Below are positions 1-64,000 of a DNA stretch of 64,000 bases, in pieces. The first letter of the stretch is position 1. Every line of letters starts with the position of its first letter. Below the pieces are notes generated by a model. It searched no databases. It was not told the DNA's origin and saw only the letters and a program-made list of their open reading frames with translations. Both the position numbers and the translations under genes were made by a program. The stretch is from an uncultured Chloroflexia bacterium. GTDB lineage: Bacteria; Chloroflexota; Limnocylindria; Limnocylindrales; CSP1-4. The stretch lies in contig CAVRGP010000011.1 in the NCBI GenBank assembly GCA_963720755.1, forward strand, positions 320,001 to 384,000, read 5' to 3'.

Positions 1-309
1 AGTCTCGCGGCGGCCGAGGCCGACGCCCGGTACGTCGGCCTGGTCCTGTTCAGCTACCCGCTCCATCCGCCCGGCGCCCCGGATCGAGCGGCAGCCAGGA
101 CGGCACACTGGCCGTCTATCCGTTGCCCGGTCCTGCTCCTGTCGGGTACGTCCGATCCGTTCGCGAAGATCGACCTGCTGCGTGCCGCGGTGCGGGACCT
201 GCCGGCCGCGGAGCTCGTGACGTACCCGCGCCTTGGCCACACCCTGAGGCCCGCCCTCGATGACGTCCTCGATCGGGTCGCGGCCTTCCTGCGGGCGTTG
301 CCCGGGTGA
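1..309 (+). CDS. alpha/beta-fold hydrolase (dienelactone hydrolase/KANL3-like), 5'-truncated by window edge
   Basis: Frame 1 reads ...GLVLFSYPLHPPG...PVLLLSGTSDPF...YPRLGH...; TGA at 307-309. Not in the ORF track because it is partial. Confidence 0.8.
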   Translation, partial: SLAAAEADARYVGLVLFSYPLHPPGAPDRAAARTAHWPSIRCPVLLLSGTSDPFAKIDLLRAAVRDLPAAELVTYPRLGHTLRPALDDVLDRVAAFLRALPG

Positions 310-480
310 TCGGACGATCCGGCGCGGCCGAGGCGCCTTGCCCCGCGCACCGGTCTTCGCTATCCTGACCGACCCAAGCGTCCGGCCGACCAGAAAGCTC
401 ACCCAGGCACCGGGCGCCACAACTCATCCAGCCGCGGTCCGTCGCGCTCACCGCGCGGCCCCTGGCAGGAAGGAGTCACA

Positions 481-1323
481 TTGCGAGTGCAGTCCGGTCG
501 CCCGAGGGCGGCCCTCGTCGCATCTCTCGCGGCGATCATCCTCGTCGGCGCCCTGGGCGTCGGATCGACCCTCGCGGCCGACCCGCCCGGTCAGGCACGG
601 TTCCTGTGGGCTCTCGGCAAGGTCGAGTCCGGCGGCGACTACTTCGCCCTGAATCCGACCACCGGCGCGTACGGCAAGTACCAGATCATCCCGTCGAGCT
701 GGAGGGCGTGGGCGAACCGGTACCTGGGTGATCCGGCGGCGAAGCCGACGCCCGGCAATCAGGAAGTGGTCGCGTCGTCCAAGGTGCGGGCGCTCTATCG
801 CGGGCTGGATCGGTGGCGCCGGGTCGCCTACTGGTGGCTGACCGGCTCGAGCCAGACGGCGGGTTGGTCCGGAGCTGCCACGAGCTACGTGTCGCGGATC
901 ATGGATCTGTATCGCTCCAGGGCCGGTGGAGGTCCGGGCACGCCGCTTTCGAAGCGCCATTCCTATTCCGAGAAGAGCCCGCGGATCGCCTATGCCGGAC
1001 GGTGGAAGTCAGCCACCTACGGCGGGTACGCCGGCGGCGCGGTCGCCTATTCGACGGCAGCGGGAGCGACCGCCACCTTCACCTTCACCGGCACGCGGAT
1101 CACCTGGTACGGGCCGGTCGGTCCGACCCGCGGTCGAGCGCGGGTCTTCGTGGATGGGACGCCGGTCAAGGTCGTCGATCTCCACGCGAGTTCGTTCACC
1201 GCCAGCAAGGCACTGTTCACGAGGCGCTGGTCGACCGCTGGTCAGCACACCCTCACGATCGAAGTCGTCGGGACGCCTGGTCGGCCATACGTCGCGATCG
1301 ATCGGTTGGTCGTGCTCGAGTAA
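481..1323 (+). CDS. secreted protein: lysozyme/transglycosylase-like N-domain plus C-terminal beta-sandwich (carbohydrate-binding-like)
   Basis: TTG start after AAGGAG; signal peptide; VESGGDY..NPTTGAYGKYQ motif; C-terminal YAGRW...FTFTGT..GPTRG.A.VFVDG..HTLTIEV..AIDRL. Confidence 0.75.
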   Translation: MRVQSGRPRAALVASLAAIILVGALGVGSTLAADPPGQARFLWALGKVESGGDYFALNPTTGAYGKYQIIPSSWRAWANRYLGDPAAKPTPGNQEVVASSKVRALYRGLDRWRRVAYWWLTGSSQTAGWSGAATSYVSRIMDLYRSRAGGGPGTPLSKRHSYSEKSPRIAYAGRWKSATYGGYAGGAVAYSTAAGATATFTFTGTRITWYGPVGPTRGRARVFVDGTPVKVVDLHASSFTASKALFTRRWSTAGQHTLTIEVVGTPGRPYVAIDRLVVLE

Positions 1324-1361
1324 CGTGATGCGCAACCGTCCACGCGGATGCCTGACGACGC

Positions 1362-2558
1362 TCAGCGGTCGCGCGACCGCCAGGCATCGCGCACCTTGAT
1401 CCGACCGCCGACCTGGAGCACGGCTCCCGAGTAGATCCGGGCGCCGACCGAGAACAGCCCCCAGATGCCGAGCACGGTGATGACCATCGACAGGCCGATC
1501 TGCCACGGCGGGATCGCTCCGAAGGCGGCGCGCAGCGGCACGACGAATGGCGCCGACGGCGGGATGAACGTGGCGATCGTCGCCACGACGCCGGTCGGGT
1601 CGTCGAGGACGGAGAAGATGGCCACGAAGTAGCTCGCCATCGCGATCATCGATACCGGCGTCGAGGCATTCGACGCTTCTTCCGGTCTCGAAGCCAGGGC
1701 GCCGAGCGAGCCGAGCGCCGTGGCGTAGAGCGAGTAGCCGAGGATGAACCAGACCACCAACAGGGCGATCGCTCCAGGGGTCGTTCGCGGAAGCTCGACC
1801 TCGCTGGTCACCGACGTCGCGACGAGGGCGGCGACCATGAACACCGCGAGTTGGGCGATCCCGAGCACGCCGATCCCGAGGACCTTGCCCATGAGCAGAT
1901 CGCGCGCCCGGACGGTCGACAGGACGACTTCGACGACACGACTCTGCTTTTCCTCGACGACCCCTGTCAGGACGGTGAACCCGAAGCTGAAGATGCCGAC
2001 GAGGATGGCGATGGCGCCGATGTTGGCGACGATGAACTGGGCCTGATCCACTTCGGAACGGGCGTCGATCGTCGATATGACCGGAGGTTGCTGGGCAGCG
2101 GCCAGGCCGGCCTGATCGACGTCGCTGGGCGCCAGCACGCCCTGGATCCGCAATCCGATCGTCGCGGCCGACAGCATCTGCACGATGGCCGGATCGGCGT
2201 CCTTCTTGAAATGCACCTCGCCCGGTCCGCTCAGGTCGGCCGGCATGTCGACGACCACGTCGACGCTCCCGTCGACGAGGGCCGCGTCGGCCTGGGTAGC
2301 GGACTCGAACGTCGAGATCTCGACCGTCTGGTCGGATCGTTTCGCCACGGACTCGATGGCGACGTCGAGCCCGGGTGGAGCCGGCTGGACCACGCCGATC
2401 GTGGTGGTCGCATCGTCACCGCGCAGGATCGCCGGGATCACGAGCGATGCGACCACGATCGCGGTCGTGAACAGGACGCTGAGGATGTAGCCACGACTCC
2501 GTCCCCGTTCGAGGATCTCGCGGCGGGCGACCAGCCAGACGCTGCGCCAGCGCGGCAT
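1362..2558 (-). CDS. ABC-2 type transporter permease (NatB-like)
   Basis: Start MPRWRSVWLVARRE overlaps the ATPase stop (ATGA); VEEKQSRVVEVVLS..LLMGK motif; multiple TM helices. Confidence 0.88.
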   Translation of the reverse strand: MPRWRSVWLVARREILERGRSRGYILSVLFTTAIVVASLVIPAILRGDDATTTIGVVQPAPPGLDVAIESVAKRSDQTVEISTFESATQADAALVDGSVDVVVDMPADLSGPGEVHFKKDADPAIVQMLSAATIGLRIQGVLAPSDVDQAGLAAAQQPPVISTIDARSEVDQAQFIVANIGAIAILVGIFSFGFTVLTGVVEEKQSRVVEVVLSTVRARDLLMGKVLGIGVLGIAQLAVFMVAALVATSVTSEVELPRTTPGAIALLVVWFILGYSLYATALGSLGALASRPEEASNASTPVSMIAMASYFVAIFSVLDDPTGVVATIATFIPPSAPFVVPLRAAFGAIPPWQIGLSMVITVLGIWGLFSVGARIYSGAVLQVGGRIKVRDAWRSRDR

Positions 2559-3469
2559 CAGGCGACCTCGCCGGGCTCGCCCGGAGCGACGGCCTCCATG
2601 AACAACTCCGAGAGCCGCGGCGGTTGGTAGGCGAAGGTCCTGACTTCGCCGGCGGCCCTCGCCAGGGCAAGCAGATCGTCGAGGTCTTCCGACCGGTCGA
2701 CCAGGAGCTTGATCCTGTCGCCATCGCGCTCGACGACCATCACGTCCGGTCGATCGCGGAGCCAGGAGCCGCCCGATCCAGCAACGTCGATCTCGAGATG
2801 GCGGCGACCGGCCGCCGCCCGAAGCGCCTCGATCGCGCCGGACGCGACGATCCGTCCGCGCGCGATGATGACGACGTCCTCGCACACATCCTCGACGAGG
2901 TCGAGTTGGTGACTGGAGAAGATGACGCCGACGCCGGCTGCCGCACGCTCCCGGACGACCCGGGTCATCGTCGCGATGCCGATCGGGTCCAGGCCGGAGA
3001 ACGGTTCGTCGAGGACGAGCAGGGTCGGGTCGTGGACCAACGCCGTGGCGAGCTGGATCCGTTGCTGGTTGCCGTGCGACAGCTCCTCCAGCTTCGACTT
3101 CGCGCGGTCAGCCAGACCCATCTCGTCGAGCCAGCGGATGGTCGCGGCATCGGCCGCCTTGCCCGACATGCCGTGCTGCTGGGCGAAGTAGCTCAGCTGG
3201 TCCGCGACACGCATCCGAGGGTAGAGCCCGCGCTGTTCCGGCATGTATCCGAACCGCAGCCGGATATCGCGATCGACCGCCTTGCCGTTCCACCGGATGT
3301 CGCCGCGATCCGGTCGAGCGAGTCCGAAGATGCAGCGCATCGCGGTCGTCTTGCCCGCGCCGTTCGGACCCAGGAAGCCGACGACCCGACCCGGGACGGC
3401 CTGGAACGTGGCGCCGTCGAGGGCGACGACGCTCCCGTAGCGCTTGGCCAGGTCGACGATCTCGAGCAT
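2558..3469 (-). CDS. ABC transporter ATP-binding protein
   Basis: Walker A GPNGAGKT, LSHGNQQ signature, Walker B VLDEP. Confidence 0.95.
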   Translation of the reverse strand: MLEIVDLAKRYGSVVALDGATFQAVPGRVVGFLGPNGAGKTTAMRCIFGLARPDRGDIRWNGKAVDRDIRLRFGYMPEQRGLYPRMRVADQLSYFAQQHGMSGKAADAATIRWLDEMGLADRAKSKLEELSHGNQQRIQLATALVHDPTLLVLDEPFSGLDPIGIATMTRVVRERAAAGVGVIFSSHQLDLVEDVCEDVVIIARGRIVASGAIEALRAAAGRRHLEIDVAGSGGSWLRDRPDVMVVERDGDRIKLLVDRSEDLDDLLALARAAGEVRTFAYQPPRLSELFMEAVAPGEPGEVA

Positions 3470-3484
3470 CGGAACCCCCCCCGC

Positions 3485-4699
3485 CTAGGCCACGTCGAGG
3501 ATCCGGTAGGCTCGCTCGCCGGCCGGGGTCTTGACGACCACGAAGTCGCCGATCTCCCGACCCACGAGGGCTCGACCAACCGGCGACGCCGACGAGATAC
3601 GGCCGCGCGCCGGCTCCGATTCGTCCGCCCCGACGATGGTATAGGTGACCGTCTCACCGTCGTCGTCCACGGTCACGACCGACCCGAGCCCGATCCTCGA
3701 GCCAGCAACCGGTGCGGCCACGATCACCGCTGAGCGCAGGCGTGCCTCGATCGCCTGGACTCGTCCCTCGAGGAACGATTGCTCCTCGCGCGCGGCGTGA
3801 TAGTCGGAGTTCTCCTTGAGGTCGCCGTGCTCCTTGGCTGTCCGGATCCGGGCGATCACCTGGGGGCGCTTGACCCGGGTCAGCTCGTCGAGTTCGGCGC
3901 GCAGCCGTTCCGCTCCCTCGGCGGTCAGCGCTTCCGCGACCAGCACCGGTGGCTGATCGTCGGCGGCCGGTGCCGCTTCGGTCGATACGGGCCGAGTCGG
4001 TCGCCTGGTCGGCCGGCGCTTTGGCTCGGGTGGATCGCCTCGAGCTCCCTCGGCGTCGCCGTCGGCGACGTTGACGATCCTGGTCGGTGGCGGAGGTGCC
4101 TCGACCGGCTCGACCAGCAGTGAACCGCTGATCCCGGTGATCTTGCGCTCGCCGGTCGGACGCCGGAGGTTCGCCCAGGGGAGGACGAGGTCGCGGTCCG
4201 GGAGTGCGGCCAGGTCCGCTTCCGGGACGCGTTCGGCGAAGGCCGAGAGCAGGGCATCCTCGTATTCCTCGGTGGCATCCGTCGCGGCCCACCAGATGCG
4301 CAGGTCGTCGAGCGAGCGCAGCGTCTTCAGCCAATGGCCGCCGGCATACGGCTTTCGATCCCCAAGCTCCGTCCGTGCCATGGCGCCGACTCGTCGGCCG
4401 ACCGAGACCTCGGACACGCCGATGTACAGGATCGGCCGAGACGGCAGCCAGAACGACGCGAGCCGAGCCGCGAGCGCCTTCGACGTCGGTCGCTGGTCAT
4501 CGAGCCGAAGGGTCTCGACGCGTTCGATCCACTTGCCGACCCGGGTCATCTCGATAGGGGCGCTCGCGACTGGCCCCGGCATCTCGATGATGAAGACGCC
4601 CGGACCCGGGGCGGGAACCTGGTGCCCCCACCGGCTGGGTCCATCGGCCATGAGGCCGATCGCGCGGAAGAGCGAGGCTGCGCCGATGTCGTTGGTCAT
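3485..4699 (-). CDS. greA: transcription elongation factor GreA fused to an N-terminal GIY-YIG-like domain
   Basis: C-terminal ~150 aa: LTAEG..L..EL..L...RP.....A.EHGDLKENSDY.AA..EQ...ISSASPVGRAL. N-terminal GVF..LYIG..RR..E..LPWAN. Start chosen at MTND, 6 nt after TACCAT. Confidence 0.85.
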   Translation of the reverse strand: MTNDIGAASLFRAIGLMADGPSRWGHQVPAPGPGVFIIEMPGPVASAPIEMTRVGKWIERVETLRLDDQRPTSKALAARLASFWLPSRPILYIGVSEVSVGRRVGAMARTELGDRKPYAGGHWLKTLRSLDDLRIWWAATDATEEYEDALLSAFAERVPEADLAALPDRDLVLPWANLRRPTGERKITGISGSLLVEPVEAPPPPTRIVNVADGDAEGARGDPPEPKRRPTRRPTRPVSTEAAPAADDQPPVLVAEALTAEGAERLRAELDELTRVKRPQVIARIRTAKEHGDLKENSDYHAAREEQSFLEGRVQAIEARLRSAVIVAAPVAGSRIGLGSVVTVDDDGETVTYTIVGADESEPARGRISSASPVGRALVGREIGDFVVVKTPAGERAYRILDVA

Positions 4700-4764
4700 C
4701 GGTCGATGGTACAGGTGACCGGCTCGCGCTATGGTGCGATCCACATGGACCGTCATCGCCCGTC

Positions 4765-6132
4765 ATGATCCGAGTCACCCGACGCGCCCTCCTGGTCATC
4801 GCGGTGGTCATGGTGGCCATCGGGATCTGGCTGGTGTCTCCTCGGTTCGGATCGTCCGGGGGTCCCCTCGCCACTCCGGAGACCGGCCAGGCCGCCTCGG
4901 CCGCAGTGACCGCGTCACCGGCCGACACGGGGACCTCCGGCCCGGGCTCAGGACAGCCCGTGGTCCCAAGCTCGACCGTCCCGCCTGCATCGCCGACGGC
5001 CAGTCCCGTCGCTCCAGCCGCGGCCCCACCGCCGAGCGCCACCCCGGCGTTGACCGCCGCGCTGGACGCGCGTCTCGAACGGCTGCGGGCGAAATACGGG
5101 ATGCCCGGCATCAGTGCCTCGATCCTGTTCGCCGACGGGACCAGCTGGCAAGGGACCGCGGGACTGGCGGACGTTGCCGCCGGCCGACCGGTGACACATG
5201 ACACGGCCTTCTCGGTGGCGAGCGTGTCCAAGACGTTCACGTCGGCGCTGATCCTGGCCCTCATCGAGGATGGCCGGCTCAGCCTGGATTCGACCGCGCG
5301 GACGTACCTCCCGGATCTCAAGATCAACCGGGCGATCACGGTCCGGGAACTGCTCGACCACACAAGCGGGCTGCGCGACTACTTCTACAACCCGACGATC
5401 GACCACGCGTTGCTCACCAAGCCGGCCGCAGTGTGGAGCGCCGCCCGGTCACTTCGCTACCTGGGGAAGCCGTATTCCAAGCCGGGCGTGTCGTGGCACT
5501 ACTCGAACACGAACTACTTGATCCTCGGCATGCTCGCGAAGGTCGTCGGTGGGGCGCCGGTCGCGGATCAACTCCGCGCCCGGTTCTTCGACCCGCTCGG
5601 GCTCGACCACACGTTCTACCAGTCGGTCGAGGCACCTCGGGGGCCGGTCGCACGGGGATATCGGTTCCTCGGCACGGACCCGTCCCTGCCGGCCATCGAT
5701 CTGTCGGATGGGACAGACGTCGTGCCGTTCACCTCGGTCGTCACGGCCGCCGGGGCAGCGGGTTCGATCGCGACCGATGCCGTCGACCTCGCTCGCTGGG
5801 CGAAGGCCCTGTACGCCGGCCAAGCCTTGTCACCAGTGTCGCGTGCGGCGATGGTCGCGGATCTCCAGCGCACCGCGCAGTACGCCCCCGGGGTCCGCTA
5901 CGGTCTTGGCGTCCAGTCCGTCGAAGTGGCCGGCCATCCCACCCTCGGCCATTCCGGCCGGTTCCTCGGCGCGCGTGCCGCGATGCGGTGGCTGCCGGAC
6001 GAACAGATCGCCATCTCGGTCCTGACCAACCAGAGCCGCAGTGACCCGAACGCGGTGGTCAGGGCGCTTCTCAAGGTCATCCTTCCGACGCCGACACCGA
6101 CCGCGTGTCCGACGTGCCCGGCTGCCCCCTGA
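4765..6132 (+). CDS. serine hydrolase, beta-lactamase/D-Ala-D-Ala carboxypeptidase family, membrane-anchored
   Basis: SxxK (ASVSK), LLDHTSG, YSN, GHSG; N-terminal TM helix and Pro/Ser linker. Confidence 0.9.
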   Translation: MIRVTRRALLVIAVVMVAIGIWLVSPRFGSSGGPLATPETGQAASAAVTASPADTGTSGPGSGQPVVPSSTVPPASPTASPVAPAAAPPPSATPALTAALDARLERLRAKYGMPGISASILFADGTSWQGTAGLADVAAGRPVTHDTAFSVASVSKTFTSALILALIEDGRLSLDSTARTYLPDLKINRAITVRELLDHTSGLRDYFYNPTIDHALLTKPAAVWSAARSLRYLGKPYSKPGVSWHYSNTNYLILGMLAKVVGGAPVADQLRARFFDPLGLDHTFYQSVEAPRGPVARGYRFLGTDPSLPAIDLSDGTDVVPFTSVVTAAGAAGSIATDAVDLARWAKALYAGQALSPVSRAAMVADLQRTAQYAPGVRYGLGVQSVEVAGHPTLGHSGRFLGARAAMRWLPDEQIAISVLTNQSRSDPNAVVRALLKVILPTPTPTACPTCPAAP

Positions 6133-6282
6133 CGAAGGCTGGTCGACCGAGTGCCGGTGGTGCTCGTTGGCAACGAACCCTCGCGGGGTACGTACCACCG
6201 CCGACGCACTTCGGTACCGACGGGCTCTTTCCGGCGATCGATGCCGCGACCAGACTGGCGAGAACCCACGACGGGGGTGAAG

Positions 6283-6819
6283 ATGACGGTCCAGGTCGAC
6301 GCGTACACGAGTGCAGGGTTGGCGAGGGGAATGCTCGGCTGGCCCGGGTCGCTCCGCGACGTGCTCGAGACCGGGACGCTCCTGCTCGAGGGTGCAGCCT
6401 GGCAGGGACTCGGGGCGTCGATGCCGGAGTCCATCCGATCGCTGTCCATCCCGAGCGACGATGTGCTGGTCGCGGTCGGGGACGAGGACCCGGGCGTCTC
6501 GGTCCACGCCGCCTGGCATCACATCCGTCTCGAGGCCGGACCGTATACGGTGGAAGGCGAGCTTCCGACCCAGCCCGGGTTCGACCCGGGTCGCGCGCTG
6601 ACCCGGCCGTCGGGTGAATTCCTCGAGTTACGCGACGTTCGGTTGACGTTGAGCGGTCGCCCCGACGGCGGCCTCGCGACCGGTCGTCACGCCCTGGTCA
6701 ATCGCTATGCGGTGGAACGGATCCAGGCCGATCTGATGCTCGGCTTCTTCTTTCCCGGGGCGACCGTCGATCCCGACCCGATCGGCGACGCCGTCTCCGC
6801 GCGGCCCGCGCAGCCCTGA
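6283..6819 (+). CDS. hypothetical protein
   Basis: Coding-like codon usage from MTVQVDAY; start uncertain. Confidence 0.65.
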   Translation: MTVQVDAYTSAGLARGMLGWPGSLRDVLETGTLLLEGAAWQGLGASMPESIRSLSIPSDDVLVAVGDEDPGVSVHAAWHHIRLEAGPYTVEGELPTQPGFDPGRALTRPSGEFLELRDVRLTLSGRPDGGLATGRHALVNRYAVERIQADLMLGFFFPGATVDPDPIGDAVSARPAQP

Positions 6820-6822
6820 GCG

Positions 6823-8085
6823 TCAGCCGCCCGAACTCGGCGCTCCCGCTCGTCGGCGAACGGGCTTCCGGTGGGCGTGGTGTTCCGGGGCGGTCCGCGC
6901 GTGACCTGCCCGTGCGCCGAGCGGGCGGGGCTCGGCGCTCCGATCCGGGATGAACCCCTCCTCGACCGTCCAGGGGATGGCATGCTTGAGCATCCGCTGG
7001 ACACCGCGAAGGAGATCGGTCTCGTCGATGCAGACGAGCGAGATGGCCTCGCCGGTCGCCCCGGCCCGGCCCGTCCGTCCGATGCGATGGATGTAGTCCT
7101 GCGGGTTCCACGGCAATTCGAAGTTGACGACCACCGGCAGATCCTCGATGTCCAGTCCGCGTGCCGCCACATCGGTCGCGACGAGCACCCGGATCTCGCC
7201 TGACTTGAAGGCGGCCAGGGCTTTCGTCCGCTCGGGCTGGGATCGGTCGGAGTGGATCGCCACCGCGTCGAGACCCTCGCGATCGAGGCGCGTCGCCAGG
7301 CGGCTGGCCGCCAGCTTCGTCCGGGTGAAGACGAGGACCTGACGCAGGTCATCCTTCCGGATCAGGTGCGCCAGGAGGGCCTCCTTGCGGTCGCGATCGA
7401 CCGGGTAGACCAGTTGACGAACGGCTTCGGCCGCCGTATTGCGAGGGGCGACCTCGACGGTTGCCGGGTCGCGCAGGATGCCGCCCGACAGGCGCCGGAT
7501 GTCGTCCGAAAATGTGGCCGAGAACATGAGGTTCTGGCGTCTCTCCGGGAGCAGCGCGATGATCCGCTGGATATCCGGCAGGAAGCCCATGTCGAGCATG
7601 CGATCCGCCTCGTCGAGGACGAGGATCTCGACCTGACCGAGGTTGGCGACCCGCTGGCCGACGAGGTCGAGCAGCCGGCCTGGTGTCGCGACGAGGATCT
7701 CGACTCCGCCCCGCAGTGCCTTGATCTGCGGGTCCATCGGGATCCCGCCGTACACGACGGTCGAGCGAAGCGGTACCGTCCGGCCATAGGTCTGCACACT
7801 GGCATCGACCTGCATGGCAAGTTCCCGGGTGGGAACCAGAATGAGGACCCGGACCGGATGTCGAGCCGGGGAGAAACTGGTGTTGGCGTGCGCCCGGAGG
7901 CGGTCGAGGATCGGCAGCACGAAGGCGGCGGTCTTGCCGGTGCCCGTCTGCGCTGCGGCCAGGACGTCGCGGCCCTCGAGGACGAGCGGGATCGCTGCGG
8001 CCTGGACGGGGGTCGGGGTTTCGTACCTCTCCTCGGCGACCATGCGCACGAGGTCGGCCGAAAGGCCGAGCGAGTCGAAGGTCAA
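6823..8085 (-). CDS. rhlE: DEAD-box RNA helicase (RhlE-like)
   Basis: Q motif, AQTGTGKT, PTRELA, DEAD, SAT, ARGLD, HRIGRTGR; TTG start after AGGAG. Confidence 0.93.
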   Translation of the reverse strand: MTFDSLGLSADLVRMVAEERYETPTPVQAAAIPLVLEGRDVLAAAQTGTGKTAAFVLPILDRLRAHANTSFSPARHPVRVLILVPTRELAMQVDASVQTYGRTVPLRSTVVYGGIPMDPQIKALRGGVEILVATPGRLLDLVGQRVANLGQVEILVLDEADRMLDMGFLPDIQRIIALLPERRQNLMFSATFSDDIRRLSGGILRDPATVEVAPRNTAAEAVRQLVYPVDRDRKEALLAHLIRKDDLRQVLVFTRTKLAASRLATRLDREGLDAVAIHSDRSQPERTKALAAFKSGEIRVLVATDVAARGLDIEDLPVVVNFELPWNPQDYIHRIGRTGRAGATGEAISLVCIDETDLLRGVQRMLKHAIPWTVEEGFIPDRSAEPRPLGARAGHARTAPEHHAHRKPVRRRAGAPSSGG

Positions 8086-8213
8086 AGAATGCTCCTGTGT
8101 GGTCCGGCCGTCGGCGCCGGTCAGGAGCGCGACGGTCGTCCGATCAACGTGCACCGATGGGTGCGGGCGGCGCCGGACCGCCGGAGCATAGCGGAAATGA
8201 GTAGGATCGGGCC

Positions 8214-8726
8214 GTGGCTGGCACCCGCACCCGAGCGATCGAGATCCTCCAGCGGGCAGGCGTGGCCCACGAGGTCCACGCGTATGACCTCCCGGAGCAC
8301 CACGGTCGGGAGCGCGACCGGAGACCGCACTTCGGGGCCGATGCCGCGGCAGCGCTCGGCGTTCTCCCGGGACGAGTCCTCAAGACGCTGGCGGTCGAAG
8401 TGGATGGGCGCCTGGTCCTCGCGGTGATCCCGGTCGATCGCGATCTCGACCTGAAGGCAGTCGGCGTGCTCGCCGGCGGCCGACGCGCGACGATGGCCGC
8501 TCCCGCTGATGCGGAACGCGCCACCGGCTATGTCGTCGGCGGGATCAGTCCATTGGGCTGCCGACGGACGCTTCCGGTCGTGATCGACGAAGCCACCCTG
8601 GGGCACGAGTCGGTCTTCGTTTCGGCGGGCCGTCGTGGACTGCAGGTGCGGCTCGCACCGGACGATCTGGTGCGTCTGTGCAGCGCCAATACGGGTCCGC
8701 TGTCGAGGGACCATGGTCCGGGATGA
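8214..8726 (+). CDS. ybaK: Cys-tRNA(Pro) deacylase YbaK
   Basis: VLKTL, AERATGYVVGGISPLG, VSAGRRG motifs. Confidence 0.9.
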   Translation: MAGTRTRAIEILQRAGVAHEVHAYDLPEHHGRERDRRPHFGADAAAALGVLPGRVLKTLAVEVDGRLVLAVIPVDRDLDLKAVGVLAGGRRATMAAPADAERATGYVVGGISPLGCRRTLPVVIDEATLGHESVFVSAGRRGLQVRLAPDDLVRLCSANTGPLSRDHGPG

Positions 8727-8979
8727 CGCCTCAAGTGGGTCCTGCCATACTGAGCAGGCTCACACGCAACGCACCCCTTCAGAGGCCAACAGAAGACCGC
8801 CGCCCCCACGGCAGCATCCCTGTCACCTCGTCGCGCTCCCGAGCGCGACTGTCTCCCGGAACGTCCAGGTCGGGCCACGCCATGGCCCGGGCCTCGGCAC
8901 GAACCCGAGCCTGTCGTCGGAGGCCCATCACCGTCGTCGCGTGGCAGCGCGATGTTCCGGCGAACAGGAGGCATGAGTC

Positions 8980-9822
8980 TTGCCAGTCCCCAAGACCGGC
9001 GCCCAGCGGGCGTCTTCCAGCTGGATGATCCGAGTCATCGTCCTGGCCATGACGATGACCCTCGTCGGTGGCTATGCGGCATCGGATCCGACACCGGCAT
9101 CGGCCGCGAGCATGAAGGTCGTGGTGATCGTCGGGCCGGTCGGTTCGAGTACGAAGAAATACAAGAAGAGCGCCAAGCGATACGCCGCCCAGGCCCGCTC
9201 CTATGGCGCGAACGTGATCGAGGTCTACAGCCCGAACGCGAGCTGGAAGCGGGTCAGGGCCGCTGCTCAGGGCGCGAACATCCTCATCTACCTGGGCCAT
9301 GGCAACGGTTCGCCGAGCCCGTACGGCGCCTTCTCCAAGTACAACAAGGACGGGTTCGGTCTCAACCGGTCCGTCGGCCATGGCAATCGCAACACGCGGT
9401 ATTGGGGCGAGTACTACATCAAGAACGGTCTGCACCTCGCTCCGAATGCGGTCGTGATCCTCAATCGCCTGTGCTATGCCTCCGGCAATTCGGAGTGGGG
9501 TCGTCCGAACCCGACCAAGTCGGTGGCCAAGCAGCGGGTCGACAACTACGGGGCCGGATTCCTCCGCGCGGGGGCCGCTGTCGTCTTCGCCGAGGGGATC
9601 ACCTCGGCCTCGTACATCCTTGACGACCTGTTCACGTCGACCAAGACGATGGGCGAGATCTTCCGGGGTTCGCCCGATTGGGTCGGCGCGTACGACTTCA
9701 CCTTCAGCTCGAGTCGAACGCCCGGTCGGAGCGTCTGGATGGCGCCGTACGCGCCGCATCGCTACTACCGATCGGTGGTCGGCCATCTCGGGGTCGCCGC
9801 CACGGCGGTACGCGGCTCGTGA
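8980..9822 (+). CDS. secreted basic protein with caspase/gingipain(clan CD)-like His-Gly...Cys pattern
   Basis: AGGAGG then TTG; signal peptide; ILIYLGHG and VILNRLCY motifs. Confidence 0.65.
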   Translation: MPVPKTGAQRASSSWMIRVIVLAMTMTLVGGYAASDPTPASAASMKVVVIVGPVGSSTKKYKKSAKRYAAQARSYGANVIEVYSPNASWKRVRAAAQGANILIYLGHGNGSPSPYGAFSKYNKDGFGLNRSVGHGNRNTRYWGEYYIKNGLHLAPNAVVILNRLCYASGNSEWGRPNPTKSVAKQRVDNYGAGFLRAGAAVVFAEGITSASYILDDLFTSTKTMGEIFRGSPDWVGAYDFTFSSSRTPGRSVWMAPYAPHRYYRSVVGHLGVAATAVRGS

Positions 9823-9871
9823 CCTAAGAGCTCGATCCGACTCGCCCGCCCTGCGCGGGCCATCGCTGCAC

Positions 9872-9914
9872 CCACGGACCCTGGCCGGGACGATCTCCCG
9901 ACCAGGGTCCGTGG
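9872..9914 (+). terminator. GC-rich hairpin, probable terminator
   Basis: ccacggaccctgg / ccagggtccgtgg 13-bp inverted repeat after the CDS; no U-tract. Confidence 0.45.
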
Positions 9915-9976
9915 TCGTCTGGGAGATCGGGAGCCGACAGAAATAGCTCGACTATGTAACAAAGTGAACTTAGGAC

Positions 9977-10006
9977 TTGACAATCCGTAAGTCATATTGC
10001 TATAAC
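9977..10006 (+). promoter_or_regulatory. near-consensus sigma70 promoter
   Basis: TTGACA (9977-9982), 18-nt spacer, extended TGcTATAAC (-10 at 10001-10006), inside an AT-rich island. Confidence 0.75.
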
Positions 10007-10045
10007 TCGTCCTGCAACCACTAAACAGTCGCAGGAGACAGTCAA

Positions 10046-10231
10046 ATGTTTGACCTTGGTCGGGCCGATATCCTGGCAACCGAGCGAGAGCGCCGCGTCG
10101 TCGAGACCGTGCGCCTCCGCCAGATCCTCAAGACGATCCCCGGTCGGGACGCCACGACGGAGTCCATCCCGGATCGAACACGGTTCGGGTCGGTCGGTCG
10201 GCCGACGCGTGTCGTCGCTGCCGAACGGTAG
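10046..10231 (+). CDS. small hypothetical protein (61 aa), first ORF of the DUF2089 operon
   Basis: AGGAG RBS; follows the promoter directly; ends 10 nt before the next ATG. Confidence 0.55.
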   Translation: MFDLGRADILATERERRVVETVRLRQILKTIPGRDATTESIPDRTRFGSVGRPTRVVAAER

Positions 10232-10241
10232 GGGTCCCGTC

Positions 10242-10661
10242 ATGCCACACGACGTCATCTCGACGTGCCCGGTCTGCTCGAACGAGCTGGCCGTGACTCG
10301 TCTTCACTGCCGGAGTTGCGGGACGACGCTCGAGGGCGACTTCAGCGTGGGCCGGTTCGGCCGGCTGTCACGAGACCAACTCGTCCTTCTCGAGAGTTTC
10401 CTGCGATCTCGCGGCAACCTGCGTGAGATGGAGCGAGAGCTCGGGATCAGCTATCCGACCGTGCGGGGCCGCGTCGAGGCGCTCGTCCGGGCTCTCGGGT
10501 TCGGGCCGCGAGCCGACGCCGACGATAGCGGTGATCCGACCTCGGGCGAGCCCGCGACGTACCAGACGAGAGAGCAGATCCTGGAGGCGGTGGCCCGCCA
10601 CGAACTCAGCGCCGATGACGCCGCGGCCGCGATCCGAGCCCTGGGCTCGACGAACCGATGA
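10242..10661 (+). CDS. DUF2089 family zinc-ribbon/HTH protein
   Basis: CPVC..LHCRSC.T..EG.F; RGNLREMERELGISYPTVR; C-terminal SHOCT-like helix pair. Confidence 0.88.
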   Translation: MPHDVISTCPVCSNELAVTRLHCRSCGTTLEGDFSVGRFGRLSRDQLVLLESFLRSRGNLREMERELGISYPTVRGRVEALVRALGFGPRADADDSGDPTSGEPATYQTREQILEAVARHELSADDAAAAIRALGSTNR

Positions 10662-11710
10662 GCGCCACGACGACCGGCGATCTCGAGCACGCGATCGGAG
10701 CCGAAGGCATCTTCTCCGTCCGGCTCAGGAACGGCGATATCCACCTCCGCGCTGTCGACGGCGAGACCGTCCGAGTCCGGGGAGCGAACGGCCACGAACC
10801 GTTGGACCCATCGGCCGTCGCCCAGGGGCAGGGAAGCCTCGCGCTCGATCTTCGACGACGAGGTCGGTCGTCCCGTCTCGAAGTGGACGTCCCGCGCCGC
10901 GCTTCGGTCGTCGTCGAATCGGTGAGCGCCGAGGTCGACGTCGACGGCCTGACCGGTGACCAGCGGTACCAGACGACGTCGGGGGAGGTGACCCTCCGCG
11001 ACGTGAGCGGCCGGATCGCCATCGATGCGATCTCCGGAGACGTCGACATCCGGGCGACCGACGACGCGGCCTTCACCCTCCGGACCGTGTCCGGCGACAT
11101 CGAGCTTCGCGCCGCATCCATCACAGCCTTGTCGGCGACCACGACCAGCGGGGACATCGAGCTTGCCGGGCGCCTCGTCGGACCTGGCCCGTTCGGGATC
11201 GAAACGGTGAGTGGGGATGCCCTGTTCGCCGTCGCTGGCGATGTCCGGATCGAGACCGCGACCGTCTCCGGCGACCTCCGGTCGGAGGTCGACGGTGTCA
11301 GCGACGGCGGGCGTGGGCGTCGCTCACTGGCGATCGGCGGGGACGGTCCGCTGTTCACCTTCCGCTCGATGTCGGGCGACCTGCGCGTGGTGCCTGCGCG
11401 TCCGGTCGATGGTCCTTCGGCGAAGAGGACGCCGGCGCGGACGATCGCATCAGACCTTGACGATCGCCCCGTCGTTCCCGACGAGAGTCGTGGCGCCGAC
11501 AACGTCAGAGCCGCCGATCCCACCGGCGCCGCTGACCCGATCGATGCCGCCTCCTTCGATCCCCGGCTTGACGTCCTGCGGGCGTTGGAGCGCGGCGAGA
11601 TCGAGGTCGTCGAGGCCGCTCGTCGGTTCGCTGCGATCGACGGCGACGTCGGCGCCGATCCGAACGCAGACACGGTCCGCAGTGCGACGCAGGAGGCGTC
11701 CGATGCCTGA
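10658..11710 (+). CDS. DUF4097 beta-strand repeat protein with C-terminal SHOCT-like motif
   Basis: Repeated T(V/T)SGD units; VLRALERGEI..EA. Confidence 0.85.
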   Translation: MSATTTGDLEHAIGAEGIFSVRLRNGDIHLRAVDGETVRVRGANGHEPLDPSAVAQGQGSLALDLRRRGRSSRLEVDVPRRASVVVESVSAEVDVDGLTGDQRYQTTSGEVTLRDVSGRIAIDAISGDVDIRATDDAAFTLRTVSGDIELRAASITALSATTTSGDIELAGRLVGPGPFGIETVSGDALFAVAGDVRIETATVSGDLRSEVDGVSDGGRGRRSLAIGGDGPLFTFRSMSGDLRVVPARPVDGPSAKRTPARTIASDLDDRPVVPDESRGADNVRAADPTGAADPIDAASFDPRLDVLRALERGEIEVVEAARRFAAIDGDVGADPNADTVRSATQEASDA

Positions 11711-12146
11711 CGACGCACTCGACCAGGTCTTGCGGATGGTCGCCGAGGGTCGACTCACCGCAGCCGAGGCCTTTCCGATCATCGAGGCGCTCGAGCGACG
11801 CCGGCAGCCGGATGAACGCGACGGATCGGCGGGTGAGGCGCCGGGCGAACGCGATGACGCGACGGCGCGTTTCGGCGATCGAGACGCACCCCGTGATCCA
11901 GGCGAGCACGCGTCGGTTACCGACGACGAGCCGGGGCGCCTGCTACGGGTCGTCGTGACCGAGGCCGGTCGGCCGGTCGTCAACCTCAACATCCCACTCT
12001 CTCTCGGGCGGGCCGCGATCGCTCGGTTGCCCGGCCTGTCGGGTCCCACTTCCGACCTCATCCGCCAGGCGATCGATGTCGGGCGAAAGGCGTCGATCGT
12101 CGACATCGACGATGGCGGAGATGGCGTCCGGATCTCCATCGAATGA
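11703..12146 (+). CDS. SHOCT-like domain hypothetical protein
   Basis: VLRMVAEGRLTAAEA; LRVVVTE..VNLNIPL; overlaps both neighbours. Confidence 0.75.
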   Translation: MPDDALDQVLRMVAEGRLTAAEAFPIIEALERRRQPDERDGSAGEAPGERDDATARFGDRDAPRDPGEHASVTDDEPGRLLRVVVTEAGRPVVNLNIPLSLGRAAIARLPGLSGPTSDLIRQAIDVGRKASIVDIDDGGDGVRISIE

Positions 12147-13427
12147 CGGCTTCACAGCTGGATCCGGCACCGGCGGTCGGGGCTATCACCCGCGTGCCCC
12201 TTCTGGCTCCGCTGTCGATCCGCGATTTCCGTTTGGTCTGGTTCGGCGAGAGCATCTCGTACCTGGGCGATCAGTTCCAGATCGTGGCCCTGTCGTGGCT
12301 GGTCCTCGGACTGACCGGCTCAGGCTTTGCCCTCGGGATGATCCTCATCGCGGCCGCGATCCCGCGCGGGACGTTCCTGCTGCTGGGTGGCGCTCTGTCG
12401 GACCGCGTCGCGCCGCGCGATCTCGCTCTCGTCTCGAACATCCTTCGGGCGGTCGTCACCGTCATCGTGGCGGGTCTCGTCCTCGGCGGTCGGATCGAGA
12501 TCTGGCAGCTGGCCGGTGCGGGCATCGTGTTCGGGACCGTCGATGCCGTCTTCCTGCCGGCGATCAACACCCTCGTCCCGCGCCTTGTCCCGGTCGATCG
12601 ACTGGCGTCGGCCAACGCAGCCCTGCAGGGCATGATCCAACTGGTCGGGACGATCGGACCGGCCGTCGCCGGCCTTGCCATCGCCGTCATCGGGATCGGC
12701 GGAGCGATAGTGGTCGATGCGATCTCATTCGCGCTGGCGGCCTACGCGTTGTGGTTCGTGCGCGGCGGATCGCGTCCGGCTCTGCCCGAGTCGCCGGTCA
12801 CGGACGAGCTCCCGCGCGGGTCTCTGTGGGCGGCGATGTCGGACGGTGCACGCAGCATCCTGGGCGATCCGATCATCCGCGCCACGGTCATCCTGTTGAC
12901 TGCCGCCAACCTGGCATTCACCGGACCGGTCGTGGTCGGGATCCCCTGGCTCGTCCTGATCCGTGCCGGCGGGGATGCGGCAGCGCTGGGTTTGCTCATG
13001 GCGTCATTCGGGGCGGGCATGTTCGGGGGCGTCGTCCTGGCTGGATCCGTGCGGCGACCGCGTCGAATTCGGCACTCTGTGGCTCAGCCTGCTGCTGGCC
13101 ATGGGCATCGGACTGGGGGCCATCGGTCTCGCACCGTCGATCCCGGCGACAGCCGCCATCCTGATCGTGATCGGGCTGATGAACGGATATGTCAACGTCG
13201 TGTTCATCTCGTGGATCCAGGGCCGGACGGAACCGCATCTGCTCGGCCGGACGATGAGCCTCCTGATGCTCGGGTCGGTCGTCGCGGCGCCCTTGTCACT
13301 CGCTCTCGCGGCGATCCTGGTCGACCATCACGCGACCGCCATGTTCCTGGCTGCCGGTGCGCTCGTCGTCGGCGCAGCCCTCGTGGCCCTGACCAGTGGC
13401 CTGCCGGATCGGATGAACGGCGCCTGA
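12143..13427 (+). pseudogene. MFS transporter (DHA3/macrolide efflux-like), frameshifted at ~13066
   Basis: N-part in frame of 12143, C-terminal TM helices in frame of 12963; removing one A from cgaattc gives RPRRFGTLW. May be a sequencing error. Confidence 0.75.
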
Positions 13428-13453
13428 CCGTCGTTCCCGCGTACCATGAGCCG

Positions 13454-14020
13454 ATGACGAGTCCGGATAGTCTTCCGTTCACGGGCGATCCGGTCGCTGA
13501 CCACCTGCTGGCGGCTGATCCGTTCGCCCTGTTGATGGGCTTCGCCCTCGATCAGCAGGTGACCGTGCAGAAGGCATTCAGCGGTCCGCGTGACCTTCAG
13601 CAGCGGCTCGGCCACCTGGACGCCGCCCGCATCGCCGGGATGGACCCCGCCGATCTCGACGCGGTCTTCCGCGAGCGGCCGGCCATCCATCGCTTCCCCG
13701 GCGCGATGGCCGGAAAGATCCAGGCCCTGGCGGCCGTCATCGCCGCCGAGTATGGGAATGACGCCGCACGCGTGTGGGAGGAGGCAACCGACGGGCGGGA
13801 TCTCGAGGCGCGGCTGCTCGGACTGCCGGGGATCGGCGAGATGAAGGCCAAGTCGCTCATCGCCGTGCTCGGCAAGCAGTTCGGCGTCCGGCCACCCGGC
13901 TATGAGGGCGTTGCCCCGACCTGGCCCACGCTCGGTGACGTGGATTCGCCGGAGGCGCTCGCGACCTATCAGGCGGCCAAGCGGGCGAAGAAGGCCGCCG
14001 ACCGAGCTGCCAAAGGTTGA
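13454..14020 (+). CDS. HhH-GPD-type base excision DNA repair protein
   Basis: LPFTGD..AD.LL..DPFALL.GF.LDQQV, IHRFPG.MA, LPGIGEMKA. Confidence 0.88.
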   Translation: MTSPDSLPFTGDPVADHLLAADPFALLMGFALDQQVTVQKAFSGPRDLQQRLGHLDAARIAGMDPADLDAVFRERPAIHRFPGAMAGKIQALAAVIAAEYGNDAARVWEEATDGRDLEARLLGLPGIGEMKAKSLIAVLGKQFGVRPPGYEGVAPTWPTLGDVDSPEALATYQAAKRAKKAADRAAKG

Positions 14021-14089
14021 CCACCGGCCCCCTCACGCGAGCGCTCGACGGGCGGTCCCTGGGCGTCTGACCGACTAGACTGAGCCCCT

Positions 14090-14800
14090 GTGGCTGACCC
14101 GATCGATGGACCCGTCCCGCCAAAGCCTCGCCGCCGTCGCGCCACGAAATTCGTCCTGCCCGATCACCATCGCGACGCGGTGGTGGACGACCGCACGGCC
14201 GAGCTCATCGAGGCGTTCCTCGACGGCCCCGCCGCTCCGACCTCGACGGATCGGCAGACCACGGGCCGTTCTCGCGGCCGACGCCGTCGCGACACCCGGC
14301 AGCGTCGTCCGTTCGAACTCGACTCACCGGAGGATTGGGTGTTCGCGCTGCGGCACGAGGGTGCCCGAGCCGCGCGCTATGGTCGTACCACGTCCGTCCT
14401 GGTGGTCGAGCCGGGAAGCTCACAGCCATCCGGTGTGTCGGAGCTGGTCGCCCGGCAGGTGACGGCCGCCATCCGGGCGGAAGCCCGGGAGACAGACCGG
14501 GTGGTGCGCGTCGGCTCGGCGGGCTTCCGCCTGCTCCTGCCGGAGACCGAAGCCCGCGCCGCCCAGGTCCTTGCGGACCGTCTCTCCCGGGCGGTCAGTG
14601 ACACCAGCGATCCCGCGGTCCCGCCCGTCGACCTCCGGATCGACGTCCTGATGGTGCCGCCGTACGGATCCATCGAGGACTATCTTGCCGCGGCCGAGCG
14701 ACGCATCGCCAACGAGCGCCGACCCGGGTCTTTCGCCGATGGTGACGCTGCCCCGCGATCGGACGTGGAACTCCAGGGGACCGGGGCCGTCGGTCGCTAG
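14090..14800 (+). CDS. degenerate GGDEF-domain protein
   Basis: RAARYG..SVLV..RETDRVVRVGSAGFRLLLPET. Confidence 0.7.
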   Translation: MADPIDGPVPPKPRRRRATKFVLPDHHRDAVVDDRTAELIEAFLDGPAAPTSTDRQTTGRSRGRRRRDTRQRRPFELDSPEDWVFALRHEGARAARYGRTTSVLVVEPGSSQPSGVSELVARQVTAAIRAEARETDRVVRVGSAGFRLLLPETEARAAQVLADRLSRAVSDTSDPAVPPVDLRIDVLMVPPYGSIEDYLAAAERRIANERRPGSFADGDAAPRSDVELQGTGAVGR

Positions 14801-14807
14801 CTCGGGG

Positions 14808-15200
14808 TCACGAAGCGACGAGCGTGGCCATCAGATGATCCAGTTCGTCGGCCGGATCCGCGCACAGGCCCGAATGGACCTCGGATGTCTGGATGACCGT
14901 GCTGGCCGGGGCGACCAGCCAGTGGAATCGTTCGGCCTGGCTGAGCCGGGCGATCGGCCCGGCGCTCGGATCCCCCGCGACGATCCTCTCGATCGCGTCG
15001 AGGTGCGGTCGGATCGACGCCGGGTCCAGACCAGGCGCGAGCGCGGCCAGGCGTCGCTCGTCCAGCGCGATCCGAGCGCCGAGGTAGGGGACTGCGCGGC
15101 ACAACAGGATGACCCCCGCGTTGAGGCACTCGCCGCGCTCGACCCTGGGGACGACCCGGATGATCGCGTACTGGAACGCGCTATGCGGCGCTTCGCGCAC
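14808..15200 (-). CDS. DUF3037 domain protein
   Basis: FQYAIIRVVPRVERGECLNAGV, RFHWLVAPAST.IQ.S.VH.G. Confidence 0.88.
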   Translation of the reverse strand: MREAPHSAFQYAIIRVVPRVERGECLNAGVILLCRAVPYLGARIALDERRLAALAPGLDPASIRPHLDAIERIVAGDPSAGPIARLSQAERFHWLVAPASTVIQTSEVHSGLCADPADELDHLMATLVAS

Positions 15201-15966
15201 GGTCCGCCTCCTCAACGAAGACTCGCGGCGGTTCGAGCCGGAGCCGCAGGTAGCGGACGTACGCCGCGCGCTGGGCTTGCGCATCCCCGACCACTGGATC
15301 GTGCGGGAGCCACGCCTCGGGCAGCTCGTCGACGAGCCCGGTCAACAGACCGCTGTCGATCCTGGACGCGAGCCGTTCGTCCGCCTCCCGGATCGGGTCG
15401 GCGTAGGGCAGCAGGACGTGATCGCGGATACGCTCGAACGGTCGTCGAGCGTGGTCGTCCGGGTCTCGCCAGGCGTGGTGGACATACAACGCCGCCCCGT
15501 GGTCGATGAGCCAAGGTCGGCCATGCCAGACGAGCAAGTTCGGATTCTGGGCGGTCCGGTCCGGGTTGGTGACCAGACCATCGAGCCACACGACCTCGGC
15601 GGCATAGGACGGGGCGATGACCTGGCTCGCGGTCGTGGCGGCCGGGTTGAACGTCAAGGCCCCGGGCAGGAAGTCCATACCGAGGTTGCGGCCGGCGCTC
15701 GCCCGCACGAGGTCGTGGATCTCCTCATCGGGCTCGGAATCGCCGAGCGCGGCATCGACGTCGACGGCCACGAGGTCCGGTACCTGCAGGCCGAGCGCGC
15801 GCGCCAGCTCACCCGCCAACCACTCGGCAACGAGCGCGCGCGGACCCTGCCCGGCACCGCGGAACTTCACCACGTAGAGGCCGTCGTCATCGGCTTCGAC
15901 GAGCCCCGGCAACGATCCGCCCTCACGAAGCGGGGTCACATATCGAGTTGCGATCACGGTTCGCAT
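15181..15966 (-). CDS. HipA-like kinase
   Basis: RYVTPLREGGSLP, YVVKFRGAGQG, NPDRTAQNPN, WLIDHG. Confidence 0.88.
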   Translation of the reverse strand: MRTVIATRYVTPLREGGSLPGLVEADDDGLYVVKFRGAGQGPRALVAEWLAGELARALGLQVPDLVAVDVDAALGDSEPDEEIHDLVRASAGRNLGMDFLPGALTFNPAATTASQVIAPSYAAEVVWLDGLVTNPDRTAQNPNLLVWHGRPWLIDHGAALYVHHAWRDPDDHARRPFERIRDHVLLPYADPIREADERLASRIDSGLLTGLVDELPEAWLPHDPVVGDAQAQRAAYVRYLRLRLEPPRVFVEEADRARSAA

Positions 15967-16067
15967 GTCGCACGAGAGCGTAGCGGAGTCTCGCCCGGCT
16001 GCGGGCGCTCGTGCAGTCGCGCACAGGTCCCACGAGGTCGGGGGTCTTCGGCGGCTAGGCTGTTCGG

Positions 16068-16997
16068 ATGACCGACTACGACCAACTCGCCCTCCTCAAC
16101 GAACTCGAGCCGGAGGCGGGACGACTGTACGACCGCCATGCCTCGGTCGCGCAGGAGTGGTTCCCCCACGACTTCATCCCGTACCGAGTGGGGCGCGACT
16201 TCGACAAGGACCCGTGGACACCGGATCAACCGCGGCTCACCGGGGTCGCCCAGACGGCCTTCGAGATCGGTCTCCTGACCGAAGACAACCTGCCCAGCTA
16301 TCACCGCCTCATCTACGGCATGTTCGGCGCCGGTGACGGAGCATGGATCAACTGGGTGGGTCGCTGGACGGCCGAAGAGGGCCGCCACGCGATCGTCCTC
16401 CGCGACTACCTGACCGTCACCCGGAACATCGACCCGGTCCTGCTCGAGCGTGGTCGGATGACCCAGCTCCAGCAGGGCTACGACCGCGACTCCCCGGACA
16501 CGCTCAGGGGTCTGGCATACGTCACGTTCCAGGAGCTGGCGACGCGGATCGCGCACCGGAATACGGGGCGCTACTCGAACGATCCGGTCGCCGACAAGAT
16601 CATGGTCAGGATCGCCGCTGACGAGAATCTGCACATGGTCTTCTACCGCGACATCCTGGCCGCGGCGCTGGTCCTGGAGCCATCGGCGGCCGTGTGCGCG
16701 ATCGTCGATGAGGTCCTCGCCTTCAAGATGCCGGGCGCTGCCATCCCGGGCTTCGTCCGCAAGGCGGCCCAGATCGCCAAGGCAGGCATCTACGACATCC
16801 GCGTTCATCGCGACGAGGTGCTGCTTCCGGTCCTCCGACACTGGCGGATCTTCGAGCTCTCCAACCTGGATGCGCGGGCGGAAGCGGCCCGGGCACGACT
16901 GGCAGACCACCTCGCCGCGCTGGAGGAGGCGGCCAAGCGGTTCGAGGAGCGGATCGCCGATTCGAACGTGCCCCGGATCTCCATCGCGGGCGGCTGA
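16068..16997 (+). CDS. desA: acyl-ACP desaturase (di-iron)
   Basis: LTEDNLPSY, WTAEEGRH, FQELAT, AADENLH. Confidence 0.9.
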   Translation: MTDYDQLALLNELEPEAGRLYDRHASVAQEWFPHDFIPYRVGRDFDKDPWTPDQPRLTGVAQTAFEIGLLTEDNLPSYHRLIYGMFGAGDGAWINWVGRWTAEEGRHAIVLRDYLTVTRNIDPVLLERGRMTQLQQGYDRDSPDTLRGLAYVTFQELATRIAHRNTGRYSNDPVADKIMVRIAADENLHMVFYRDILAAALVLEPSAAVCAIVDEVLAFKMPGAAIPGFVRKAAQIAKAGIYDIRVHRDEVLLPVLRHWRIFELSNLDARAEAARARLADHLAALEEAAKRFEERIADSNVPRISIAGG

Positions 16998-17006
16998 TCC
17001 CCCGCT

Positions 17007-17852
17007 TCAGGTTCGTGGCGTCCCACCCTGGTCGCGCAGGAACCGCTCGATGTCCGAGATGAGGTCGTCGCCCGAGGGCAGGCGCTGTTCGTCATACATC
17101 GCCTCGAGGCGCTCGACGTACCCGCGCGTCGTCTCGTCGACCCCGGCGGCGGTATCGAGCCGGGTGCGTAACTCACGGGCCTCATCGGCCAGCGCCGGCG
17201 CCAGGATCTCCGTGCCCAGGTGGACGCTGAGCGTGCCCAGCAAGGCGACCGCTGCGGTCGCATACGGTCCTGACACGTAGTGGGGGACCTGGGCGAAGTA
17301 GCCGAGCGCCGGGATGCCGGCGGCCGCGACCTCGATCTCGAGCGCGGAGATGAGCGCCGCCGGCACGCGAAGAGTCCCGGCGGGTCCGGCCAGGACATCG
17401 CCACGCAACAGCCCGGGTGACGCTTCGGTGCCCATGATCGGCACGGACCGCGTGTGGGGTACAGCGGCCGGGATCGCCCCGACGCTGACCCACTCGACCA
17501 CGCCGAGCCGCCGGACGAGCTCGAGGGTGGCCGCGGTGAACGCGCGCCAGCGGTAGTCCGGTTCCGGGCCGACGAGGACGAGCAGGTCGCGCTCTTCGAG
17601 GCGGGTCCGGCGTAGCGTGAGTTCGGGCCAGGTCAGGCTGGTCAAGCGGCCGTCGACGATCTCGAGTGGCGGGCGTCGGGCCCGGTAGTCGAACAGCCGG
17701 TCGGCATCGAACGTCGCCACGACATCGCCGTCATCCGCGAGGATCTGCAAGGCCGTGGTCGCCGCCGAGCCTGCATCCACCCAGCCGTCGAATGCCGCGA
17801 GCACCACGGGTTCGATGAGTTCGCGGCTGTCGTCGAGGGTGTACAGGCTCAT
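17007..17852 (-). CDS. PAC2 (proteasome assembly chaperone) family protein
   Basis: AFDGWVDAG, FDYRARRP, GPEPDYRW, PHTR, VPHY. Confidence 0.88.
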   Translation of the reverse strand: MSLYTLDDSRELIEPVVLAAFDGWVDAGSAATTALQILADDGDVVATFDADRLFDYRARRPPLEIVDGRLTSLTWPELTLRRTRLEERDLLVLVGPEPDYRWRAFTAATLELVRRLGVVEWVSVGAIPAAVPHTRSVPIMGTEASPGLLRGDVLAGPAGTLRVPAALISALEIEVAAAGIPALGYFAQVPHYVSGPYATAAVALLGTLSVHLGTEILAPALADEARELRTRLDTAAGVDETTRGYVERLEAMYDEQRLPSGDDLISDIERFLRDQGGTPRT

Positions 17853-17952
17853 GGGCAAGAGGATATGCGACGGCGGGTCGGACGGTCGTCCCCGCCGGCT
17901 CGGGTACACTGCCTCGACGCACCCTGTGACGGTGCATCGAAAGGACGGACCG

Positions 17953-18213
17953 TTGGCCAGGCATTCCAAGTTCGAGCGCGAGCGCCGTCAGGCGGAATCG
18001 GAGCGCGTCAAGCAGATCGAGGCTGCCTGGATGGGGAGTCTGCCGACGGCGACCGCGAAGGCGTTCGCCGAATCGGTCGCGGCCGCCCGCGCCCGTGGTC
18101 CGGAGGAGAAGCGACCGGATATGGCGCCGGGAACGGCGCCCCGTCCGCCTCGGCCGGGCCACGAACCGAAGCCACCGAAGGAAGAGCGGCCGCGCCGCTC
18201 GAACCGCGACTAA
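17953..18213 (+). CDS. small charged hypothetical protein (86 aa)
   Basis: AAGGA then TTG; ARHSKFERERRQ...MAPGTAPRPPRPG; fills the intergenic gap. Confidence 0.6.
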   Translation: MARHSKFERERRQAESERVKQIEAAWMGSLPTATAKAFAESVAAARARGPEEKRPDMAPGTAPRPPRPGHEPKPPKEERPRRSNRD

Positions 18214-18250
18214 GCAGGCCCGATCGGCACTGTCGCGCGTGGCACCGCGG

Positions 18251-18994
18251 TCACGGCGTCGCTGACGGCGCGACACCGCTGGCGGCGACGGCTGCCAACG
18301 CCTCGCTCGCGAGCGTCTCGTCGTCCGTCCAGATGTCGAACGCGTACTCGTCCCGAGCGTAGATGTAGCTCGCGGGTACGCCATCCTGGCCGAAGTCGAT
18401 CTTCTTGACTGCGGATCCGGCGAGCGTGACATCGGTCACGACCAGGTCCGGGTTATCACCCTTCCAGGCGGCGAGCAGCGCGTCACTCAGGGCGGCGCCG
18501 TCGACCCCGGGAACGTGGTAGACGTCGATGCTGACGTCGATGCCCTGTGTGGGATCCGATGCCTCCGCGAGGTGCAGGTCCGTCGCCGTCTTGTCGACGC
18601 TGGTCAGGAAATCCGAGATCGTCGTACTCCAGCCGTCATCGGTCAGGATCGCGCTCCCGTCGACGCTCTGGACATCGAGCGCGACGCCGCCGACCGTGGT
18701 CGGCAGGATGGTCTCGAGGGCGGGGTCGTCGTGACTCGGTTCGATCGGCGGCGCACTCGAGGCGTCCACGAGTCCAGGGTCGGCAGAATCGCTGGCCGTC
18801 GGCGAGGCGACCGCAGCGATGGGCGCCGGTTCGCGCACGGCGAGGAGAACGACGGTGGTCCACCCGGCGGCGGCGGCGATGAGGGCGACGATCGCGATCG
18901 CCTGCCAGACATTCGTGCCCGTCGAACCCTGGTAGGAGCGATGGCGGTCCAGGCTATCCCTGGTCCGACGTGTTCGGTCTGACTTTTCGCGCAC
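18251..18994 (-). CDS. membrane-anchored acidic hypothetical protein
   Basis: AGGAGG RBS, single TM helix, extracellular domain. Confidence 0.7.
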   Translation of the reverse strand: MREKSDRTRRTRDSLDRHRSYQGSTGTNVWQAIAIVALIAAAAGWTTVVLLAVREPAPIAAVASPTASDSADPGLVDASSAPPIEPSHDDPALETILPTTVGGVALDVQSVDGSAILTDDGWSTTISDFLTSVDKTATDLHLAEASDPTQGIDVSIDVYHVPGVDGAALSDALLAAWKGDNPDLVVTDVTLAGSAVKKIDFGQDGVPASYIYARDEYAFDIWTDDETLASEALAAVAASGVAPSATP

Positions 18995-19055
18995 GCGTCC
19001 TCCTGGATCGGTCGTCTGTCGGGCGAGCGTAAGAGTACCGCCGATCGGCGGTTGG

Positions 19056-20582
19056 TCAGTCTGGCCGGGCCGGTGCTGCCCATAGACCCGCGAGGTCGCC
19101 GCGTCGGGTCACCGACCGTCGGTCGGGTGGCGTCGCGCAGATCCCAGCGTCCGGTGGCTCGGTCGGGACGGCACCGAGCGATCCGGGGAGCGGACGGCCA
19201 CCGACCGCCTGTTCCAGGTCGAACGCGAACCCCAGCAGGGTCGGTTCGGACAGGAAACCGGCTGACAGCCACACGCCGCCGGGCCTGCCTTCGGGTGTCA
19301 CGCCGGTCGGAACGGAGATGTTCGGGTACCCGGACACCGCCGGACCCGACGAGTCCCCATAGGCGGGGCCGACGATGGCATCGAGCCGATGCTCAGTGAG
19401 GACTCGGTCGATCCCGCGTCTCCGGGTCAAGTCCAGGCAACGCCGCCGCGCCTCGACATACGCCGGATCGTCGAGGCCTGTCGTCGCTGCAGCGACGTGG
19501 AAGAGTTCCTGCCCGAAGTATCGCAACTCAGCGTCACAGTTCGCATCGTTGAACGCGATGAGATCGGCCAGCGATCGCATCGACGTGCGCCGGAGGCCAG
19601 CCAGATACGATGCCAGATCGGCCTTGAATTCGGTGAGGAGAACGGTCAGTTCGTCCTCCTCGAAGCCGTCTGAATCAGGCGGGTCGATCGGGTCGACCAG
19701 GGTCGCTCCCAGCGATGCCATCCGTTCGAAGGCGCGTTCGGCGACAACGTTCAACCCGGGGTTCGGATGAGCGCCGTCCCCGAATGCGCGCCGATCGATC
19801 CCGATCCGCGCACCGCGCAGGGCGCCCTGCCGCAAGGCGGACCGATAGTCCCGCGGCAACCGCCGGCCGCGAACCTCCCCGAACGGCGATCGGAGGACAT
19901 TGAGCGCCAGGGCGACGTCGGCCACCGTCCGGCCCATCGGTCCGGCCGTGTCCTGGCTGTGGGCGATCGGGATGATTCCGTCCTGCGCGACCAGACCGAC
20001 CGTCGGTTTGAGGCCGACGACGGCATTGCTCCCGGCGGGGCACACGATCGATCCGTCCGTTTCCGTGCCGACCGCCAGCGCGCAGAGGTTGGCCGCGACG
20101 GCGACGGCGGACCCGGAGCTCGACCCGCACGGGTCGAGGGCGAGATCGTAGGGGTTCCTGGTCGATCCGCCGCGGGCGCTCCATCCGTTGAGATAGAAAC
20201 CCCGGTCCTCGAGCCCGGCCGGCGGGACGCCCCGGAAGTTCGCCCATTCGGACAGGTTGGCCTTGCCGAGGATGACTGCGCCCGCGGCGCGCAGGCGAGC
20301 CACGATCCTGGCGTCGCGCGGCACCCGGCTGCCGACGAGGGCGAGCGAACCGGCGGTCGTCTCCATCGCGTCGTTCGTGGCGATGTTGTCCTTCAGGAGG
20401 ACCGGGATCCCGTGGAGCGGTCCCCGGAACCGGTGAGCGGCGCGCTCGGTATCGCGACGGCGGGCGACGGCGAGCGCGTCCGGATTCGTTTCGATGACCG
20501 CGTGGAGGGTCGGATCCACGCGGTCGATCCGGCGGAGGTAGGCGTCGGTCAGCTCAACGCTGCTGATGCTGCCCGACGCCAT
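19056..20582 (-). CDS. amidase (amidase signature family); true start probably further upstream
   Basis: [40 protein letters not shown]; frame open upstream with PWFEASIAEL. Confidence 0.92.
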
Positions 20583-20681
20583 CGCGGCTCCGAGTTCTGC
20601 GATCGACGCCTCGAACCACGGGGCGCCGCGGTCGGGGTCCCGCCCTGGTGCCAGTGGCCCGTTGATGGCCGCCGTGCCGAT

Positions 20682-21236
20682 CTACGCGGCCCGCTTGATG
20701 ACGAACGGATCGTGATGGGGATGGAGGCCGGCGCGTCCGAGCCAGATCCGTCGGACCGGGAGCTTCGCTCCGGCCATGGCACCCCTGACCCGTAGCTGGG
20801 TGGCGCAGGCGGTGCGGATGTCAAGGCCGTCCACGCCGCCGTGATTCACGAAGCGGTAGGTCAGCGTCAGTCCGTCGCCGCTCAGGGTGTAGGTGTCGCG
20901 CGATTCGAGACGTCGCGGCACGACGGTCAGTGGCTGGTCAGAGACGATCTTCCCCGTGAAGACCACCCCTGCCGAGCCGCGGTGCGTGACCCGAAGGTGC
21001 CATCCCTTCGCGTTGTGCCAGAGGTAGTCGCCGGCGGCACCGTGCGCCTGGAGGGTGACTGGTCGGCCCTGGGTCCGTGCCGGCCAATGGCCAGCGGTAC
21101 AACTCGCGGCGACGGTGGTCGCGGGCATGGCGGCTGGGCTCGCCGCGATCGACGTCGCCGGGGCGATGAGCGCGGCGCTCACGATCGCGACCCCGAACAG
21201 AGTGCGCAGCAGGACGCGACGACGGTGGTGGTGCAT
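20682..21236 (-). CDS. secreted hypothetical protein
   Basis: GAGGGG RBS; Arg-rich n-region followed by a hydrophobic signal. Confidence 0.7.
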   Translation of the reverse strand: MHHHRRRVLLRTLFGVAIVSAALIAPATSIAASPAAMPATTVAASCTAGHWPARTQGRPVTLQAHGAAGDYLWHNAKGWHLRVTHRGSAGVVFTGKIVSDQPLTVVPRRLESRDTYTLSGDGLTLTYRFVNHGGVDGLDIRTACATQLRVRGAMAGAKLPVRRIWLGRAGLHPHHDPFVIKRAA

Positions 21237-21333
21237 GGATGAACTCCCCTCGATCACTGTGGTCGTTGGCGCGTGTGACCATGGTCCATGGTCCATGGCC
21301 ATGAGGAATGGGTCAAGACGGCGCCGTCCCGCT

Positions 21334-21385
21334 CCCGACCCGGGGGGAATCGTTCGACCCGGGTCGACTGACGGCCCGGGTCGGG
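21334..21385 (-). terminator. hairpin downstream of the zinc-ribbon gene
   Basis: cccgacccggg / cccgggtcggg inverted repeat. Confidence 0.4.
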
Positions 21386-21437
21386 GATCTACGCTGGTTC
21401 GGCGGGTCGTTGGTCGACCCGCACCGAGAGGATAGGG

Positions 21438-21809
21438 TCAGCCGCCGCGCTGGCTGCGGAAGCAATCACTGCAGTAGACCGGCTTGCCGCTGGTCGGTCG
21501 GAAGGGGACCGAAGCCTCCTTGCCGCACGACGAGCAGGTGGCGCTGAACATCTCGCGCGGACCGCGATCGTAGCCGCCACCGCCGTAGCTGCCGGCGCCG
21601 CTCGAATAGCCGCCGCCGGAGCTGTAGCCGCCACCGGAGCTATAGCCACCGCCACCCTCGGCGTTCCGGGCTGCCTTGCGGCTGGCTCGGCACGACGGGC
21701 AGCGACGGGGCTCGGTGAAGCCACGCTGCGAATAGAAATCCTGCTCGGAAGCGGTGAACACGAACTCTTGTGAGCAATCCGCGCAGGTCAGGTTCTTGTC
21801 GTTGTACAC
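21438..21809 (-). CDS. zinc-ribbon / CxxC-x17-CxxC domain protein with Gly-Tyr-Ser linker
   Basis: CADC..F.FTASEQ.FY..RGF..P.RCPSC; CSSCG..VPF.P..GKPVYCSDC. Confidence 0.92.
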   Translation of the reverse strand: MYNDKNLTCADCSQEFVFTASEQDFYSQRGFTEPRRCPSCRASRKAARNAEGGGGYSSGGGYSSGGGYSSGAGSYGGGGYDRGPREMFSATCSSCGKEASVPFRPTSGKPVYCSDCFRSQRGG

Positions 21810-22038
21810 GAAAACGAAAACTCCTCTCGGGTAGCCAACGCGATCCCGTCGGGTTCTCGCGTCAGTCGTGAGAGGAGTCCGAGTGCGTGCGTCGAGCTAC
21901 GTTTCTGGCCGCCGGTCGATCCGGTCGCGCCTTGACACATCCCATCATAGGCGAACGACGGCAAACCCGCCATCCTCCGTCAAGCGCAACGGTGACGGGC
22001 TCGACGAGGCGACACGCGCTCTGCCACCATGGCCGACC

Positions 22039-23313
22039 ATGATCGAGATATCTGCCGTCACCGCCCGCCGCTACGTCATGGGTCGTCAGGGCCTTTGGCC
22101 CGGTCGGCGCTGGGCCGGGCTCGACGGGGCGGGCGCGGCGATGCGCGCGATGGAGGACCTCCAGCTTGACCCTCTCGTCGTCGTCGCTCGGGCCCACGAC
22201 CTTGCCCTGCACGCTCGGGTCGCTGGCTACTCCCTCGGCGATTGGGCGACCCTGACCTACGACCGGCGCGAGTTCTTCGAGTGGGGTGGCTGGCTGGCCG
22301 TTCGGCCGATGGACGAACTGCCCTATTTCCGCCTGCTCATGCGGCGGGAACGTGAACAGGGCCATTGGCGGGAGGTGGAATCGGAACACGCTCTCGCGAT
22401 CGAGGAGATGCGGGCGGTCCTGCGTTCCGGGCGCGAGGTCAGCAATCGCGATTTCCTGATGGGTGAGCGGACCCGGATCGACAGCTACCGGGGGCGCAAG
22501 GACAGTGCGCTGGCGCTCCACTACCTGTGGCGGGTCGGCGAGGCCATGGTGGCTCGCCGGGTGCGGTTCGAGCGCGTCTACGCGGCGAGTGGATCGGTGG
22601 CCCCGGCCTGGGCCCTCGGTGATGTTGACGAGGCCGAGGCGGAGGAGCGGCTGGTCCTCAAGTCGGTGGCCGCCACCGGGCTATCGCGGCTCACTGGGTT
22701 GAATTACCTGCTCAAGCGCACCGTCCCCGCGACCGAGCTGGCTGGCTGGCGTCGGCGATGGCTGGATCGGGGCGACCTGGTGGAGGTCCGGGTCGAGGGC
22801 CGGAAAGCGCCCCAGCTGGCGCCGGGGTCGGACCTCGAGGTGCTCGGCGAACTCCATGCGGGCCGGCTTCCCACGGGCTGGGAGCCTGTCGAATCGACGA
22901 CCGAACAGGAGGCGACGTTCCTGTCGCCCCTCGACCCGGTCTCCGCGCGAGGTCGGGCGAAAGGACTGTTCGGGTTCGACTACACGTGGGAGGTCTACAA
23001 ACCGGTGGAGCAGCGTCGGTTCGGCTACTACACGATGCCGATCCTGTGGGGAGATCGACTGGTCGGCCGGTTCGATCCGAAGCTCGACCGCTCGACCGGC
23101 ACCTTGATGATCCTCGGCCTGTGGCTCGAGGACGAACGGTCGGGCCGGGACGACGCCTTCGCCGAGGCGCTCGGTCAGGGGATGACCCGGTTCGTGCGGT
23201 TGCTCGGGGCCGAGCGGATCGACGTCTCGGCGGTGCCCTACCCGAGGCTTCGAAAGCGGCTTCGTGCGGCCCGCCCGGTCAATCGGCGGAGACGGACGCC
23301 GGTACCGACCTGA
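22039..23313 (+). CDS. YcaQ/AlkZ family crosslink-repair DNA glycosylase (winged helix)
   Basis: LQLDPL.VVARAH, FLSPLDP, FGFDYTWEVY.P..RRFGYY.MPILWGDRLVGR. Confidence 0.88.
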   Translation: MIEISAVTARRYVMGRQGLWPGRRWAGLDGAGAAMRAMEDLQLDPLVVVARAHDLALHARVAGYSLGDWATLTYDRREFFEWGGWLAVRPMDELPYFRLLMRREREQGHWREVESEHALAIEEMRAVLRSGREVSNRDFLMGERTRIDSYRGRKDSALALHYLWRVGEAMVARRVRFERVYAASGSVAPAWALGDVDEAEAEERLVLKSVAATGLSRLTGLNYLLKRTVPATELAGWRRRWLDRGDLVEVRVEGRKAPQLAPGSDLEVLGELHAGRLPTGWEPVESTTEQEATFLSPLDPVSARGRAKGLFGFDYTWEVYKPVEQRRFGYYTMPILWGDRLVGRFDPKLDRSTGTLMILGLWLEDERSGRDDAFAEALGQGMTRFVRLLGAERIDVSAVPYPRLRKRLRAARPVNRRRRTPVPT

Positions 23314-24460
23314 GGTCGCCACGAGCGATCCATAGAAGGGCGAGTCCGCACCCGCCGGCCAGGACGGCCGCGCCGATCATCGCGGCGCCCAGACCGACGC
23401 TCACCGACATGAACCCCATCACCGGCGGATAGAGCACCGCGCCGATCACCGCCGTGCCCGACAGGAACCCACTGACCGCCGCGCTGCGAGCCGGATAGCG
23501 ATCGCCTGCGACGGCCATGATCAGCGGATAGATCGGCCCGAACGCGAACCCGACGACAGCGAACAGCGCGATCGAGACGGTCAGCGACGGGACGAGGACC
23601 GCCGCCACCAGGGTCCCGCTCGCGACGAATGCGGCCGACGCAGCGAACCGGGCGTGATCGAAGCGGTCTCCGATCCTTGCGCTGATCAGCCGCGCCAGCG
23701 TCAGGCCACCCCAGAACAGCGCCAGGGCCGACGTCGCGAGCCCGATCGAGGCCGAATCGAGGAACCGGACCAGCCAGTTCGAGACGCCGACCTCCGAGCC
23801 GACATAGAGGGCGATGGCGACCGCGAGCGCGACGAGTGGCAGGGCCAGACGGATCGGCGCCGAGCGCACGTCGGTCGCCCGGGAGTGCCGGCCCGATGGC
23901 TGGTCGGCGGCGGCCACCAGGACCGCGAGCGGGATCGCCGCGACCGCGGTGCCGACCATGACCGATTGCCATCCGATCCCGGCTTCGATCAGTCGTCCGA
24001 CCACGAGTGGCGACGCCAGCGACCCGATACTGAAGCACAGGTGGAGCAGGTTGAGCGAGCGTCCTCGGCTGGTCGGGTACAGATCGAGGATCAACCCGTT
24101 CGTCCCGCCATCGATCGCCCCGGCGCCGAGACCGAACGGGACTGCGCAGGCGAGGAAGACCGGCCACGTGGGCGCTGCGGCCAGGCCGATCAACCCGGCG
24201 GCGATGAACAGGAGCGCCATCGGCAGGACAGCCCGTCGGCCGAGACGTTCCGTGAGCAAGCCACCCAGGATCGAGCCGCCGACATAGGCGATCGAGTTGA
24301 CGAAGAAGAAGATGCCGATCCCGGCATCCGTCTGATCCAGATCGGGTTCGATCGACCGGATGAGGGACGGCACGAGCAGCCCGGTCCAGCCGACGAGTCC
24401 GAGCGCGACACACGCGACGACGGCGGCCAGGTCGGAACGTCTCGGGGCGGGCAGCGCCAT
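23279..24460 (-). CDS. MFS transporter
   Basis: About 12 TM helices, motif A GGLLTERLGRR. Confidence 0.88.
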   Translation of the reverse strand: MALPAPRRSDLAAVVACVALGLVGWTGLLVPSLIRSIEPDLDQTDAGIGIFFFVNSIAYVGGSILGGLLTERLGRRAVLPMALLFIAAGLIGLAAAPTWPVFLACAVPFGLGAGAIDGGTNGLILDLYPTSRGRSLNLLHLCFSIGSLASPLVVGRLIEAGIGWQSVMVGTAVAAIPLAVLVAAADQPSGRHSRATDVRSAPIRLALPLVALAVAIALYVGSEVGVSNWLVRFLDSASIGLATSALALFWGGLTLARLISARIGDRFDHARFAASAAFVASGTLVAAVLVPSLTVSIALFAVVGFAFGPIYPLIMAVAGDRYPARSAAVSGFLSGTAVIGAVLYPPVMGFMSVSVGLGAAMIGAAVLAGGCGLALLWIARGDLRSVPASVSAD

Positions 24461-24503
24461 GGCAACGATGCTAGCGGTCGCGTCGCCCGTGTATCGTCGG
24501 GTG

Positions 24504-25394
24504 ATGGCCGGATCGACGCCGACGGGCATCCTGTTGTTCGTTCACGGGGCGAACGAGACATCCGAGGGACTCATGGCGAACCTGACCCGCATCGAGGACC
24601 AGGTTCGGTCGCGAGGCTGGGACGTGGCCGTCGTTGCGCCGGAGTGGCGGCGTCACTCGGGATTGCGTCTCGGAGACTGGCGTCGCGCCATCCATCGGCG
24701 CGGCCGACCGTCGCCGATGCCGGTGCCGGTCATCCGCGCCGGGCTCCGCCGGGACACGGTCATGAAGATCGTGACCAACTACTTCGAGGATCGGCGCGAA
24801 GCCCTGTTCGACATCGTGGGGCCACAACTCCTGGCCGACGTGATCGGGTACCACGCCCACCGAGCGTCGATCCAGCTCGTCCTCAAGGAAGCGATGTTGC
24901 AGGCCGCCGCTGCGGCGCAGGGCCGCACGGTGCTGCCGGTCGCGGTAAGCCTTGGCGGCGTCGCTCTGGTCGATCTCATCGCGTCGTGGCCCGACGCGCC
25001 GATCGACGCGTGTGTCACGATCGGCTCGCAGGCCCCACTGCTGTACACCTTCGACGCGATCCCGTCGATGCCGTACGACGAAGCTGACCCACCATTCCTT
25101 CCGGTCCCCTGGCTGAACATCTACGACAGCCGCGATTTCCTGTCGTTCCTGGCCGAGCCGTTGTTCCGTCGATCAGACGGACTGGCGAGCGTGGTCGACC
25201 TGCGCGTTCGGTCGGGCAAGGATTTCCCCCGATCGCACGGCGCCTACTGGGAACTCCCGTCGGTCTGGGACGCCATCGCGACCGCGTTCAGCTGGCGACG
25301 CGTCGAACCGCTCACCGTTCGCGAAGCGCGCCGACTTGGTTTCGAAGCGCGCAAGGCACCGACCCCAGCCGGCGGATCGCCCCCGACGACATGA
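24504..25394 (+). CDS. alpha/beta-fold hypothetical hydrolase
   Basis: LFVHG, AVSLGG, VTIGSQ, WLNIYDSRDFLS, HGAYW. Confidence 0.7.
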   Translation: MAGSTPTGILLFVHGANETSEGLMANLTRIEDQVRSRGWDVAVVAPEWRRHSGLRLGDWRRAIHRRGRPSPMPVPVIRAGLRRDTVMKIVTNYFEDRREALFDIVGPQLLADVIGYHAHRASIQLVLKEAMLQAAAAAQGRTVLPVAVSLGGVALVDLIASWPDAPIDACVTIGSQAPLLYTFDAIPSMPYDEADPPFLPVPWLNIYDSRDFLSFLAEPLFRRSDGLASVVDLRVRSGKDFPRSHGAYWELPSVWDAIATAFSWRRVEPLTVREARRLGFEARKAPTPAGGSPPTT

Positions 25395-25398
25395 AGAT

Positions 25399-25424
25399 GG
25401 CCGCCGAGCGCTGGCTCGGCGGCC
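25399..25424. terminator. bidirectional hairpin between convergent genes
   Basis: perfect 11-bp stem ggccgccgagc-gctg-gctcggcggcc. Confidence 0.6.
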
Positions 25425-25431
25425 TGGGACC

Positions 25432-25539
25432 TCAGGGATGTGCCGCCGCGGCTGCCGAGAGCAGCACCGCCACAACGACCCCAAGGGTCAAGATCGCGTG
25501 CAGGAACAGCCGCGCACGCGGGAATCGTTGGACCTCCAA
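25432..25539 (-). CDS. 35-aa small membrane/signal-like peptide
   Basis: AGGAGGT SD, 5-nt spacer, TTG; MEVQRFPRARLFLHAILTLGVVVAVLLSAAAAAHP; lies between the riboswitch and the hairpin. Confidence 0.65.
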   Translation of the reverse strand: MEVQRFPRARLFLHAILTLGVVVAVLLSAAAAAHP

Positions 25540-25552
25540 GGTCCACCTCCTG

Positions 25553-25630
25553 TTCGGCAGCCCGGCTACCTGCGTGAGGCCCGTGGCTTTGCGTCCCCGC
25601 CTCGCGACGGGTTTGCCATTGTCGATCGAT
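25553..25630 (-). promoter_or_regulatory. cyclic di-GMP-I (GEMM) riboswitch
   Basis: Minus strand GGCAAACCCGUC-GCGA-GGCGGGGACGCAAAGCCACGGGCCUCACGCAGGUAGCCGGGCUGCCGA matches the GGCAAAC..GACGCAAAGC..UAGC..UGCCGA consensus. Confidence 0.88.
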
Positions 25631-25792
25631 CCCCACCGGGGTCGATGGTGACCGACCGCACCAATGTAGCGGCGGCACGCTCGACGCGCGAGAGGCCTAG
25701 TCGGCTGGCGAATGCCCGTACCATCGTCGTGCGGATCGGAGCGTTGGGTGGTCGGGCTGGCGCGATCGATCGATCCGGGCGACCATGGTTCC

Positions 25793-26512
25793 ATGATTCG
25801 CGCGTCGCGTTCCCAGCCCATCGCCCGGTTCGGCCTTGTCGTCGTCCTGGTCGGGATGATGATGGCGGGCTCGGCGACACTGCCCGCCGGGTCGGTCGCC
25901 GCCTCGACGTGGACCGGCGGTATCGATCTGTATCGGTCCGGCGTGTTCACGACCCAGAAGACCTGGCGCTGGTGCACGGCCGCGGACGTCCAGATCATCC
26001 GCAATATCGTCGACCATAAGACGAACCATTCACGAACAGCGCAGCAGCGCTACTTCGACTACATGCGAGCCCACAATCGGTATGCGATCCCGGTCTCGGA
26101 CGGCGTTGATCCGGCTGGCTGGACGGCTGGTTTGCGTCGCTACGTCGACGACCGATACCGGCTCCGCGCCGATACCAGTTTCAAGGCGGCCATCCGCTCC
26201 GCCGTGAAGAACCTCCGCCGGACCAACCTGCCGATCGCGGTCACGGTTGCCCACGGGAACCACGCCTGGGTCCTGACCGGCTTCACGGCCACGGCCGATC
26301 CAGCCAGGACCGACGCGTTCAAGGTCACCAGCGTCCGCGTCGTCGGTCCGTTATGGGGCCTGCAGAGCCGCACCTATGGGTACGACATGCGACCCGACAC
26401 GAGATTGACCAGGCACCAGTTCAAGTCGTTCTTCACCCCCTGGCACTACGCGCCCGTGACCATGGCCTGGGAGCATCGGTGGGTGTCGGTCCAGCCGATC
26501 GCGGGGACCTGA
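25793..26512 (+). CDS. secreted papain-like (C39-like) peptidase domain protein
   Basis: signal peptide; TQKTWRWC and GNHAWVLTGF motifs. Confidence 0.65.
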   Translation: MIRASRSQPIARFGLVVVLVGMMMAGSATLPAGSVAASTWTGGIDLYRSGVFTTQKTWRWCTAADVQIIRNIVDHKTNHSRTAQQRYFDYMRAHNRYAIPVSDGVDPAGWTAGLRRYVDDRYRLRADTSFKAAIRSAVKNLRRTNLPIAVTVAHGNHAWVLTGFTATADPARTDAFKVTSVRVVGPLWGLQSRTYGYDMRPDTRLTRHQFKSFFTPWHYAPVTMAWEHRWVSVQPIAGT

Positions 26513-26584
26513 TCAGGGATCGGCCGTGGACTGGGCGGCGCACGGCGGTCGCGATGATCCGGAGCGCCGCCTGAGTCCTCAGAC

Positions 26585-26944
26585 TCACATCTCCATCGGG
26601 CTCATGAGCTGGAAGTAGTTGTCGTCCGGATCCGCGAAGGTCGCGATCTTCGACCCGGGCATGGACTCGAAGCTGTACGGCTCGGCGATGACGATGGCGC
26701 CGGCCGCCTTCATTCGGTCGAAGTCGGCCTGGACGTCCTGGCTTTCGATGTTCCAGATGATCCGCCCGGGCTGGGCGTTCTTGCCCGTGACCTCCGAGTG
26801 CGGGCCGACGGTCAGGAACCCGGAACCGAGCTGCCAGCCGGTGTAGCCGCCGTCCCCGAAGCCGGGTGCGCCGAACACTCGTGTGTAGTACTCGACCAGA
26901 CGTCCGGGATCCTCGGACCCGATGAGGATGCTGTTGAAATCCAT
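26585..26944 (-). CDS. VOC/glyoxalase family protein
   Basis: YYTRVFG, ATFADPDDNYFQL; AGGAGG RBS. Confidence 0.88.
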   Translation of the reverse strand: MDFNSILIGSEDPGRLVEYYTRVFGAPGFGDGGYTGWQLGSGFLTVGPHSEVTGKNAQPGRIIWNIESQDVQADFDRMKAAGAIVIAEPYSFESMPGSKIATFADPDDNYFQLMSPMEM

Positions 26945-27025
26945 GTCGCCTCCTGCCGATTCGCGTTGCGCGTGTTGACCTCAGCATGACGCATCGTCAG
27001 ATCACGAGGGCGACCGGATCCTCGC

Positions 27026-28183
27026 CTACGCGATGGGGGCCGTGTCGGTCCCCTCGTCCGATCCCGCGCCCTCGATGACAACGATCGCGATCAGCGCGGC
27101 CGCGACCACGACGAGCGCCCAGACGGGTTGCTGGGTGGCCACGACGAGCAACAGCACCGCCATCCCGACCAGGATCAGGAGCCGCGGTCCAAGGATCGGG
27201 CCACCGAGGATCCGCAACGACAGCGCGGAGCAGGCGACAAAGAGCGACACGCCGATGCCGAGGGCGGCCAGTACGGCCGCTGATGCGGGCTCATCCGGAT
27301 GCGCGACGATCTCCTCGATCGCGACGGCGAACCCGACGATGCCACCGATCAACGGGAAGTGGGCCAGGCTGAAGGCATCCCGCGCCAGCGGCCCGAGCCG
27401 CTCGGCGGGTGCCGCCGCGAACCGGTGTTCGAGCGACTCCTTCAGCCAGCCGAAGTACGTCCACCAGAGCAGGCAGGCGACCAGGATCGCGGCGGTCGCG
27501 GCACCGACCAGAGCCCACGATCGTTCGTCACCGGCGGCGGCCGACCCGGCGACGATGAGCGACTCGCCGATCGCGATGATCACGAACAAGCCATGCCGCT
27601 CGGAAAGGTGGGCCGGGTTCAGGTCCCATGTCGCCTGCCCGGCCACCGAGGCCGCAACGAGGTCGGCGACGATGGCCAGGGACCAGATCCACGGCCGAAG
27701 CGATGGCGCCGCGATCGCTCCACCGAGCACGAATACCAGGCCGATCAACGAGAGGGTGGCCCACATGACGGTCCCGGCCTGGCCGCCAGCGTCCTGTTCG
27801 CGACCGACCCGGACCTGGAGACCGAGCCCGAGGAGGCGTACCACGACGTACGGGACGGCGAACCACAGCGCATCATCGGCGAACGCTCGTGGGACGGACG
27901 CGGCCATGACGAGGGCGACACCGGTCGCCGCAAGGGTCACCACGCGAACGATCGGGTGGTTCGTGTCAGCCGGGTTCAGGGTCCACGTGAACTGGGTCCA
28001 GGCCCACCAGATCAACCATCCGAGCAGGATGGATCGGACCAGGCCGTTCGGCGTCAGGTCGTCGGCGGTGGCCGCGGTGATCTGGGTCACCGCGAAGACG
28101 AAGACGAGGTCGAAGAACAGCTCGACGAACGTGACCGCCTGCGGTTCGGACGCCCGCAGGCGGAAGCGAGGGGTCGCGGTCAC
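27026..28183 (-). CDS. ltrA: low temperature requirement protein A (LtrA) family membrane protein
   Basis: VTFVELFFDLVFVFA, HLSERHGLFVIIAIGES, LWWTYF. Confidence 0.88.
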   Translation of the reverse strand: MTATPRFRLRASEPQAVTFVELFFDLVFVFAVTQITAATADDLTPNGLVRSILLGWLIWWAWTQFTWTLNPADTNHPIVRVVTLAATGVALVMAASVPRAFADDALWFAVPYVVVRLLGLGLQVRVGREQDAGGQAGTVMWATLSLIGLVFVLGGAIAAPSLRPWIWSLAIVADLVAASVAGQATWDLNPAHLSERHGLFVIIAIGESLIVAGSAAAGDERSWALVGAATAAILVACLLWWTYFGWLKESLEHRFAAAPAERLGPLARDAFSLAHFPLIGGIVGFAVAIEEIVAHPDEPASAAVLAALGIGVSLFVACSALSLRILGGPILGPRLLILVGMAVLLLVVATQQPVWALVVVAAALIAIVVIEGAGSDEGTDTAPIA

Positions 28184-28208
28184 CGCGTCGAGCGCGCGAT
28201 CCAGCCGA

Positions 28209-31334
<3,126 letters not shown>

Positions 31335-31535
31335 CGGTGTCGTTCCTCCTCCGTCCCTGCCCTGATGCGACAGCGGTAGCTGCGCGGGTCACGCGTCGTC
31401 GGCTGTGTTCCGAGGTGGTCCTGGGGGCCGCTCGCCACCGGCGGTCTGGCCGGTGAGGGAGCGTGTGGGCGTCTCGGTCTGATCTGGCGACCCGGCGAAC
31501 GATACGCCGTCGGTTGATCAGCGTCAACCCCAAAA

Positions 31536-31584
31536 ACACAAGATGTTGTGGTCCGAACGCCATCAGTCACGCTAGATGTGGTGG
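31536..31584. promoter_or_regulatory. tandem NrdR boxes
   Basis: acacaagatgttgtgg (31536) and acgctagatgtggtgg (31569) resemble acaCwAtATaTwGtg; upstream of nrdJ. Confidence 0.8.
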
Positions 31585-31600
31585 TTTCGCGATCCGGACG

Positions 31601-31705
31601 ATCTCCACGCTCGCGGCCCCCTCGTCCACAGGACCGAGCGATCCGTCCACATCGCGCCGGACGGTTGTCCACGCCCGGTCCCCAGACCCCGATCGGTTGT
31701 CCACG
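31601..31705 (+). promoter_or_regulatory. five co-oriented DnaA-box-like 9-mers
   Basis: atctccacg, tcgtccaca, ccgtccaca, ttgtccacg, ttgtccacg; starts spaced 21, 21, 22, 32 bp. Confidence 0.45.
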
Positions 31706-31841
31706 GACGGCTCTGACCTCGCGAAATCGTACAGGCGTTCGACACGCGCGGTCCGGGGCGCACGACGATCGGATCGTCCGGAGACCCGACACCGCGTCGC
31801 TGGGCGGAGCGGACACGCAGGCCGGAAGCGACTCCGGCACC

Positions 31842-32024
31842 CGGCAGGATCCGCTCGACCGGTCCGCGGCAGGATCCGCTCGACCGGTCCGCGGCAGGAT
31901 CCGCTCGACCGGTCCGCGGCAGGATCCGCTCGACCGGTACCCGGCAGCGTCCTCGCGCCCAGCACCTGGCAGGGTCCTCGCGCCCAGCACCGGCAGGGTC
32001 CTCGCGCCCAGCACCTGGCAGGAT
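31842..32024. repeat. ~25-bp tandem repeat array (two unit types)
   Basis: 4x cggcaggatccgctcgaccggtccg, then 3x ggcagggtcctcgcgcccagcacc(t). Confidence 0.9.
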
Positions 32025-32197
32025 GTTCGTGGGCAGCACGTTATGGCTGATGAAACACCTCTGCAGCCGTTGTGACGCGGCGTGCTAACGGCGCTCAGGC
32101 TCGGAATCGCCCGGGTTCCGCGGGCGGGGGCCGACGCATGGTCGACTCAACAAACGCAATCAGCCATTACGGGCTCCCGGTGAGAATCCTGCCAGGT
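32013..32197 (+). ncRNA. putative 6S-like rod-shaped RNA (~185 nt)
   Basis: ~39-bp imperfect closing stem, A/C-rich central bubble, apical stem; G-U pairs favour the + strand; 5' GAUGUUCG as in E. coli 6S. Confidence 0.5.
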
Positions 32198-32249
32198 TGC
32201 GCCGCCCCGGCCACCACGACCACGGCCCGCCACGGTCCCGGCGCGATGG

Positions 32250-33080
32250 TCAGGCGCGGGCGAGGAGCCTCGACAGGAAGGCCTGGGTCCGTGGGTCCTG
32301 CGGCTGTTCGATGACCTGCTCGGGCGGACCGGCTTCGACGAACGTCCCCTCTTCGATGAAGTAGACCCGGTCGGCGGCTTCGCGGGCGAACGCCATCTCG
32401 TGGGTCACGACGATCATCGTCGAGCCTTCATGGGCGAGCTCCTCCATGACCAACAGGACTTCGCCGACGAGCGTCGGATCGAGAGCCGAGGTCGGTTCGT
32501 CGAACAGCAGGACCTTGGGCTCCATCGACAGCGCCCGGGCGATCGCCACGCGCTGCTTCTGGCCCCCGGACAGTCGCGACGGATATTCATCGCGCTTCTC
32601 ACGAAGGCCGACCTTGTCGAGGTACCTCTCGGCGGTCGCGATCGCCTCGTCCCGGGGGACGCCCTTGACCCGGACCGGTGCGGCGATGAGGTTGTCGATG
32701 ACCTTCATGTGCGGGAACAGGTTGAATTCCTGGAAGACCATCTGGGCACTGATCCGGATCTGCCGGATCTTGTTGCGGTCACTCGAGTCATGGGGACGGA
32801 GCGGGCTGCCTTCGACCTCGACACCGTCCACCGTGATCGTGCCGACGGTCGGCTCTTCGAGGAAGTTGATGCATCGGAGCAGCGTGCTCTTGCCCGAGCC
32901 GGATCGGCCGATGAGGCAGATCGTCTCCCGCGGGTAGACATCGAGGCTGCAGCCGCGCAGGACGTGGTTCCGCCCGTAGTACTTCTCGAGGCGTTCGACC
33001 GACACGATGGGCGGCGCCCCGGGTGGGGTCAGCAGACCCGGGGCAGCGAACGGGTCGTTGACCGGACGGACAGCCGTCAT
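32250..33080 (-). CDS. polar amino acid ABC transporter ATP-binding protein
   Basis: GRSGSGKS, MVFQEFNLFPH, LSGGQKQR, FDEPTSALDP. Confidence 0.93.
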   Translation of the reverse strand: MTAVRPVNDPFAAPGLLTPPGAPPIVSVERLEKYYGRNHVLRGCSLDVYPRETICLIGRSGSGKSTLLRCINFLEEPTVGTITVDGVEVEGSPLRPHDSSDRNKIRQIRISAQMVFQEFNLFPHMKVIDNLIAAPVRVKGVPRDEAIATAERYLDKVGLREKRDEYPSRLSGGQKQRVAIARALSMEPKVLLFDEPTSALDPTLVGEVLLVMEELAHEGSTMIVVTHEMAFAREAADRVYFIEEGTFVEAGPPEQVIEQPQDPRTQAFLSRLLARA

Positions 33081-33898
33081 CGGACCCGGTCCCCGGCGGC
33101 CATCCGTCGCTCCAACCGGCCCTGGAAGGACGACAGGACGAGGGTCAGACACCAGTAGATGAGGGCCGCCACGATGATCGTCTGGAAGCTCTGGCCGGTG
33201 GGCCGGCCGGCAGCCTGCGCCCGCCACAGCAATTCCTGGACGCCGATGACCGAGATGAGGGCGGTGTCCTTGGTCATGGCGATGAAATCGTTGCCGACGG
33301 CCGGGGTCACGATCCTGAAGGCCTGGGGCAGCACGATCCGACGCATCACCTCCCGCTCGGGCATCCCCAGCGACCGGGCGGCCTCCAGCTGACCCCCTGG
33401 CACAGCCTGGATCCCTGCCCGGAAGACCTCGGTCAGGTACGCCCCGTAGTTGAAGGACAGCGCGATGATCCCGGTCGGCACCGCGTCAATGACGATCCCG
33501 GCCGCCGGCAGGGCCAGGAAGATGAACAGGATCTGGACGATCAGCGGCGTCCCGCGAACCACCGACACGTAGAGCGAGGCGAGTCCGTTGAAGAACGGGT
33601 TCGTCGACAGCCGGCCGAGGGCTCCGAAGACGGCCAGGATGACGGCGATGACGATCGAGATGATCGAGATCATCAGGGTGTAGTAGAGGCCGCCGACGAT
33701 GAACGGTAGCCACGCCTGAAGGAACCCAGCGTTGATCCCCACGGTGGCGATGAGGAAGCCGCCGACGGCGGCCAGGACGACGACCCAGGTCAGGATGAAG
33801 ACCAGCCTGAACGTCGATCGCCGCTGTCGTTGCGACGCCTCGATCTCGAGGACGATCGGTGGGACCGTGCTCGGGTCCGCTACAGCCTGGGCGCTCAT
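33077..33898 (-). CDS. amino acid ABC transporter permease
   Basis: RGTPLIVQ, EVFRAGI, EAARSLG, IVLPQA. Confidence 0.93.
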   Translation of the reverse strand: MSAQAVADPSTVPPIVLEIEASQRQRRSTFRLVFILTWVVVLAAVGGFLIATVGINAGFLQAWLPFIVGGLYYTLMISIISIVIAVILAVFGALGRLSTNPFFNGLASLYVSVVRGTPLIVQILFIFLALPAAGIVIDAVPTGIIALSFNYGAYLTEVFRAGIQAVPGGQLEAARSLGMPEREVMRRIVLPQAFRIVTPAVGNDFIAMTKDTALISVIGVQELLWRAQAAGRPTGQSFQTIIVAALIYWCLTLVLSSFQGRLERRMAAGDRVR

Positions 33899-33977
33899 GG
33901 CTCCTCCCTCGAAAACGACCGCAGGGGCGTCCGTTCGGACGCCCCTGCGAGATGCTGGACTCGGTCGCCCCTCCGGT

Positions 33978-34889
33978 CTACGAAGCTGATGCCGGCGGGT
34001 TCGTCAGGTCTTCCTTGAACCACTTCATGGACATCGCGGTGAGCGTCCCATCGCTGTGCATCTCGGTGACGATCGCGTCCAGCGCGGTCATGAAATCCGA
34101 GTCGTCCGGTCCGCTCTTGTCGACCGAAACGGCGAGCTGCTCGGTGAAGACGGGGTCGCCGACCTTGATGACCGGAGTCCCGTTCGTGATCGCCTGATCC
34201 ACGGTCGTACTCGACGACAGGAATCCTTCGGCGTCCTTTCGGCCGGCGGCGATCGCCTGCGCGCACGCCTGGTCAGTGTCGAGCGTCTGCACCTTGACCC
34301 CGGCGGGCGGGGTCGCGACCGGACCGAGGGACTCGCTCTGGAGGTTGCCCTCGAGCCAATCCTGGTACGTCGTCGCCGATCCGACGCAGACCGTCTTGCC
34401 GGCAAGCCCGTCGAGGGTGGTGATGCCCGAGGCCGTCGTCGCCGTCATCTGGGCCGGCGTGTAGTAGTAGGCCGGGCTGAAGTCGAGGACCTCGCGCCGC
34501 GGGACCGTGATCGTCATCGAGCCGACGCTGATATCCCAACGGCCGCCCCACGAACCCGCCGTGATCGTGTCCCAGCCCGGGGTCGTGAACTCGACGGTGA
34601 CGCCGAGCCGCTTGCCGATCTCGTTGGCGACATCGATGTCAAAGCCCTGGAACGTCCCATCGGGATTGAGGAACGACTGGGGCGCGTAGTTCGGGTCGGT
34701 CGAGACGACGATCTTCCCGGCCGTCATGATCTTGTCGAGCAGGCCGCCAGCGATCGGCGATGCCGCTCCCGGGGCGGCTGAACTCGCGCTCGATGGCGTC
34801 CCGCCGCTACTGCTGCATGCCGCGAAGGCAAGGGCGGCGACGGCGACCAGGCCGATCAGCCGCGCACGGGTAGACGGAGAGGGGGTCAT
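33978..34889 (-). CDS. amino acid ABC transporter substrate-binding lipoprotein
   Basis: lipobox FAAC; DPNYAPQ, GFDIDVA, MTIT..R, YYY. Confidence 0.9.
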   Translation of the reverse strand: MTPSPSTRARLIGLVAVAALAFAACSSSGGTPSSASSAAPGAASPIAGGLLDKIMTAGKIVVSTDPNYAPQSFLNPDGTFQGFDIDVANEIGKRLGVTVEFTTPGWDTITAGSWGGRWDISVGSMTITVPRREVLDFSPAYYYTPAQMTATTASGITTLDGLAGKTVCVGSATTYQDWLEGNLQSESLGPVATPPAGVKVQTLDTDQACAQAIAAGRKDAEGFLSSSTTVDQAITNGTPVIKVGDPVFTEQLAVSVDKSGPDDSDFMTALDAIVTEMHSDGTLTAMSMKWFKEDLTNPPASAS

Positions 34890-35038
34890 GTGCTCCTCCT
34901 CGCGGCCTGCCGCCCGTGCGGTCACGCCGCAACACTTGCTACACGGCAACCATCGCCCGCGTAGATTGGCCGCAGTTTGGCACGGTTTCCGCGCGAACGC
35001 GAGTGCCAATCTCGGGGAGTGCCGGCCCGCGCCAGACC

Positions 35039-35977
35039 CTACAGGCCGCTGTAGGCGTGCAGGCCGCTGAACCACAACGACCCGGAATACGTGACCAGCA
35101 CCATCCCGAACCCGACGACGAGGAGGAGGGCCGCCGGCCGGCCGGCCCAGGAGCGCTGGTTCCGGGCATGGAGGTAGATCGCGTAGACGAGCCAGGTCAC
35201 GAGCGCCGCGGTCTCCTTCGGATCCCAGCCCCAGTAGCGCGACCAGGCGATCGACGCCCACCACGATCCCAGGATGATCATCGTCGCGAAGATCGGAAAG
35301 CCGATGATCACGGCTCGATAGGCGACCTCATCCAGGACCTTGTGCGACGGCAGCCAGGCGAACCGATCGTTCTGGCCCTGGGCGAGATAGGCGACCCCGG
35401 CCGCGAAACTCGTGGCGAAGATGCCGTAGCTGATGACCGCCATGCCGACATGGATCGTCAGCAGGGGCGGGTTCTGGAGTGCTGGCACGAGCGTCGAGAT
35501 CTCCCTCGGCAGGCTGCTCGCGTAGAGCAGGATGGCCAGGGCCACGCCCGTCGGGATGAACCCGATCGAGCGGATCGCGTACCGACGTTGCAGGAACAGG
35601 TACCCGCCCAGCATCGAGAACGCGAACGCGACGCTGAACTCGAACATGTTGCCCCAGGGTCCGCGCCCGACGATGTAGGCGCGGAGCAGCATCGACAACC
35701 CGAGCCCGACGAACCCGGCGAAGGTCAGCCCGATGGCCACCCGCGACAGGGGACTCGGCGAGGCATACGTGCGCGGACCGCTGATCGCGGCGCTTTCGCG
35801 CTCGGCGACGAACGAGCCCGTGACGACGCCGGCGTAGGCGGGCTGGCGGGCCGGTGCCAGGGCCGGCAACAGACGTCGCCCGTTGGCCAGCATGACGGCG
35901 TGGCCGACGTGCGCCGCGAACCCGAGCGCGACGAGGATGACCCCGAGGGAGAAGATCGTCGAAGAAAGGCCAGCCAC
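35039..35977 (-). CDS. ccsA: cytochrome c biogenesis protein CcsA/CcsB (system II)
   Basis: PWGNMFE, PALQ..LTIHV, WWD domain WSRYWGWDPKET, GLHAY. Confidence 0.92.
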   Translation of the reverse strand: MAGLSSTIFSLGVILVALGFAAHVGHAVMLANGRRLLPALAPARQPAYAGVVTGSFVAERESAAISGPRTYASPSPLSRVAIGLTFAGFVGLGLSMLLRAYIVGRGPWGNMFEFSVAFAFSMLGGYLFLQRRYAIRSIGFIPTGVALAILLYASSLPREISTLVPALQNPPLLTIHVGMAVISYGIFATSFAAGVAYLAQGQNDRFAWLPSHKVLDEVAYRAVIIGFPIFATMIILGSWWASIAWSRYWGWDPKETAALVTWLVYAIYLHARNQRSWAGRPAALLLVVGFGMVLVTYSGSLWFSGLHAYSGL

Positions 35978-35985
35978 GGGCTCGA

Positions 35986-36468
35986 TCAGGCCGCCGCCGC
36001 GCCGCCCGGCCGTGGCCCGGGCGTCGTCCGGATCGCAACGGCTCGAGGCTTGACCTTGAGGACGAGACCGCAGTTGGTGCAGGTATCGACGATCGCCGCG
36101 CGACCGAGACCACACATCGGACAGATGACCGCGAGCTCATCACGGCAGCGTTCGCAGCGGACGGTTCCCGACGGGAAGACGAGCGTGTCACGCCGGCAAT
36201 GTGGCAGGCCCACCGGGTAGACCGGCTCGCCGCCAGGTCCCAGCTCCGCCATCCGCGGACCTTCTTCGAAGGCGACCTTCGTCCGTGGCTTGCGGATCAG
36301 GTAGATCACCGTGCCGAGGGCGAGGAAGGTCAGGAACGGCATGACGACGCCGAACAGGACGATGACCGGCAGGAGTCCGATCAGCACTCCCCAATCGGGC
36401 AGGACGAAGACGGACGTGACGTCGAGGATCTGGGTCCAGATCTGGTTCAGCACGTCGACGATATTCAC
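35986..36468 (-). CDS. membrane protein with C-terminal multi-CxxC zinc ribbon
   Basis: TM helix, then C, CERC, CPMC, CTNC. Confidence 0.75.
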   Translation of the reverse strand: MNIVDVLNQIWTQILDVTSVFVLPDWGVLIGLLPVIVLFGVVMPFLTFLALGTVIYLIRKPRTKVAFEEGPRMAELGPGGEPVYPVGLPHCRRDTLVFPSGTVRCERCRDELAVICPMCGLGRAAIVDTCTNCGLVLKVKPRAVAIRTTPGPRPGGAAAA

Positions 36469-37076
36469 GGCCGCATCCTACCAGTCCCGCCGCCCTTGGG
36501 AGCCTTTCGCGGATTGCCTCGTTTGGCGGTCGCGCCGCGGCCTGGCTTCCAGCCCGGCCGGTCGACGTCGGGTCCATCGCCTTCGGGTGATCCGTCGGCC
36601 GGTCGGGGTCCGGATCCGCGTGCCGGCCGCGGGTTCCCGATCGAGGGTGCCGCGAGCCGGCGTGCGTCCAGCCGGCCGAGCAACCAGTGCGACCCGGCGG
36701 TTCGGGCCCCGCGCAACCGGGCGGCGTGGCGCAGATCCCGATCATCCGTGACGACGAGCAGCGTCACCGTCCCGTCCGATCCGTCGACCAATCGGACGTC
36801 GTCGACGAGCCGGATGATGACCTCGTCGGCCGTGCGACCGCCGCTGTAGCGCACGGACACGCCGGAGGCGATCCGCTCATTGCGGAGACCCGGCTCTGGC
36901 GGCCCGTCGAGAACGAGCTCGATCGCCGTCCCGGCCGGGATCACGCCGCGCAGCCGGCCGATGAGTGCCGCCGGGGGAGCGGCATCCCTGGCCCGGGTCA
37001 TCGCGTGGAGCAGGTTGGTCCCGTCGATGAGCAGGCGTTGCGTGGCGGCGAGCGGGTCGCGATCAGCGTGCGGCAT
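36465..37076 (-). CDS. NYN/YacP-like PIN-domain RNase
   Basis: LLIDGTNL, VLDG, TADEVI, VVTDDRDL. Confidence 0.8.
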   Translation of the reverse strand: MPHADRDPLAATQRLLIDGTNLLHAMTRARDAAPPAALIGRLRGVIPAGTAIELVLDGPPEPGLRNERIASGVSVRYSGGRTADEVIIRLVDDVRLVDGSDGTVTLLVVTDDRDLRHAARLRGARTAGSHWLLGRLDARRLAAPSIGNPRPARGSGPRPADGSPEGDGPDVDRPGWKPGRGATAKRGNPRKAPKGGGTGRMRP

Positions 37077-37122
37077 CGACCCAATCGTACGCGCGGAAGG
37101 ATGCGACGCTACGATCGGGGCG

Positions 37123-37971
37123 ATGGGTCTCCTCCTGCTGGTCGATCTTGATGGCGTCGTCTATCGCGGCTCCGACCCGGTCCCGGGTGTCGCTGCGGTC
37201 CTCGCCGATCGGGCCTCGCGCGGCGATGACATCGTCTACGTCACGAACAACTCGATGCACTATCGGGCCGACTACCAGACTCGTCTCGCCGCGATGGGAG
37301 CGCCGGTCTCGCCGGACACGGTCGTGTCGTCGGCGCGGGCGACGGCCACCTACTTGCGCGACCACGATCCGGGGATCCGCCGGGTGCTCGTCCTTGGCGG
37401 CGGCGGGTTGGAGCGGGAGTTGCGCGACGTCGGCTATGACGTCGTGACCTCGGCCGCGGCCGCCACGCGGATGAGCCAGGAATCGGTCGATGGGTTCGTG
37501 GCGGCCGGCCGGCCCGACGCGGTCGTCGTCGGTCTCGATCCCAACTTGACCTATGCGCGGCTGGTCGTCGCGTCCGATTCGATCCGCGCGGGCGCGCACT
37601 TCATCGCGACGAACCGGGACCCGGTCTACCCCACGGAACGCGGACTTCGGCCCGGCGCGGGATCGATCGTCATCGCCCTGGAGGCAGCGACCGGGGTCGT
37701 GCCCGTGTCGATCGGCAAGCCTGCCCCGTACCTGCTCGAAGCGGCGGCGCGTGCGGTCGGGCGCGAGCCGGCCGAGGCGATCATGGTGGGTGACGGGATC
37801 GCGACCGATCTGGCCGGCGCCCACGCGGTCGGGGCGCGCTGCATCTTCATGCTGACCGGGGTCACGACCCGGGCCGAAGTGGCGGCCCTCCCGTCCGAAC
37901 AGCAGCCGACCGCGATCGCCGCCGATGCCGCGGGATTGGCGGCAGCGCTCGAACAGCTCGACGCGAGCTGA
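37123..37971 (+). CDS. HAD-IIA (NagD-like) phosphatase
   Basis: DLDGVVY, VTNNS, ATNRD, GKP, MVGD...D, LTGVT. Confidence 0.92.
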   Translation: MGLLLLVDLDGVVYRGSDPVPGVAAVLADRASRGDDIVYVTNNSMHYRADYQTRLAAMGAPVSPDTVVSSARATATYLRDHDPGIRRVLVLGGGGLERELRDVGYDVVTSAAAATRMSQESVDGFVAAGRPDAVVVGLDPNLTYARLVVASDSIRAGAHFIATNRDPVYPTERGLRPGAGSIVIALEAATGVVPVSIGKPAPYLLEAAARAVGREPAEAIMVGDGIATDLAGAHAVGARCIFMLTGVTTRAEVAALPSEQQPTAIAADAAGLAAALEQLDAS

Positions 37972-37980
37972 GCCGCGACG

Positions 37981-39054
37981 CTATCGGCCGGTCGCCGGCT
38001 CGTCGAGTCCCGGGATACCCACGGCCCATGCCGAGAACTCGGCCCGCAGTCGGGCGAGCACGTCGTCATCCGCGAATGCGACATCGAGCGCCCGGCGATC
38101 GACGGCCCACAGTTCGGGCAGGCTCAGGCCGATCGCCCCGATCGCGCGGAGATACTCGTCGGACAGGCTGATGTCCGAGACGGTCGTATCGTCCGTGCTC
38201 AGGGTCACCGAGACGCCCGCACGATGCAGACGCGCGAGCGGATGCGCCTCGACGGACTCGACGATCCCGGCCTGGTAGTTCGAGGTCGGGCAGAGGTCCA
38301 GGGTGATGCCTCGGGCGATCAGCTCCACGCACAGGTCCGGGTCGTCGACGGCGCCCGGTCCGTGGGCGATCCGTTCCGGTTCGACCTCCAGTGCGCGTCG
38401 GACCTGGGCGGCCCCGCCCCATTCCCCGGCGTGGATCGTGATCCGCAGCCCGCCGGCCCTGGCGGCCCCGAACGCCGCTGCGTGGGTGAGGGGGTCCGGG
38501 AACGCCGCCTCCGGACCGGCGAGGTCCCAGCCGGTCAGGCCCTGGTCGCGGAACCGGCTGGCCGTCCGCGCGAGCCGGAGGTTCGCGTCGGGGTCATGTG
38601 AGCGGAGGGCGGTACAGATCAGGCGCACGACGGTCCCGGTTCGCGCCGCGGCCTCGTTCGCGCCCCGACACACGGCCCCGATCCCGGCATCGAGCGACAG
38701 ACCCTTCGCCACGTGGAGCAACGGACCCCAGCGGATCTCGATGTACCGGACCCCATCGGCGGCCTTCGTCTCGACCAACTCCGCCGCGACCCGCTCCAAC
38801 GCCTCGGCGTCCTGAAGCAGGGCGATCGGCAGGTCGAAGGCGCGCAGGAGTTCGGCCTGGTTCGCACACGGCATCGGGGCGATGAGCGCGGCGGACATCG
38901 CGGCCCGGTCCACTGGGGCATCGACGGCTCGGGTGCGTGCGAGCTCGACGGCGGTGTCGACCCGGAGCGAGCCATCGAGATGCAGGTGGAGCTCGGCCTT
39001 GGGCATCGCCTCGACGACGCGGTGGAGTGGCAGGGCGGTCGCGGGGTCGGTCAC
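37981..39054 (-). CDS. add: adenosine deaminase
   Basis: PKAELHLHLDGS, HAGE, RIAHG, CPTSN, STDD. Confidence 0.92.
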   Translation of the reverse strand: MTDPATALPLHRVVEAMPKAELHLHLDGSLRVDTAVELARTRAVDAPVDRAAMSAALIAPMPCANQAELLRAFDLPIALLQDAEALERVAAELVETKAADGVRYIEIRWGPLLHVAKGLSLDAGIGAVCRGANEAAARTGTVVRLICTALRSHDPDANLRLARTASRFRDQGLTGWDLAGPEAAFPDPLTHAAAFGAARAGGLRITIHAGEWGGAAQVRRALEVEPERIAHGPGAVDDPDLCVELIARGITLDLCPTSNYQAGIVESVEAHPLARLHRAGVSVTLSTDDTTVSDISLSDEYLRAIGAIGLSLPELWAVDRRALDVAFADDDVLARLRAEFSAWAVGIPGLDEPATGR

Positions 39055-39172
39055 GACGACGATGCTACGATTCCCGCATCGCTCGGGTCGGACGCATCCG
39101 CACGTGCGCCGCAACCGAACCGTGAGCGATGGTCATCCACCCGGTTGACCCCGAGTCGAAGGACCTACCAAC

Positions 39173-40120
39173 ATGTCCGTCATCCTGGTCACCGGCGCCA
39201 GTGGCTTCGTCGGGAGCCACGTCGTCCCGACCCTGCTCACGAGCGGCCACCAGGTCGTTGCCCTCGCCCACACGCCGGACGCCGGCGATCGGATCCTCGG
39301 GCGGCTCGACGCCGCCGAGCGGATGAACGTCGAGATCCGGCCCGGCGACGTCACCCGACCCGACACGCTCCCGCCGGCGATGGCCGGGGTCGATGCCGTG
39401 GTCCACCTCGTCGCTCTCCCGCGCGACTTCAACGGCGGCGCCGATCTCCGACTCGTGAATACGGAGGGGACTCGCGCGGTCATCGTCGCGATGCGATCCG
39501 CCGGCGTCCGGCGCCTGGTCCACATGGGCGCGATGGGCGTCGAGGACGACCCCGATCTCCACTATGCGAGTTCCAAGGCCAGGGCGGAGCAGCTCGTCCG
39601 CGAGTCGGACCTCGACTGGACGATCCTCAAGCCATCGCTCCAGTTCGGCGAAGGGGACGGCTTCTTCAACATCGTCGCCGGCCTGGTCCGGATCTCGCCC
39701 GGCATCGTCCCGGTTCCCGGCAACGGCCGGGCCCGGTTCCAGCCGATCCACGTCGACGACGTCGCCAAGGTCGTCGTCGGCACGCTCGCCGACCCGGCGA
39801 CCGTCGGAACCGACTATCCGCTCGGGGGTCCGCGGTACTGGACCTATCGGGAGATCACCCGCGAGGTGCTCACGGCGCTCGGCAAGAAGCGGGCGATCCT
39901 GCCGATGCCGATCCCGATCATCCGGCTGGTCGCCGGCAGTGCTGAACTCGTCCATCTCCCCTTCCCGGTCGCGACCGATCAGTTGCGCCAGCTGCGCCTT
40001 GACAACATCGGACCGCTGGACGTGATCGAGCCCACGTTCGGATTCGCGCCGCGGCCGATGGAGGGAGCCCTCGGCTACCTGCGCCTGAAGCGACGCGATC
40101 AGGTGCCGCCATCCCGATGA
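39173..40120 (+). CDS. NAD(P)-binding atypical SDR (complex I NDUFA9-like)
   Basis: VTGASGFVG, YASSK, FQPIHVDDVA. Confidence 0.88.
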   Translation: MSVILVTGASGFVGSHVVPTLLTSGHQVVALAHTPDAGDRILGRLDAAERMNVEIRPGDVTRPDTLPPAMAGVDAVVHLVALPRDFNGGADLRLVNTEGTRAVIVAMRSAGVRRLVHMGAMGVEDDPDLHYASSKARAEQLVRESDLDWTILKPSLQFGEGDGFFNIVAGLVRISPGIVPVPGNGRARFQPIHVDDVAKVVVGTLADPATVGTDYPLGGPRYWTYREITREVLTALGKKRAILPMPIPIIRLVAGSAELVHLPFPVATDQLRQLRLDNIGPLDVIEPTFGFAPRPMEGALGYLRLKRRDQVPPSR

Positions 40121-41079
40121 CGAGGGCACTCCGCCAGCTGGCCGGTGGGATCGCCTGGCTGGCCATCGCCTTGCTCATCGCCCTGGGGGCCGCCGGGATC
40201 GTCGCCGCCATGGACCACGCGCCAGGATCCGCCGCCCGAACCGATAACACGGCGGCCGGCGACGCGGAGGTCACCGCCCGGCTGGACGCTGCCTCGGTCG
40301 CACTCGCCGGATTGGCCGACCAGGTCGATCAACTCGGGACCGATGCTCGCGGCGCCCTGGCCGCGCTCAACGGCACGGACCCGGCCGGAGCGGAGGCCGC
40401 CGTCGCGGCCGGCGACGGCCTCGTGGCCGAGATCGCGGCCCGGACGGCGACGATCCGGCGCGACCTCGATGCCGTCCCGTATGTGGCGACACCGACGGCC
40501 GGCCTTTCCGTATCGGATGCGGTGATCGCCCGGCATGCCGCGCTCGTCAAGGCCCTGGACGCGACCGATGGTCTCGATCGGGCCTGGTCGAGATTGACCA
40601 TCGGGTCCGTGGCAGCCTCCCGGATGAGCGCCCTCCTGGCCGACCACGATCGGTTGGTTCATCTGGCCGTCGAGCGCGGCCGGCTGGCGAAATACGGCGA
40701 GGCGATCAAGCTGATCGACGAGGCATCGGCCCAGCTCGACGCTGCCAGGGTCCAGCGAGACCAGCTCGCCGCCACCGTCGATGTGTCGGTGCTGGATGAC
40801 TGGATCGCCCGGAATGCCGCCTACGACGTCGCCCTGCGCGACCTGTATCGGGTCATCCCCAACGTCGGCAAGAAGGTGACCAAGACGATCAGGGCGGCGG
40901 TCGCCGCAGAGGCCGACGCCAGGGCGCGCCTGCCACCCGATCCCCGCGGCCTGGTGATCATCATGGCCGACATCGGCCGCGGCGGGATGAATGGCGCGGT
41001 CATCACCATCGAACAGGCGAAGGCGGCCCTGACGGATGCGCTCGCGCGCGCCGACGCGGCACCGACGATCAGTCCGTGA
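40117..41079 (+). CDS. membrane-anchored helical hypothetical protein
   Basis: N-terminal TM helix; ATGA coupling with the upstream gene. Confidence 0.7.
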   Translation: MTRALRQLAGGIAWLAIALLIALGAAGIVAAMDHAPGSAARTDNTAAGDAEVTARLDAASVALAGLADQVDQLGTDARGALAALNGTDPAGAEAAVAAGDGLVAEIAARTATIRRDLDAVPYVATPTAGLSVSDAVIARHAALVKALDATDGLDRAWSRLTIGSVAASRMSALLADHDRLVHLAVERGRLAKYGEAIKLIDEASAQLDAARVQRDQLAATVDVSVLDDWIARNAAYDVALRDLYRVIPNVGKKVTKTIRAAVAAEADARARLPPDPRGLVIIMADIGRGGMNGAVITIEQAKAALTDALARADAAPTISP

Positions 41080-41168
41080 CGGGCGGTGGCTGAGCGAACC
41101 GACCAGCCAGACCTGCGGCTGGCTACACTTGCCACCAACGTCCCAACCGGCCGCGTGCCATCCGAGCC

Positions 41169-42710
41169 TTGGCCCACCCTGCGGAGGATCCGAAACCCGT
41201 GCAACTACGTGTCGCAACCGATCAGCCGTGGGACGTGCCCGCGGATGTCCTCATCGTCCCAGTCAAGGCCGACCCGGCCGTGGAGGGAGAACTCGGAGAA
41301 CTCGATCGGCGGGCCGCCGGTGAGATCCGGAACCTCGCCGATTTCGGCGAGCTGACCGGGAAGCGCTACGTCACGGCGCTGGCGGCGGGTGGCGAAACGA
41401 AAAGCGGTCGATTGCTGACGGTGTGCTTCGGTGACCCATCGAAGGTCGACCGCGAAACGGTGGTCCGGGTCGCGGCGTCGGCGGAGCGTCGCCTGGCCGG
41501 CAGGACCGTCAGGCGGGTCGCGGTGTGGCTCACGCCGCTGGCCGACGCGCTGGGTGGCGACGTCGCTGGCGTTGCCGAGCTCGTCACCCGCGGGATGGTC
41601 GAGGGCAGCTACGACCCACGGACGATCTACCGTGACGAGGTCGATCGAGTTCCTCCGATCCTGGAAGAACTGATCCTGGTCGCGCCAGGGGGCGATCGGG
41701 CCGCTGTCGCCGCCGGAGCCGAGCGCGGGATGATCATCGGCGAGGGTGCCAACATCGCCCGGACGCTCGCGAACCGCGCGGCGAACGATGTCAGTCCAGC
41801 CGTCCTCGCCGATGAAGCTCGTGACCTGGCCGAGCAGCATGGCCTGTGGATCGACGTCATCGACGCCCAGCGCGCGACCGAGATGGGGATGGGCATGTTC
41901 ATGGCGGTCGGTCGCGGCAGCGACAACCCGCCGAAGATGATCGTCATGCGATCCGGGGCCGAAGGCGCGCGCGACGCGCTCGACCGACACCTGGCCATCG
42001 TCGGCAAGGGCGTCTGCTTCGACTCGGGCGGGATCAGCATCAAGTCGGCCAACCACATGGAAGAGATGAAGATGGACAAGACCGGTGCGTGCACCGTGAT
42101 CGCGGCCATCGCCACCGTGGCCCGGCTTGCCCCCGGCACGCCCCTGCTCGCGCTGGCGCCGGCGGTCGAGAACATGCCCGGACCGCATTCCACCCGGCCC
42201 GGCGACATCGTCACCGCGCTCAACGGCAAGAAGGTCGACATCACCAACACCGATGCCGAGGGACGGCTCATCCTCGGCGACGCGCTGACCTACGCGGAGC
42301 GTCTCGGAGCGACTCATCTGGTCGATGTCGCGACCCTGACCGGAGCCGTATCGAGGGCCCTCGGCCACCTCGTGACCGGGGCGTTCGGGGCCCCGCAGGA
42401 CTTCTACGACGCGGTCATGGGGGCCGCCGATCGCGCAGGCGAGCGCTACTGGCAGTTGCCTCTGATCGATGACTACGTGCAGGAGATGGACAGCTGGTAC
42501 GGCGACCTCAAGAACTCCGGCACGCCAGAGGGTTCGCTGGTGAAGAGCGGCCTCTTCCTTCGAGAGTTCGTCACCAAGCCCTGGGTCCACCTCGACATCG
42601 CCGGGACCGGCTATTACACGAAGCCGCTGCCGTTCGCGCCCCGTGGCGCCAGCGGCTCGTCCCACGCCACCCTCGTCGAACTGGCCCTGGCCGGCTCGAA
42701 GGCCGGCTGA
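41169..42710 (+). CDS. pepA: leucyl aminopeptidase (M17)
   Basis: VGKGVCFDSGG.SIK, NTDAEGRL, DVATLTG, WVHLDIAG; start approximate. Confidence 0.93.
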   Translation: MAHPAEDPKPVQLRVATDQPWDVPADVLIVPVKADPAVEGELGELDRRAAGEIRNLADFGELTGKRYVTALAAGGETKSGRLLTVCFGDPSKVDRETVVRVAASAERRLAGRTVRRVAVWLTPLADALGGDVAGVAELVTRGMVEGSYDPRTIYRDEVDRVPPILEELILVAPGGDRAAVAAGAERGMIIGEGANIARTLANRAANDVSPAVLADEARDLAEQHGLWIDVIDAQRATEMGMGMFMAVGRGSDNPPKMIVMRSGAEGARDALDRHLAIVGKGVCFDSGGISIKSANHMEEMKMDKTGACTVIAAIATVARLAPGTPLLALAPAVENMPGPHSTRPGDIVTALNGKKVDITNTDAEGRLILGDALTYAERLGATHLVDVATLTGAVSRALGHLVTGAFGAPQDFYDAVMGAADRAGERYWQLPLIDDYVQEMDSWYGDLKNSGTPEGSLVKSGLFLREFVTKPWVHLDIAGTGYYTKPLPFAPRGASGSSHATLVELALAGSKAG

Positions 42711-42752
42711 CCGGGCCGGATCGAGGTCGGGGAGCGCTCGGGCAACCGCCAG

Positions 42753-43394
42753 ATGGATCCGCTGGACTGGGTCCTCGCCGCCGCCGGGGCGGCCCTTGGG
42801 GTTGCGGCCGATCGGTTCGCCACGCGCTGGCCGGAACATGACGAGGAACATCCGCCAGGTCGTCCGATCGATTGGCGAACGGCCACGGCCGGGATCGTCG
42901 GGGCGATCGCCTTCGGTCTGCTCACGCCACGCTTCGGTGGAGAACCGCTCGCGCTGATCCTCTTCGGCGCTTGGTTCGCGACCCTCGTGGTCGGCCTGGC
43001 GACGGACCTCGATCAGCGACTGCTGCCCGATGAGCTGACCCTGCCGGTGATCCCGATCGCACTGGTCTACGCGCTGAGTGGCCAGAACCCGCTGGTCGGC
43101 ACGGACGTGGTGCCGGCGATCGTGGCCGCGCTTGTCATCCCGGCGGTCCTGTACCTGCCGTCCATCCCGTTCGGAGCGGGGGCGTTCGGGATGGGCGATG
43201 TCAAACTGCTGGTCGGCGTCGGGCTGATGGCGGGTGGCAGCCGGGCCCTCGGCTCCGTGGTCTTCGCCCTGGTGCTGGCCGGCGTGGTCATCCTCGTCCT
43301 GCTCCTCGCCCGGCGGATCGGTCGTCGGACGTACATCCCGTTCGGGCCGTTCTTCATCCTGGGCGCGCTCTGGGCGGTTCTGATCCGGCTCTGA
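42753..43394 (+). CDS. prepilin peptidase (A24 family)
   Basis: TDLDQRLLPD, GMGDVKL, IPFGPF. Confidence 0.88.
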   Translation: MDPLDWVLAAAGAALGVAADRFATRWPEHDEEHPPGRPIDWRTATAGIVGAIAFGLLTPRFGGEPLALILFGAWFATLVVGLATDLDQRLLPDELTLPVIPIALVYALSGQNPLVGTDVVPAIVAALVIPAVLYLPSIPFGAGAFGMGDVKLLVGVGLMAGGSRALGSVVFALVLAGVVILVLLLARRIGRRTYIPFGPFFILGALWAVLIRL

Positions 43395-43600
43395 GCGGGC
43401 GGACGGTCAAGGCGCCCATCGACCCGGACATGCGGTCACCGGACGACCCGGACCATCGGCCCAGATGCCTGCTCGTATCCAGCGACTAGACTCCCCGAGT
43501 ATCATGCCCTGAGCCGGTGTCGTCCTGAGTACGTGCCACTTCGGACGGCGACTCACCGGCGGGCGTCGCCCGTCAGATACCGACGGCCCCCAAGCCGAAG

Positions 43601-45034
43601 GTGACAACGGAGTCCAGCTCGCACGATGACATCGCCTACGTGAAGCGCCACCTGACCGACCGACCGGTCGACTCGACCCCCCAGGGATGGAGTTCGGCCA
43701 CGGCGTCCGCATCCCCTCGTCGAGGGATCCGCCGCCGCCTCGGATCGATCCTGCTCCTCCTGCCCCTGGTGGTGGGCCTGCTGGGCGCGCCCGCGTCCCC
43801 GCAGAGTGCCCGCGGCGATGAACTATCCGACGCGAAGGCCCGCCAGGAACAGCTCAAGCGTGACGCCGCCAACCAGAAGGCGCAGATCGAGAAGCTACAG
43901 GCCCTCCAGGGTGGCCTCGCCGCCCAGATCCGCCAGACGACGGCCGAGCTGCACGGGATCAACGTCGACCTGACCCGGGTCAAGACCAAGATCGGGGTGA
44001 TGCAGGACCAGATCGGCGTCATCCAGGCGGACTACGACGGACTGGTCAGCCAGCTCGCAGCACTCGACACGAAGCTGGTCACGATCGAGGCGCGGGAGGC
44101 CGCCAAGCGGACCGAACTCGCCGACCGTGAGGCGATGCTGGCCGACCGGCTCCGGAGCGCCTACGACACCGACCGGACATCGATGCTCGAGTCATTCCTG
44201 TCGGGTGGGTCATTCACCGACCTGCTGGCCGAGATGAGCTACTACATCGACGTCGGCGAACAGGACAAGGCGCTGGCGACCCAGATCGCCCAGGACCAGT
44301 CGACCCTTGCGGCCTACCACCAGGAGACGGTCGACACTCGCGCCCAGACGGAAGACCTGCGAATACAGACGGCCGCCCAGAAGCGCGAGCTGGACAAGAG
44401 CCTCCTCGCGCTCAAGGACGCGAAGGCGCAACTCAGGTTGCTGTCCCGCCGGACGGCGGCCGCGCTGGCTGCCCAGAAGCAGGCGTACGCGACGATCGCC
44501 CGGAACAAGGCCGCGGCGCGGGCGGCGCTGGCCAAGGCCGCGGCCGCCCAGAAGAAGCTGCAAGACCAGATCGATGCCCTCATCCGCAAGCGCGCCGCGC
44601 AGGGGAACATCCCGTCCATCTACAACGGCACCCTGAGCTGGCCGATGAGCGGCGACGTCACCCAGAACTTCGGTTGTACCGGATTCTCATGGGAGCCGCC
44701 GTTCGGGTCGTGTGCGCACTACCACAACGGGATCGATATCGTGGCTCCGTACGGAACGCCGGTGAAGTCGTCCGGCGACGGGACCGTTGCGTACTGCGGC
44801 TGGAACTATGCGGACGGCCCCGACCCGGCCTGGATCGTCATCATCGCGCACAGTTCGAACCTCCAGACCTGGTATGCCCACATGACGCCGAGTTGCCCCG
44901 TCCGCGCGGGCGGCCACGTCAACCAGGGTCAGGTGATCGGCCACGAGGGCAATACGGGACACTCGACCGGAGCGCATCTCCACTGGGGCGTCCGGCTCAA
45001 CAACGATTTCGTGAACCCGCGCCTGTTCCTCTAG
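43601..45034 (+). CDS. M23 peptidase with long coiled coil (peptidoglycan hydrolase)
   Basis: TM/signal, coiled coil, HNGID, YAH, GNTGHSTGAHLH; start uncertain. Confidence 0.9.
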   Translation: MTTESSSHDDIAYVKRHLTDRPVDSTPQGWSSATASASPRRGIRRRLGSILLLLPLVVGLLGAPASPQSARGDELSDAKARQEQLKRDAANQKAQIEKLQALQGGLAAQIRQTTAELHGINVDLTRVKTKIGVMQDQIGVIQADYDGLVSQLAALDTKLVTIEAREAAKRTELADREAMLADRLRSAYDTDRTSMLESFLSGGSFTDLLAEMSYYIDVGEQDKALATQIAQDQSTLAAYHQETVDTRAQTEDLRIQTAAQKRELDKSLLALKDAKAQLRLLSRRTAAALAAQKQAYATIARNKAAARAALAKAAAAQKKLQDQIDALIRKRAAQGNIPSIYNGTLSWPMSGDVTQNFGCTGFSWEPPFGSCAHYHNGIDIVAPYGTPVKSSGDGTVAYCGWNYADGPDPAWIVIIAHSSNLQTWYAHMTPSCPVRAGGHVNQGQVIGHEGNTGHSTGAHLHWGVRLNNDFVNPRLFL

Positions 45035-45177
45035 AGCAGACCTTCGGCCTGGCCGGCTCTTCCCGGGTCGATCGTCGCTCGACGCCGCGCTACGACCCAT
45101 CTCCGGTCGGCTCCGGTTGACGAGATGTCAACGCCACGTTGATGTCCGCGCCGGACCGCCCGTGCTAGCATCCGATC

Positions 45178-46539
45178 GTGAAGCGGACGATGGCGGTGAT
45201 CCTCGCAGGCGGCGAGGGTGAGCGTCTCTCGATCCTGTCGCAGGAACGGGCCAAGCCGGCCGTGCCCTTCGGCGGGAAGTACCGGATCATCGACTTCACC
45301 CTGTCGAACTGCGTCAACTCGGACATCGACGACGTCGTGGTCCTGACCCAGTACAACCCCCGCTCCTTGAACGACCATATCGGTCTCGGCCGACCCTGGG
45401 ATCTCGACCGCAGCCGGGGTGGGGTCAAGCTGCTCCAGCCCTACATCTCGCGCGGGCGAGTCGCGGAGTGGTATGGCGGGACGGCCGACGCTGTGCTCCG
45501 AAACCTCGACGTGCTGGAGCACTACCCAGCCGACGTCATCCTCGTGCTGGCTGGCGACCACATCTACAAGATGGACTATCAACCGTTCGTCGCCGCCCAC
45601 CGCCGGCGCCGAGCCGACGTCACGATCGCCGTCCGCCGGGTCCCATTGGCCGAGGCTCCGCGGATGGGGATCCTCGCGCTGGACGAGAACGACCGGGTCA
45701 TCGACTGGCAGGAGAAGCCGAAGCAACCCAAGAGCGATCTGGCGTCGATGGGCGTGTACGTCTTCTCCAAGAAGACGCTCCGCCGATGGCTGTCGGACGA
45801 TCGAGTGGATTTCGGGTCACACGTCATCCCGGCGATGCTGGCGGCCGACGCACGAGTCTTCGGCTATCGCTACAGCGGCTACTGGCAGGACGTCGGGACG
45901 ATCCAGTCGTTCTGGGAGACGAATATGGCGCTCCTCGACGACGACCCCGAGCTGGACCTGTACGACAAGGAATGGATCGTCCACACCCGGTCCGAGGAGC
46001 GCGCCCCGGCCAAGATCGGCTCCACGGCCCAGGTCCATCGGAGCCTCATCAGCCACGGCTGCGTCATCTCCGGGACCGTCGTGAACTCGGTCCTGTCGCC
46101 CGGTGTCCGGGTCGACGTCGGGGCGGTCGTGCGAGACTCGATCATCATGTTCGACTCGGTCATCCGATCCGGGGCGGTGGTCGATCGGGCGATCCTCGAC
46201 AAGGAGGTCGTCGTCGGCCCCGGAGCGATCGTGGGCGAGGGCCCCTTCCCCGATCGACCCAACAAGCAGGAGCCGGGCCGCCTCAATACCGGGATCAGCG
46301 TCATCGGCAAGCGAGCCGTGGTTCCCCGTGGCGTCCGGATCGGACGGAATGTGCGGATCGCTGCCGATGTCCGCGCGACCGACTACACGGGCCGCGTCGT
46401 GGCCAGCGGCGAGTCCGTCGATGTTCGCCGGGGTCGGAAGGACAGTCGGACACGGCGAGCGCAGACTGCCTCGGCCGACCCCGACACCTCCGGCGATGGT
46501 CAGCCCGATCCGGCTCGGCGGGCCGTCGGCGACCACTGA
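45178..46539 (+). CDS. glgC: glucose-1-phosphate adenylyltransferase
   Basis: [49 protein letters not shown]. Confidence 0.96.
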
Positions 46540-46585
46540 CACGGCGACGGTCGTCCGGAGCGATCTCGGCTAGACTCCGCGAGCC

Positions 46586-47113
46586 ATGCCATCCGCCGAC
46601 CCAGGCGCGCCGAGCGTGCGCCCGGCCGATGTCGAAGGCTGGCTCGCGGGCCTCGGGCTGACGCCCACCGACCGAGCCGACCGCGACGGGATCACCAGCT
46701 GGGATCTCGTCCTCGACGGACGCCGCCGCTTCGACCTCCGCGTCACCGTCATCCTGGATCCTGCCCTGGCCCTCATCTGCTGGGCGCAGTACGCGCCTCC
46801 GATCAGCGACATGTTCCGCAAGTCGTATCGCCGCCTTCTGCGCTGGAACGACGAATTCCCATTCGCGAAGTTCTCGATCTCGGAGGACGAACGTCCCGTG
46901 CTCGCCGTCGAGATCCCGAGCGCCGAGGCAGGGGAGGACGCCCTGGGCCTCGCCATCGCGCGCATCCTCGGGATCGCCGACCATCTGCTCGATGAATCCG
47001 TCGACTGGCTCTGGCTGGGCGGTCGGATGCCCGACCCGGGCGACCGCAGGTCGGCCAACGAGCCGTTCCTCGAGCGCTACGCGGCGCGGCTCCCGGAGCT
47101 GTTGCGGTCGTGA
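46586..47113 (+). CDS. YbjN-like domain protein
   Basis: YRRLLRWNDEFPFAKFSI pattern; position in operon. Confidence 0.65.
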   Translation: MPSADPGAPSVRPADVEGWLAGLGLTPTDRADRDGITSWDLVLDGRRRFDLRVTVILDPALALICWAQYAPPISDMFRKSYRRLLRWNDEFPFAKFSISEDERPVLAVEIPSAEAGEDALGLAIARILGIADHLLDESVDWLWLGGRMPDPGDRRSANEPFLERYAARLPELLRS

Positions 47114-49161
47114 TCCGTCGGCTCACCATCGGGATCCTCGCGCTCATCGCGGCAGGAGGTTGGCTGATCTCGCCGTCCGGCGTGGCCGAGGTCCGCGCGG
47201 CCACGCCGGACCTGACGATCGTCAGCGGCGCGACGTACGACGTGCAGCCCGACCACCATCGCGTCCGCGTCACCCTCGACATGACTCTCGTCAACCATCT
47301 GCACGACACGCGGACGAAGCGGTTCTACTTCGACCGCGCGGTGCTCGTCGTCCCGCCGGGTGCATCGGGCGCAAAGCTGACCTGGGCGGGTGCCGGGAGT
47401 CCGCGCGCCGTCATCACCCACCGCTCCAAGACCTCGACGACGATCCAGCTCGACCTGGCGCAGCGCCTGTATAGCGGCAGATCGGCGGCCTACCGGCTGG
47501 TGTTCGAGATCGTCGACCCGGGTGGTGCGAGTACGAGGGCGGTCCGGATCGGGAGTTCGCTCGTCAGGTTCCCGGTCTGGGCGTTCGCCACCAACGACAC
47601 CTCCGGCAGCACCGTCCGGGTCGTCTTCCCGACGGGTTTCCAGGTGACCGTCGCGTCGGGCGACATCCCGGCGCCGACGACCGACCAGAGCGGCCAGACG
47701 GTCTTCCAGACCGGCAGACTCAAGACACCGCTGACGTTCTTCGCCTACCTCGTGGCCGATCGACCCGGCGCCACGACCGTCCGGGTGGTCCAGACCACCG
47801 TCGCGTCGACACCGGTCGCCCTGTCCATCCGGTCGTGGGCCGACGATCCGGCCTGGTCGAAGCGCGTCGGCAGCCTGGTCCGGCGTGCACTGCCGTTGCT
47901 GGCCGAGCGGATCGGCCTGGCCTGGCCCCGCGACGGCGGACTGGTCGTCAGCGAGGCCCTCGGCCGTTCCACGGGTGGCTATGCCGGCCTGTTCGACCCC
48001 GTCGCCGGGACGATCGACGTCGCCTACGATGCGGCCGACGAGGTCGTCGTCCATGAGTCGGCGCATGCCTGGTTCAACGGCGGCCTGCTGGCCGATCGCT
48101 GGGCGAACGAGGGGTTCGCCTCCTACTACGCCCTCGACGCCGCAACCGACCTCAAGGTCAAGGTGGACCCAGCGACCGATGCCCTGACGCCCGAGATCGA
48201 CGCGGCGCGGATCCCGCTGAACGCCTGGGGCCCCGTCGGTAAAGTCGACCGGGCGACCGAGGACTACGGCTATGCCGCGAGCCTCGAACTCGCCCGGGCC
48301 ATCGCCACGCGGGCTGGGCCGGACGCCCTTCGCGCCGTGTGGTCCGATGCCGCGGCCGGGATCGGGGCCTATCAGCCGATCACCCCAGGCGATGCCCGTG
48401 GTTCAGCCGCCGGGTCGGCCGGCCCACCGGAGACCGTCAATTCGGCTCCGGACTGGCGTGGCTTGCTGGACTTGCTCGAGGAGCGGACCGGCACGTCGTT
48501 CACGGATCTGTGGCGGACCTGGATCGCCCGGGATTCTGACCTCGCCCTCATCGACCAGCGGACCGCCGCCAGGGCGCGATACGTGGCTCTGCTGTCGACG
48601 GCCGGCGACTGGCCGATCCCCAGGGCCGTCCGGGATGCCCTGCGGGCCTGGCGATTCGACGACGCGATGACCCTGATGGCCGACGTCGAAGGGGTGCTCG
48701 CGAGCCGCAACGAGATCACGGCCCGCGCCACCGCCATCGGGCTATCCGCCCCCGAAACCCTCCACAAGGTGTACGCGCAGCCAGACGGCGTCGCTGCCGC
48801 CGCCATTGAGGCTCGAGCGGAGATGCTGGCGATCGACCGATATGCGGCTGCCCAGGCGGCGCGTCCTTCGACGCCAGGGATGTTCGAGGAGATCGGTCTG
48901 TGGGGGTCGGATCCTGACAGTGACCTGGCTCGGTCACGAACCCAGTTCGCGGCCGGCGACCTATCGGATTCGACAGCGTCGTCCGCGTCCGCGGCGGCCG
49001 CATGGTCCGGTGCTGCCGAGCTCGGTCGCGGCCGGGCGATCAGCCTGGTCGTCCTGTTCGTTGCGATCCTGTTCGCGGTCGTTCTTGCCGGTGCCGCATT
49101 CCGCGGGCGTCGCCGACGACGGCGCGCGGATCGCGTCGTCTGGCCGGACCTCAGGCGGTGA
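47110..49161 (+). CDS. secreted, C-terminally anchored gluzincin (M1-like) metallopeptidase
   Basis: signal peptide; VHESAHAWF..WANEGFA; C-terminal TM helix and Arg tail. Confidence 0.78.
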   Translation: MIRRLTIGILALIAAGGWLISPSGVAEVRAATPDLTIVSGATYDVQPDHHRVRVTLDMTLVNHLHDTRTKRFYFDRAVLVVPPGASGAKLTWAGAGSPRAVITHRSKTSTTIQLDLAQRLYSGRSAAYRLVFEIVDPGGASTRAVRIGSSLVRFPVWAFATNDTSGSTVRVVFPTGFQVTVASGDIPAPTTDQSGQTVFQTGRLKTPLTFFAYLVADRPGATTVRVVQTTVASTPVALSIRSWADDPAWSKRVGSLVRRALPLLAERIGLAWPRDGGLVVSEALGRSTGGYAGLFDPVAGTIDVAYDAADEVVVHESAHAWFNGGLLADRWANEGFASYYALDAATDLKVKVDPATDALTPEIDAARIPLNAWGPVGKVDRATEDYGYAASLELARAIATRAGPDALRAVWSDAAAGIGAYQPITPGDARGSAAGSAGPPETVNSAPDWRGLLDLLEERTGTSFTDLWRTWIARDSDLALIDQRTAARARYVALLSTAGDWPIPRAVRDALRAWRFDDAMTLMADVEGVLASRNEITARATAIGLSAPETLHKVYAQPDGVAAAAIEARAEMLAIDRYAAAQAARPSTPGMFEEIGLWGSDPDSDLARSRTQFAAGDLSDSTASSASAAAAWSGAAELGRGRAISLVVLFVAILFAVVLAGAAFRGRRRRRRADRVVWPDLRR

Positions 49162-49315
49162 CCAGGCGACCCTGCCGGCGCTTCCGCCGGCCGCAGGTCA
49201 TCGCTGTCGCTGCCATCGGGAACGGTGGGCCGTGCGCTACACTCGCCGCCACGCCGGATCCGCTCGAGCGAGACGAGGCTGGAGTGTCAGGCGGAATGGG
49301 AGCGGAGCCGGACTG

Positions 49316-50344
49316 ATGGGCCTGTCGCGCTCGCGACCGTCGCACGAGATCCTGTCGGGCGATTCAGCCGATGTCTATTTCGCACGGGCTGAGACGATCC
49401 TCGCCGAAGAGGGGCTCGATCCGCTCGTGACGATGGAGGTCTTCACCCGCCAGGACGGCGTGCTGTGCGGGATCGATGAGGCCCGCAACCTGCTGGGCCA
49501 CGTCCTCGCCGGCGCCGACCCGGCCGAGACCTGCCTGGAAGCGCTCAAGGACGGGGACGTCATCGGGCCGAAGGAGATCGTCCTTCGGATCCAGGCTCGC
49601 TACCGGCAGTTCGGCCTGTACGAGACGGCGTTCCTCGGGATGCTCGCCCAGTCGACCGGCTGGGCCACGGCCGCGCGCCGGTGCGTCGAGGCCGCCGCGC
49701 CCGAACCGGTCATCAGTTTCGGGGCGCGCCACGTTCACCCCGACATCACCGACGTCCTCGACTACGCGGCGATCGTCGGCGGTTGCGTCGGAGCATCGAC
49801 GCCGGCCGGAGCCCGCCTCGCCGGCCTCGCCCCGACCGGCACCATGCCGCATTCCCTCGTGCTCATCTTCGGCGACACCGTCGATGCCGCCGTCGCGTTC
49901 GATCGACATGTCGACCCGGACGTACCCCGGATCGTGCTCGTGGATACGTTCAAGGACGAGGCCGAGGAGGCGCTCCGCGTTGCCCAGGCTTTGGGCGATC
50001 GACTGTACGGCGTCCGCCTCGACACGCCATCCGAGCGTGGTCGCGTGACGCCGGACCTCGTCCATGAGGTCCGCGCCCGCCTCGACCAGGCCGGTTTCCG
50101 GCACGTCAAGGTGACCGTGTCCGGTGGCCTCACGCCGGATCGCATCCGCTTCTTCAAGGAGGCCGGCGCGCCGGTCGACTCGTATGCGGTCGGCACGTTC
50201 ATCAGCGGGGCGACACCGATCGACTTCACCGGCGACATCAAGGAGATCGACGGCCGGCCGATCGCCAAACGTGGCCGCATCCCCGGACGGACCGACGCGC
50301 CCCGCCTCGAGGCGGTCGACCTGGCGGCATACCGCGACGGCTGA
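49316..50344 (+). CDS. pncB: nicotinate phosphoribosyltransferase
   Basis: DVYF, SFGARH, GTMPH, LVDTF, VRLDTP, VSGG, KRGR. Confidence 0.88.
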   Translation: MGLSRSRPSHEILSGDSADVYFARAETILAEEGLDPLVTMEVFTRQDGVLCGIDEARNLLGHVLAGADPAETCLEALKDGDVIGPKEIVLRIQARYRQFGLYETAFLGMLAQSTGWATAARRCVEAAAPEPVISFGARHVHPDITDVLDYAAIVGGCVGASTPAGARLAGLAPTGTMPHSLVLIFGDTVDAAVAFDRHVDPDVPRIVLVDTFKDEAEEALRVAQALGDRLYGVRLDTPSERGRVTPDLVHEVRARLDQAGFRHVKVTVSGGLTPDRIRFFKEAGAPVDSYAVGTFISGATPIDFTGDIKEIDGRPIAKRGRIPGRTDAPRLEAVDLAAYRDG

Positions 50345-50348
50345 ACCG

Positions 50349-50786
50349 ATGGCGGGCGAGCGTTCCGAGGACGAACACGACCGAGAAGCGGCCTACGACC
50401 TCCTGCAGCGTGGCCGAGCGTTCATCGCCGATCGGCATCACGCTCAGGCGGCGATCGTGCTGGAACGGGCCGATCGGCTCGAGCCGCGCAAGGGCTCGAT
50501 CCTCGAGGCGCTCGGCCAGGCGTACTTCAACTCCGGCCAGGTGGAGCGGGCGAGTGCGACGTTCGAGGCGTTGCTCGAGATCGATCCGTCGTCGCACTAC
50601 GGTCACTACGGGCTGGGCCAGAGTCTCAAGCGACTCGGGCGGCGCGCGGAGGCGCGCACCCACCTTCGGCTCGCGGTCGCCCTCAGTCCCGAGACGAGCC
50701 TCTACCGCGACGCCCTGGCCCGGCTCGGGCCAAGCCCGGAGGTCGGCGGCCGCCCGACCGGCCCGTCTACGAGCGAGTCGCCCTGA
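50349..50786 (+). CDS. tetratricopeptide repeat protein
   Basis: TPR helices (EALGQAYF, YGLGQSL). Confidence 0.85.
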   Translation: MAGERSEDEHDREAAYDLLQRGRAFIADRHHAQAAIVLERADRLEPRKGSILEALGQAYFNSGQVERASATFEALLEIDPSSHYGHYGLGQSLKRLGRRAEARTHLRLAVALSPETSLYRDALARLGPSPEVGGRPTGPSTSESP

Positions 50787-51387
50787 TCCTCGCGACCATC
50801 AACAGGCCGACCAGGGTCTTGGCGTCACGGAACTCGCCCCGGTCCGCGGCCGCAAGCGCCGCATCCCAGGGAAGACGCTCGAGGATGAGTCGCTCATCCG
50901 GATCCGGGTGGAGCCGTTCGCCGTCCGCCGCGCGGAGGTCCGTCGCCAGGTACAGGTGCATCAACTCCGACGCGAAGCCGGGCGCCGTGTAGAAGCGACC
51001 AACGAGCTGCCACGAACCGGCGCGGGCCCCGGTCTCCTCCTCGAGTTCGCGCCGCGCGGCCCCGTCGGGGTCCTCGACGGATCCATCCGGGGCCAGGTCG
51101 AGCGTCCCTGCCGGGATCTCCAGCAGCGCCTCGCCGACGGCGAGCCGGTACTGGCGAACAAGCAGAACCTGATCCTCATCGTCGATGGCGACGATCGCGA
51201 CCGCGCCCGGGTGGCCGGCGATCTCGCGCGTCGCCCGGGTCCCGTCGGCGTGCTCGATCGTGTCGACGCGGAAGGTCAGGAACCGCCCGCGGTGAACGAC
51301 CCGGGAGTCGACCACGCGCTCGGTCAGATCGGCCCCGGAGGGATCCTCCGGGGCCGATGGGTCGCGCGTCGGCTGGTCGTCGTTCAG
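50767..51387 (-). CDS. NUDIX hydrolase (ADP-ribose pyrophosphatase-like)
   Basis: HPGAV, RQYR, EIPAG, ARRELEEETG, DAKT; start uncertain (CTG 51387 overlapping the upstream stop, or GTG 51315). Confidence 0.88.
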   Translation of the reverse strand: MNDDQPTRDPSAPEDPSGADLTERVVDSRVVHRGRFLTFRVDTIEHADGTRATREIAGHPGAVAIVAIDDEDQVLLVRQYRLAVGEALLEIPAGTLDLAPDGSVEDPDGAARRELEEETGARAGSWQLVGRFYTAPGFASELMHLYLATDLRAADGERLHPDPDERLILERLPWDAALAAADRGEFRDAKTLVGLLMVARIRATRS

Positions 51388-52499
51388 GTGGCGACCGCGG
51401 CGTCCGGGGCCAGGGTCAGCCCGGTCTCACCATCGAACAGGTGGAGCTTGTCGAGTGGGATGGTGAGGGTGACGATATCGTCCGTTTTGACCCGGTGCTC
51501 CGAGGAGACGATCGCGACGACGTCGCGGTCGGCGGCCGTGACGTGCAGGAGCTCCTCGTTGCCGAGATACTCGACCACGTCGGCTCGGGTCCGGAATGCG
51601 CCGACGCCGCTGCTCTCCTCGCCGATGTCGAGATGCTCCGGACGGAACCCGGCGACCAGGGTCTTGCCCTCGCGAGGAGTCGCCGTCTCGCGATATTGCG
51701 GCGGCAACGGGATGGACCAATCGGCCGGTCCCACCAGCCGGGCGCCCTCGCCGCTCCCCTCCATGTGGACCTCGACGAAGTTCATCGACGGACTGCCGAT
51801 GAAGCCAGCGACGAACCGGTTGATCGGCTTGTCGTACAGCGCCTGGGGCGACCCGACCTGCTGGAGCAGGCCCTCGTTCATGACCGCGATCCGCGTGCCC
51901 ATGGTCATCGCCTCGATCTGATCGTGGGTCACGTACACCATCGTCGTCTTGAGGCGCTGGTGCAGCCGGGCGATCTCCGCCCGCGTCTGGACGCGGAGCT
52001 TGGCGTCGAGGTTGGACAGCGGTTCGTCCATGAGGAACACCGCCGGTTCCCGGACGATCGCGCGTCCGAGGGCGACGCGCTGACGCTGGCCACCGGACAG
52101 CTCCTTCGGCTTGCGGTCGAGCAGCTTCTGGAGCTGGATGGTCTCGGCGGCCTCGTTGACCCGCCGCTCGATGTCGGCCTTGGGGACCTTGCGCAGCTTG
52201 AGGCCGAAGGCGAGGTTGTCCCGGACCGTCATGTGGGGATAGAGGGCGTAGCTCTGGAAGACCATCGCGATATCGCGATCCTTCGGCGGCACGTCGTTGA
52301 CGACCCGGTCGCCGATCTTGAGGGTGCCTTCGGAGATCTCCTCGAGGCCCGCGATCATCCGTAGACTGGTCGTCTTGCCGCAGCCGGATGGCCCGACCAG
52401 GACCATGAACTCGCCGTCGCCGATCTCGAGGTTGAGATCCCGCACGGCGTGGAAATCGCCGAACACCTTGTTGACGTTTTCGAACGTCACGGTCGCCAT
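51384..52499 (-). CDS. sugar ABC transporter ATP-binding protein (MalK/UgpC/MsmX)
   Basis: GPSGCGKT, VFQSYALYPH, LSGGQRQR, DEPLSNLD; GAGGTG RBS. Confidence 0.95.
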   Translation of the reverse strand: MATVTFENVNKVFGDFHAVRDLNLEIGDGEFMVLVGPSGCGKTTSLRMIAGLEEISEGTLKIGDRVVNDVPPKDRDIAMVFQSYALYPHMTVRDNLAFGLKLRKVPKADIERRVNEAAETIQLQKLLDRKPKELSGGQRQRVALGRAIVREPAVFLMDEPLSNLDAKLRVQTRAEIARLHQRLKTTMVYVTHDQIEAMTMGTRIAVMNEGLLQQVGSPQALYDKPINRFVAGFIGSPSMNFVEVHMEGSGEGARLVGPADWSIPLPPQYRETATPREGKTLVAGFRPEHLDIGEESSGVGAFRTRADVVEYLGNEELLHVTAADRDVVAIVSSEHRVKTDDIVTLTIPLDKLHLFDGETGLTLAPDAAVAT

Positions 52500-52669
52500 G
52501 GCACCACCTCGCATCCCCGCCCGACCATCGCGGGCCCATGCATCCAGTCGGCGAAGCGAGCGTGGACGGGCCCCATACGTGGACGGATCAGGGTCTCGCC
52601 ATCGTACGAGGGTCCATACCGAGGCGCAAGCCGGAGTTCCTGCCGCGGCCGGCCGAGGCCGGGCCATGC

Positions 52670-52833
52670 CCGACCTGGCCCGGCCTGGCTCCGGCCCGGC
52701 TCCGACCTGACGCCGGCCCGGCTCCGACCTGGATCCGGCCCGGCTCCGACCTGGGCACGACCTGGCCCGGCCCGACCTGACGCAGGCCCGGCCCCGACCT
52801 GGATCCGGCCCGACCCGGCGCCGGCCCGACCTG
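52670..52833. repeat. degenerate tandem repeat (ggcccggc(t)ccgacctg)
   Basis: About 9 copies of the (c)cgacc(t) core with 10-22-bp period. Confidence 0.8.
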
Positions 52834-53039
52834 GCGAAATTCTCCTGGGTGGACCGTTGTGCGAGATCCACGAGCAGAACGCGGGTCGCGAGGGCTTCGA
52901 CACCAGTTCTGCACGGCGACGCCGAGCGTGATTGACCGATTCCGTCTCGCCACATACCCCGCCGACACGCGGGAAGATGTCATAGCGGTCCATGCGTGAA
53001 AGATCCGCCAGGTTGCCGACGGACGTCCTGCCCAGGTCG

Positions 53040-53531
53040 TCAGCCGGACGGCGGGTACGGCTCGGGGGCGCCCTCGAGCGAAACCGTGCCCGCGCTGTCC
53101 GCGCGGACGGGCACCCAGAGGACCGTGTCGTCTCGGAGGAACAAGACCACGTAGCCCTCGTTGATCCCGAGGGAGAGCGCGCAGAAGTAGCCAGGCGGGC
53201 AGTAGCGGCCGTAGTGGAACGCGATCCGAAGGATGGGTGGACCGTCCGCCGGAAGCGCGGCGACGGCAGCTTCGATCGCGTTCTCACAGGTGAGCGTCCC
53301 GGTCGGCTCCGTGGAGGGCGAGCCGCCGAGGGGTCCGATGACTGGGCCAGAGCCGCAGACGATCTCCGGCGTCGGGCTCGGGGCGGGCGTCGGCCCGGCG
53401 GTCGGACTCGGGGTCGTGCTACGTGTCGGGACAGGCGCGCGGGCCACGCTTGCCGTGGGCGTAGGCACCGGGCTCGCACAGGCCGCCACGATCAGCCCGA
53501 TCGTCATCAGGACTCCTCGTGGCGAAGTCAT
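53040..53531 (-). CDS. small Pro/Thr-rich lipoprotein
   Basis: lipobox VAAC, PT linker, Cys-containing domain; start may be MTIG. Confidence 0.6.
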   Translation of the reverse strand: MTSPRGVLMTIGLIVAACASPVPTPTASVARAPVPTRSTTPSPTAGPTPAPSPTPEIVCGSGPVIGPLGGSPSTEPTGTLTCENAIEAAVAALPADGPPILRIAFHYGRYCPPGYFCALSLGINEGYVVLFLRDDTVLWVPVRADSAGTVSLEGAPEPYPPSG

Positions 53532-53779
53532 CAGCCTACCTCCGGGTGATCGCCCGATCCTGCCACGAGTTTACCGAGCTCATGACGGGGACTCCCTGAC
53601 TCGACGGCGCCGATGGTCCGAGCTGACCCGCGACGACCACCATGTCGCAAGCGCACCACAGGGCGCTTCGCCAGGTCCTCACGGACGACCGGCGACCGGC
53701 GCGGTTGCAGGCGATCCACGCTTCGTTGAGCGTCGATCCACGACACGAAACGCGCCAGGCGCCCTCAGATGCGGGGAGT

Positions 53780-53855
53780 TGGGGTGGCCTACGGGTTTCG
53801 AACCCGCAACCTTCGGAGCCACAATCCGATGCTCTGCCGTTGAGCTAAGGCCACC
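53780..53855 (-). tRNA. tRNA-His (GUG)
   Basis: G-1, GTGGCCT/AGGCCAC acceptor, anticodon GTG, GGTTCGAAA T-loop, encoded CCA; TATACT -10 at 53910-53915. Confidence 0.97.
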
Positions 53856-53970
53856 ATGGAGACACTCGTCCTGGCGGTCCGCCGACCGGCGGTCCACCCG
53901 AGCCACGGCAGTATAGCGGGACGGCTCCAGGCGACGGCCAGCGCCGCCGCGATCGCGATGCGGACCTCGT

Positions 53971-54077
53971 CCAGACCGGACCGGACCATACCAGACCGTC
54001 GCGGACAGGCCCGGACCCCACAGGACCGGACGGTACCTGTGAACCAGACCGCACCTGACCATCGCACCCCGGACATC
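53971..54077. repeat. 5-nt periodic CCRGA-like microsatellite
   Basis: ccaga ccgga ccgga ccata ccaga ccgtc gcgga caggc ccgga cccca cagga ccgga... Confidence 0.65.
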
Positions 54078-54151
54078 GGCGCTGGTCGCGCCTACGTTGA
54101 CGTAGACACCGACCGATCGGTTCGGAACGCCCCGGGGAGCACCACGCCTGC

Positions 54152-55066
54152 ATGTCCATCACCGTCGAGCCCCACGCCAGCCAGCAGGCCCTGCGGCCGC
54201 CTGCCGATCGGTTTCGGTCGATGCGCCGGATCACGCTCGCGGTCGCCCTCCTCTTCGGCATCAGTTCGGCGCTCGCGCTTGCCGCCCCGCCTGGTGCCTT
54301 TGCCTGGAGTTCCGGCTCGTATAGCTCCTCATCCGAGTCGGAACTCGTCGCGCTGACCAATCGTGCCCGGGCCAACGCCGGGCTGAAGTCCCTGAAGGTC
54401 GACTCGACCCTCCGCTCGGTCGCCCGATGGCGAAGCAAGGACATGATCGAGCGCGACTACTTCGCCCACGAGATCCCGGGCTACGGTATGGTCTTCGACA
54501 AGCTCCACGCGATCGGCTATTGCTACAAGGTCGCCGGCGAGAACATCGGCTGGAACAATTACCCGGACGACTCGGCCACGGCCGAGATCGAGACGATGTT
54601 CATGGGCTCGCCGGGGCATCGAGCGAACATCCTCGGCAAGACCTGGGATGTGATCGGGATCGGCGCCTACAAGGGCGCCGACGGCAAGAAGATGTGGACC
54701 GTCCTGTTCGCAGACAAGTGCGGTTCGACCGGCGGCAGCGCCCCCAAGGCGACCCCGAAGCCGCAGCCGAAGGCGACCCCCAGGCCGGTCACGCGATCGA
54801 CACCGAAGCCCACCCCGAAACCGACCCGGCGCCCGACCCCGGCACCAACGGCGACGCCGACACCGACCCCCGAGCTCGTGCTGCCCGAGACCCTGGACAC
54901 GCCGAGTCCGTTACCGACACCGACACCGAGCCCGTCCCCGTCGGTGTCGCCCGAGCCCGAGATCGGAACGAATCCCGTCGGCATGCGCGTCGTCGATCCT
55001 GGGGCGGCCGGTGGGCTGCTCGAGACGATCGTCGGTGGCGTGGCCGGCTACTTCTTCGGAGGCTGA
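54152..55066 (+). CDS. secreted CAP (SCP) domain protein with PT-rich tail
   Basis: [40 protein letters not shown]. Confidence 0.9.
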
Positions 55067-55071
55067 ACACC

Positions 55072-55893
55072 GTGATCGTCGAGCGAACTGCGCCGATCGT
55101 CGCCGCACCCGCGCCGATCCCCGCACCCCCAGCCGACCTGCCACCGCCGATCCTCGAGGCCCACGGCCTGACCCGGGTCTATCGCCTCGGACAGACGACG
55201 GTCGAGGCCCTCAGGGACGTCTCCATGTCTGTCCAGGCTGGTGAGTTCGTGGCCCTCATGGGGCCATCGGGCTCGGGTAAATCGACCTTGCTCCAGGTCC
55301 TCGGCGGGCTGGATCGACCGACGACCGGCGAGGTCATCCTCGAGGGTCAGCGAATCGGCGCTCTCGATGACGACCAGGCGACCCGGCTTCGCCGGGATCG
55401 GACCGGGTTCGTCTTCCAGTCGTTCAACCTCATCCCGCTGCTCGACGTCACCGAGAACGTCGCCCTGCCGTTCACCATCGCCGGCGAGGATCCATCGAAG
55501 GGTGCCCTCCGCGAGCGGATCCAGGACGTCATCGACCTCGTCGATCTGACCGGCAAGGAACGCCACCGACCGGATCAGTTGTCAGCCGGCGAGCAGCAGC
55601 GGGTCGCCATCGCTCGCGCGCTCGTCACTCGTCCAGCCCTGTTGTTCGCGGACGAACCGACCGGCAATCTCGACTATTCGACGAGCACGGAGATCCTCGA
55701 CGCGCTGTGGCGCTCGTGCACCGAGCGTGGGCAGACCATCGTCCTGGTCACACACGACTCCAAGGCGGCCGCCTATGCCGATCGGGTCCTCGTCGTCAGC
55801 GATGGCCGGATCCGCGACACGATCGAGCTGGGCCGCAGGACCAGCCATGACGCGACGCCGCTGATCTCACGTCTCGCCCAGCTCGGCCTGTAG
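55072..55893 (+). CDS. ABC transporter ATP-binding protein (LolD/MacB-like)
   Basis: [33 protein letters not shown]. Confidence 0.93.
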
Positions 55894-55903
55894 GGGTCGA
55901 CTC

Positions 55904-58423
55904 GTGGCCCTCCGCCGGCTTGCCCTGCGCAGCCTCCGAGCCCGGCCGATGCGAACGGGGGCGAGCATCATCGCGGTCGCCCTCGGGGTCGCCGTCCTGT
56001 TCGCCGGACTGGCGACTGAAGCGGGTATCGCGTCGTCGGTCGACGAGGCCGTCCGCGCCCAGATCGGCCGCGCCGACCTTCGGGTCGCGGCCTTCGACGA
56101 GACGGGTCTGTCCCCCTCGACGGTCGCCACGATCGCGACGACGCCCGGGGTCGACGAGGCGGCCCCGGTGTTCGAGCAGCGGATCTATCTCGGCCAGACC
56201 GGCGACAAGACGACGCTGCCCGCCCCCGTGACGATCCTGGGTATCGACCCTTCGATCGATCCGATCGTGCACGACCTGATGCTCGGATCGGGAACATCAC
56301 TGACCGACCCGAACGCGCCGTTCGCGCTCATCTCGGAACGACTGGCTCGCGAAGACGGTCTGTCACTCGGGTCGCAGGTGTCGATGCAGGGCGCTGGCGA
56401 CCGGGTCGTCTATCGCGTGGTCGGGATCCTGGCGGGTGACGGCTCGTTGGCCGGCACGCTCGGACGGACCGTTGTCGTGCCCCTCGCGACCGCCCAGGCC
56501 GTGTTCGGGACGTCCGGCGTCGATCGGGTCGATATCCTCGTCAGCCGGGGAGCGGACGCGAACATCGTCTCTGCCTCCCTCGAGTCCCGACTGTCGGGCG
56601 AACCGTACGTCCTCTCGACGCCACACGACCTGGCGGCCGGACTTCGAGCGTCGACGAACGAATTCCTGCTCACGACCGGGCTCATCGCAGCCGTGGCCCT
56701 GTTCTCGGGTGCATTCCTCATCTTCAATGCGTTGTCGATGACGGTCTCGGAGCGGGTCCGCGAGATCGGCCTGCTGCGAGCCGCCGGAGCGAGCCGTGGC
56801 CAGGTCATGTCGTTCATGCTTGCCCAGGCGCTCGTCATCGGCGTCGTCGGATCGCTGGCGGGCCTGCTGGTCGGCGGACTCCTGGCGGCGGCGATGGTGG
56901 CGGCCGTCGGGACGGTCGGTTCGGTGGCGCTCCACTGGCCCGGTCTGCCGCTCGACGCCATGGCCGCAGCCCTGCTGGTCGGTATCGGCGTCACGCTTGC
57001 CGCCGCGCTCGGACCGGCCCGTCGGGCGAGCCGGATCCAACCGGTCGAGGCACTCAAGACCCGGTTCGACGCACGATCCGTGCGCGGCACCCGGCTGCGC
57101 TGGCTCGCGGCGATCTTCGTCGTGATCGCGCTCGCCGGGGTCGTCTTCGTGCCACGAGTCACTGGCGGGACCGGCGCGGTCGGTTCACTTGCCGTGTACG
57201 GGATCCTGCTGCTGACCACCCTGCTCATCCCGGTCGTCCTGCCGGTCATGGCGCGCATCGCCGGGATGCCGTTCCACCTGATCCTTCGCGTCGAGGAGCG
57301 ACTGGCCCGGAGCGCCATCGGTCGGGATCCGAGCCGGACCGCGCTGACCCTCGGCAGCCTGACGGTCGGGCTCGCCATGATCGTCGCCCTGGGCAGTGTC
57401 GGTCAGCACGCCCGAGCGGCCGCGTCCGGCTGGATCGAGGACGTGGTCCCGGGCGGGATCGTCCTGACGTCGATCCGGCCGATCGCACCCGACGAGGACG
57501 TGGCCGGCCAGCTGACCGACGCCGTGCCGGGGATCGATCGGGTCAGTCCGATCGCAACGTTCGACGTCGCCATCACCGGGATCCGGACCGACGCCGCAGC
57601 CGTGGTCGGGTCGGACCTGTCCGCTGACGGCCGCCTGCGGTTCACCGCCGGTGACCGCGAGACGGCCCTCGCCGCGCTCGATACAGGCGGCGCGACGATC
57701 ATCCCGGCGGCGATCGCCGGCCGGTTCGGACTTGCCGTCGGGGATGTGGTGACGCTCCCGACCGCGGACGGAGGATCGCTCGACCTGCGGGTCGTCGGGA
57801 TCGTGGAGCGGTCGCTGCCCGGCAAGACCGGGGAATCGATGCTCATCGGTTGGACCGATGCGATGGACCGCCTCGGCGTTGCGGGGGCCGATGCGTTCGC
57901 GGTCCGGTTCGGATCCGGCGCGGCACCGGCGAACGAGGCGGCCCTCCGGGCCACGGCCGACCTGCTCGCCCTGCAGGTGGTGCCGCTCGATCAGATCGAG
58001 GGCGCGATCAGCGTCGCACTCGAGCGGATCTTCGGCCTGTTCGATGCGCTGGCCCTGGTCGCGGTCCTCATCGCCGCCCTCGGGATCGTCAATACCCTCA
58101 GCATGAACGTCATGGAGCGGGTCCGCGAGATCGGGATCCTGCGCGCCGCCGGCATGAGCCGGAGCCAGGTCTGGCGATCGATCGTCGTCGAGGCCGGTGT
58201 ACTCGGTCTGGCCGGAGCGCTGCTCGGGATCATGGTCGGGCTCGGGATCGGTGCGCTGATGGTCGTCTCGACCGGCGATACTCCCGATCTCGGAACGAGC
58301 GTTCCCTGGGCCATCATCGGGCTCACCCTCGTGATCGGCGTCGGACTGGCGATGCTGGCGGCGGCCTATCCGGCCCGGATCGCCAGCCGACTGTCCATCG
58401 TCCGGGCCGTCCAGTACGAGTGA
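55904..58423 (+). CDS. FtsX-like ABC permease (duplicated)
   Basis: Two ERVREIG(L/I)LRAAG motifs; 839 aa. Confidence 0.92.
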   Translation: MALRRLALRSLRARPMRTGASIIAVALGVAVLFAGLATEAGIASSVDEAVRAQIGRADLRVAAFDETGLSPSTVATIATTPGVDEAAPVFEQRIYLGQTGDKTTLPAPVTILGIDPSIDPIVHDLMLGSGTSLTDPNAPFALISERLAREDGLSLGSQVSMQGAGDRVVYRVVGILAGDGSLAGTLGRTVVVPLATAQAVFGTSGVDRVDILVSRGADANIVSASLESRLSGEPYVLSTPHDLAAGLRASTNEFLLTTGLIAAVALFSGAFLIFNALSMTVSERVREIGLLRAAGASRGQVMSFMLAQALVIGVVGSLAGLLVGGLLAAAMVAAVGTVGSVALHWPGLPLDAMAAALLVGIGVTLAAALGPARRASRIQPVEALKTRFDARSVRGTRLRWLAAIFVVIALAGVVFVPRVTGGTGAVGSLAVYGILLLTTLLIPVVLPVMARIAGMPFHLILRVEERLARSAIGRDPSRTALTLGSLTVGLAMIVALGSVGQHARAAASGWIEDVVPGGIVLTSIRPIAPDEDVAGQLTDAVPGIDRVSPIATFDVAITGIRTDAAAVVGSDLSADGRLRFTAGDRETALAALDTGGATIIPAAIAGRFGLAVGDVVTLPTADGGSLDLRVVGIVERSLPGKTGESMLIGWTDAMDRLGVAGADAFAVRFGSGAAPANEAALRATADLLALQVVPLDQIEGAISVALERIFGLFDALALVAVLIAALGIVNTLSMNVMERVREIGILRAAGMSRSQVWRSIVVEAGVLGLAGALLGIMVGLGIGALMVVSTGDTPDLGTSVPWAIIGLTLVIGVGLAMLAAAYPARIASRLSIVRAVQYE

Positions 58424-58481
58424 CACGATGCTAGACTCCGGCCGTCGATCGCCACGTCGGTGATCCACCAGTGGAGCCCAG

Positions 58482-59126
58482 ATGTCGCTCGCGATCCCAA
58501 GACTCGACCGCAGCACGATCGCGGATCGCGGCCTCACCATCGCCGACTTCCTCGTCCCCATCCGAGTCGGGGAGCGAGTCAACGCCCGGGTCCGTGACGT
58601 CGCCCTCGTCCTGGCCGGGGCGATCTTCATCTACCTGACCGCGAAGATCAGCCTCCCGGTCCCTGGATCGCCGGTCCCGATCACCGGCCAGACCTTCGGC
58701 GTGCTTCTGGTCGGCGTCTCACTCGGGTTGCGGCGCGGCCTGTTCGCGGTCTCGCTGTACGTGCTGCTGGGCGTCATCGGGCTGCCGTTCTTCGCGGACG
58801 GCAAGGGCGGGCTGGACGTGATCTGGGGCGCCACGGGTGGCTACCTCGTCGGGTTCATCATCGCGGGTGCCGTTGTCGGGCGCCTGGCCGAGCTCGGCTG
58901 GGATCGTCATGTCGGCGGGGCGCTCGGGGCGATGCTCATCGGCAGCGCGATCATCTATGCCGTCGGGTTGCCCTGGCTCCTGGTCGTTCTCGATCTCACC
59001 CCGAGCCAGGTGATCGACAAGGGCCTGACCCCATACCTGCTGGGGGACGCGATCAAGCTCGTGCTCGCGGCGGCGATCTTCCCGGCTGCCTGGTGGCTCG
59101 TGGGGCGACGTCCGGACGATCGCTGA
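58482..59126 (+). CDS. bioY: biotin transporter BioY
   Basis: PVPITGQTF, GLPFFA, TGGYLVGF, GDAIK. Confidence 0.93.
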   Translation: MSLAIPRLDRSTIADRGLTIADFLVPIRVGERVNARVRDVALVLAGAIFIYLTAKISLPVPGSPVPITGQTFGVLLVGVSLGLRRGLFAVSLYVLLGVIGLPFFADGKGGLDVIWGATGGYLVGFIIAGAVVGRLAELGWDRHVGGALGAMLIGSAIIYAVGLPWLLVVLDLTPSQVIDKGLTPYLLGDAIKLVLAAAIFPAAWWLVGRRPDDR

Positions 59127-59128
59127 CG

Positions 59129-59989
59129 ATGGTGGCGCCGGACCCGGGCCTGTTCGGCCCCGCGTCTGAGGCCTGGCGGCTCGACCGCGAGGCGATGCTG
59201 CTGCCGGGTGCCGGGCCCCGCGCGCTCCTGCTCCAGCTCGCCCACCCGCTGGTCGCCGCCGGGGTCGACGAGCATTCGGATTTCCGGTCGGATCCCTGGC
59301 ATCGGCTCGCGGCGACGTTGCGCAGTTACCTGACGATCATCTACGGGACGACGACGGCGGCGCGAGCCGAGATCGGTCGACTCAACCGGCTGCACGGATC
59401 GATCGCCGGACCCGGTTACTCGGCCCGCGATCCGGAGTTGTCCCTGTGGGTGCACGCGACCCTCGTCGACTCCACGATCGTCGCCTACGACGCCTGGCTC
59501 GAGCCGCTGTCGCCAGCCCGGCGGGCGGCCTTCTATGCCGAGACCCTGCCGATCGGCCGGGCGTTCGGGATCCCGGACGGACTGCTTCCAGCGGATCTGG
59601 ACGCGTTCGAGCGATACGTCGCGCTGATGATCGGACCGGGGGGACCGGTCAAGGTCTCGCCGGTCGCGCGAGAACTCGCTGCGGTCGTGCTCCGACCGCC
59701 GTTGGCACCCCTGGCGGCACTGTTCCCATTCGAACGCGCGGCGGGGGACCTCCTCGGGCGAGTGCCACCGGGAACGTACGCGTGGACCCTGTGGCCGGCG
59801 ATCGGGCTTCTCCCTGAGCCGGTCCGAAAGGCGTACCGACTGCCGTGGGGTGTCCGCGAGCGGCTCGTGTCAGCCTGGCTGGTGACCGCCTGGCGGGCGT
59901 GGCGACCGATCGTGCCGCCGGGTTTCCGACAGATGCCGCAGGCGCTCGCCGCCGACCGGCGCGTCGAGGCGGCCGCGGGCCACCTCTAG
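59129..59989 (+). CDS. MpaB/DUF2236 oxygenase family protein
   Basis: RALLLQLAHP.V.AGV.EHSDF, YSARDPEL.LWVHATL. Confidence 0.88.
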   Translation: MVAPDPGLFGPASEAWRLDREAMLLPGAGPRALLLQLAHPLVAAGVDEHSDFRSDPWHRLAATLRSYLTIIYGTTTAARAEIGRLNRLHGSIAGPGYSARDPELSLWVHATLVDSTIVAYDAWLEPLSPARRAAFYAETLPIGRAFGIPDGLLPADLDAFERYVALMIGPGGPVKVSPVARELAAVVLRPPLAPLAALFPFERAAGDLLGRVPPGTYAWTLWPAIGLLPEPVRKAYRLPWGVRERLVSAWLVTAWRAWRPIVPPGFRQMPQALAADRRVEAAAGHL

Positions 59990-60005
59990 CGGCCGCGGGC
60001 CGCCC

Positions 60006-61370
60006 TCAGTAGAGGCTGGGAAGGCGCTTCGCGAAGAGTCTCGTCCCGAGATCGACCGGGGTCGCCGCGTCAAGGGCGTCGAGCAGCGTCGATGTCGACG
60101 AGATCGCGTTCTGCTGGTCCCGGATGTACCCGCGGAGGGCTGGCCAGAACACGCTCGAGCCCATCAGCCGGCGGGCTCGATCGAGCAGGTTTCCGCCCTG
60201 GATATAGATCCGCTCGTAGTAGCAGGCAGCCGAGTAGCCATAGATGGTCAGATCCAGGCGACCGCTCGAGCATCGGCTGGTGCGGCGCAGCCCCAGCACG
60301 AACCGCGCCGCGAAGTCGGCGGTGGCCTCGTCCGCGAACGGGTCGGCGGCCTGATCGTTCCCGACGATCCCGTAGAACCATTGGTGGGCCGTCTCGTGGG
60401 CGGCCAGGTAGCGAAGGTTCGAGACAGCGACGCCGGTCGGGATCCAGATCAGCGCCGGCGATTCCATCCCGTAGCCGCCGGCTGACTGGACGACCTTGAA
60501 GATGCGGTGGGGATAGGGACCGAGACGACGCTCGAGCGCATCGAAGGCGTCGGCCGCCGCACGGAGCATCGCTTTTCCCGGCCCACCCGGCCGGTAGTAG
60601 ACGCGCACGACCGTGTCGCGGACGACCCGGGACCGCGTCCGATAGTCGGCGGCCGCGGTGACCGTGAAGTCCCGGACGTTCGTCGCCTGGAATGTCTGGC
60701 GGAGCCCGTCGGTACTCCGTGCGGTCCGGCGGCCCGTGGTGGCCAGGACGAGCGGTCTCGAGGTGGTGATCCGGACCGTCACCGACGGGCTGGTCGGAGT
60801 CTCGAATGGATCGCCGTGGTTCGGCCGGGCGAACCTGATCCGGCGGCTCACCCAGGGGAGCCAGCGATAGAGATCGACGACCCCGTTCGCGCGGGTGAAC
60901 AGCCAGTCGGAGCCGGCGACCCCGCTGCGCAGCGTCGCCCGATATCGCAACCGGATGGTCGTCGTCGCACCGATGGGCAGGTCGTGCCCGAGAGGCACGA
61001 CGATCGTCTGGCCCGTGACGGTGACGCCGACCGTGGTCCCGTCGACCGTCGCGGGTCCGAGCACCATCGCGCCGAGCCTGGCCGCGACCGTGTTGAACTC
61101 GATCCTGTCGATCGGACCGCCCCAGGTGTTGCGGACCGTGGCCGAGCTGTCCACCCGGATCGTGCGTGACGCCCAGCCCAGCCGGAGGGACGTGTCGTAC
61201 GTTGCCTCGAGGAACGGGCTGGACCGATCGACCGAAGCGGGTGTGACGGTGGGAACCGGAACGCTTGACGGCACCACCGTCATGGCGTCGCGTGGCCGCA
61301 CGTTCGGCGATGGAGCGCCGAGCGCCCCGACGACGATCGTCAGGCACGCGACGACGATGAGGCGATGCAT
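60006..61370 (-). CDS. secreted M1 family metallopeptidase
   Basis: GMESP, HETAHQWF..VGNDQ..DEA, IYIQG; signal peptide. Confidence 0.85.
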   Translation of the reverse strand: MHRLIVVACLTIVVGALGAPSPNVRPRDAMTVVPSSVPVPTVTPASVDRSSPFLEATYDTSLRLGWASRTIRVDSSATVRNTWGGPIDRIEFNTVAARLGAMVLGPATVDGTTVGVTVTGQTIVVPLGHDLPIGATTTIRLRYRATLRSGVAGSDWLFTRANGVVDLYRWLPWVSRRIRFARPNHGDPFETPTSPSVTVRITTSRPLVLATTGRRTARSTDGLRQTFQATNVRDFTVTAAADYRTRSRVVRDTVVRVYYRPGGPGKAMLRAAADAFDALERRLGPYPHRIFKVVQSAGGYGMESPALIWIPTGVAVSNLRYLAAHETAHQWFYGIVGNDQAADPFADEATADFAARFVLGLRRTSRCSSGRLDLTIYGYSAACYYERIYIQGGNLLDRARRLMGSSVFWPALRGYIRDQQNAISSTSTLLDALDAATPVDLGTRLFAKRLPSLY

Positions 61371-61534
61371 CGAGCCCATCGTACCCGGACGTCTCCGACC
61401 GGGGCGGGGTTCGGAACGCGCGGCCGGTGACGCGAGTTTGCTAGGATCGCGATCATGCTCGCGCACGTGGGTGGGGCGCGGCTGGACATGACCGTCGGCG
61501 CGGCGGCACAGGTATCAGTCGGGACTCCCAGGAC

Positions 61535-64000
61535 ATGACCATAGCGGGACCGGTGCGTCGGTCGACCTCGGCCGTCACGAAGGCCATCCTAGCGACGCTG
61601 ATCGTCGCCCTCCTGGCGCTGAGCTGCCAGGCGCCACCACCACCGAGTCCGCCCGCAGGTCCGTCCCCATCACCTGCCGTCGCGCTCCCACCGACGAGCC
61701 CGCTCATCGTCAACCTCGATCGGATCGGAGGCGGCACGACCGCGCATCTCGGTTATCCCGTCCCGCTCACGGTCGCGGCACTCGGCATGCGCGGGATCAG
61801 CGCGTTCGAGCTGTGGGCGGGGGGGATCGGGTGGAGTTCACGTCACCTCGCGACCCGAGCCGCCCAGCCGCCACGGCGCGATGGGACTGGATTCCCGCGA
61901 CGACGGGCGATGTCGTTCTCGTGGCCCGCGCGTTCGACTCGACGGGTCACGCCAGTCAGTCGTCCCCGATCAGGATCCACGTCGTCACGGCGCCGCCGGT
62001 GACCTACCGGCTGATCGAGGTCGCCGCGGACGGAGGTGAGAGCCTCGCCTCGATCGTTGCCGCGAATGGCGGTGATCCAAGCGTCGCTTCTTACTGGAAC
62101 GGCGCCCTGCCCGATGATTCGCTCCCCGCGGGGACGACCGTCGCCGTGCCCGTCCGGGACCCGACGCCTCCGCCACCGTCCGCATCGCTCCCGGCGGGCA
62201 CGCCCGGCCTCGCGGACGCAGTGCTCGCCGCAGATCTGGCGCATCCGGTGCCGGCGGGACTCGAGACGCCCTCGCTGGAGCTCACGGTGAAGGGCTGCAC
62301 GATCACCGGCAAGACAACCGGCGGCACGAACGCCACGACCGGCTTTTCCTACTCGGTCTTGCCACCTGCCTCCAATTCCTTCCTGCATCTACCCTCGACT
62401 GGCGGCTCCGGCGGCGGCGCCACGACGACCTTCTATGCGCTCGGCGGAAGGAACTATGTCACCGTGTCCGAGTTCTCACGGGACGCTGGGACGCCCTCGG
62501 CGATCGTGCCCGTCGATGTGCCACGCGAGTGCGGAGCCGGGCGCTGGAGCGGCACGGCGCGCCTCGACGGCGGCCAGCTCGTGACAGACCAGGCCGTTGA
62601 TCGCGCCTACCTGTACCTCAGAGCCGGGGCCGGCGATTGGCAGCGAGTGCCGACGAGCGCAGACTCGTTCGTCGAGGCGACCGACGGTGTCCTGGACTTC
62701 AGGCCGGTCCTCCCCGCGGTCATGAACGCCGATCTCGCCCTCGAAGCGTGGGGATGGCGAGGTGGCACGCTCGTCAACCTGGGGAGCGGGACCTACGTCC
62801 CCCCGGCGGGATCGCTGTACCTTGGCGCCGCCGGCGATGCGGCAAAGCTCGCGGCCGGGCTGGGTACGAGCCTTGACATCCAGATCCACGCAGGGACGCC
62901 GGAATTCCACGAGGTGCTGTCGCGGGATTCGACGATCGATCGTCCTGGCCCGAACTCCACCAGCGCGAGCCGAACGTTCAAGTGGTCGACGACGGACGGG
63001 GGCGTGACGGGTCTCCAGTGGCAGCTCCTGCCGTACCCGGTCACCAATTCGACCGTAACGACCCCACCATTCCTCCTCGACACGGGAACGATCGACGTCC
63101 ACGGCCTCTCGACCGGCACGTTCTCGATCGATCTCAAGCCGTATCTCGGCGGGAAGACAGCCGGGGTCACCTCGGCCAGCGCCTGGGGCCAGAACCAGCT
63201 CATCACCAAGCTCACCCAGATCGCAGCCAGCGAGGCTGCTGGTGGGCCTGCGGCAGCCAGCCAGGTCGTGCTGAACCAGAATGGGATCTGGCGACCCAGT
63301 CCGACGCCAAGCGCCGGATCCGGCGCCATCGGCGGCGGCACCTCCGGCCTGACCATCGGTTCGGCGGACAGCCTCTCGCAACTCCCGCTCACGATCAACG
63401 CCCTGTACCTCCGAGTCATCCCATACGCCGGCACGACCCCGGCCGGCGACGCGTCGAACCTTGTCTCGCTGAAAGTCGTCGAACCGGACGATCCGCTCTA
63501 CTTCGATACGTCCCCGCCGCCACCGGCGCCCATGTACAACGATGCGTACACCCAGCACGCGATCTTCTATGCGCCGACCGGCTCCAACCCCCATGCCTTC
63601 CATTGCGTCCGGGTGGTGAAGGGTGGATTCAGCGTGCCGATCTGGGGTGACTGGACCGACGGGACGACCCACTGCAGGCCTGAGGACGACGGTGGCTGGT
63701 CGCTCTCGGACGCCTTCGAGGCGTTTGTCGACTGGGTCGGCGGCATCTGGGACTGGGTGAGCGACGCCTACGGCTGGGTCGAGGACCAGGTCGTGAACGT
63801 CGTCCTCGCCCTCGTCCCCTGCCAGCAGATCGCCGACCAGGTGTCCGACAGCGGCAAGGAGATCTGCAAGACGATCGCCAAGACCGGACTGCAGGCGGTC
63901 ATGGTGTCGTTCGGGATCCCGCCGGAGATCCCGAACTGGGAGTCCACGATCTCGGCGGCGAAAGGCGACCTCAAGGACTTCGTCCTCGAGAACGCGGACC
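61535..64000 (+). pseudogene. large lipoprotein (Ig-like + LysM-like + unknown domains), frameshifted at G7 tract 61819-61825, runs off window
   Basis: lipobox ALSC; frame 1 is open from 61825 to the end: WDWIP..LVARAFD, GESLASIV..N..LPAGTTVAVP. Confidence 0.7.

Follow-up and report, generated by a model that had tools for sequence, protein, structure and literature searches.

A conserved protein joins a predicted GIY-YIG-fold domain to a complete GreA in Limnocylindria-type Chloroflexota

The secondary-channel factors GreA, GreB, DksA and Gfh1 are normally small, stand-alone proteins. The C-terminal domain of GreA docks at the edge of the secondary channel of RNA polymerase, and the acidic tip of its coiled coil (D41 and E44 in E. 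coli GreA) reaches the active site, stimulating cleavage of backtracked RNA. Precedents for a GreA that forms the C-terminal part of a larger protein are the NCBIfam models NF004969 (“transcript cleavage factor/unknown domain fusion protein”, 718 positions) and NF011309 (906 positions). In the systems described by Kaur, Iyer, Burroughs and Aravind (2021), a variable N-terminal effector (DNases included) precedes TPR repeats, a GreA/B C-domain and a PIN domain (PMC8195603). The GIY-YIG nucleases (UvrC, PDB 1ycz and 1yd6; I-TevI, 1ln0; T4 EndoII, 2wsh; R.Eco29kI, 3mx4; Hpy188I, 3oqg) cleave phosphodiester bonds in a metal-dependent manner. They have an alpha/beta fold in which helices flank a three-stranded sheet, and the motifs that hold their catalytic residues come in a set order: the GIY strand with its Tyr, the YIG strand with its Tyr, a helix with Arg, a helix with the metal-binding Glu, and lastly Asn. 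The available text on Hpy188I proposes the GIY Tyr as the general base and holds both GIY-YIG tyrosines to be needed for folding and/or activity (PMC3045582). Here we describe a gene, within a window of 64,000 nucleotides from an uncultured Chloroflexia bacterium of soil, whose product brings a complete GreA together with a domain that shares the GIY-YIG fold and motif order.

The 404-aa protein consists, from N to C terminus, of a ~195-aa domain, a disordered linker of ~55–60 aa and a complete GreA (Table 1). The initial annotation had read it as one 404-aa ORF in which GreA is joined to a GIY-YIG-like domain, and this observation was confirmed as a whole: the ORF is borne out from ATG 4699, and every residue it had named was found in the translation at its place (G34-V35-F36, L91-Y92-I93-G94, R103, A119-G120-G121-H122-W123, E147, L173-P-W-A-N177 and GDLKEN at 292–297). 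On the linker it was right about the richness in Pro and Arg, to which Ala must be added, but not about a length of ~70 aa. The frame from the stop to the first start is longer (3485..4756 on the minus strand, 423 aa), and it is uncertain whether the true start is ATG 4699 or the in-frame ATG 4756; in an alignment of relatives, most start at the position of ATG 4699. The linker contains 13 P, 9 A and 7 R over 56 aa and, with a net charge of -1, is not a basic segment overall; a DGDAEGARG motif within it is conserved among close relatives only. In the full-length model (pTM 0.52, linker pLDDT 36–56) the N-domain docks on neither GreA nor the linker, and the protein is predicted to resemble beads on a string. 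Among relatives, mean pairwise identity is lowest in the linker (0.34) and reaches 0.57 in the N-domain and 0.61 in GreA.

Table 1. Location of the gene and its parts within the window
Feature	Residues	Window coordinates	Strand	Remarks
Whole gene		3485..4699	minus	404 codons plus stop, single ORF
GIY-YIG-fold N-domain (predicted)	1-196	4112..4699	minus	AF2 pLDDT 95.9, pTM 0.90
GIY motif, present as G34-V35-F36	34-36	4592..4600	minus	proposed general-base Tyr replaced by Phe
YIG motif, Y92-I93-G94	92-94	4418..4426	minus	aligned with UvrC YVG (hmmsearch, hhalign)
R103, conserved Arg in helix after YIG	103	4391..4393	minus	aligned with UvrC Arg (hmmsearch, hhalign)
E147, putative metal-binding Glu	147	4259..4261	minus	in helix EEYEDA (144-149)
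N177 of LPWAN, fifth conserved GIY-YIG position	177	4169..4171	minus	
Linker, disordered, Pro/Ala/Arg-rich	197-255	3935..4111	minus	pLDDT <50 at 209-222 and 234-254
GreA N-terminal coiled coil	256-326	3722..3934	minus	PF03449; helices 260-290 and 298-323 in model
Acidic tip of coiled coil, G292-D-L-K-E-N297	292-297	3809..3826	minus	
GreA C-terminal globular domain	327-404	3488..3721	minus	PF01272

The C-terminal 150 aa match canonical GreA (E. coli, PDB 1grj) over its full length, and the GDLKEN stretch aligns with GDLKEN of 1grj. Both Pfam domains are present (GreA_GreB_N, PF03449, at 258–326, E 7.5e-26; GreA_GreB, PF01272, at 334–403, E 5.4e-23), the cut-off of the NCBIfam model TIGR01462 (greA), 139 bits, is passed with 159 bits, and in the structural model of this part a beta domain comes after two long helices. 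G292, D293, L294, E296 and N297 are invariant in all 37 fused proteins compared. The module therefore has the two-domain architecture and the conserved acidic tip residues of the GreA/GreB family, in agreement with the initial annotation, which had called it a complete GreA with a GDLKEN tip, and judged by these features it is probably a complete transcript-cleavage factor that works as one. Unlike canonical GreA, the protein carries 255 additional N-terminal residues (the folded 195-aa domain plus linker) and coexists with an ordinary GreA in the same genomes. Against the fusion models NF004969 and NF011309 it reaches only 57.8 bits (cut-off 697) and 87.2 bits (cut-off 714), the matches being confined to the GreA ends; the N-terminal parts of those proteins are unrelated to the N-domain described here.

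The fused arrangement is widespread among relatives. The initial annotation had noted that relatives with two separate genes would make the fusion artefactual; instead, both parts lie within a single open frame at 28 of 29 related genome loci, and the fusion was found in all eight sampled genomes of the window's own family. In 25 of 31 family genomes a separate ordinary greA stands alongside the fusion: GreA_N is matched at least twice there, by a long frame and by a short one. Such a stand-alone greA, for which the initial annotation had proposed to look, is also present in the window's own genome, and its product is 50% identical to the fused GreA module. The fusion protein is thus a second, specialised GreA paralogue and not the sole GreA. 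Database labels for the fused proteins read plain “GreA”, or only the GreA half is called as a gene, and the fused architecture is therefore invisible in annotation. The nearest short relatives of the fused GreA module are GreA-only gene calls from the same lineage, and an internal start may additionally give free GreA. The organisms that carry the fusion are uncultured.

The genes around the fusion at the 29 loci gave no functional clue. Recurring upstream are a DEAD-box helicase (21/29 loci), a serine-hydrolase-like gene (23/29) and the ORF at 6151–6819 (21/29), which lie on the opposite strand or are parted from the fusion by other genes. The next gene downstream encodes an ABC transporter, and close counterparts of it (at least 66% identity) occur at just five of the 29. 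We considered an operon and set it aside, taking the recurrent neighbours as ordinary synteny of relatives. No promoter-like or terminator-like sites were found in 3200–5000 and no Rfam families in 1–10000, and among public sequencing runs no RNA run was listed with the fusion sequence.

Three approaches agree with the earlier proposal that the N-domain has a GIY-YIG fold: the AF2 model, its alignment to known structures and profile comparison with UvrC. Only 14 of 48,161 PDB chains aligned to the model at Z of at least 2 with VIA-align, and the top seven are all of GIY-YIG type: T4 EndoII (Z 7.4 over 107 aa at 2.7 Å), the plant Grx N-domain (6.3), the UvrC GIY-YIG domain (6.0), I-TevI (6.0), R.Eco29kI (4.8), PD-T4-3 (4.2) and Hpy188I (4.0). 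Z values of 6–7.4 lie in a range that the tool calls common, and the argument is that all the top rows belong to one superfamily. The PDB titles of UvrC and Eco29kI name GIY-YIG, and Hpy188I and I-TevI are called GIY-YIG nucleases in the available text of PMC3045582 and PMC1952068; we take the other three chains (EndoII, Grx and PD-T4-3) to be of this type as well. Alignment with hhalign against 18 UvrC N-domains gave 92.9% and 95.7%, hmmsearch aligns the YIG...R stretch to UvrC chain 1yd6, and the fold alignment with UvrC 1ycz ends at model residue 178 and chain residue 89. Foldseek against the PDB returned nothing at E ≤0.001 for the N-domain; Eco29kI occupies the top rows (E 0.17–1.2; best E 0.17, TM 0.28).

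Sequence methods alone never reached significance against curated GIY-YIG models. A Pfam search with the window's N-domain alone gave no match even at E ≤10, and a PDB sequence search with the single domain gave nothing usable. Its free-standing relatives match PF01541, PF20815 and PF19239 below threshold in 7, 6 and 2 of 36 cases (best E 0.003), and also NCBIfam uvrC below threshold. The domain thus has the fold of the GIY-YIG group and no match to its curated models (PF01541, PF20815, PF19239). It further differs from the known nucleases by an insert of ~50 aa (aa 40–88) that separates the GIY and YIG strands. The motif columns are the most conserved ones in the family of 862 cluster representatives, which indicates that the motif pattern is not due to chance. 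We conclude that the N-domain, as modelled, adopts a GIY-YIG fold. Identity with UvrC or Cho was rejected: in that group a UvrB-binding domain, an RNase H-like 5' nuclease and (HhH)2 come after the GIY-YIG domain, whereas here the resemblance is limited to the YIG-Arg stretch, and the remainder of the protein is GreA. A genome-wide search with PF01541 found only the separate UvrC-like frame of 619 aa.

The closest relatives of the N-domain outside the fusion are free-standing proteins of 200 and 300 aa, annotated as hypothetical proteins of phages, a Mycobacterium plasmid (one copy) and metagenomes. They are homologous to the N-domain over its full length at 36–51% identity and lack GreA. Many carry a tail of ~100 aa; a HARE-HTH is weakly hinted at in two of 36. 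Free-standing copies occur on 17 IMG/VR viral contigs, in 15 of which the gene adjoins the terminase large subunit and/or portal gene, and in one phage lineage it sits between the two; a search of phage GenBank records with one free-standing relative (P0204) gave one partial match covering 35% of the query. All 16 complete phage copies have the residues YYREN at positions 36, 92, 103, 147 and 177. As far as the alignments and tree can tell, the N-domain descends from catalytically intact, free-standing nucleases of phages and plasmids.

The same five positions differ sharply inside and outside the fusion. All fused forms fall in one clade (SH-aLRT 97). Outside that clade 44 of 46 rows have the full YYREN signature; inside it seven of 69 do, a figure that counts sequences and not independent events, since the tree rows are related and some clade rows classed as “tail” or “alone” are probably truncated gene calls. 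YYREN is kept by basal fused members, and the losses take different forms, various branches having replaced Y36 by F, E147 by L, A or Q, N177 by V or T, Y92 by F or L, or R103 by K. Position 36 is Y in all 46 outside rows, whereas inside the clade it is F in 39, Y in 27, V in one and L in one; at position 103, 80 of 83 have R and three have K. The window protein itself has F36, Y92, R103, E147 and N177, that is, four of the five catalytic residues with the GIY Tyr missing, which upholds the initial caveat that the first Tyr is Phe; the equivalence of F36 to the GIY Tyr is taken from alignment ranges (I-TevI chain residue 2 to model residue 32) and motif order. FYREN is shared by 104 of 115 close relatives. 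Two more residues, Y108 and H118, are absent from the window protein; free-standing relatives retain them to 83% and 100%, respectively. Read from the alignment, the catalytic set has decayed in several different ways across the fused branches, and the N-domain is still under selection, its fold being as constrained as GreA.

Other residues have been gained. Those specific to the fused forms (at least 84% of fused and at most 28% of outside sequences) are R12, D19, P21, E39, R134, W136, E144, E145, Y146 and D148, mostly acidic or aromatic; by the secondary structure of the model, they share the strands and helix that held the old active site. The EEYEDA helix is acidic in fused forms only. The net charge of the N-domain is about zero.

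Together these data favour, with a probability that we put at roughly 60%, a nuclease domain that has been domesticated, has ceased to cut and now targets or regulates a working GreA paralogue. An ancestor of this Limnocylindria-type Chloroflexota family would have captured a phage or plasmid nuclease by fusion to a copy of greA. Selection on catalysis would then have relaxed, with the loss of Y36, Y108 and H118 in the lineage of the window protein, while the fold stayed constrained and a new conserved surface arose; from the lost active-site residues, the constrained fold and the new surface, we infer that the N-domain has most likely stopped cutting. Tethered by ~55 aa of disordered chain, it would serve as a binding module, probably still holding nucleic-acid phosphate through R103, Y92, E147 and N177, and would direct, retain or regulate the fused GreA on particular elongation complexes. 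There the GreA part would dock at the secondary-channel rim and bring its D293/E296 tip up to the active site, stimulating the cleavage of backtracked RNA.

The initial annotation had gone further and proposed a nuclease or nucleic-acid-binding module brought to stalled RNA polymerase, for instance for transcription-coupled repair, R-loop or extruded-RNA processing, or defence. An active nuclease of this kind, cutting DNA or RNA with Y92 or another residue as the base and carried by GreA to backtracked or stalled complexes for transcription-coupled incision, R-loop processing or the removal of extruded RNA, would account for the intact and strongly conserved fold, for the four residues kept in the window protein and in most close relatives, and for the fused-clade rows with the full set. 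The YIG Tyr of Hpy188I is naturally Lys, so one Tyr can be replaced in nature, but the residue lost here is the GIY Tyr, the proposed general base (available text of PMC3045582). Eco29kI Y49A shows 0% cleavage with DNA binding kept (Kd 49 nM versus 16 nM; available text of PMC1952068), and PDB entry 3nic is titled “inactive variant Y49F”. The ancestral Y108 and H118 are gone as well, and the loss of E147, N177 or Y92 in other fused branches is unexpected under a conserved catalytic role. In each of 13 family genomes Mfd passes its cut-off, and UvrC is present in the window genome, so there is no repair gap that needs filling; we accordingly rejected missing repair genes as the reason for the fusion. 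Tyr to Phe is the mildest possible loss, and the retained Y92, R103, E147 and N177 could, going by their conservation, signify residual or altered catalysis instead of mere binding. On balance we consider an active nuclease unlikely. Of the original interpretation, then, the single gene and the GIY-YIG fold stand, and the picture of an active nuclease at stalled polymerase is not supported in the form proposed.

A bolder variant, which we regard as more doubtful, would make the fusion an undescribed physical link from polymerase rescue to the processing of DNA or RNA. In it, a GIY-YIG-derived module positioned where the secondary channel opens would recognise a nucleic-acid structure at elongation complexes that have stalled or collided, perhaps cut it in the YYREN members, and so provide an Mfd-free route to transcription-coupled repair or conflict resolution, assembled from a domesticated phage nuclease. 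Candidate structures for such recognition are a lesion, a downstream fork, an R-loop and extruded RNA.

Less credible again is a pure protein-binding module, in which nucleic-acid binding has been lost, acidic E39, E144, E145 and D148 dock on RNA polymerase or another basic partner, and this second contact helps the fused GreA compete for the secondary channel. The nature and position of the gained residues and the near-zero charge of the N-domain point in this direction, and an acidic conserved patch fits DNA binding poorly and could indicate a protein partner. However, R103, which contacts phosphate in the family, remains R or K in all fused rows, and the lack of docking on GreA or linker in the full-length model also argues against it.

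That the fusion is an anti-phage conflict system of the type described by Kaur et al., attacking virus-hijacked polymerases, is improbable. Such systems exist and, in the available text, share with our protein a GreA-derived polymerase-binding part and a nuclease-type domain in one polypeptide, nuclease effectors included (PMC8195603), and the free-standing relatives of the N-domain do reside on phages and a plasmid. The described systems, however, have only the GreA/B C-domain, together with TPR and PIN domains and variable effectors, and evolve quickly (available text of PMC8195603). The fusion has a whole GreA with coiled coil and intact tip and is inherited vertically; Pfam gives its two GreA domains alone, with no TPR or PIN. 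It is single-copy in all eight sampled family genomes, lies in a conserved chromosomal neighbourhood, evolves slowly where rapid diversification would be expected, and its effector residues have decayed.

Least probable of all is an artefact (an assembly or frame error joining two adjacent genes, or separate proteins made from one locus), for although many public gene calls span the GreA part only (147–221 aa, 60–91% identity), five of the best 120 database matches cover the N part alone and one locus (L022) is split into several frames, the single frame recurs at 28 of 29 independent loci, 115 of the best 120 matches carry both GreA Pfam domains and are full length, the N-only short forms end in Arg/Ala-rich, out-of-frame-like tails of the pattern expected from frameshifts, and public short-read contigs of one soil study, which are DNA and may derive from the source sample, tile 3300–4900 with no indel within the ORF.

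The initial annotation knew of no described fusion of GreA with GIY-YIG, and our literature search, with whole words matched, likewise turned up no paper that mentions GreA together with GIY-YIG, and none linking Limnocylindria with GreA; by that search, the fusion is a conserved and previously undescribed design. A whole bacterial family has long kept, under strong selection, a GreA that is flexibly leashed to a nuclease-derived second domain. Should the N-domain bind DNA or RNA, the protein would be a natural Gre factor aimed at particular stalled complexes, and a case of a mobile-element nuclease that was domesticated with its chemistry lost. If the N-domain still cuts, it would directly link backtracking with strand incision.

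The initial annotation had described a GreA fused to a GIY-YIG-like nuclease domain, and the residues on which it relied are all in place: G34-V35-F36, L91-Y92-I93-G94, R103, A119-G120-G121-H122-W123, E147, L173-P-W-A-N177 and GDLKEN at 292-297 (codons of all of these checked by hand). The C-terminal half is a GreA family member, matching Pfam GreA_GreB_N at 258-326 (E 7.5e-26) and GreA_GreB at 334-403 (E 5.4e-23) and scoring 159 bits against the NCBIfam greA model TIGR01462 (cut-off 139), and at the GreA tip all 37/37 fused proteins have D293 and E296. For residues 1-205, no Pfam family was found at E ≤10 and no meaningful match among PDB sequences. In the full-length model (pTM 0.52), two confidently predicted domains flank a linker of pLDDT 36-56, and no fixed domain arrangement is predicted. 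Within the linker, a motif V-x-D-G-D-A-[ED]-G-A-R-G (aa 208-222, about 4034-4078, minus strand) is nearly invariant in close relatives, absent from distant fused forms and predicted to be disordered (pLDDT <50); such a short motif may serve in docking.

The fusion gene and its neighbours in the window
Feature	Coordinates	Strand	Remark
ABC ATPase gene	2558-3469	minus	downstream of fusion gene
Fusion gene	3485..4699	minus	404 aa from ATG at 4699; ORF translation
Serine-hydrolase/beta-lactamase-like gene	4765-6132	plus	upstream of fusion gene
ORF	6151-6819	plus	upstream of fusion gene
DEAD-box helicase	6823-8154	minus	upstream of fusion gene

Taken up to its first start codon, the open frame covers 3485..4756 on the minus strand (423 aa); we use the 404-aa numbering because the ATG at 4699 is where most relatives start, and the upstream ATG at 4756 could serve as an alternative start. 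The frame is open across 4700-4756 (minus strand), a start at 4756 would leave only 8 nt to the divergent gene at 4765, and the in-frame residues YHRPM before the start at 4699 have counterparts in two relatives (YHRTM in P0114, YHPGM in P0128), a recurrence that could stem from the start codon in use or from a conserved DNA signal upstream.

An AlphaFold2 model of the N-domain (49-sequence alignment) reached pLDDT 95.9 and pTM 0.90. Foldseek against the PDB returned nothing at E ≤0.001 for this model, its top rows being the GIY-YIG enzyme R.Eco29kI (E 0.17, TM 0.28). VIA-align against 48,161 representative chains gave Z ≥2 in only 14, led by T4 EndoII (2wsh; Z 7.4, 107 aa, 2.7 Å), the N-domain of plant glutaredoxin (2lwf; Z 6.3, 97 aa, 4.4 Å), the UvrC GIY-YIG domain (1ycz; Z 6.0, 80/89 aa, 2.4 Å), the I-TevI catalytic domain (1ln0; Z 6.0, 84/92 aa, 2.5 Å), R.Eco29kI (3mx4; Z 4.8, 115 aa, 4.7 Å), PD-T4-3 (9u75; Z 4.2, 82 aa, 2.9 Å) and Hpy188I (3oqg; Z 4.0, 88 aa, 4.0 Å). 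Values of Z <8 are common according to the tool's own warning, and the result carries weight because all top rows belong to one superfamily and cover most of the small target domains. EndoII, the plant glutaredoxin N-domain and PD-T4-3 we take to be members of the GIY-YIG superfamily; the UvrC and Eco29kI chains were assigned to it from their structure titles, and published papers name I-TevI and Hpy188I as GIY-YIG.

Sequence comparisons agree weakly with this fold. The segment LYIG..SLR.RV..YY of a profile of free-standing relatives (those without GreA) aligns to VIYVGKA.SLKERVRSYF of the UvrC chain 1yd6 (E 0.18), three Pfam GIY-YIG models gave sub-threshold matches in 7, 6 and 2 of 36 relatives, and positions 21-45 of NCBIfam uvrC were matched by 10/36. 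In hhalign comparisons with 18 UvrC N-domains from genomes of the same phylum, the whole family reached 92.9% and the free-standing clade 95.7%, and a forced global alignment with these domains also pairs the Glu helix. In the ESM Atlas, unnamed clusters of 170-220 aa came first (commonest phylum Actinomycetota where known), with GIY-YIG clusters scoring 0.92. The GIY-YIG fold originally proposed is borne out by the seven top VIA-align chains and the UvrC profiles, and by its predicted fold the N-terminal half belongs to the superfamily. We stop short of classing it with the active GIY-YIG nucleases, since curated sequence models do not recognise it and one defining catalytic residue is missing. 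It also differs from a textbook GIY-YIG domain in about 50 extra residues between the GIY and YIG strands, an insert (aa 40-88) modelled as helix, small hairpin and helix.

HMMER, run exhaustively over cluster representatives, recovered 862 relatives at E ≤0.001, the best 150 of which, sorted together with the query, comprised 23 rows with a full N-domain and GreA, 28 free-standing forms of about 200 aa, 32 with a full N-domain and another C-terminal tail of at least 40 aa, and 68 with a partial N-domain. Residues at positions 36, 92, 103, 147 and 177 were read, as five-letter signatures, from one HMM alignment of all full-N-domain sequences. In a tree of 115 rows, built with the five catalytic columns removed and leaving out 120 close matches (P0002-P0121) and the partial-N-domain rows, all GreA-fused forms fell in one clade (69 rows, SH-aLRT 97). 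Outside this fused clade, the signature is YYREN in 44/46 rows, with one YYRES and one YNREN; inside, it is YYREN in 7/69, FYREN, the window's type, in 26 and YYRLN in 7, the rest including YFREV, FYKEN, FFREV and YYRAN. Close relatives carrying GreA have FYREN in 104/115 cases and YYREN in one, and YYREN occurs at 2/28 genome loci and in 16/16 complete phage copies. Basal rows of the fused clade (proteins P0134, P0135 and P0131; loci L018 and L020) keep YYREN, and which catalytic residues were lost varies between sub-clades, as relaxed selection on catalysis would produce. Loss inside the clade also affects two further positions that are almost invariant outside it: Y108 falls from 83% outside the clade to 16% inside (Ala in the window protein), and H118 from 100% to 36% (Tyr in the window protein).

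The residue F36 is the likely counterpart of the GIY tyrosine, as judged from motif order and alignment ranges (I-TevI chain 2 ~ model 32). In published work on R.Eco29kI, cleavage by Y49A, H108F and E142A was undetectable, that by R104A was about 2% and that by N154L strongly reduced, and Y49A, R104A and E142A still bound DNA (Kd 43-49 nM, wild type 16 nM; PMC1952068). The title of PDB entry 3nic reads "inactive variant Y49F". Because the window protein has lost the proposed general base (the GIY Tyr; PMC3045582) and two further ancestral active-site residues and has kept the phosphate- and metal-binding residues, we favor, at roughly 60%, an N-domain that binds but does not cut. The initial annotation had envisaged a nuclease or nucleic-acid-binding module delivered to a stalled polymerase; of this, the fold stands, and an N-domain that is still an active nuclease is unlikely given the decay of its catalytic residues.

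Despite the catalytic decay, selection on the N-domain is strong: across 37 fused proteins, pairwise identity averages 0.57 in the N-domain and 0.61 in GreA, against 0.34 in the linker. R103 is Arg or Lys in all fused rows. Residues specific to the fused clade (≥84% inside, ≤28% outside) include R12, D19, P21, E39, R134, W136, A142, E144, E145, Y146 and D148; since their places in the secondary structure are the GIY strand, third strand and Glu helix, they probably surround the old active site. A protein-binding module acting through a new acidic patch is a less probable reading again than an active nuclease.

The N-domain most likely descends from an active nuclease of mobile elements, because its free-standing relatives occur on phages and a plasmid. 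They lie on 17 IMG/VR viral contigs, with a terminase large subunit and/or portal gene adjoining the copy in 15; these 15 represent essentially one phage lineage, since the phages are related (terminase 70-81% identical). In this lineage (L059 3995-4615, L062 3920-4606 and 13 other IMG/VR loci), a catalytically intact relative sits between terminase large subunit and portal, where free-standing endonuclease genes typically lie; several loci also have an amidoligase upstream of the terminase gene, joined in L062 by a gamma-glutamyl cyclotransferase gene. The phage copies had no PHROG match at E ≤1e-5. Another free-standing copy, annotated hypothetical protein, is carried by plasmid pMYCSM02 of Mycobacterium sp. 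JS623 (NC_019958.1) among small hypothetical same-strand genes, a plasmid-borne whiA (WhiA), a DNA methyltransferase and RNase HI, a region that looks phage-like. Forms of ~300 aa (P0235, P0257, P0261, P0262, P0264, P0266, P0267 and others) carry a ~100-aa C-terminal tail on an intact nuclease domain, and weak HARE-HTH matches in 2/36 (best E 0.0083) suggest that this tail may be DNA-binding.

The nearest published idea is an effector-TPR-GreA/B-C-PIN conflict system (PMC8195603), which shares only the GreA-derived piece with the fusion, and a role as a defense system is very improbable. The window protein matches other long GreA fusions in NCBIfam (NF004969, NF011309) at their GreA ends only, far below cut-offs. 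Searches of the open-access literature with GreA and GIY-YIG as whole words, and with Limnocylindria and GreA, found no paper, in keeping with the initial annotation, which knew of no described fusion of this kind.

The fusion is real and conserved. N-domain and GreA share a single open frame, rather than two separate genes, at 28 of 29 related loci identified in one-genome-per-species contigs (MAGs titled Limnocylindrales, Limnocylindria, Chloroflexota or Chloroflexia, plus one Anaerolineaceae and one Dormiibacterota); the remaining locus, L022, is split over several frames. With residues 1-200 as query, a word-indexed search yielded 1456 matches at E ≤0.001 among 8000 scored candidates, and 115 of the best 120 are 403-541 aa long with both GreA Pfam domains; the other five are 246-287 aa, and the three aligned run into Arg/Ala-rich, frameshift-like tails past ~residue 200. 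In contigs from four public soil runs of one study, which together span 3300-4900, the ORF carries no indel; this is weak support because the study may be the window's own source. The one indel with good support lies outside the ORF, 2 nt at 3475 missing in one short-read contig, within the 15-nt gap between the fusion-gene stop and the ABC ATPase start. An artefactual fusion is the least credible reading of all.

The N-domain was found in 9/201 sampled genomes of the phylum. Eight of these, the window's genome and 7 others, are all the members of its family in that sample; the ninth, outside the family, has a weak partial match (E 7.5e-10). It was not found in sampled sister families (0/1 and 0/12 genomes). 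GreA_GreB_N occurs in 31/31 sampled family genomes, with at least two matches in 25, typically one frame of ≥400 aa and another of about 200 aa; the six one-match genomes are 66-92% complete. The window's genome has an ordinary stand-alone greA of about 157 aa (contig C11:468069), 50% identical to the fused module. From the shared frame, family-wide presence and second greA copies, the fusion gene is therefore a conserved, vertically inherited paralogue beside the canonical factor. Many public gene calls of 147-221 aa (P0274-P0393; some contigs >500 kb) contain the GreA half only, at 60-91% identity; annotation may often hide the fusion, or an internal start may be used too. The fusion gene of the locus titled Candidatus Dormiibacterota (DASQIK010000001.1) nests inside a Chloroflexota clade beside L027 (UBA5189) on very short branches, which may mean a wrong label or bin, or a recent transfer of the gene.

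The three upstream genes recur in 21-23 of 29 related loci, which looks like ordinary, conserved synteny with no evident functional link. Scans turned up no promoter-like or terminator-like site at 3200-5000 and no Rfam family at 1-10000. Mfd is present in 13/13 family genomes and UvrC in the window's genome.

Beyond architecture, fold, conservation pattern and origin, we infer a mechanism from what is established for GreA, which binds the secondary channel of RNA polymerase and stimulates cleavage of backtracked RNA. The fused GreA module would do the same by analogy. In GreA-polymerase structures the GreA N-terminus lies outside the secondary channel, and on a ~55-aa leash the N-domain would have DNA, RNA or polymerase surfaces nearby within its range. 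We regard the fusion as a Gre factor with an accessory domain.
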